DNA of 27,116 nucleotides from IMG/VR virus record IMGVR_UViG_3300025131_000338, positions 1 through 27,116 of that record; one strand, 5' to 3'. Below are positions 1-27,116 of the stretch, piece after piece. Below the pieces are notes generated by a model, which worked only from the letters and a program-made list of their open reading frames with translations, did no database searches and had not been told where the DNA came from. Position 1 is the first letter of the stretch. Each line of letters begins with the position of its first letter. Origin of the DNA: a virus (taxonomy: Duplodnaviria > Caudoviricetes). A program made the position numbers and the translations under genes.

Positions 1-70
1 TTAAATCCCGGACATCCATATCTAGCTGGTCGTTAATATATTCTATTGTTTTCTTCCTGTACTTAGCCAT
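1..70 (-). CDS. Hypothetical protein, N-terminal fragment (runs off window)
   Basis: ATG at 70 directly abuts the TAA of the preceding gene (TAAATG); reads MAKYRKKTIEYINDQLDMDVRDL... open to the window edge. Confidence 0.6.
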   Translation of the reverse strand, partial: MAKYRKKTIEYINDQLDMDVRDL

Positions 71-238
71 TTAGAATAGCGGTTGCTTTAAAGCCTTCCT
101 TCTATAATAATCATCCTTTGAGTTTTGCTTCCTACAGTCATCACACATAGGATGTCTCTGGCCGAAAGTTTTAATAAACTCTGCCAGGGATTTACTTTCT
201 TTACACCTAGTACACTCTTTTCTATCCGTCATTTTCAT
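71..238 (-). CDS. Small C4 zinc-finger protein (55 aa; alternative start at 232)
   Basis: Translated by hand: MKMTDRKECTRCKESKSLAEFIKTFGQRHPMCDDCRKQNSKDDYYRRKALKQPLF. Two CxxC motifs, purine-rich AAGGGAAG upstream; below the ORF-track cutoff. Confidence 0.7.
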   Translation of the reverse strand: MKMTDRKECTRCKESKSLAEFIKTFGQRHPMCDDCRKQNSKDDYYRRKALKQPLF

Positions 239-353
239 CTTCCCTTAAATGATCAAAGTCTCCAGAAATTTCACACTGACATCTATCACAAATATGCCCA
301 ACATCCAAAGACTGGAAACACTCTACACAATAGTTTAACTGTAGATCAGACAT
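222..353 (-). CDS. Small CxxC...CxxC zinc-ribbon protein (43 aa)
   Basis: Translated by hand: MSDLQLNYCVECFQSLDVGHICDRCQCEISGDFDHLREDENDG. Overlaps both neighbours in operon fashion. Confidence 0.6.
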   Translation of the reverse strand: MSDLQLNYCVECFQSLDVGHICDRCQCEISGDFDHLREDENDG

Positions 354-447
354 AAGTACCCCCTATGGCAATTATCACATACCAGGTGAGTATGGATAAG
401 CCTGCAAGTAATAAAAACACTACAGCCCTCTCTATTATATTTATCAT
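346..447 (-). CDS. Small single-TM membrane protein (33 aa)
   Basis: MINIIERAVVFLLLAGLSILTWYVIIAIGGTYV; ATGA overlap with the NinG stop; GAGGGG SD upstream. Confidence 0.6.
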   Translation of the reverse strand: MINIIERAVVFLLLAGLSILTWYVIIAIGGTYV

Positions 448-935
448 TCGTGATCCCCTCTTATTTTTAGCCCAAAATCTGTAAATATGTTTGCAATACA
501 ATCCGACTGACTGTAGTCCTCTACCTGGACTAGCTTTAGTTTTTTCTTGTAGTAGTCCTCTAGTTTCAATCGAAATTCTACCAAGTCCAGATACGTCCCT
601 TTTGATATTGGATACTGGCGTGCCATATTTTCTAATAGCTGGGACGTACCCTCTCCAAACAGACGATCTATAGCCAGATTCATTGGCCCGGTTATGCCTT
701 GCTCCCACTGGCGGTGACACTTCCTGCACTGGCTGATCGTGTTCCTCTCGTCCCATCTCAGTATTAGATTGTTCCGTCCTATCTTGTGTGACCAATCTAA
801 TTGTCTTAGCGGTGTGCTGTCCTTGTGTATTCCGCACGTCTGACACGAATACTGATCCCTGGCCTTCACGTATTCCCTCATAGCCTTGTCCATCCTGTGC
901 TTCATTCGTGTCTTTGTAGGGATTTTTCTTGGCAC
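444..935 (-). CDS. ninG: NinG/Rap-family HNH recombination endonuclease
   Basis: 'YVKARD..SCQTCG...LDWSHKIGR....LRWDERN...QCRKCH' matches the NinG pattern; GTG start. Confidence 0.8.
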   Translation of the reverse strand: MPRKIPTKTRMKHRMDKAMREYVKARDQYSCQTCGIHKDSTPLRQLDWSHKIGRNNLILRWDERNTISQCRKCHRQWEQGITGPMNLAIDRLFGEGTSQLLENMARQYPISKGTYLDLVEFRLKLEDYYKKKLKLVQVEDYSQSDCIANIFTDFGLKIRGDHE

Positions 936-1210
936 TACTCATCCTCATCAAATTCCGGGGGGTCTGTGCTGTTAGTGTTTTTATTATACTCCTCTTGGCG
1001 TTTATCGAATATCTTATTAAACTTATCCCTCATCTCATCCGAATACCAACCCTCTAAAACACGATAACGCCCACCTTTTCCTTGGGTTCGCAATTTCTCC
1101 TGACCTGTCACGTAATTATCTCCATAATTATCTAGTGGGGTACAATCCCTTTTTTTCCTTCTTTTTGACGCTTCTTCAGCCTTATGCACTGCTTTATCTT
1201 TTTTACTCAT
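935..1210 (-). CDS. Hypothetical protein
   Basis: 91-aa ORF overlapping both neighbours; basic N-terminus, acidic C-terminus. Confidence 0.7.
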   Translation of the reverse strand: MSKKDKAVHKAEEASKRRKKRDCTPLDNYGDNYVTGQEKLRTQGKGGRYRVLEGWYSDEMRDKFNKIFDKRQEEYNKNTNSTDPPEFDEDE

Positions 1211-1479
1211 AATTCTTCGGGGTGATCAGAATTACCTTCGAGATAGGTTTCTATTGGCTTATCCGACAAAGCCTTGCCTTGCGACTCTGCTCCGACACCC
1301 CGAATTCTTTCAAATTCCTTATGAAACTCATCTACTGCATTTGGTACAAAATGACCGAAATTCTTAATCATATCTAAACATAAGATAAGTAGCTTCTCGT
1401 GATTATTAACCTGGGCCGACAGAAGTTTTACCTGTTCTGCCAGCCCCTCATTTGCTCTATGTAAGGATTCAGACTGCAT
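1207..1479 (-). CDS. Hypothetical protein (N-terminal coiled coil)
   Basis: 90-aa ORF; TAAATG junction upstream, ATGA overlap downstream. Confidence 0.7.
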   Translation of the reverse strand: MQSESLHRANEGLAEQVKLLSAQVNNHEKLLILCLDMIKNFGHFVPNAVDEFHKEFERIRGVGAESQGKALSDKPIETYLEGNSDHPEEL

Positions 1480-1818
1480 TTAAAATGGTAACTCTTCGTC
1501 AGCAGTTGCCAGGGTTTTTGTAGTTGTACCAGCAGGATCATACATTTCAGCGGCCAAGCTATTTAGCTCGTCACGATGATCAAAATGAATAAAAGCTAAA
1601 TCCATATATTCCTTCTGCTTACCATCTTTTCCTGTATAGGGTGTATCAAGCTTTTTAGATGGAGCTGATACGAAAAAGCCCTTTGCACCATCAACGAGCT
1701 TACAATCGTGAACAGTAACCAGGGGCTTTTGATGTTCATCCAACACAACCAAGCTAAGAGTGGCTACAGTCTTACCCCAGTCTACGTTTTTAAGATTTTC
1801 AATTATGAAATGTCTCAT
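1480..1818 (-). CDS. SpoVG-family nucleic-acid-binding protein with SSB-like acidic tail
   Basis: 'VTVHDCKLVDGAKGFFVSAPSKK...EYMDLAFI' resembles the SpoVG core; ends DEELPF. AGGAG SD supports a start at 1818 rather than 1857. Confidence 0.75.
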   Translation of the reverse strand: MRHFIIENLKNVDWGKTVATLSLVVLDEHQKPLVTVHDCKLVDGAKGFFVSAPSKKLDTPYTGKDGKQKEYMDLAFIHFDHRDELNSLAAEMYDPAGTTTKTLATADEELPF

Positions 1819-1837
1819 TTTACTCCTTTTTTTTATT

Positions 1838-2176
1838 TTATTTTCCCCAGAATCCATCGTTCACTATTCTAGCTATAATCCCATAAACTGAGAGATCGTC
1901 AAAGCTATCAAGTACAGATTCATTCTGAGCGTTTTTTCTTTGTTTTACTACTAGGTTGATGAGTCGTTGCATCTTGTCATTCATTCTAAATGTAAGCCCC
2001 ATCAAACTCACGTTTATATCTTCATCTGTTTCTAAACTTGTGCCAACCGCTATGTTGCCTGGACCGTAATCCATCTGCTTCTTACAGAAAAGCTCGTACT
2101 GCTCCCTCTGAAATGCTTTAAATGAACGGGCTGTTGCTGGGTAATTCTTCTCTATAAATTCTACTGGCTTATCCAT
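1838..2176 (-). CDS. DUF1599 / nucleotide-modification-associated domain 1 protein
   Basis: 'KKQMDYG..NI...RMNDKMQRL...NESVLDSFDDLSVYGII' fits the family pattern. Confidence 0.85.
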   Translation of the reverse strand: MDKPVEFIEKNYPATARSFKAFQREQYELFCKKQMDYGPGNIAVGTSLETDEDINVSLMGLTFRMNDKMQRLINLVVKQRKNAQNESVLDSFDDLSVYGIIARIVNDGFWGK

Positions 2177-2705
2177 TCCTCTCCCTTATATCTTTAACTG
2201 ATTTTAATTTATGCACTGGTATGTGAGTTAAGGGTTTTAATTCCCACCTAACATCAGCAGTTGTATTTGTATTACGGTTTAAAGATTGCTTAAACTCATC
2301 ATCCAGGTCTACACGATAATATCTATCGTCATCTGTGAAACGGAAAAATATGTAAGCAGGAAGATTTGTATTTCTTACCCTGTCTCGCATCTTAACTATT
2401 TTATCGGTGTCTACTACAGTGTCGGGATAGTCTATAGTCCCGTTAGTTCTATACTTTAGCTCTGCTACGCCAAGTATGGGGGTTCCAGGGACAATACTAC
2501 AGGTTCCTGAAAAATTAGAGTTGTCTGGGTTAACAATGTGATAATCGTATTCAGCAAACCTGGGTTTCGTTGGCCAAAATTCAAAACCAATAGAGACTTC
2601 AAGATCGTTTGCAAATTGATGTTGCTTCTGTGCATACAGATCGGCATTCCAGTCAAATTGACCTCGTGCATTTTCCTCCTCCACGAGAAAAAATTGATTA
2701 CTCAT
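2169..2705 (-). CDS. PD-(D/E)XK-fold nuclease-like protein
   Basis: 'EYDY...VAELKYR...YPDTVVD..K' D...ExK motif typical of small phage restriction-fold nucleases. Confidence 0.65.
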   Translation of the reverse strand: MSNQFFLVEEENARGQFDWNADLYAQKQHQFANDLEVSIGFEFWPTKPRFAEYDYHIVNPDNSNFSGTCSIVPGTPILGVAELKYRTNGTIDYPDTVVDTDKIVKMRDRVRNTNLPAYIFFRFTDDDRYYRVDLDDEFKQSLNRNTNTTADVRWELKPLTHIPVHKLKSVKDIRERNG

Positions 2706-2943
2706 TTATAGCCTTAGTTAGCATCTCCAATGTTAGATTTACAAGTCTTAGTCTTTCTTCCAGGATCGGAGTTCGATCCTCATCTGGAACGTCTACTGCA
2801 TTTTGAAACAAATCTATACCCTTCTTTTTTAATTGATAGGCCTTGGTATAATTAACGTATTCACCAGACTCTGGATTGAAATACATTTTCCTGGTCTTTC
2901 GTGTTTCATCTGATGGCGTTGGTACAATATCTTCTATCTTCAC
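2698..2943 (-). CDS. Hypothetical protein
   Basis: 81-aa ORF overlapping both neighbours in the operon. Confidence 0.7.
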   Translation of the reverse strand: MKIEDIVPTPSDETRKTRKMYFNPESGEYVNYTKAYQLKKKGIDLFQNAVDVPDEDRTPILEERLRLVNLTLEMLTKAINE

Positions 2944-3773
2944 TGAACTATATTTATGCTATTGCTTACGCTTTGTTTTAAATCAAACTCACTCATAGTA
3001 CAGCACCGACCCCAACCAAGCTGTTTAACCACCCGTACAGCGTCTTTTTCATATTCCTTAAATTCTGGTTTACCATAGCCACCAACACGCCTAATTTCCC
3101 TGAGTATTGGAGTTAATACGTCTACGCCATTGGTTGCACTTTTAGGTTTTACAACCTCTAATATTTCATCATTCCAGGATTTGTTGTTTAAAAAGGTTGT
3201 TGGGTCTTTCCTAAAACGCTTATTTGGTTCTGATTTTACATACCCTGGAATATAATTCATAGCAAGCTGACGATCCTTATCAGATAAAGCATTCCACTTC
3301 TTCTCTATCTTATCTGTATCACCTCGTTTTTTATCGTATAAATTCCAAAAATCAGCAAACGCTATATTTATATTACTCTTTTTATTATCTTTACTGTTAA
3401 GTAAAGACTTTCTATTATCTACGAAGTCTACTTCTATACCCCCCGGAAGTGTACTTCGTGAGGTAGGGTTACAGACTTCCATACCCCTGGAAGTTAATTT
3501 CAATACCCTTTTTAAAACCTCTTTTGTTCCCTCACGATAAATCAATTCTATACTAATAAAACCACCCTTAATTAGGTTTCGGATGATTGTAGAAACCTGT
3601 CTTTTGGAAACCTTTGTGAAGGTTGTTATCCATTCGTTATCAAATTGGTATATACCACCAGAGGTGATGACGTTGCCTATATTGGCTAATACAAATTTTT
3701 CATTTGGGGTTAAGTCTAACTCATACACTGCCCTGGTAATAATTATCATAGGGGGACTTTTAGGTCTAGCCAT
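2940..3773 (-). CDS. Phage replication initiator (N-terminal winged HTH; replisome-organiser type)
   Basis: 'LTPNEK...VSKRQVSTIIRNLIKGGFI' HTH; 'FADFWNLYDKK...DPTTFLNNKSWNDE' C-terminal motif common in phage rep proteins; repeats inside the gene. Confidence 0.8.
   Translation of the reverse strand: MARPKSPPMIIITRAVYELDLTPNEKFVLANIGNVITSGGIYQFDNEWITTFTKVSKRQVSTIIRNLIKGGFISIELIYREGTKEVLKRVLKLTSRGMEVCNPTSRSTLPGGIEVDFVDNRKSLLNSKDNKKSNINIAFADFWNLYDKKRGDTDKIEKKWNALSDKDRQLAMNYIPGYVKSEPNKRFRKDPTTFLNNKSWNDEILEVVKPKSATNGVDVLTPILREIRRVGGYGKPEFKEYEKDAVRVVKQLGWGRCCTMSEFDLKQSVSNSINIVQ
3361..3510. other. Putative replication origin inside the rep gene (iteron-like repeats plus AT-rich tract)
   Basis: ACTTCTATACCCCCCGGAAGT (3430-3450), ACTTCCATACCCCTGGAAGT (3475-3494), GAAGTSTACTTC at 3423 and 3446, adjoining AT-rich 3361-3420. 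Layout resembles lambda O. Confidence 0.6.
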
Positions 3774-4769
3774 TTACTTTAATCCCCCCACTTTAGTATA
3801 TCCATCTTTATCAATCGTTTTGGTATTTTTGGTTTGTTTTATTTTATTATTTTTTTTCCCACGATTAACTTCCTCTGAAATCAAGCCCCTTTGGTGAGGG
3901 GTACGAGAATTAACCACGGCTGATTTGGATGGGAAGAAGGTAGGAACATAATCTGCTGTTACAGGAGTACAGTCTGCCAGTGAAAATGTTGTAGGAAGGG
4001 GTTTTTTAACCTTGGGTTTACCAAGCTCAAATCCATCATAAATTCGTTTAAAAATTGCATAGATATCTCGAACCAGGTTAGCATCAAATTCATATTCAAA
4101 AGGCTCACATACGCTTTTTGGCGGACTGTCACCTTTCCAGTCTTTTTTTGCCCAAATTATACCCATCCGATCTACCGGGTTATCAGGATACATATCATTC
4201 CAGAGCATACTATACATTGTGAGCTGTGCCTGATTTTTTAGTACACCTTTAACATTCCGTGAAGTTTTTATATCTAACATCCAGGTGTCTTTTCCTATTT
4301 TACAGACTAAATCACAACGGCCCATAAATGGATATATAAACTCGTTAGCTTTCATTTTAAGTGAATATAAAAGCATCTCTTTATCTATCACTTTAGGTGA
4401 TTGCTTTTCCCAAAATGATATCAGTGAAAGTAGTGCCTTACGTATTTCAAGTGTTACTTGAGATGATGGATAGTAATTCCTACCAGGAACAATCTCCAGG
4501 GGATTTTCAGGTATAACTATTTCTCCCCCATCAAGTATCTTATCCCAGGCATCGTGAACGAAAGTGCCAATTTCACTGGCGGCTCCGTTATGTTGTATAT
4601 GCCTTTGATAATCCCCCTGGGATTGTTCTAAAAACCATTTGAAGAGAAACTCCTCAAGTGGAAGCCCAAAACGTAGAACTGTTGTTACGGAAGGGAAGAA
4701 TATACCTTTAGATACCTCATATACTCTTCCATAACTGCTATATGGTACTATTCTAGGATAGTCATCCAT
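3774..4769 (-). CDS. PD-(D/E)XK exonuclease (Cas4/RecB-like phage recombination nuclease)
   Basis: 'PSVTTVL', 'GTFVH', 'GRCDL', 'LDIKTS', 'QLTMY' motifs; adjacent to the annealase. Confidence 0.85.
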   Translation of the reverse strand: MDDYPRIVPYSSYGRVYEVSKGIFFPSVTTVLRFGLPLEEFLFKWFLEQSQGDYQRHIQHNGAASEIGTFVHDAWDKILDGGEIVIPENPLEIVPGRNYYPSSQVTLEIRKALLSLISFWEKQSPKVIDKEMLLYSLKMKANEFIYPFMGRCDLVCKIGKDTWMLDIKTSRNVKGVLKNQAQLTMYSMLWNDMYPDNPVDRMGIIWAKKDWKGDSPPKSVCEPFEYEFDANLVRDIYAIFKRIYDGFELGKPKVKKPLPTTFSLADCTPVTADYVPTFFPSKSAVVNSRTPHQRGLISEEVNRGKKNNKIKQTKNTKTIDKDGYTKVGGLK

Positions 4770-5453
4770 TTAAGCAAGCACACCATTGTTGTTTTGCATT
4801 TGGTGTCTTACTATAAAACGTAAGTTGGTTAAATGCTTGTTCTGATCTTTAGTGGGATTCTTTAATACACCAAAGCGTTTTCCTGCTTTTAAAAGCTCCT
4901 CACCGTCATTTAAATAAACTTCCCCATAAGATTTACCCTTACTGCCACCACAAGGTATTATTGATTTTAATACCCCCTCAATGGTTAAGTCGGGTTCTTC
5001 TTCAAAGGTTTGGGACTCCAGCTTTGGATCGGCATCATCGCCTGGAGAAGCATCAGAGGCAGGAGCCAGAGTCCCGGTATTTTCTGGGAAACTTTCCCCA
5101 GCATATATATAGTGCCCTAATCCAAACATTGCCATAGCTTTAACCAAACATCTCATTCTGGCAGTATTAATACTCCAAGCATCAGGATTAGGAATTGATT
5201 TATTATTGTAATCTGTTACAGCTAGCCACATAGGTAGTGAATGTCCATCAACAGTTAACACACACGATACTTCCATACTACCATCTGAAAAGAATTTATC
5301 TTCCTGCCAAATATAACTTGCGACCTCAGTGTTCTCAACTAAAGTTTTCCAGGCCCAAGTCCAGGAAAGATAAGTATAACCATTTTTATCTTTAGAATGC
5401 TCATTTACATCTATAGCTGAAAGTTTATCAAAAGTTTGTTTGAATGTGTTCAT
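4770..5453 (-). CDS. sak: Sak (Rad52-like, DUF1071) single-strand annealing protein
   Basis: 'DVNEH..DKNGYTYLSWTWAW...MWLAVTDYNNKSI.NP....INTARMRCLVKAMAMFGLGHYIYAGE'; AAGGAG SD. Confidence 0.92.
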   Translation of the reverse strand: MNTFKQTFDKLSAIDVNEHSKDKNGYTYLSWTWAWKTLVENTEVASYIWQEDKFFSDGSMEVSCVLTVDGHSLPMWLAVTDYNNKSIPNPDAWSINTARMRCLVKAMAMFGLGHYIYAGESFPENTGTLAPASDASPGDDADPKLESQTFEEEPDLTIEGVLKSIIPCGGSKGKSYGEVYLNDGEELLKAGKRFGVLKNPTKDQNKHLTNLRFIVRHQMQNNNGVLA

Positions 5454-5634
5454 ATGCTTCTCCTTTATTGTATAAGTTATGCTTAATTATGGCTTTAATT
5501 TATGGTAAGTTATGGTATATAACAAATTATTATTTAATTATTTATGATTTTTAATAATTTACTTGGTTTTAATTATGATATGATTATAATTTTCCCCATT
5601 GGTCGGTATTAGGTTGTAAACTTAAATTGCCACT
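5454..5634. promoter_or_regulatory. Divergent lysis/lysogeny control region
   Basis: Very AT-rich spacer between divergent sak and repressor. TTGGTT(5563)-16 nt-TATAAT(5585-5590) candidate rightward promoter; TTATG repeats at 5477, 5487, 5500, 5510, 5542, 5573. Confidence 0.7.
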
Positions 5635-6369
5635 ATGGGGAAGCTTATGATTATCGGAAAATCTATATTAGATGCAATTGAGCAATCGGACTTGTCAGAT
5701 AAAAAAATCTGTAATAAGGTTGGTGTATCTCAGCCTGCTTTCTATAAGTGGAAGACTGGCCAAACTAAAACAATGCGCAGGTCCAATGTAAATCTTCTTG
5801 CTACGGTATTAGACAAGGAAGTTATTTATTTGGATGGTGGAACTGTGGAGTTTAAAGATATCAATATAGAAATAGAGGAGCTTAATATGACAACAACAAA
5901 TGGCGATGTTCTAGTTAAAACTATAGACAACCTCTGGGCACAGATAGAAAAGAAGGATAAAGCACTTCTCAGGAAGGATAAAATTATCGCTGATTGGAAG
6001 GAAAAGTACGAGAACGAATGTGGGTGTAATTCTGAACACGTAGAACACGCACCACTATTAGATTTAAACAAAATACAAGCTTGTATAAGTAGGAAAGAAG
6101 CTATTTTTACAGATGTAACCCTTAAATATGCTCAACTACTTGGATATAGTTCTCGCTTTGAACTTATTGGCAATTCTTGGCTGATGGTTACTCCAAAAGA
6201 AATGCAAGAAGCATACCTAAATGCACCAGAGAGAGAGGTCGGGAGCACTGTACCCTATCCTGAGATCGAATTAGTAAAAAAGGATGGTAAACGTGTTGTA
6301 GTTAGTGCAAATAGTTATTATCCTGCAAAGGATATTAATATTATAGATGTTAAGGTTATAAAAAAATAG
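5635..6369 (+). CDS. XRE-HTH repressor fused to coiled coil and C-terminal PAS domain (start may be 5647)
   Basis: HTH 'LSDKKICNKVGVSQPAFYKWKTG'; PAS hallmarks 'FTDVTLKYAQLLGYSSRFELIGNSWLMVTP...EIELVKKDGKRVVV'; CI position next to attP/int. Confidence 0.8.
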   Translation: MGKLMIIGKSILDAIEQSDLSDKKICNKVGVSQPAFYKWKTGQTKTMRRSNVNLLATVLDKEVIYLDGGTVEFKDINIEIEELNMTTTNGDVLVKTIDNLWAQIEKKDKALLRKDKIIADWKEKYENECGCNSEHVEHAPLLDLNKIQACISRKEAIFTDVTLKYAQLLGYSSRFELIGNSWLMVTPKEMQEAYLNAPEREVGSTVPYPEIELVKKDGKRVVVSANSYYPAKDINIIDVKVIKK

Positions 6370-6418
6370 AATGAAAAGAATTGAGCAATATTTTAAATCG
6401 CTTTTAAATGAAGTATGA

Positions 6419-6648
6419 AAAAAGACACAAAAAAGACACAACACGGCAAAAGCCGGAGCACAAATAAGGAATTTCTCACGACTCTGGTCGTGAAAATGAC
6501 GACTGGAGAGTTGGCAGAGTGGTAATGCAGCGGATTGCTAATTTACCCTTTGTTATTTCTCTCCTCGTGAGAACCCTTTAAAACCCCTGGTTTTTGTCTC
6601 ATTTTAGGCACAAGGAGAAGCAAAATGAGATTATATAAAAGGCACAAC
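6419..6648. other. attP region with integrase arm-type repeats
   Basis: AAAAGACACAA tandem copies at ~6420-6441; related AGGCACAA at ~6606 and AAAAGGCACAAC at 6637-6648. They flank a tRNA-derived core immediately upstream of int. Confidence 0.7.
6505..6541 (+). pseudogene. 5' half of tRNA-Ser(GCT), probable attP core
   Basis: GGAGAGT-TG-GCA GAGTGGTAA TGC-A-GCGGA-TT GCT AA gives the acceptor 5' strand, D-arm, anticodon 5' stem and loop. Similarity ends just after the loop; no T-arm or CCA. Confidence 0.8.
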
Positions 6649-7620
6649 ATATGGTATATGGATGAACGTATTCAAGGTAAGCGTTTACGTAAAGCCCTAT
6701 CCTCAGATAAAAAGAAAGCACAGGCACTCGCTGAAGCATACGTGCTTAATTTCCTACAAAACAAAAACACAATTATAAAACAATACTCATTTATTGATGA
6801 GGTTAACAGATTTATGTTTCGTCACTACGATATTAAAAATGCCTTTAAAGGTAAACATAAATCCCAGGGCAACGCTTCACACGCTCTATCATCCCTAAAA
6901 CGGCTGTATACGACCATATCTAAGGAATATGTGGACGAGTATAGGGTAAGGGATATTGAGGGTTATATAGCCACCCTGCAAGGCACTATGAAAAATAAAC
7001 AAATCAACAGGCATATTGTTCATTTTAGAAGATTCTTTGATTATTGTGTTAAAAATGAGAAAGTGAAAAACAATATTGCTTCTCGTGTGGATCGCTTGAA
7101 AGAAGAGGTACATACACCCCACTCATTTAAAAAAGAAGAAATTGACCTTATATTATCTAAGGCTGGCGTGTTTCATAAATTCTTTGTATTCCTGCTTGAA
7201 ACTGGACTTAGACCAACTGATGCCTGGGATTTAACCCAGGACAATTTTATAAAAGAAAATGATGGAATGTTTATGAGGGTATGGATGCATAAACCTGAGA
7301 AATGGGTTACTGTGCCAGTTAACGAAACTGTACAGAAAATAGTGGAGTCTTCTGGGGATATTTTATTCTTCTGGGCTAAACTGAAGTCAGCACGTAGAAC
7401 ACCGCTTAAATTTATAAACGAACTGCTAGGTAGGGATTATTGTAAGAAAAACAAGGTTTCTCTACACTCATTTAGACATACGTATGCTAAGAAGGCTTTA
7501 AGAAAAGGAATGCCAAAGGATATGCTACAACAATTCTTAGGGCATTCTAGTGTTAAAACTACTGAGATATATGCAAACGAAGTACCAAAAGAAATACTTC
7601 GGAACTACCTACTTAGATAA
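6625..7620 (+). CDS. int: Tyrosine recombinase (phage integrase)
   Basis: Catalytic motifs 'TGLR', 'HSFRHT', 'LGHSSVKTTEIY'; N-terminal arm-binding-like beta domain; AAGGAG SD. Confidence 0.96.
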   Translation: MRLYKRHNIWYMDERIQGKRLRKALSSDKKKAQALAEAYVLNFLQNKNTIIKQYSFIDEVNRFMFRHYDIKNAFKGKHKSQGNASHALSSLKRLYTTISKEYVDEYRVRDIEGYIATLQGTMKNKQINRHIVHFRRFFDYCVKNEKVKNNIASRVDRLKEEVHTPHSFKKEEIDLILSKAGVFHKFFVFLLETGLRPTDAWDLTQDNFIKENDGMFMRVWMHKPEKWVTVPVNETVQKIVESSGDILFFWAKLKSARRTPLKFINELLGRDYCKKNKVSLHSFRHTYAKKALRKGMPKDMLQQFLGHSSVKTTEIYANEVPKEILRNYLLR

Positions 7621-7779
7621 TACCTTTTCCAACACTTCCACCACTGAGTCGAAAATTGATTCTATGCAAGCCTGCTCCTTTTTTTCTGAAACCATAGGTA
7701 CGTTAATTAAACCGTTTAGCTCATCACAGATTGATTGTTTATTTTCCTTGATTGTTTTTATTACTACTGCTACTAACAT
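7609..7779 (-). CDS. Small hypothetical protein (56 aa), last gene of the late operon
   Basis: Translated by hand: MLVAVVIKTIKENKQSICDELNGLINVPMVSEKKEQACIESIFDSVVEVLEKVLSK; AAGGAAG SD; overlaps the int 3' end by 12 bp. Confidence 0.7.
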   Translation of the reverse strand: MLVAVVIKTIKENKQSICDELNGLINVPMVSEKKEQACIESIFDSVVEVLEKVLSK

Positions 7780-7915
7780 AAGGGTCTTCCTTTTTTATTG
7801 GTAAATGCTCGTGGTCTACTTCACAGTATTCGGGGCATTTATATTCTGGGTTCTTACTCATATAGTCTGATACGTAGTGTATTGCTATTGCTACAAATAC
7901 CAGTAATATATCCAT
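7739..7915 (-). CDS. Small membrane-anchored protein with CxxxCxxxHxH motif (58 aa)
   Basis: Translated by hand: MDILLVFVAIAIHYVSDYMSKNPEYKCPEYCEVDHEHLPIKKEDPYVSSSSNKNNQGK. Confidence 0.6.
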   Translation of the reverse strand: MDILLVFVAIAIHYVSDYMSKNPEYKCPEYCEVDHEHLPIKKEDPYVSSSSNKNNQGK

Positions 7916-7917
7916 TG

Positions 7918-8094
7918 TTATTTTTTAATCTTTCTTACTTGGAGATAAAGGGTAGTTAACCCCACGGTTATTCCAATAAGCAGCGATACCATGCTGAGTA
8001 CGGGATTGACTATGCCTGTCCAATGTACGATTGACGTGCCAACCGTGCTTCCAATTCCAATCTCAGGGTACTTCGATAGTGTATCTATAATCAT
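7918..8094 (-). CDS. Putative holin-like membrane protein (58 aa)
   Basis: MIIDTLSKYPEIGIGSTVGTSIVHWTGIVNPVLSMVSLLIGITVGLTTLYLQVRKIKK; hydrophobic segment plus basic tail; ATGA overlap; lysis cluster. Confidence 0.65.
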   Translation of the reverse strand: MIIDTLSKYPEIGIGSTVGTSIVHWTGIVNPVLSMVSLLIGITVGLTTLYLQVRKIKK

Positions 8095-8357
8095 TTCTTT
8101 TTTAATCCATTTCCCGTAAGGCGTTGTAGTATTGATTCGATTCCAGCAATATATCCTTTAATCTCAGCCAACTCCATTTGAGTTAGCTTCTGCTGGTTAA
8201 TTAATTCTATAATTATATTTTCCTGGCGTGCGAAGGATGCTTCCATATCAGATTCCAATTCCTGTTGAATCCACTGGTTCTGCTTCCATATATACCAGCC
8301 AAAAGCCACCACCATAGAAATTGGCAAACCATATTGATCCAGGAGTGCTAAATCCAC
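8091..8357 (-). CDS. Holin-like protein (BhlA-type layout: N-terminal TM plus coiled coil)
   Basis: 'LLDQYGLPISMVVAFGWYIWK' TM then amphipathic helix; directly after the endolysin. Confidence 0.65.
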   Translation of the reverse strand: MDLALLDQYGLPISMVVAFGWYIWKQNQWIQQELESDMEASFARQENIIIELINQQKLTQMELAEIKGYIAGIESILQRLTGNGLKKK

Positions 8358-8812
8358 TATTCAATTCCCATATTAGCAGCTATGTAGTGATCCACGGAAC
8401 CTTTGCCGCCAGCATTGTAGTGTTTGAGCCAATAAGCAGCACGTCCCGGCATCGTGCCAGGGATTGCTCCAGGCTTTCTACGGTAGTGTATCCTACAGAA
8501 TGCTGCCGCCAGGGCAATATTTGAAAACACACAAAATGGTATGCTTTCTTCAATCAGGCCCAACTTATACATAGCTTGAATATATGGTTTGCGATATAAA
8601 ATAAAATTGTCCCAAATATCCTGACATACCCAATTTTCAATTTGCCAAAATGAGAGTGCCGGTCCCCCACCTATCTGTTCCAGGTGACGGTATCCACTCT
8701 CTGCCATTCCTGTCTCGAACACCAGGTAACGTGCTTCCTCTGTATTTGGAATACCTATATCCTCAAGTTGGTTTAATACGTCATCTATAATATCTTTTAT
8801 GGATTCAATCAT
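8357..8812 (-). CDS. Putative endolysin (lysozyme/transglycosylase-like)
   Basis: 'TGMAESGY..LEQIGGGPALSFWQIE...CRIHY...AAYWLKHYN..GKG' with ES catalytic and G/S-x-x-Q motifs. Confidence 0.75.
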   Translation of the reverse strand: MIESIKDIIDDVLNQLEDIGIPNTEEARYLVFETGMAESGYRHLEQIGGGPALSFWQIENWVCQDIWDNFILYRKPYIQAMYKLGLIEESIPFCVFSNIALAAAFCRIHYRRKPGAIPGTMPGRAAYWLKHYNAGGKGSVDHYIAANMGIE

Positions 8813-11800
8813 CAGTATAAATCATATAGGTTATCAGCCGTTCTGTAAGAGATATATCCCCTATCTTCAGCTATACCTATATACCTTTCAAATTTTACAA
8901 TTTCATCTTCATCAAGTTGTCGTGCTCCAAATATTTTATCTCTGAACCTCGTTCCCTTGGCTATGCTTTTATATCTATCCAATTCCTGCTCAACAACCTT
9001 TTTACTTCCACCACCAGACCACCAGTACCAGGCTTTACCACCATATGGAAGGAAGTTTACAGATTTGATATTTTTAAATGCATCTGCCATAGTTTTTTCC
9101 TCATCGAATGCAGCCTTGAAAATGGAAACTCCATCACGCCATATCTTTGTTGCCATACTCCACTGCGGTCCGAGCACCTGTTTTGTGACTGCTTCTATTG
9201 GTCCATGCTGTCTGACTTGCCATGCCATAAACCTTGAGCCACCAGCTAATCTGAACATATTATCAATCACGATATCATCCAGGTGTATTTCTCTGCCCAT
9301 AATTAAATCCTTCAATGCATCAGCAGTAGCGTTAGCCAGGACAAAATAAGTCCCAAGCTTAATCATATTTGTAAAACCTTCTGCCGCCTGCTTAGGATTG
9401 CCTGATTTCATATTATCAATTGCTTCATTTCTAAATACATCTAGCTGTTTTATTGTGAAGGTTTTTAACTGGTAGAATATCCGATTATATCCTGTAGAAT
9501 TATTCAGGTAACTCTGGGGCATTTCTGATAGTGCTGCTGGCTGGAAATCAAGTAGTGTATTAAACGCTAGCATCTTCACGTTTTCTGTCATTTTTCCTGA
9601 CTTGAGGTCTTTCATCACCTGGGGCGTTTCATCGCCAAAAACCTCACGTAGCTTGGCTTTTAACTTGGGATTATTGCGTTTAGCCTGGTATTGATACTTG
9701 TCAATAGCAGCGTTTATTAAAGTTTCCTTACCGAGTGCATCTATTGCTGTAAGTCCAATTGATTTGAATAGGAGGTCAACTGCTGTGGCAGTTTTAGATT
9801 GTGTGTCAAACTCTGCTGCAATTTTTTCAATACCAATATCTTTCTTGGTGAGTTTGCTTTGCCGTGCAATGGACCTTGCCATAGCTTTTCCAGTACGATA
9901 CCATCCAGCTTCATATAAAGACCAGGCTAAATCACCAAACTGTGTTATTGCAGAGGTTGGGGAGCCCATTGTGGCTATGTAAGCAATATTTTTTGCAGTA
10001 GCCACACCCTTAGCATTTGCACCTCGCTGGAACCGGGACCTTAGAACGCTTAATACTTCTTCCTGCTGCTCACGTTTAATCTCACCATCCTCAACAAGCT
10101 TGGCTACATAATTACCAATACTATCAGATTTGTCTGTACCTTTACCAAAATAGTTATTTACTGCAATGGCTTCATTCATACCATCTATATACCCAGTGAG
10201 GGCTGCTCCTGGGTCTAAATAAAATTGGTTAATATTCTGGTTAATCACAAGGCTACGTTTCTTTGTATGTCCTGGTTTACCGCCCTTACCTTTAGGACGC
10301 ATAATCATTTGATTAACAATTGCACCTTTTTCATCTATTGTTAGATCACGCCCTTGCTTTACCTGCTCATCAGCAATAGCCTTCTCAATAGCACCCTGGG
10401 TTTTATTATCCAGGGAAGCCATCAGACCGTCATAATTATCAACCTTTCGTGGGAAATACTCATCTATATATCCCATTTCCAGGCCAGCATCCTTTGCACG
10501 TTTATATGTGTCTTCCAATAATTCCCTGACAGCATTCCATTCAGCTTCAATATCATTTTCCAGAGCGATAGTATATGCCATATCAGCATCTGAATTTTTA
10601 AGGGCTAAATCCATTTTATTGTAATCTTCATCAGATAGTTTGCGAAGCTTTTTCAAAAACGGCTCTACCTTGGTACGGTCATCCCGTATTTTAGTAAGAA
10701 ATCCAAATTCAAAATCTCTGAGTGCTTTCTTTAATTTTGGATTGATACGTTTTAACCTGGTAGATATTGGTATCATAACCTGTGACCATAAGCCAGGCTC
10801 TGGAGTTGGTTTCTTTTTCTTAGCTTCTTCCTGGTATACTTCTTCTGACACTAACTGGAATGATTCACCAGTTTCTTTTGGTTTTTGATTGAATACTGAT
10901 TTAATTTGTTCTGGACGAAATGTTATGTATACTGTACTGTCTTTAGTTTTAGAAGTTGGAAAACCACTTGATGGGTCTACCTCCCAAGCTTCAATACCAT
11001 CATAACCAATAGATTTTAAATAGGTCTGTAAATCTGGATTATTATAAAAATATTGAAACAAATTTTTATCAATATTTTCCATAAAATCTTGTTGATCCTT
11101 ACTCTCAAAAGATGCTAATTCATCTTTTAAATAATAATCAAAAATATTTACACTTTTAGGTAATTTTATCCCAGTAGAGTCTTCTATTAATTTAATAAAT
11201 TGACTTGGTGTTAATTTATTATTTAAGTTTGTTTCTAATAGAAGTGGATTGGTGAGATTTATATATGATGGAATTACTTGGGCATTTCCACCTCCAAAAA
11301 ATTCTCTATTCCTAGCATATCCACTTGCTACTTCTGGTGAGGGAGTGAAGAAAAATGGGTCTGATTCAGTCAAGTGTTCATCTCCAAAACGACTAAAAGT
11401 TTTTGCTGTACCGTGATACACAACCAGAGGATCACCCTTGTCATCTACGACCTTGGTATCTTTGAAGTATTCTTTTTGCTTAGGTGCTAACTGAAATGAT
11501 TCACGGCCCTTCTCAATATCTTTCTGTAGTAGAGATACATCACCCTCACCAGCTTCAATCAGTTTAGGTATAAGCTTTGAATTATCTTTATTGAGCCAGA
11601 AGTTAAGTGTCTGCATCATCAGCCAGGCTCCCTTCTTTTTATTTTCCTCAATAGAAAGCTTGTCACGAAAATCGTTAAAATCAATGGGCTTTGGTAGCCT
11701 TTGATAATTTTCAAATAACACCTCTGCTGGATATACTTCGTGCTTAATAATTCTATCATCACCAGTACGAATTTCCTTAAATCTTCCAACACCAACAATC

Positions 11801-14517
11801 TTGCCACCAGTTTTATCAAATTCAGACTCACCTATATCCCTGGCAACCTGAATCAAACTAACCTTGCCAAGCTTTGCAGCTTCCTGCATAACAGATGTCT
11901 TTTTCTGAAGCCGTCTTGGCTTTTCATCGTAGATTGCCTGACCTTCCTTAATAAACTTATTGGTCTGACGAATCTTATGATTTTTAATTAGTTCACGTTT
12001 TAAAGCTTCCTGATATACCGGGTTGTGTTTCATTGCAGCTTGGAGTTTTGGATATACCACAACAGCAACAGTTTTAAAACCCTGGTCAGCTAAATTATTC
12101 ATTCGTGTAGCACCACCTTTAGATAGCTGCCACCCACTCCCCTTTTCCATATATTTCTCAGGATACCTATAACCAGTAGGATGGTCATTTCCATCCATAT
12201 CAACACTAACAGCATCCCCTCCTATAAATACAACACCAGCATCGTCAGGATATTTATCCATAACAACTTCATCTTCATATTCTAATAGTGGTTCTTTGGG
12301 AGCTAACTGGAATGATTCTTCAGATTTTATCCCTTCACCAGATTTCCAAAATTTTGATGGGTCTTCTGCTAAATCTAAAACCTGTACTCTACCTTTTTGT
12401 ATACCATGTTTAGATGTTAGAACCTGTAATACCTTATCAGCTTCTTTTTGTGATTTTGCCTTAGTGTAAAGCAGCTCTTCTGAAGTCTTACCAGGAGGGA
12501 TGCCCCAAATTGCAAATTCCTTCTCAGTATCTAACTGGAATGATTCTGCATCTGGAGTAACATCAGCTTCTTCAACTCTTCCAAATCCAGCATCCTCATA
12601 CATATTGCGAATCTCTGGATCGAGAGTTGATTTATTAAACATATCGTTGAAATAATTCTTGGCCCTTCTGTATATATTAAGGATTGTGGAATCGGTGTCT
12701 AGTTGTTCACCAAAATAATAGGATGTTCCTTCCTTCTCAAATAATTCCTGGGATGTAAGCTTTCCACCTTCCTGCATATATTCACTAAAATATTTATCCC
12801 ACACCTGTTGGCTAGATTCAGATAGTTGTCTAAAATGATTTCCATAAAATTCTTCAACAACAGTATTGGCATTTGCACCCTTGTATAGGTTAATCAATAT
12901 TTTGCCGTTATCTTCCAAGGTACTACCAAGTACACGTGCTTTTTCAGTATCAGACTTTAAACCTTCACCAGCAAAAAACTCTTCAGGATCAATACCCTCT
13001 GCACGCTTTTGATCTGCTGTTATCTCCCTAACTTCTTCTGAGAATTGGAGAACTGATTTTTCTTCAAATACTTCAGGGTTTTGTTTAGCAAGTTTCTCTG
13101 CCATATCCAAAGTCTGTGTCTCGTGTACTCCTTCCTCTCTCGCACGTATAATCTCCTGTCCAACGGTTGTTTTATTAAACTTAGCCTGCTGGAGTGCTTT
13201 GTTTTGGGAAACAGCTATATTTATTGCACCAGATGGAGCAGCAGTCCCAACCTCACCAAATGCTTCAGATAATACTGCCGCAGCATTTATTTCTTTCCCA
13301 GCTACAACAGAACCTGCAACCTCACCACCAGCACCAAGTGCCATTTGGAGTGGTACTTCTGCTATTTTACCAACCTTGCCAGCCACACCAGCACTAAGCA
13401 TATCTATCAGAGCAATTGGTATTCCTTTTTTAAGACCAGTTGTCCTGGCTTCTGACATCAGCTCTTCATTTTTAAATGCTTCATATAATTCATCAGGATT
13501 AGTTACATCCACGCCATGCTCACCCATTGTTTCTAATATCATTCCAGAATATTCCATAGATAGAGATGCAATTCCAGCAGCTGTATATAAACCATATGTA
13601 CCACCAGTTACTGCACCAGGTATTGCCCCGGCTCCCATAGTGGTTCCACCACCAATTGCAGCACCCACACCAATACCAGCAGGAACTGTAGCTATAGCAG
13701 TTTGAGCATAAGCTGGTAAGAATTGAGATATTGATTCGGCTGTGATTTGACCTATAACTTCAAATGGGTCTGTGATTAATCTTTTTAAGTTACCCTTCTG
13801 AAATTCGTCATATGCTTCAGACGATTTAATTCCCTGGATTTCAGCTTGAAGTATGGCGATTTCTTCCACACGCTGTTCTGGGTCCATCCCAAGCTCATTT
13901 GCCATCATTTTACGGGTAGTCTCATAATTCTTGTAACCAGATTTGAAACGGTTAACAAAACTCTGCCATTGGCCTACATATTTATTTCGTGCCAAAGTCG
14001 GGGATTTAAAAGGTATTTTCTTAGGCTCTATTACCTCACCAGTACCTAAATTGTAAATACGGTATCCATCAGCTTCAAGTGCACCTTTCTTTTGAATATC
14101 AGCAGACCAATTCCCCATTTCTTCAGGATTCATACCTCCTGGCATTTTATCATCCATCATAAGTAGATTCATTTTTTTCAGATCATCTACAATATGCAAA
14201 CTACCATCTGACTTAACCTGTACAGCTCCCAGGGATTCCATTTGTCCTGGCTGAATCATACGTGTACGTTTTTGTTTGAATAAGCCTGGGTCTAAGGGTT
14301 CTTCCTGGAGAAATTGCTCAACCAATCCAGTAGGCTTTTCGGGCTGCTCTTGAACCTCAATTGGTTGAAATTGCTGTTGATTCCGTTTATATAATTCGGA
14401 GATAGCTTCCTGGGACATATAGTCCAGATCATTCCACCAGTCATTCAATATCGGATCAATAGGGTTGACCTGGTAACGCCCATACATTTCCAGTTGTGCT
14501 TCTGACCTACTTGGCAT
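8812..14517 (-). CDS. Giant internal virion / DNA-ejection polyvalent protein with ADP-ribosyltransferase-like module (1901 aa)
   Basis: Last of three genes after the tail block. Gly/Ala-rich hydrophobic segment; ART-PolyVal-like motifs 'VVDDKGDPLVVYHGT..FFFT..A.GYA..GYDG..FRPEQIKS'; helical C-terminal region with YFPR motif. Confidence 0.8.
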   Translation of the reverse strand: MPSRSEAQLEMYGRYQVNPIDPILNDWWNDLDYMSQEAISELYKRNQQQFQPIEVQEQPEKPTGLVEQFLQEEPLDPGLFKQKRTRMIQPGQMESLGAVQVKSDGSLHIVDDLKKMNLLMMDDKMPGGMNPEEMGNWSADIQKKGALEADGYRIYNLGTGEVIEPKKIPFKSPTLARNKYVGQWQSFVNRFKSGYKNYETTRKMMANELGMDPEQRVEEIAILQAEIQGIKSSEAYDEFQKGNLKRLITDPFEVIGQITAESISQFLPAYAQTAIATVPAGIGVGAAIGGGTTMGAGAIPGAVTGGTYGLYTAAGIASLSMEYSGMILETMGEHGVDVTNPDELYEAFKNEELMSEARTTGLKKGIPIALIDMLSAGVAGKVGKIAEVPLQMALGAGGEVAGSVVAGKEINAAAVLSEAFGEVGTAAPSGAINIAVSQNKALQQAKFNKTTVGQEIIRAREEGVHETQTLDMAEKLAKQNPEVFEEKSVLQFSEEVREITADQKRAEGIDPEEFFAGEGLKSDTEKARVLGSTLEDNGKILINLYKGANANTVVEEFYGNHFRQLSESSQQVWDKYFSEYMQEGGKLTSQELFEKEGTSYYFGEQLDTDSTILNIYRRAKNYFNDMFNKSTLDPEIRNMYEDAGFGRVEEADVTPDAESFQLDTEKEFAIWGIPPGKTSEELLYTKAKSQKEADKVLQVLTSKHGIQKGRVQVLDLAEDPSKFWKSGEGIKSEESFQLAPKEPLLEYEDEVVMDKYPDDAGVVFIGGDAVSVDMDGNDHPTGYRYPEKYMEKGSGWQLSKGGATRMNNLADQGFKTVAVVVYPKLQAAMKHNPVYQEALKRELIKNHKIRQTNKFIKEGQAIYDEKPRRLQKKTSVMQEAAKLGKVSLIQVARDIGESEFDKTGGKIVGVGRFKEIRTGDDRIIKHEVYPAEVLFENYQRLPKPIDFNDFRDKLSIEENKKKGAWLMMQTLNFWLNKDNSKLIPKLIEAGEGDVSLLQKDIEKGRESFQLAPKQKEYFKDTKVVDDKGDPLVVYHGTAKTFSRFGDEHLTESDPFFFTPSPEVASGYARNREFFGGGNAQVIPSYINLTNPLLLETNLNNKLTPSQFIKLIEDSTGIKLPKSVNIFDYYLKDELASFESKDQQDFMENIDKNLFQYFYNNPDLQTYLKSIGYDGIEAWEVDPSSGFPTSKTKDSTVYITFRPEQIKSVFNQKPKETGESFQLVSEEVYQEEAKKKKPTPEPGLWSQVMIPISTRLKRINPKLKKALRDFEFGFLTKIRDDRTKVEPFLKKLRKLSDEDYNKMDLALKNSDADMAYTIALENDIEAEWNAVRELLEDTYKRAKDAGLEMGYIDEYFPRKVDNYDGLMASLDNKTQGAIEKAIADEQVKQGRDLTIDEKGAIVNQMIMRPKGKGGKPGHTKKRSLVINQNINQFYLDPGAALTGYIDGMNEAIAVNNYFGKGTDKSDSIGNYVAKLVEDGEIKREQQEEVLSVLRSRFQRGANAKGVATAKNIAYIATMGSPTSAITQFGDLAWSLYEAGWYRTGKAMARSIARQSKLTKKDIGIEKIAAEFDTQSKTATAVDLLFKSIGLTAIDALGKETLINAAIDKYQYQAKRNNPKLKAKLREVFGDETPQVMKDLKSGKMTENVKMLAFNTLLDFQPAALSEMPQSYLNNSTGYNRIFYQLKTFTIKQLDVFRNEAIDNMKSGNPKQAAEGFTNMIKLGTYFVLANATADALKDLIMGREIHLDDIVIDNMFRLAGGSRFMAWQVRQHGPIEAVTKQVLGPQWSMATKIWRDGVSIFKAAFDEEKTMADAFKNIKSVNFLPYGGKAWYWWSGGGSKKVVEQELDRYKSIAKGTRFRDKIFGARQLDEDEIVKFERYIGIAEDRGYISYRTADNLYDLY
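10851..12546. repeat. Four dispersed in-frame 16-bp direct repeats encoding ESFQL
   Basis: CTAACTGGAATGATTC at 10851-10866, 12303-12318 and 12531-12546; one-mismatch copy CTAACTGAAATGATTC at 11487-11502. Confidence 0.95.
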
Positions 14518-15286
14518 CTAAAAAATCCTTTAATTCTTGACTACTCATTTCTGATACCTTTTTCTGTACTGCTGGCTTTTCCATTTTCTGTTTCCATGCA
14601 GCATCCACTAGATCACGGGCATAATCGTAATTAGTACCCTTATAGCCTTCAGGAACCTTAATCTCTCCACGGTTAACTAGCTTTTGAGTTTCACTTCTCC
14701 TTCTAGCTTTCCACTGATCTTCTGTCAATTCATCTTCAGGTGGTCCAGAGAAAAAGTTAGCAATAGATGCCAAAATACCACCACCTCCTTCAGCAGCATC
14801 CACCTTTGGAGCACTATAACCAGTAGTGTCAATTTCTGAATATAACTTTTCTAATTCACTCTCCTTTATCTTAATTACTGCCTGAGTACGTGGGTCCTGA
14901 TTCCTTTTATGTGAACGCTTTAACTCGTTCAATTCTTTTTCTTTGGATGAAATTTGATCTATAGGTGGCTTAGACTTTTTAAACCTTTCAGGTATATAAT
15001 CACCACCAGCACGCAAACTATCAATAGTATCTACACCAGTGGATGGGTCCTTAAAATATCCACCCAGTTTAAGTTGGGATTGGATTTTCTTTTCGGATTC
15101 AGTTAGCTTTGGAGTTTTTTTCTGCTTTTCAACAAGCGTTTTTTTCTGCTTTTCAACAAGCATTTTGCCATAAGCCTTAGCGTCTGCTTCAGCATTTTTA
15201 CCCCAAAATGTTTTAGAATTTTGAGGATTCTTCGTGTCAATTATTTTGTATTCACCTAATAAAGTTCTCTTTCCTTCTATTGCCAT
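14507..15286 (-). CDS. Probable ejection/internal virion protein (Lys-rich, 259 aa)
   Basis: Lies between two other ejection-type genes; AAGGA SD. Function from synteny only. Confidence 0.55.
   Translation of the reverse strand: MAIEGKRTLLGEYKIIDTKNPQNSKTFWGKNAEADAKAYGKMLVEKQKKTLVEKQKKTPKLTESEKKIQSQLKLGGYFKDPSTGVDTIDSLRAGGDYIPERFKKSKPPIDQISSKEKELNELKRSHKRNQDPRTQAVIKIKESELEKLYSEIDTTGYSAPKVDAAEGGGGILASIANFFSGPPEDELTEDQWKARRRSETQKLVNRGEIKVPEGYKGTNYDYARDLVDAAWKQKMEKPAVQKKVSEMSSQELKDFLDAK
15114..15161. repeat. Perfect 24-bp tandem duplication (LVEKQKKT x2)
   Basis: GTTTTTTTCTGCTTTTCAACAAGC twice. Confidence 0.95.
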
Positions 15287-15295
15287 AATTATTCC

Positions 15296-16885
15296 TTAAC
15301 TATATTGATCGTCTATCGAATCTGCATACGCCTGCCAGTCCGTTGGTTTGTTAGATGAAAAATCCCAGTCTGTATCAGTATCAGCTACTGTTCCAGCAAG
15401 GTCCCACGCTGCACCCATGTAATCAGGTTTATATAACCCAGATGTGTCTACGGGAGCTTGACCTGGTATTCCCAAAACCGGAGCTGCACCTTGGGGTCCT
15501 AGAACCGGAGCTGCACCCTGAACCCCTTGAACTGGAGCTGCACCCTGATAACCTCTAGTTGGAGCCGCACCTTGATATCCCATAACTGGAGCTGCACCTT
15601 GGTAACCCATAATTGGTGCTGCACCCTGGAATCCTTTAGTTGGATCAGCAATGCCTGCTATATTCAATAGCGATTGACGTTTTCTTCCCTCAATAGACAG
15701 ACCCATAGTATCCAAACTTGACTGTGCCTGTCTCTTATGCTCAATTTGTGCTCTCTGATTTTTTATAGCTAAATCACGAGCTGTTTCTGAAAGCGATTTA
15801 AGCGTATCCTTATCTGTTTGTCTGACAAGTTCACGGGCAACTATTGACCCTTCTAAACCTGTTCCCACAATATGCCCGGAAGTTCTTTGCTGTGCATCAG
15901 CCCCCTGCTGACGGATTGTAGCCAATGCCCGATTTTGTTCTTCTTTTAAAATTCTCTTTAATTCTGGATCACCTTCTTCGGCAATTTTCCTCTGCCTGTC
16001 CATAATTTCCTGTTCAAGTGTACTAACTTCACCAGCTTGGCTGAAGGCTGTACGAAGATTATCAGCTCTATCTTTCTCTGACTGAAACTTATCTTCTAAA
16101 TAATCGCCCTCTCTTGCATATGCATCTTGTTGTGACTGATATTGATCAGATAAAAATTCACCTTCCCTTCCATATGCGTCCTGTTGTGACTGGAACGTAT
16201 CTTTTAAAAATTCACCCTGTCTACCATATGCGTCTTGCTCTGATTCAAACCTATCGTCTAAATATTCTCCCTCTCTCTCATACGCACCTAGCTGTGATTG
16301 ATATACATCTGCTAAATATTCTCCTTGTGCTGTATAAGCTGCTGACTGACTGTCAAACACCTCCATATTATACTTACCACGAGCATCATAGGCTATTTTC
16401 TGAGCATCATATACTCTTTGCTGATAATCTACAGTATTATTAAAATGATCTTTGGCTGCGTTATATTGATCCTCTGCTATTTTTCCTTCTTCCTTGGCCT
16501 GTTCAATTGCTGAAAGCGAACTGTATACAGTACCGCCAACCTTGATAGCAGCTCCCACATTTCCACCTGTGACAACAAGAGTAATACCTGCTGCTGCAAG
16601 TGATGCTAGTTCTGTACCATGCGGTTTAACATATTCATTCCAATTATCCTTCATCTTTTGAGATGGGCCGTGAATACCGTGATCGTGCCATAGGTGATAT
16701 TCAGACATACCTGTTTGTGGGTTTACAGTGCCAGCACCTTGTGATTTAACTATTATCTCACCAAGACGGCCCCTACGGTCAATAAGCTTGGCTTCCTGGG
16801 GATTTACGTGTGCAGGCTTACCGTCAACCTTCCGTATCTCGGTATCGCCAAATCTTCCTTTTTTAGCTAAATCTTTCTTATTCAT
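15296..16885 (-). CDS. Probable DNA-ejection (pilot) protein with two repeat arrays
   Basis: N-terminal 'LAKKGRFGDT...AHVNPQEA...GAGTVNPQTGMSEY' motif typical of podovirus internal proteins, then a hydrophobic segment, 18-aa repeats and 9-aa repeats. Confidence 0.7.
   Translation of the reverse strand: MNKKDLAKKGRFGDTEIRKVDGKPAHVNPQEAKLIDRRGRLGEIIVKSQGAGTVNPQTGMSEYHLWHDHGIHGPSQKMKDNWNEYVKPHGTELASLAAAGITLVVTGGNVGAAIKVGGTVYSSLSAIEQAKEEGKIAEDQYNAAKDHFNNTVDYQQRVYDAQKIAYDARGKYNMEVFDSQSAAYTAQGEYLADVYQSQLGAYEREGEYLDDRFESEQDAYGRQGEFLKDTFQSQQDAYGREGEFLSDQYQSQQDAYAREGDYLEDKFQSEKDRADNLRTAFSQAGEVSTLEQEIMDRQRKIAEEGDPELKRILKEEQNRALATIRQQGADAQQRTSGHIVGTGLEGSIVARELVRQTDKDTLKSLSETARDLAIKNQRAQIEHKRQAQSSLDTMGLSIEGRKRQSLLNIAGIADPTKGFQGAAPIMGYQGAAPVMGYQGAAPTRGYQGAAPVQGVQGAAPVLGPQGAAPVLGIPGQAPVDTSGLYKPDYMGAAWDLAGTVADTDTDWDFSSNKPTDWQAYADSIDDQYS
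15473..15634 (-). repeat. 27-bp coding tandem repeat, 6 copies of GxQGAAPxx (degenerate 7th to 15446)
   Basis: GFQGAAPIM GYQGAAPVM GYQGAAPTR GYQGAAPVQ GVQGAAPVL GPQGAAPVL. Confidence 0.95.
16079..16402 (-). repeat. 54-bp coding tandem repeat, 6 copies of an 18-aa unit
   Basis: QKIAYDARGKYNMEVFDS QSAAYTAQGEYLADVYQS QLGAYEREGEYLDDRFES EQDAYGRQGEFLKDTFQS QQDAYGREGEFLSDQYQS QQDAYAREGDYLEDKFQS. Confidence 0.92.
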
Positions 16886-17464
16886 TTATATCTCACTTTT
16901 AATTTGATGCACCAATTCACGATTTGCATCCTCGTTAATTATTTCTTGTAAATTCTGCTGCCATAACGCCCAGTGTTTATCGTGCAGAGTTGGATTATCT
17001 TTAGCAGCAGATATTGCTATAGCATAGTTGCATAAATCCCGGTGATACATATCGGGCACAATAGGGCTGGGATCAGCGGCCGTATCCTGTGCGTTGTCGA
17101 GAGTTCCATAATAACTAAGTTTTATTGAACCTAAAGATGGGATGTAATCAAGATGAAATGCGTTATTTCTAATAAAGTATCCAGTGGGTTCTCCCGTCTG
17201 CACACTACCATCTGAACTATAGGATATATCATCCTCGCCTATGGATTGAAGTTTCTCACCCTTAAATGTTAAAATTATGACCTGCTTATAATTTGTAGGA
17301 AGTCCATATGATGCTGAACCGTCGGCAGTATAACTTCTGGTATCCTCATACATATTACACTTACGGCTCATCTCAAGTTCGGCTTCCTTTAAAAGGGCCA
17401 CCACCATCTGTTTTCGTTCCTCTACAAATAAGAGACAACGGTCTGCTAATTTATCAAATGTCAT
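16886..17464 (-). CDS. Head-tail adaptor-like protein
   Basis: 'SYGLPTNY...TGEPTGYFIR....LDYIP...IVPDMYHRDLCNYAIA' pattern of podovirus adaptor/tubular proteins. Confidence 0.7.
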   Translation of the reverse strand: MTFDKLADRCLLFVEERKQMVVALLKEAELEMSRKCNMYEDTRSYTADGSASYGLPTNYKQVIILTFKGEKLQSIGEDDISYSSDGSVQTGEPTGYFIRNNAFHLDYIPSLGSIKLSYYGTLDNAQDTAADPSPIVPDMYHRDLCNYAIAISAAKDNPTLHDKHWALWQQNLQEIINEDANRELVHQIKSEI

Positions 17465-17467
17465 ATT

Positions 17468-17593
17468 CTACTCCAATTCTGTGACCCGTGCTTTGAGAGC
17501 ATCTAACTCCCGTATCAGGTCAACTATTTTTTTATTAATATCACGAAGTGCATCTGATACTACTTTATCTGATGGTCTTCTTAAATTACTCAT
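17468..17593 (-). CDS. Small coiled-coil protein (41 aa)
   Basis: Translated by hand: MSNLRRPSDKVVSDALRDINKKIVDLIRELDALKARVTELE; GGAGG SD; fills the gap after the nozzle gene. Confidence 0.7.
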   Translation of the reverse strand: MSNLRRPSDKVVSDALRDINKKIVDLIRELDALKARVTELE

Positions 17594-17625
17594 AACAGCC
17601 CTCCAGCAATGTATATGTGCTGTTA

Positions 17626-20457
17626 TTACTCATACTCCATCTCCAGCCTGCGTATCTCCACATCATTGGTAGATGCTGTTGTTGATATTTCAATCTTACA
17701 CAATCGGCCCCTTACTCCTGGTTTACATCTATACCAATCTGCACCCGAAGTATCTGCTGGAATTGTCATAGTCTGAACTACGGTAGAATCATCACCATCT
17801 ATATAAAATTTAACTGTCAGGACATCTGTAGACGTGTAGCGAAGGCTTAACATCCTGAGAAGATACCTATCACCAAGATCGCCTAATTTAATCCACCCAG
17901 TAGTACGCTTAAAGGTTGTAGTTTCACTTTCACTACTAGGCTCTAACTCACATAAATAACTGGTACTTCCAGCTTCTACAGTATGGGTTTTAAAGTTTTC
18001 ATCAGTTACCCATAAATGAGCATTTTTAGATGTTGAATTATCCATCTTGGACCATAGCTCACGCCCTGGAAAAGATTTTAAATCCAAAGAATATGTCGTG
18101 GCAACCGTATCACCAAACCTGCACAGTAAACGCTCCTTTTTAACATCTATGTGCAAACGGGTATTTTGAAGATTGCTACTTGCCTGGTATGTATCTCGAA
18201 TTGTTTGAGTGATTGGTGTAGCCTTAAAATTGGAATCAAGATAGTAGAGATGGTCACGACCAGCAAAGAATACTCCATTTTCAGATTCAACAATTGAGTT
18301 TGGAGAAACGCAACCAAGATGTGGTTCAGATTCTGCAAGTGTCCAGGTTGAGGGTGATGCACCTGGCACTGACAATCTATAGATACCTTTTTCCTGAAAG
18401 ACAACCAGGTCACCCATAAGTTTAGCGAGTCCCACAATTTCACCACCTTGAATATCAGGTATTGATATATAATTTGTTATTGGTATTACATCAGGCTGTT
18501 GTAACTCTGAAAAGAGTACCCAGTCAGGATGGTCTTCAGTAGCACCTTTGGTATCTGCAATTTTTACATTGGCTACGTACTGTCTGCCCTCAAGGTTTAC
18601 GCTGTACTTAAATTTTGTATTTACAGATACGTCTGAATATGGGTGCTGTGCTCCGTCTGTTTGTCTATCAGCCCATACCAATAAGTGATAAGCCCCCTTA
18701 TCAATCCAGGAATAATTTCTATGTATAAGCCCCTCTTCTGCATTGTTATAGGAAGTATAAGCACGTATCCTGGCATTGATGTAAGCCACCTTTGGAATAC
18801 TTTTAGCTACGTGAATAAGAACACCATCGTTAGAAGTATTTGATAGTTCGGTACTTGCAGTCTGATCATTGCCGCCAAACCCTATCAAATCTCCAGCAGC
18901 AACCTCCCATTGTGCAGAATGCAGATGTGAATTTCCGGCTCCTCCAAGAGCAACGTGTGCTTCTGATTCCCAATTGCTGACAAACAGTGCTGTACCAAGG
19001 GTTGTCCCCCCACTATTTTTAATATTCATTCCTTTAGTTATCCATAACGAAGAATATATTTGATTAGAAATTGTATCACACCTTACTAAATATCCAAAGC
19101 CATCACTAGAAACAATCTCAGATACAATTCCAATCAAGCAAACACCTGTTGGGAAGTGTGTTGTACTGGTTGTACCATCGTGCCATAAATAGTGCCCAAC
19201 TTCAGGTGGTATTGTGGCTTCCCATAGATAGAATAATCCATCCGATGCCATGGAAGCATTTCTCACCTTTACTGTTGTTGTGTAAGACGTACTGCCGGGA
19301 TCAGTAAATACAATAGTGTCATTTGCTGCATACCCAGAGCCTACATTGGTTATTTCTACGTATGGGTCATTGTACGTCCCCCACGGATGGTCTGCATGGT
19401 CTTCAGACCAAATCGTTGCCTGAACACCTGTACCGCTGCCAGAAGTGCTTGTCTGAGAGACGCTGGTATGTTTTTGTTCTTTTTCCCAAACCCCAGTTGC
19501 GTCTGGAATTTGGTCAAAAATTGGGCCCCCGTGTGTAATATGCCTTGCATCTGTAACCCTCCTGACAGTTGAATCTGAAAGTTTACTAGCTTCACCCGTG
19601 CCAAGGGTTGATACAGCGTCAACTTTATAGTATGGGCCTGATGGAGAATTTTTTGCTGATCTATAAATATTAAAACCAGTAATCCTTTTATCAAAATCCG
19701 CTTCAACTACTTTTATAGCCATTCCAAAAAAGTCATCGTCAGTCAAGGCCGCTGTTTGGATTGGGGTTAATTTACTTTCCTGTGTGCTTGTTGAGTTTGT
19801 CGATACTACAGGGTCTACGGTTAGTGGACCTTCTTGATTTCCATCGTAAACTTTAGAAATCTTATAAAACCATGCATCGTTAGTATAAGTAAAGCCAGAC
19901 TCTGAATCGTCCCAAGGAGTATATCTATTGGTATTATAGTCATAATCAGGGCTATAGTAAGTGCCCAACCTACCAGCATCGAAAAGGCTTAACCCATCTG
20001 AACCATCTGCAAATATAGTTGGCCGAGCGGTTGATGTATCCCAAGCTGCCGTAGGACTATATGCAGACCAAAAGAAATCCCTATCTATATATTGATAAAC
20101 CTTGGATTCATCTGATAAGCCAGTTGCGAATCGTAGCCTGGTCCCATAGTTTAATATTCTAATATCAGTTCCAGTAGCGTCATACAGTTCTGTATCTAAA
20201 GAACCAAGGCTGGTAGCTATATGTATCTTGCCATCAGTCAGGGTTAATACCCAGTATGCTGTGCCACCATATACCCATTTAGATATATGGTTTATATTAG
20301 CTGCTACAGTTACAGCAGCACCACGGCCTGTACGTTTATATATTAAACCGGGCTTATCAAGCTCTACATTTATAAGTTCTGTACAGCCGTTGATGCCAAT
20401 TTCTTCAGCATCAACCTGAGTGATCAATCCCCCGTTTAGTGGGATTTCCTGAATCAC
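17626..20457 (-). CDS. Tail nozzle / DNA-stabilisation protein (P22 gp10 / T7 gp12-like beta-propeller)
   Basis: 'LNGGL....D' N-terminus; 'FSELQQPD...GGEIVGL......LVVFQEKGIY...GCVSPNSIV....GVFF' propeller motifs; position between adaptors. Confidence 0.8.
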   Translation of the reverse strand: MIQEIPLNGGLITQVDAEEIGINGCTELINVELDKPGLIYKRTGRGAAVTVAANINHISKWVYGGTAYWVLTLTDGKIHIATSLGSLDTELYDATGTDIRILNYGTRLRFATGLSDESKVYQYIDRDFFWSAYSPTAAWDTSTARPTIFADGSDGLSLFDAGRLGTYYSPDYDYNTNRYTPWDDSESGFTYTNDAWFYKISKVYDGNQEGPLTVDPVVSTNSTSTQESKLTPIQTAALTDDDFFGMAIKVVEADFDKRITGFNIYRSAKNSPSGPYYKVDAVSTLGTGEASKLSDSTVRRVTDARHITHGGPIFDQIPDATGVWEKEQKHTSVSQTSTSGSGTGVQATIWSEDHADHPWGTYNDPYVEITNVGSGYAANDTIVFTDPGSTSYTTTVKVRNASMASDGLFYLWEATIPPEVGHYLWHDGTTSTTHFPTGVCLIGIVSEIVSSDGFGYLVRCDTISNQIYSSLWITKGMNIKNSGGTTLGTALFVSNWESEAHVALGGAGNSHLHSAQWEVAAGDLIGFGGNDQTASTELSNTSNDGVLIHVAKSIPKVAYINARIRAYTSYNNAEEGLIHRNYSWIDKGAYHLLVWADRQTDGAQHPYSDVSVNTKFKYSVNLEGRQYVANVKIADTKGATEDHPDWVLFSELQQPDVIPITNYISIPDIQGGEIVGLAKLMGDLVVFQEKGIYRLSVPGASPSTWTLAESEPHLGCVSPNSIVESENGVFFAGRDHLYYLDSNFKATPITQTIRDTYQASSNLQNTRLHIDVKKERLLCRFGDTVATTYSLDLKSFPGRELWSKMDNSTSKNAHLWVTDENFKTHTVEAGSTSYLCELEPSSESETTTFKRTTGWIKLGDLGDRYLLRMLSLRYTSTDVLTVKFYIDGDDSTVVQTMTIPADTSGADWYRCKPGVRGRLCKIEISTTASTNDVEIRRLEMEYE

Positions 20458-21098
20458 TATCTACCTTTCGTGCCTATGCCTGTAGGTTTTTCAGCTTGAT
20501 ATCGCTCGTTTAATACCTTCACTAGATTTAAAGCGTTATTATATGCAGACTGTGCACGATCGGCTTTAGCATCCATACGCCAGAGCTGTGCTTCGGCAAA
20601 ATCCAAAACCATTTCCTGTAGTGCTGGATTAAGCTCGCACTCTATACCAGATGCCGCTAAATCTGTAGGTTCCTTGATATACCAAACATCAATTGCTGAT
20701 ACGCCACTAGTTGGCTTTATATAAATAGTATCTGCAAAAATATAAGCTACAGCGTTTGAAGTTGTGCCTGATAGATAACTATTTTCTAACCTTTTAACAT
20801 CACCGGGTTCAATCATAGTGCACCACAGATCATTGGTTTCGTCATATATACCTGTAATACCATTCCTGATAGGATTGACACCAGAGCCAAAGGCTACATC
20901 AAACGTACACGCACCAGCAGTGACAGTCTTGTCATTTGCTATTGTTTGCAACTCAACCAGGTAAGCGTTATCAATCATACTACAGACTGTTTTTTGGGCT
21001 AAATTAAGCGAATCTAGCTTTGCAGCCGAGGTAAACACACTCGCTGCCGGGTCTTCTAGACGCAGGCCCAAATTGGCTAACATTTCATTTCCTGTCAT
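20457..21098 (-). CDS. Head-tail adaptor-like protein (second paralogue)
   Basis: 'LRLEDP....F......SLNLAQ...IYIKP......VWYIKEP.......CELNPALQEMVLDFA' adaptor pattern. Confidence 0.7.
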   Translation of the reverse strand: MTGNEMLANLGLRLEDPAASVFTSAAKLDSLNLAQKTVCSMIDNAYLVELQTIANDKTVTAGACTFDVAFGSGVNPIRNGITGIYDETNDLWCTMIEPGDVKRLENSYLSGTTSNAVAYIFADTIYIKPTSGVSAIDVWYIKEPTDLAASGIECELNPALQEMVLDFAEAQLWRMDAKADRAQSAYNNALNLVKVLNERYQAEKPTGIGTKGR

Positions 21099-21099
21099 T

Positions 21100-21333
21100 T
21101 TAGTTTACTCCGTTCTTATTTTCTGTTTTTGTATCAGGAGGATTATTCATCTCCTGAATCTGAAGCTCCACCATTTGAACTGCTCCCTGAAGCATCACCG
21201 TTTTTGTCTGAGCTTCTGCTAGTTGAGTTTGCAGATTCTTCAGATGATCCTGAAGCTGATTTTCCGTCACCATCTTTGCTGGAGGTGGAGGATTCTCAAC
21301 TGTCATTTCTTTCTGTTTATTTTTAAACTTCAC
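21100..21333 (-). CDS. Small coiled-coil protein (possible fibre assembly helper)
   Basis: 'LKNLQTQLAEAQTKTVMLQGAVQMVE'; GTG start with AAGGAG SD. Confidence 0.7.
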   Translation of the reverse strand: MKFKNKQKEMTVENPPPPAKMVTENQLQDHLKNLQTQLAEAQTKTVMLQGAVQMVELQIQEMNNPPDTKTENKNGVN

Positions 21334-21357
21334 TGTTTTTCTCCTTGGTTATTGTTA

Positions 21358-21555
21358 TTATTTAGGGTCAAGAGGTGTGTAGGATATATTGCTCCTTGCC
21401 TGACGCTTATCATATGACCTCATATCATTTTTTACTAAACCTACATATGCACCCTTAATTTTTGCTACAGTAGCATCAGCATCTTCTGTCCCATATGCTT
21501 TCTGCAAGCTAGCAATTTCTGCATCTGTAAATTCTACTGTTATTTTCTTTGCCAT
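21358..21555 (-). CDS. Hypothetical protein downstream of tail fibre
   Basis: 65-aa ORF with AAGGA SD. Confidence 0.7.
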   Translation of the reverse strand: MAKKITVEFTDAEIASLQKAYGTEDADATVAKIKGAYVGLVKNDMRSYDKRQARSNISYTPLDPK

Positions 21556-21624
21556 TTTTTATTCCTTTTGTTATGCGTTTTCTAAGGCATCTACCTTAGT
21601 TGATGATTATTGTTATGTCTTATC

Positions 21625-23106
21625 TTAACCTGCATCAGCAGTCGCAGTTGGATTACTTACAGAAAACCAATGAGTACCATTGCAAACGAGTGTCCAACCA
21701 CCATAGCCAACTATTGACTCATCGGCTCCAGATGTTAACCATATATTCTGATTAGCTCCTTCACCATGTTCTAGTATTAGAGAATTTGCAGTAGCAGTTT
21801 TTGCTAGAAATATTACCTGACCATCAACACCTCCTGTTAATCCTCCGATAGTTACATCATTACTAGTAGTGATACAATTCACAAAATAAGCACCACTTAC
21901 ATCAAGGTTGTCTGTTGGCCCAGTTGCTGTAATATTTACCAATCCACCAGCTATTCCTCCATTTACTTGAAGTTTTGTAGTTGGTGAAGCAGCCCCAATA
22001 CCGACATTGCCACCAGTTAGAATAGTCATTTTAACACTATCGGTTGTGCCAAAACTCATAGAATTGATATTGTTATCGTAATCAATCATTCCTATATCAT
22101 CGTCTCCAGAATCACCAAATAATACCCTACTATTCCCAGCTGTACCAGACACTAGAGTTATATTACAATCATCTGAAGCATCATCGTTATTTTGAAATAC
22201 TGCAAGAGTTCCAGTGCCATAGGTAGGGTCTGTTCCCTCGCCAAGAGCGATATGCAATGGCACACTTGGTGAATCAGTCCCAATACCGACATTGCCTGAA
22301 GCAAGTACGGTAAGTTTTGTGGCAGTATCGCAAGTTGTAGTGCCGAGCATAAAAGCATCAGCACCATCATTCCCAAGTGACCATTTGGTAGTTCCCCGAT
22401 ACCTGAAGTTAATCTCACTATTGTATTCATTACCACTACTCCCAGAATCAGCTGTTAACATAAGGTTAGCTGCTGTTGTACTACTAATCTCTAGAAGTTT
22501 AGCTGGTTCAGTAGTCCCAATACCGACATTGCCAGTTGTATCAATAACTAAATGTGGGTCAGTTCCTGGGGCATTGTCACTGCCTATCATAAATTTATCA
22601 GCATCACTATTGTCAATACCAACTGACCAATCTTGAGCATCAGTAGTCCTTAAATGAAGGTATGGGTCTCCAGTACCATCTTCATCAATCATAATCCGAG
22701 TATTAGTTGATGTATTTCCATAAAGTGAAAGTAAGGCCTCTGGTGTATCAGTCCCAATACCGACATATTCATCATCAGTTATTGTTAAAATGGGAGTATC
22801 AGCTCCATCTCTAAACTGCATTTTGTTGTTGTCAACTTTAATATCCATTGTTCCGATTTCAATCTGACCAATAGAACCATTTGATGAATCATAGAATCTA
22901 GCCAATGTAGATTCAGAACCTTTTACTTCCAATGTATGTGCTGGACTATCAGTCCCAATTCCTACCTTAGTTGTGGTTATATAAAATGGACTCCCGGTTC
23001 CGTCCCCGTCTTTAATTTGACGTACTGTACTCGCATCTATTCCACCATCAACAGCTAGGATGTCACCTACACCATCACTGATTGTCTTTGTATTTAAATT
23101 TGCCAT
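21625..23106 (-). CDS. Tail fibre / receptor-binding protein with VGIG-x-x-x-P repeats
   Basis: Five 'VGIG(T/A)xxP' junction motifs separating beta-rich modules; Gly/Thr/Asp-rich. Confidence 0.8.
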   Translation of the reverse strand: MANLNTKTISDGVGDILAVDGGIDASTVRQIKDGDGTGSPFYITTTKVGIGTDSPAHTLEVKGSESTLARFYDSSNGSIGQIEIGTMDIKVDNNKMQFRDGADTPILTITDDEYVGIGTDTPEALLSLYGNTSTNTRIMIDEDGTGDPYLHLRTTDAQDWSVGIDNSDADKFMIGSDNAPGTDPHLVIDTTGNVGIGTTEPAKLLEISSTTAANLMLTADSGSSGNEYNSEINFRYRGTTKWSLGNDGADAFMLGTTTCDTATKLTVLASGNVGIGTDSPSVPLHIALGEGTDPTYGTGTLAVFQNNDDASDDCNITLVSGTAGNSRVLFGDSGDDDIGMIDYDNNINSMSFGTTDSVKMTILTGGNVGIGAASPTTKLQVNGGIAGGLVNITATGPTDNLDVSGAYFVNCITTSNDVTIGGLTGGVDGQVIFLAKTATANSLILEHGEGANQNIWLTSGADESIVGYGGWTLVCNGTHWFSVSNPTATADAG

Positions 23107-23115
23107 TTAATATTC

Positions 23116-23862
23116 CTAAATTGTTGTGCAGTTAAGATCAATGGTATAAGAATTACTACCTGAAGACATAGTTGGGGCTGTTATTGTATATGTGTCAGCC
23201 CTTACCCAATATGCCTTGCCAGCATCTGCTGAGTTCATCACCAAGCTAGATTCTGAATATTTTACTCCGTTTAAATTGATAAAGCCACTTCCAAATACGG
23301 TTGGACTTACTGCTTCTTCAAATGCTACCGTCATAGAACTGGCTGTAGAATCTCCCACGGTTACTACTGGAGACATCTTTTGCTCTGAAAATAAATCTTT
23401 TAAAGTCCAGACTATATCTGGAGTTGCATCTGTTGACTCGGCATCTGTTGTTACTGTGAGGAAAAATTCATTTGGGTCTAGGTCTAATCCAATCGTTTCT
23501 GTGACATCTGTAGTAGCTGAATCTTCGTCTGCAATTCTAGCTGTTATTGATAGGTCACCCAAGTCTTGTAAATTTTTACAGGTTGAATCCAAAGCATCCT
23601 TGCCAGCTTCCCACGTGGCACTAAATCTATCCCAGGTTGTTTTAACTGTAGCAGTTGTGGATGATTTAACAGCACCTCCCTCTCTAATTTGAATAACCCA
23701 ATCAGAGCCATCAGCCCAGCCAAGATCACGGGCATCAAACTCAACTACTACTGTACCTATTTGTTTGTAGTAGCCAATCACCACGTTTTTAATCTTTACA
23801 CTGGACTCTGGATCAGTTCCCTGACCTACTCCATCTGCATCATATGTATATGTATATTGCAT
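23116..23862 (-). CDS. Virion structural protein (beta-rich; possible decoration protein)
   Basis: Follows the capsid gene; Thr/Ser/Asp-rich. ATG at 23862 with AAGGA SD preferred over TTG at 23883. Confidence 0.55.
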   Translation of the reverse strand: MQYTYTYDADGVGQGTDPESSVKIKNVVIGYYKQIGTVVVEFDARDLGWADGSDWVIQIREGGAVKSSTTATVKTTWDRFSATWEAGKDALDSTCKNLQDLGDLSITARIADEDSATTDVTETIGLDLDPNEFFLTVTTDAESTDATPDIVWTLKDLFSEQKMSPVVTVGDSTASSMTVAFEEAVSPTVFGSGFINLNGVKYSESSLVMNSADAGKAYWVRADTYTITAPTMSSGSNSYTIDLNCTTI

Positions 23863-23955
23863 TTTTCCTTTTTCACCCCTCAAGAGGGCCTGAAGGAGAC
23901 ACCAGTCAACATCAGACCCCCCATCGGGATTATTTTACAGTTAACTAATTACTAT

Positions 23956-25089
23956 TTAGTAACCAGCCGGACCGTCTACCATCAACGCCTGCATTCTAGG
24001 GGAGCTACAAACGAGCTGGCCCATAAAAAAGATACGGCTTTGGATTACATCGGATGCTTCGAGAGCTCTCCAATCTTCCATAGCGAAGAATCTTTTTGAA
24101 TGCACTTTAAAGGACAGGTATTTCGTGTTAAGGAAATACATCTGGCCAGCAGGGCAGTGACTATCAACGACGATAGTTGCACCTTTAAACCGAAGGGTTT
24201 GGAACCCAGCATCGGCTAAAGTTGCATCACCCTGAAACCTCTTGTTGGCCTGCAAACTCGATTCATATGCGTCAAAAATCGGTTGCGTAGTAACAATAAG
24301 ATCAGGTTGATCATTGTCGATAGTTGCAGCGGAATAGGCTCTAGTCATAGCCTTAACCCCATCTGCAACACCATTGGTTGTTGAAGTGAACTCGCTGAAG
24401 GTCTGAACATCAGTCGCATCTACCATTTCAGCAGCAGTTCTTGTGCCACTAGATATGGGGAATGAACCAATTTGACTATCCCACCATGTGAGTGAATCAG
24501 AATTGATTTGTCCCAATGTACGATTATATCCTACGATACAGTTATCTACATTGCCAGGAGCGTGCCACACTGACGTGTCTGCCCCCAGGTCTTCGATAAT
24601 ACCACCACCATTGTCTTCACCAGTGTAATCACCACTTGCCAATGTACCTGCACCGTTTAAGGATGTTAGTCCAGCATCGGTTGCACCAGTAGCTGCAAAC
24701 AATCCAGTACCAAAAAGGTCCTTAATTGTTTTTTCAGCGTTCTTCATTTTTGCCTTCAAAATTGAAAGCACTTGATTTGAGCCCATATTTATGTGAACCT
24801 CATTTTGTGAGATATTCACACTATTATAGGCAGTAGCCCAGTTCCATACGGATTTCTGAGCAATGTCGGTTCGTGCTTGAGCTGTGGCTGTAGAACCATC
24901 TGAAGCCAGCCAGCCTGAGTTTCCGTTTTGTGCATATTCAATTGGTACATTTATAGCTGCACCACCATCTAGCCTGTCAGCATTTTTTAAAAGCTTCAAG
25001 CAGAGAGCATTGGAATTGAATATATTATCTACCAGTACGGGTAAAAACTTTTCCCGTGATAGAGCACTAACGGTATTTGTAAGAGCCAT
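23956..25089 (-). CDS. Major capsid protein
   Basis: 'LVDNIFNSN.L...GG..I.VPIEY...PDLIVTT...YESSLQANKRF...AGFQTLRFKGA....D..CP...MYFLNTKYL...GQLVCS.PR.Q'; strong AGGAAGGAG SD; follows the scaffold. Confidence 0.92.
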   Translation of the reverse strand: MALTNTVSALSREKFLPVLVDNIFNSNALCLKLLKNADRLDGGAAINVPIEYAQNGNSGWLASDGSTATAQARTDIAQKSVWNWATAYNSVNISQNEVHINMGSNQVLSILKAKMKNAEKTIKDLFGTGLFAATGATDAGLTSLNGAGTLASGDYTGEDNGGGIIEDLGADTSVWHAPGNVDNCIVGYNRTLGQINSDSLTWWDSQIGSFPISSGTRTAAEMVDATDVQTFSEFTSTTNGVADGVKAMTRAYSAATIDNDQPDLIVTTQPIFDAYESSLQANKRFQGDATLADAGFQTLRFKGATIVVDSHCPAGQMYFLNTKYLSFKVHSKRFFAMEDWRALEASDVIQSRIFFMGQLVCSSPRMQALMVDGPAGY

Positions 25090-25115
25090 TTAAAACTCCT
25101 TCCTTTAGTTAGTTA

Positions 25116-26036
25116 TTATTCATCTTCAAAATACTTCGCAATCTCAGGATCGTTCATTGTTATATTGTCCCAGTTGTACTTTTTGGGAGCTTTCACTTCC
25201 TTTGCACCAACCTGGGCCGTTCCAATAACCTTACCTTTATTGCGAGCAGTATTTTCACCAAGCTTTTTATAGTGAGTTAACTCTGATTGCATCTCAGCAT
25301 AACTCCACTCACGAAAAGCCCTGTCAAGGTCAGGTAGACCGTTTTCAATAAACTTGTTTGCATTCTTATCTGCAAACTCTAAAAACTCTGCTACCTTTTC
25401 ACCCTCTAAATACTCAGGGAACTTTTCTTCGAGGTTTGTTAGCTGACCATCCAATTTATCAACACGAGATTCCATAACACGTTCACCTTCAATATTTTCC
25501 AGGACTTTTAGCCTTTCATTTAATTCAGGTGATATCACAGGAGCTGTTCCTTGAACTTCCTGAACTGGAATATCAATATCCCCATCCAGTCCCAGAGCCT
25601 TAACAGCTTCTGGATCGTCAAAAAAGAAATCCTTGAGGTGATCACGGAAATTCCCGTCTTCGTTGATCTTCTGACCAAGCTTTCCCCACTTAGATAGATT
25701 TTGAGCTTTTTCGGTATTAGATTTCTGCCAACTTTCTTTGTTAGTAGAATCCTCACGCCAGGCCATAATTGCTTCACGGTCAAAACGTTCACCATCAATC
25801 TCAAATCCATCTTCTACAACCTCAGCTTCTGTTTCTTCCTGAGTGGAAGCTTCTTCTGTTGTTGTTTCTTTCTCTGCTGATTGTACAGCATCCGAGTTAT
25901 CCTCGGTTATTTGAGAGTTTTCCCCTTCGGGGAGAGTGCTCTCACTTCCACCCGTTGCCGGGCTAATAATAATATCATTCAAACTTTCCATTTCTTCATC
26001 TGTTAGCTCGATATTGTTATAATCTTCGTGTGCCAT
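25116..26036 (-). CDS. Capsid scaffolding protein
   Basis: Highly acidic disordered N-terminus, helical remainder, immediately upstream of the capsid gene. Confidence 0.7.
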   Translation of the reverse strand: MAHEDYNNIELTDEEMESLNDIIISPATGGSESTLPEGENSQITEDNSDAVQSAEKETTTEEASTQEETEAEVVEDGFEIDGERFDREAIMAWREDSTNKESWQKSNTEKAQNLSKWGKLGQKINEDGNFRDHLKDFFFDDPEAVKALGLDGDIDIPVQEVQGTAPVISPELNERLKVLENIEGERVMESRVDKLDGQLTNLEEKFPEYLEGEKVAEFLEFADKNANKFIENGLPDLDRAFREWSYAEMQSELTHYKKLGENTARNKGKVIGTAQVGAKEVKAPKKYNWDNITMNDPEIAKYFEDE

Positions 26037-26100
26037 TTTCTTCCTTTCCAGACTTCTTTAAAAAAGCGTAGCTTTAAAAGATTGGTCTGTGTTTGTTAAA

Positions 26101-26415
26101 TTAAACTTTTACTTTCTGAGAGTAATACATACCACCTTGTTCTCCAATTTTGTACAAAGTACCGTTGTGTATAAATGGATCACCAGTAGATTTACCTAAA
26201 CGGGTTACCAAGTTCTGTGCCCAAACATCTTTGTCCGTAGCAGACTGCTCAAGACTGTATTGCCTACCACGATGTGTATAATCAATTGTAGAATCGTGAA
26301 CATCCTTTGGGTCATAATCACCGAATTTGCTATATGTACCACCACCTTGTTTTGCCATATTTTGCAGATATGACTTCCGGGCTGGGCCACCTTTGTATTT
26401 TTTATCTTTTCCCAT
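26101..26415 (-). CDS. Hypothetical protein
   Basis: 104-aa ORF with AAGGA SD between portal and scaffold. Confidence 0.7.
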   Translation of the reverse strand: MGKDKKYKGGPARKSYLQNMAKQGGGTYSKFGDYDPKDVHDSTIDYTHRGRQYSLEQSATDKDVWAQNLVTRLGKSTGDPFIHNGTLYKIGEQGGMYYSQKVKV

Positions 26416-26416
26416 T

Positions 26417-26557
26417 TTATTTTCCTTCAGCCACTAGGCCTTTTAGTTTTTCACGTTTTGCCAGAGACTGAACCTCTGGATCATTTGAATTGAATGCATT
26501 TAGCATACATTCCTTTGTCACACCTGGATACCCATTTTTCCTACACCAGTTTTTCAT
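26417..26557 (-). CDS. Small hypothetical protein (46 aa)
   Basis: MKNWCRKNGYPGVTKECMLNAFNSNDPEVQSLAKREKLKGLVAEGK; ATG just after the portal stop. Confidence 0.55.
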   Translation of the reverse strand: MKNWCRKNGYPGVTKECMLNAFNSNDPEVQSLAKREKLKGLVAEGK

Positions 26558-26564
26558 TGTTAGA

Positions 26565-27116
26565 TTATTGGTTTTCGGCACGGGTTCCCTCCACTTGGAC
26601 TTGGCGTGTCTGCTCTGCTGCACCAGATAATTCTCTCTGACGAAGTAGTGCTTCTAAGATTTCATTTTCATCTGTAGATTTCCCAATAATATCCATCTCA
26701 CCCTGCATTTGCTTTTGCTGTTCTGCACGGGCACTTGTAATTTGATTTAGGATATCCTTTGTAATATCTGCCTGTGTGAAACGCCAGAATGACTCGGCAT
26801 CTAATAGGCCAAGCTGTAACAGATCAATAGCCTGATCCATTCTTGCAGCTCTACTCTCTGGTAGTGATGATCCTGGTATATATTTAAAATCCATATCAGC
26901 ACTAAGCTCATAGGGTTGTACTTCGTTAAATTCATATCCAGTCCCATCATCTGAAAATCTTCTGATAGAGATTGAGTGTTCATAATTATTAACAAGCAGG
27001 TTCAATGTCATTTTGTAAATATCAATAATAGCATCTGTGCCTATCTCTCTTTCCTTGGCACGGATAACCTGTTGACTAGCTTCCTGTAATTGGGAAATTG
27101 CCCGACTTGCTGTAAC
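26565..27116 (-). CDS. Portal protein, C-terminal part (P22-like; truncated by window edge)
   Basis: Frame open from 27116: 'VTASRAISQLQEASQQVIRAK...GSSLPESR....QAIDL.QLG' followed by a Gln-rich helical tail. Confidence 0.85.
   Translation of the reverse strand, partial: VTASRAISQLQEASQQVIRAKEREIGTDAIIDIYKMTLNLLVNNYEHSISIRRFSDDGTGYEFNEVQPYELSADMDFKYIPGSSLPESRAARMDQAIDLLQLGLLDAESFWRFTQADITKDILNQITSARAEQQKQMQGEMDIIGKSTDENEILEALLRQRELSGAAEQTRQVQVEGTRAENQ

Follow-up and report, generated by a model that had tools for sequence, protein, structure and literature searches.

A probable CI-type repressor with an exchangeable PAS domain in phages likely to infect marine Marinimicrobia

Lambda CI-type repressors (HTH_3 plus Peptidase_S24, PF00717) join an XRE-type N-terminal domain to an autocleavage domain with a Ser-Lys dyad, and their genes lie divergently beside the early lytic operon and near the integrase. 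According to PMC3406030, the MmyB/MltR regulators, which have an N-terminal XRE HTH and a C-terminal PAS-related domain (MLTR_LBD), are mostly chromosomal proteins of actinomycetes and proposed activators, and the structure of MltR contains bound myristic acid. In phage VP882, the VqmA-phage/Qtip/cI system ties a phage PAS domain to the lysis-lysogeny decision; as described in PMC8284805, VqmA has its PAS domain first and its HTH at the C-terminus, and is an activator that works via a separate antirepressor and repressor. The one-component heme-PAS switch FG214 is chromosomal and has an HTH, a helix and then a PAS domain, which holds heme via His156 and His175 (bioRxiv 10.64898/2026.03.15.711900; PDB 10jx). 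The Gifsy phage repressors GfoR and GtgR are not inactivated by self-cleavage and work with antirepressors, and PAS is not mentioned in the abstract of that report (PMC3121763).

The protein described here resembles CI in its XRE-type N-domain and in the position of its gene, but it has a coil and a PAS domain in place of S24; the autocleavage domain and a cro gene in the gap are absent. Unlike the MmyB/MltR proteins it is phage-borne, with a canonical PAS domain after a long coil; MLTR_LBD was found in none of 32 family sequences at E<=0.01, and MltR was not among the fold matches listed. Compared with VqmA the domain order is reversed and the PAS domain is fused to the protein in the CI slot, which supports the one-protein design, unlike that of VP882, that an earlier note on this DNA had proposed. 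Unlike FG214 it has no His in its PAS domain, and no antirepressor such as those that work with GfoR and GtgR was identified among the scanned ORFs of the present contig. A search of PMC open-access full texts and bioRxiv, a coverage that leaves out most subscription journals, found among the papers listed no description of an XRE-PAS repressor in the CI slot of a phage. The feature is real, and that this probable CI-type repressor has an exchangeable PAS part is a new finding.

The DNA analysed (the window) is the entire record IMGVR_UViG_3300025131_000338, 27,116 bases from a Caudoviricetes virus. Its minus strand carries genes for Sak, an exonuclease, a replication initiator and NinG on the left (Pfam/PHROG matches), and capsid, adaptor, tail-fibre and internal virion genes on the right. 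Neither terminase nor portal was found among the scanned ORFs of the record, so the phage genome is incomplete. On the plus strand just two ORFs have family matches, the HTH-coil-PAS gene and the tyrosine integrase (Table 1); the former points away from the lytic operon, and its neighbours are a tRNA-Ser att-like site and the integrase. Its true start is probably the ATG at 5647, because this codon is preceded by the putative ribosome site GGGGAAGC, which resembles the GGAGAAGC before Sak, the integrase and the repressors of relatives. This motif is common to the phage group, and stands in the window at 5637-5644 (GGGGAAGC, repressor) and at 6613-6620 and 5457-5464 (GGAGAAGC, integrase and Sak).

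Table 1. Features of the repressor locus (positions in the 27,116-base window)
Feature	Positions	Strand	Basis or remark
Sak, a single-strand annealing protein; opens the divergent lytic operon	4770..5453	-	PF06378, E 4e-35
AT-rich (24% GC) divergent control region	5454..5646	.	presumed promoters and operators; no Cro-sized ORF
HTH-coil-PAS gene in the CI slot	5635..6369	+	244 aa; 240 aa from the likely true start, ATG 5647
XRE/Cro-CI-type HTH with trailing beta-hairpin (aa 5-76)	5647..5862	+	PHROG 8, model, hhalign to the CI N-domain of L001
Heptad helix, 39 residues (aa 90-128)	5902..6018	+	model and heptad pattern
Exchanged cassette, from the linker through PAS and the stop to about 20 nt beyond	6012..6391	+	identity to L130 ends at 6011 and resumes at 6373; identity to L129 spans 5867-6391
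Cys/His linker (aa 129-139)	6019..6051	+	pLDDT <50 over CGCNSEH..H; not family-wide
PAS domain (aa 140-241)	6052..6357	+	ESM Atlas, model, Foldseek, VIA
Recombination scar	6371..6418	+	about 20 L129-type bases past the stop, joined to the last codons of an L130-type PAS gene
Candidate attP core	6500..6542	+	holds the 5' half of tRNA-Ser(GCT), which takes up 6505-6542 and runs through the anticodon loop
Tyrosine integrase	6625..7620	+	PF00589, E 8e-16; PHROG 1

Some other features of the record are given here for completeness. About 200 bases at 3777-3976, which are not in the related contigs L001 and L127, make the exonuclease ORF longer (331 instead of 269 aa). A virion-region protein of 1901 aa (8812-14517, minus strand) has an ART-PolyVal ADP-ribosyltransferase domain at aa 1025-1213, and a 529-aa protein (15296-16885, minus strand) has two tandem repeat blocks, one of a repeat of about 11 aa followed by one of a 9-aa QGAAP-type repeat. 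In a near-identical copy of the integrase (L126:3351-4345) the gene is frameshifted, possibly by a sequencing error.

To define the family, 1.84 billion representative sequences were searched, which gave 108 matches at E<=0.001. Thirty of these (244-301 aa, matching from the N-terminus) were aligned with the query and P0003; the sequences excluded were mostly long multi-PAS proteins or HTH-only matches. The 32-row alignment, which has one invariant and three nearly invariant columns, was used for AlphaFold2 (mean pLDDT 85, pTM 0.45). The build of HTH, coil and PAS that the earlier note had read at 5635-6369 was confirmed by this model together with Foldseek, VIA, ESM Atlas and PHROG comparisons, although the relative placement of the domains is not fixed by the model because the linkers are of low confidence and the pTM is 0.45. 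The HTH matched PHROG 8 (E 1.5e-9) and was modelled as four helices (aa 9-17, 22-29, 33-41 and 49-58). Pfam gave a weak HTH_26 match on the 244-aa protein alone (E 0.043); among the 32 rows it detected 25 families in all, with HTH_3 in 19, PAS_3 in 11 and S24 in none. The helix that follows has heptads I97/I104/L111/I118/Y125 and L93/L100/K107/K114/W121 and is likely a coil through which the protein would dimerise. A homodimer prediction scored 0.52, with one control at 0.46, and speaks neither for nor against a dimer. The Cys/His patch pointed out in the earlier note does lie at aa 129-138 (CGCNSEH..H), but it is not a family feature, since CxC occurs in only 4 of 42 rows, and we rejected it as a family-wide sensor for the same reason. 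In the present allele it may still have a role, as CxC plus His recurs in both cassettes found on the same coil and in P0010.

The structural comparison of the C-terminal part that the note had called for predicted a PAS fold. The model has a five-stranded antiparallel sheet with flanking helices (strands at aa 147-152, 157-161, 205-214, 220-231 and 234-241; ten-residue pLDDT means 86-97). Foldseek against the PDB gave 201 matches at E<=0.001, and those listed were all PAS domains or PAS-containing proteins, with FG214 at the top (E 2.4e-6, 13-15% identity). VIA gave PAS with a Z of 13.9 (rmsd 2.4 A over 104 aa), the top rows of ESM Atlas were PAS (0.96-0.97), and phmmer matched multi-PAS proteins. 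Pfam did not detect PAS on the 244-aa protein itself, and a PDB sequence search with the protein found nothing significant. The PAS hallmark motif is present and reads LLGYSSRFELIG, with three residues between S and E rather than the two of the original reading. The absence of S24 also stood: PF00717 was found in 0/32 family rows, the C-terminal domain is predicted to fold as PAS, and the best tblastn match of the sister phage's S24 domain in the 27,116-base record was only 42 aa long (E 0.17).

As for what the PAS domain might bind, no His is found within aa 140-241, and with it the His ligand of the FixL/FG214 type is absent. In LOV domains the motif with the photoactive Cys is GxNCRFLQ; the corresponding stretch here is GNSWLMV, and no such Cys was found. 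Since the PAS domain has neither the His nor the LOV cysteine motif, heme or LOV sensing of known type is unlikely for the present allele, which narrows the claim that the protein reads a signal directly by making His-bound heme and LOV-type flavin improbable.

The CI position proposed from the sequence was likewise borne out. The closest other phage in IMG/VR (L001), which has the same gene order and att region and an integrase 88% identical, holds an HTH-S24 repressor in the same slot, and its HTH is homologous to the family profile (hhalign probability 96.8%). A second CI-like gene was not detected in the scanned ORFs of the record, and the control region (5454-5646) has no Cro-sized ORF, the longest stop-free stretch being 32 codons. 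Eight further viral loci hold members of the family: the integrase is next to the gene in four, the contig ends at the gene in two, and the integrase is not adjacent in two (L165 and L166). At four of the eight, the gene points away from a Sak or ERF gene. From this we infer, strongly, that the HTH-coil-PAS protein is the master repressor of the phage. The inference is weakened by the two loci with no adjacent integrase and by the operator search, in which the best repeats of the control region were equalled by 8 and 13 of 40 shuffles. A promoter scan yielded 5 sites, about the number expected (5.2). For the pattern TAAKTTATG, which was picked after looking, three of the four exact matches in the record fall in 5473-5514.

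Comparisons with described phages gave no cultured model. A BFVD match from Cellulophaga phage phi19:1 (taken as gp108 from its length of 240 aa) was rejected, as its gene has lysis-region neighbours and Pfam detects no HTH in the protein. P0001 matched nothing in the annotated phage collection, and P0055 had HTH-only matches in 8 of its records. The locus L002 matched via an unrelated gene only, and was used just as a lambdoid CI for comparison.

The strongest feature of the locus, which went beyond the view of the earlier note, is that the PAS part is an exchangeable cassette, as shown at the DNA level. The contig L130 is 99.2% identical to 3996-6011 of the window, diverges exactly past the coil and rejoins from 6373, so that the same HTH and coil carry a PAS domain only 26% identical. 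Conversely, L129 shares coil and PAS with the window at 97% identity (5867-6391), and its HTH, control region, att-like site and integrase are all different. The simplest reading of these sequences, and of the scar past the stop codon (Table 1), is that an L130-type phage acquired its PAS domain from an L129-type donor. The breaks recur in separately assembled runs (6011 with both alleles in X4, 6391 in X2 and 5876 in X10), which argues against assembly chimeras; the junction contigs were drawn from 4 of the 22 listed runs, which may share a sampling campaign with the present record. The same independence of the two parts was seen in protein identities of HTH and PAS, which were 100% and 26% for P0001/P0004, 40% and 96% for P0001/P0003, and 39% and 82% for P0018/L161. 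In a PAS tree of 22 chosen rows out of 42, AU tests rejected two HTH-defined groups (p 0.008 and 2e-12), the groups having been picked after earlier trees were seen. Close alleles differ at 8 replacement sites and 2 silent ones in the PAS domain, compared with 1 and 3, respectively, in the HTH; five of the eight fall at aa 193-207, and as evidence this is weak. Mosaic exchange is common in phages. The exchange of this cassette need not be adaptive, and HTH domains likewise vary on a constant S24 domain. As the exchanged sequences suggest, these phages may trade the cue that ends dormancy. Among the HTH-S24 repressors of L001 and P0135-P0137, the S24 part is less variable than the HTH domains.

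The att site points to the host. The longest match of the candidate attP core is an exact one of 43 bp to a Marinimicrobia genome (MED589; G001/L007). Exact matches of 38-43 bp were found in 15 of 401 Marinimicrobia-phylum genomes; a single family with 42 genomes accounts for 14 of these and also holds the four closest chromosomal homologs. The half tRNA was not detected by ARAGORN or Rfam. A 37-nt stretch of it also occurs in many gut Alphaproteobacteria, which make up most of the 120 loci listed. We set these aside as hosts: the 20 runs with the sequence are marine, the longest match is to Marinimicrobia, and the family profile at 1e-8 found 0 of 201 genomes of the alphaproteobacterial order concerned (a search without a positive control of its own). 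At the same threshold it found 22 of the 401 Marinimicrobia-phylum genomes, four of them only through PAS parts of long proteins. From these matches the host is likely a member of Marinimicrobia, although no integrated prophage of this phage was found in the 401 genomes. No RNA run was among the runs listed with the sequence. Integration would put an intact tRNA downstream of the repressor gene, and a host tRNA promoter would then face the integrase. The att core lies between an inverted repeat at 6473-6496 and a related copy at 6559-6573, both of which L001 has too; they may be integrase arm sites or a terminator. L129 and L164 appear to have the 3' part of a tRNA and a different integrase. 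Among phage-like contigs in Marinimicrobia-phylum genomes, L143 has an HTH-coil-PAS gene followed directly by an integrase, and L135 has an HTH-coil-only gene between an excisionase-like gene and an integrase.

Chromosomal HTH-linker-PAS genes of Marinimicrobia have housekeeping and metabolic genes as neighbours, the latter including those for a Rieske oxygenase, a member of the glucosamine-6-phosphate isomerase family, shikimate kinase and biotin carboxylase; one-component sensors often adjoin metabolic genes. In three chromosomal copies (L132, L133 and L134 in G342, G227 and G157) A-AAA-AAG plus a stop interrupts the gene where coil and PAS meet, and the PAS domain runs on in the -1 frame with 32 synonymous and 15 replacement codons, so that the out-of-frame PAS is under apparent purifying selection. 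A fourth copy (L131 in G011) has one extra A and is in frame. These sequences suggest a programmed -1 frameshift, which would yield both PAS-less and PAS-bearing regulators. No conserved stimulatory hairpin was found at the A-AAA-AAG site.

The mechanism that we tentatively favour is that the HTH-coil-PAS fusion acts as master repressor and that its exchangeable PAS domain binds a small molecule present inside the host cell, which would loosen repression with no need for self-cleavage. The coil would dimerise the protein, and the pair of HTHs would bind within 5454-5646 and block the leftward promoter of the lytic operon, whose first gene is Sak. Occupancy of the PAS domain would shift the coil and thus change the spacing of the two HTHs, as has been proposed for the XRE-PAS protein MltR. 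A cassette swap would then bring a new cue with operator and immunity unchanged, and an HTH swap would bring new immunity with the cue unchanged. We prefer PAS as an input domain because a coil that would serve dimerisation is already present, because HTH-coil-only relatives exist (L135, L137, L139, L142 and L154) and PAS thus looks optional for the DNA-binding unit, because each subtype keeps its distinct residues, and because the host homologs resemble one-component sensors. The sensory role is weakened because no cofactor motif was found in the present allele, because the slot accepts a non-catalytic C-terminal domain, to which docking or oligomerisation is equally suited, and because PAS domains also mediate protein-protein contacts (PMC10468136) and the PAS of VqmA is required for its dimerisation (PMC8284805). 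Antirepressor docking and a purely structural role are close rivals, which sequence cannot separate from sensing.

That the PAS domain of a master repressor is instead a docking surface, for an antirepressor of the phage or for a host protein, is somewhat unlikely. A swap would then change which antirepressors act, those of co-resident phages included, and a LexA-controlled antirepressor could wire the switch to SOS. Such LexA-controlled, cross-acting antirepressors of non-cleaved repressors are known (PMC3121763), and they can silence a repressor that is not cleaved; with only part of the phage genome on the contig, the SOS independence that had been concluded from the absence of S24 does not follow. 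The other repressors of the lineage bear on the same question. All four S24-type repressors found for it (L001:5141-5776 and P0135-P0137) have Gly or Ala at the position of lambda catalytic Lys192, which was located from PDB titles, and keep the serine and the Ala-Gly site, which we take to correspond to the catalytic Ser149 and the cleavage site of lambda CI. These repressors are thus probably unable to cleave themselves, so that they must have another off-switch and the slot tolerates a non-catalytic C-terminal domain; it is not clear, then, that PAS replaced a working SOS sensor, as the note had supposed. The C-terminal domain in this slot may generally be a docking or oligomerisation module. 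The rapid swapping and the replacement-rich change would also fit an arms race between proteins. Against docking, a PHROGs scan of 34 ORF entries of the window found no antirepressor family, although it could easily miss small ones, and the chromosomal homologs beside metabolic genes suggest that the fold arrived with a sensory use.

It is more doubtful that the PAS domain of the master repressor is purely structural and provides dimer-dimer contacts for cooperative binding like the C-domain of CI, in which case any compatible domain would suffice and induction would be spontaneous or by dilution. The diversity of the family lends itself to this explanation: the roughly 30 relatives fall into five PAS subtypes (grouped by tree) of about 20-25% identity, and homologous HTHs carry one of these, a dead S24 domain or no C-terminal domain at all. 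The missing cofactor motif would also be accounted for. However, a heptad coil is already there for dimerisation, every subtype retains its own conserved Trp, Arg, Asp or His residues, and the conserved frameshift would yield forms with and without PAS; the last two points suggest a regulatory role. Finally, the protein is very improbably a captured host-type regulator of the integrase or of host genes only, for which the chromosomal relatives in Marinimicrobia, the two loci with no adjacent integrase and the incomplete contig could be cited, since the gene fills the exact slot of the sister's CI, the HTHs are homologous and no second CI-like gene was seen among the scanned ORFs.

What induces marine prophages besides DNA damage is an open question. 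If the repressor reads a host molecule directly, the circuit would be simpler than that of VP882 or arbitrium. We consider it possible, though rather speculative, that marine temperate phages of Marinimicrobia use a one-protein sensor-repressor in which immunity depends on the HTH and the host cue for lysis on the PAS cassette, and that by trading cassettes they make the induction signal mobile and independent of DNA damage. The loci provide natural controls, namely two unrelated PAS domains that go with one HTH and operator region, one PAS domain that occurs with two HTHs, and an S24 repressor in the slot, and this natural allele set could be compared in an E. coli reporter with no need to culture the host. 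Even under the rival explanations, these repressors swap their C-terminal domains at a fixed border, and the finding points to temperate phages of an uncultured ocean phylum.
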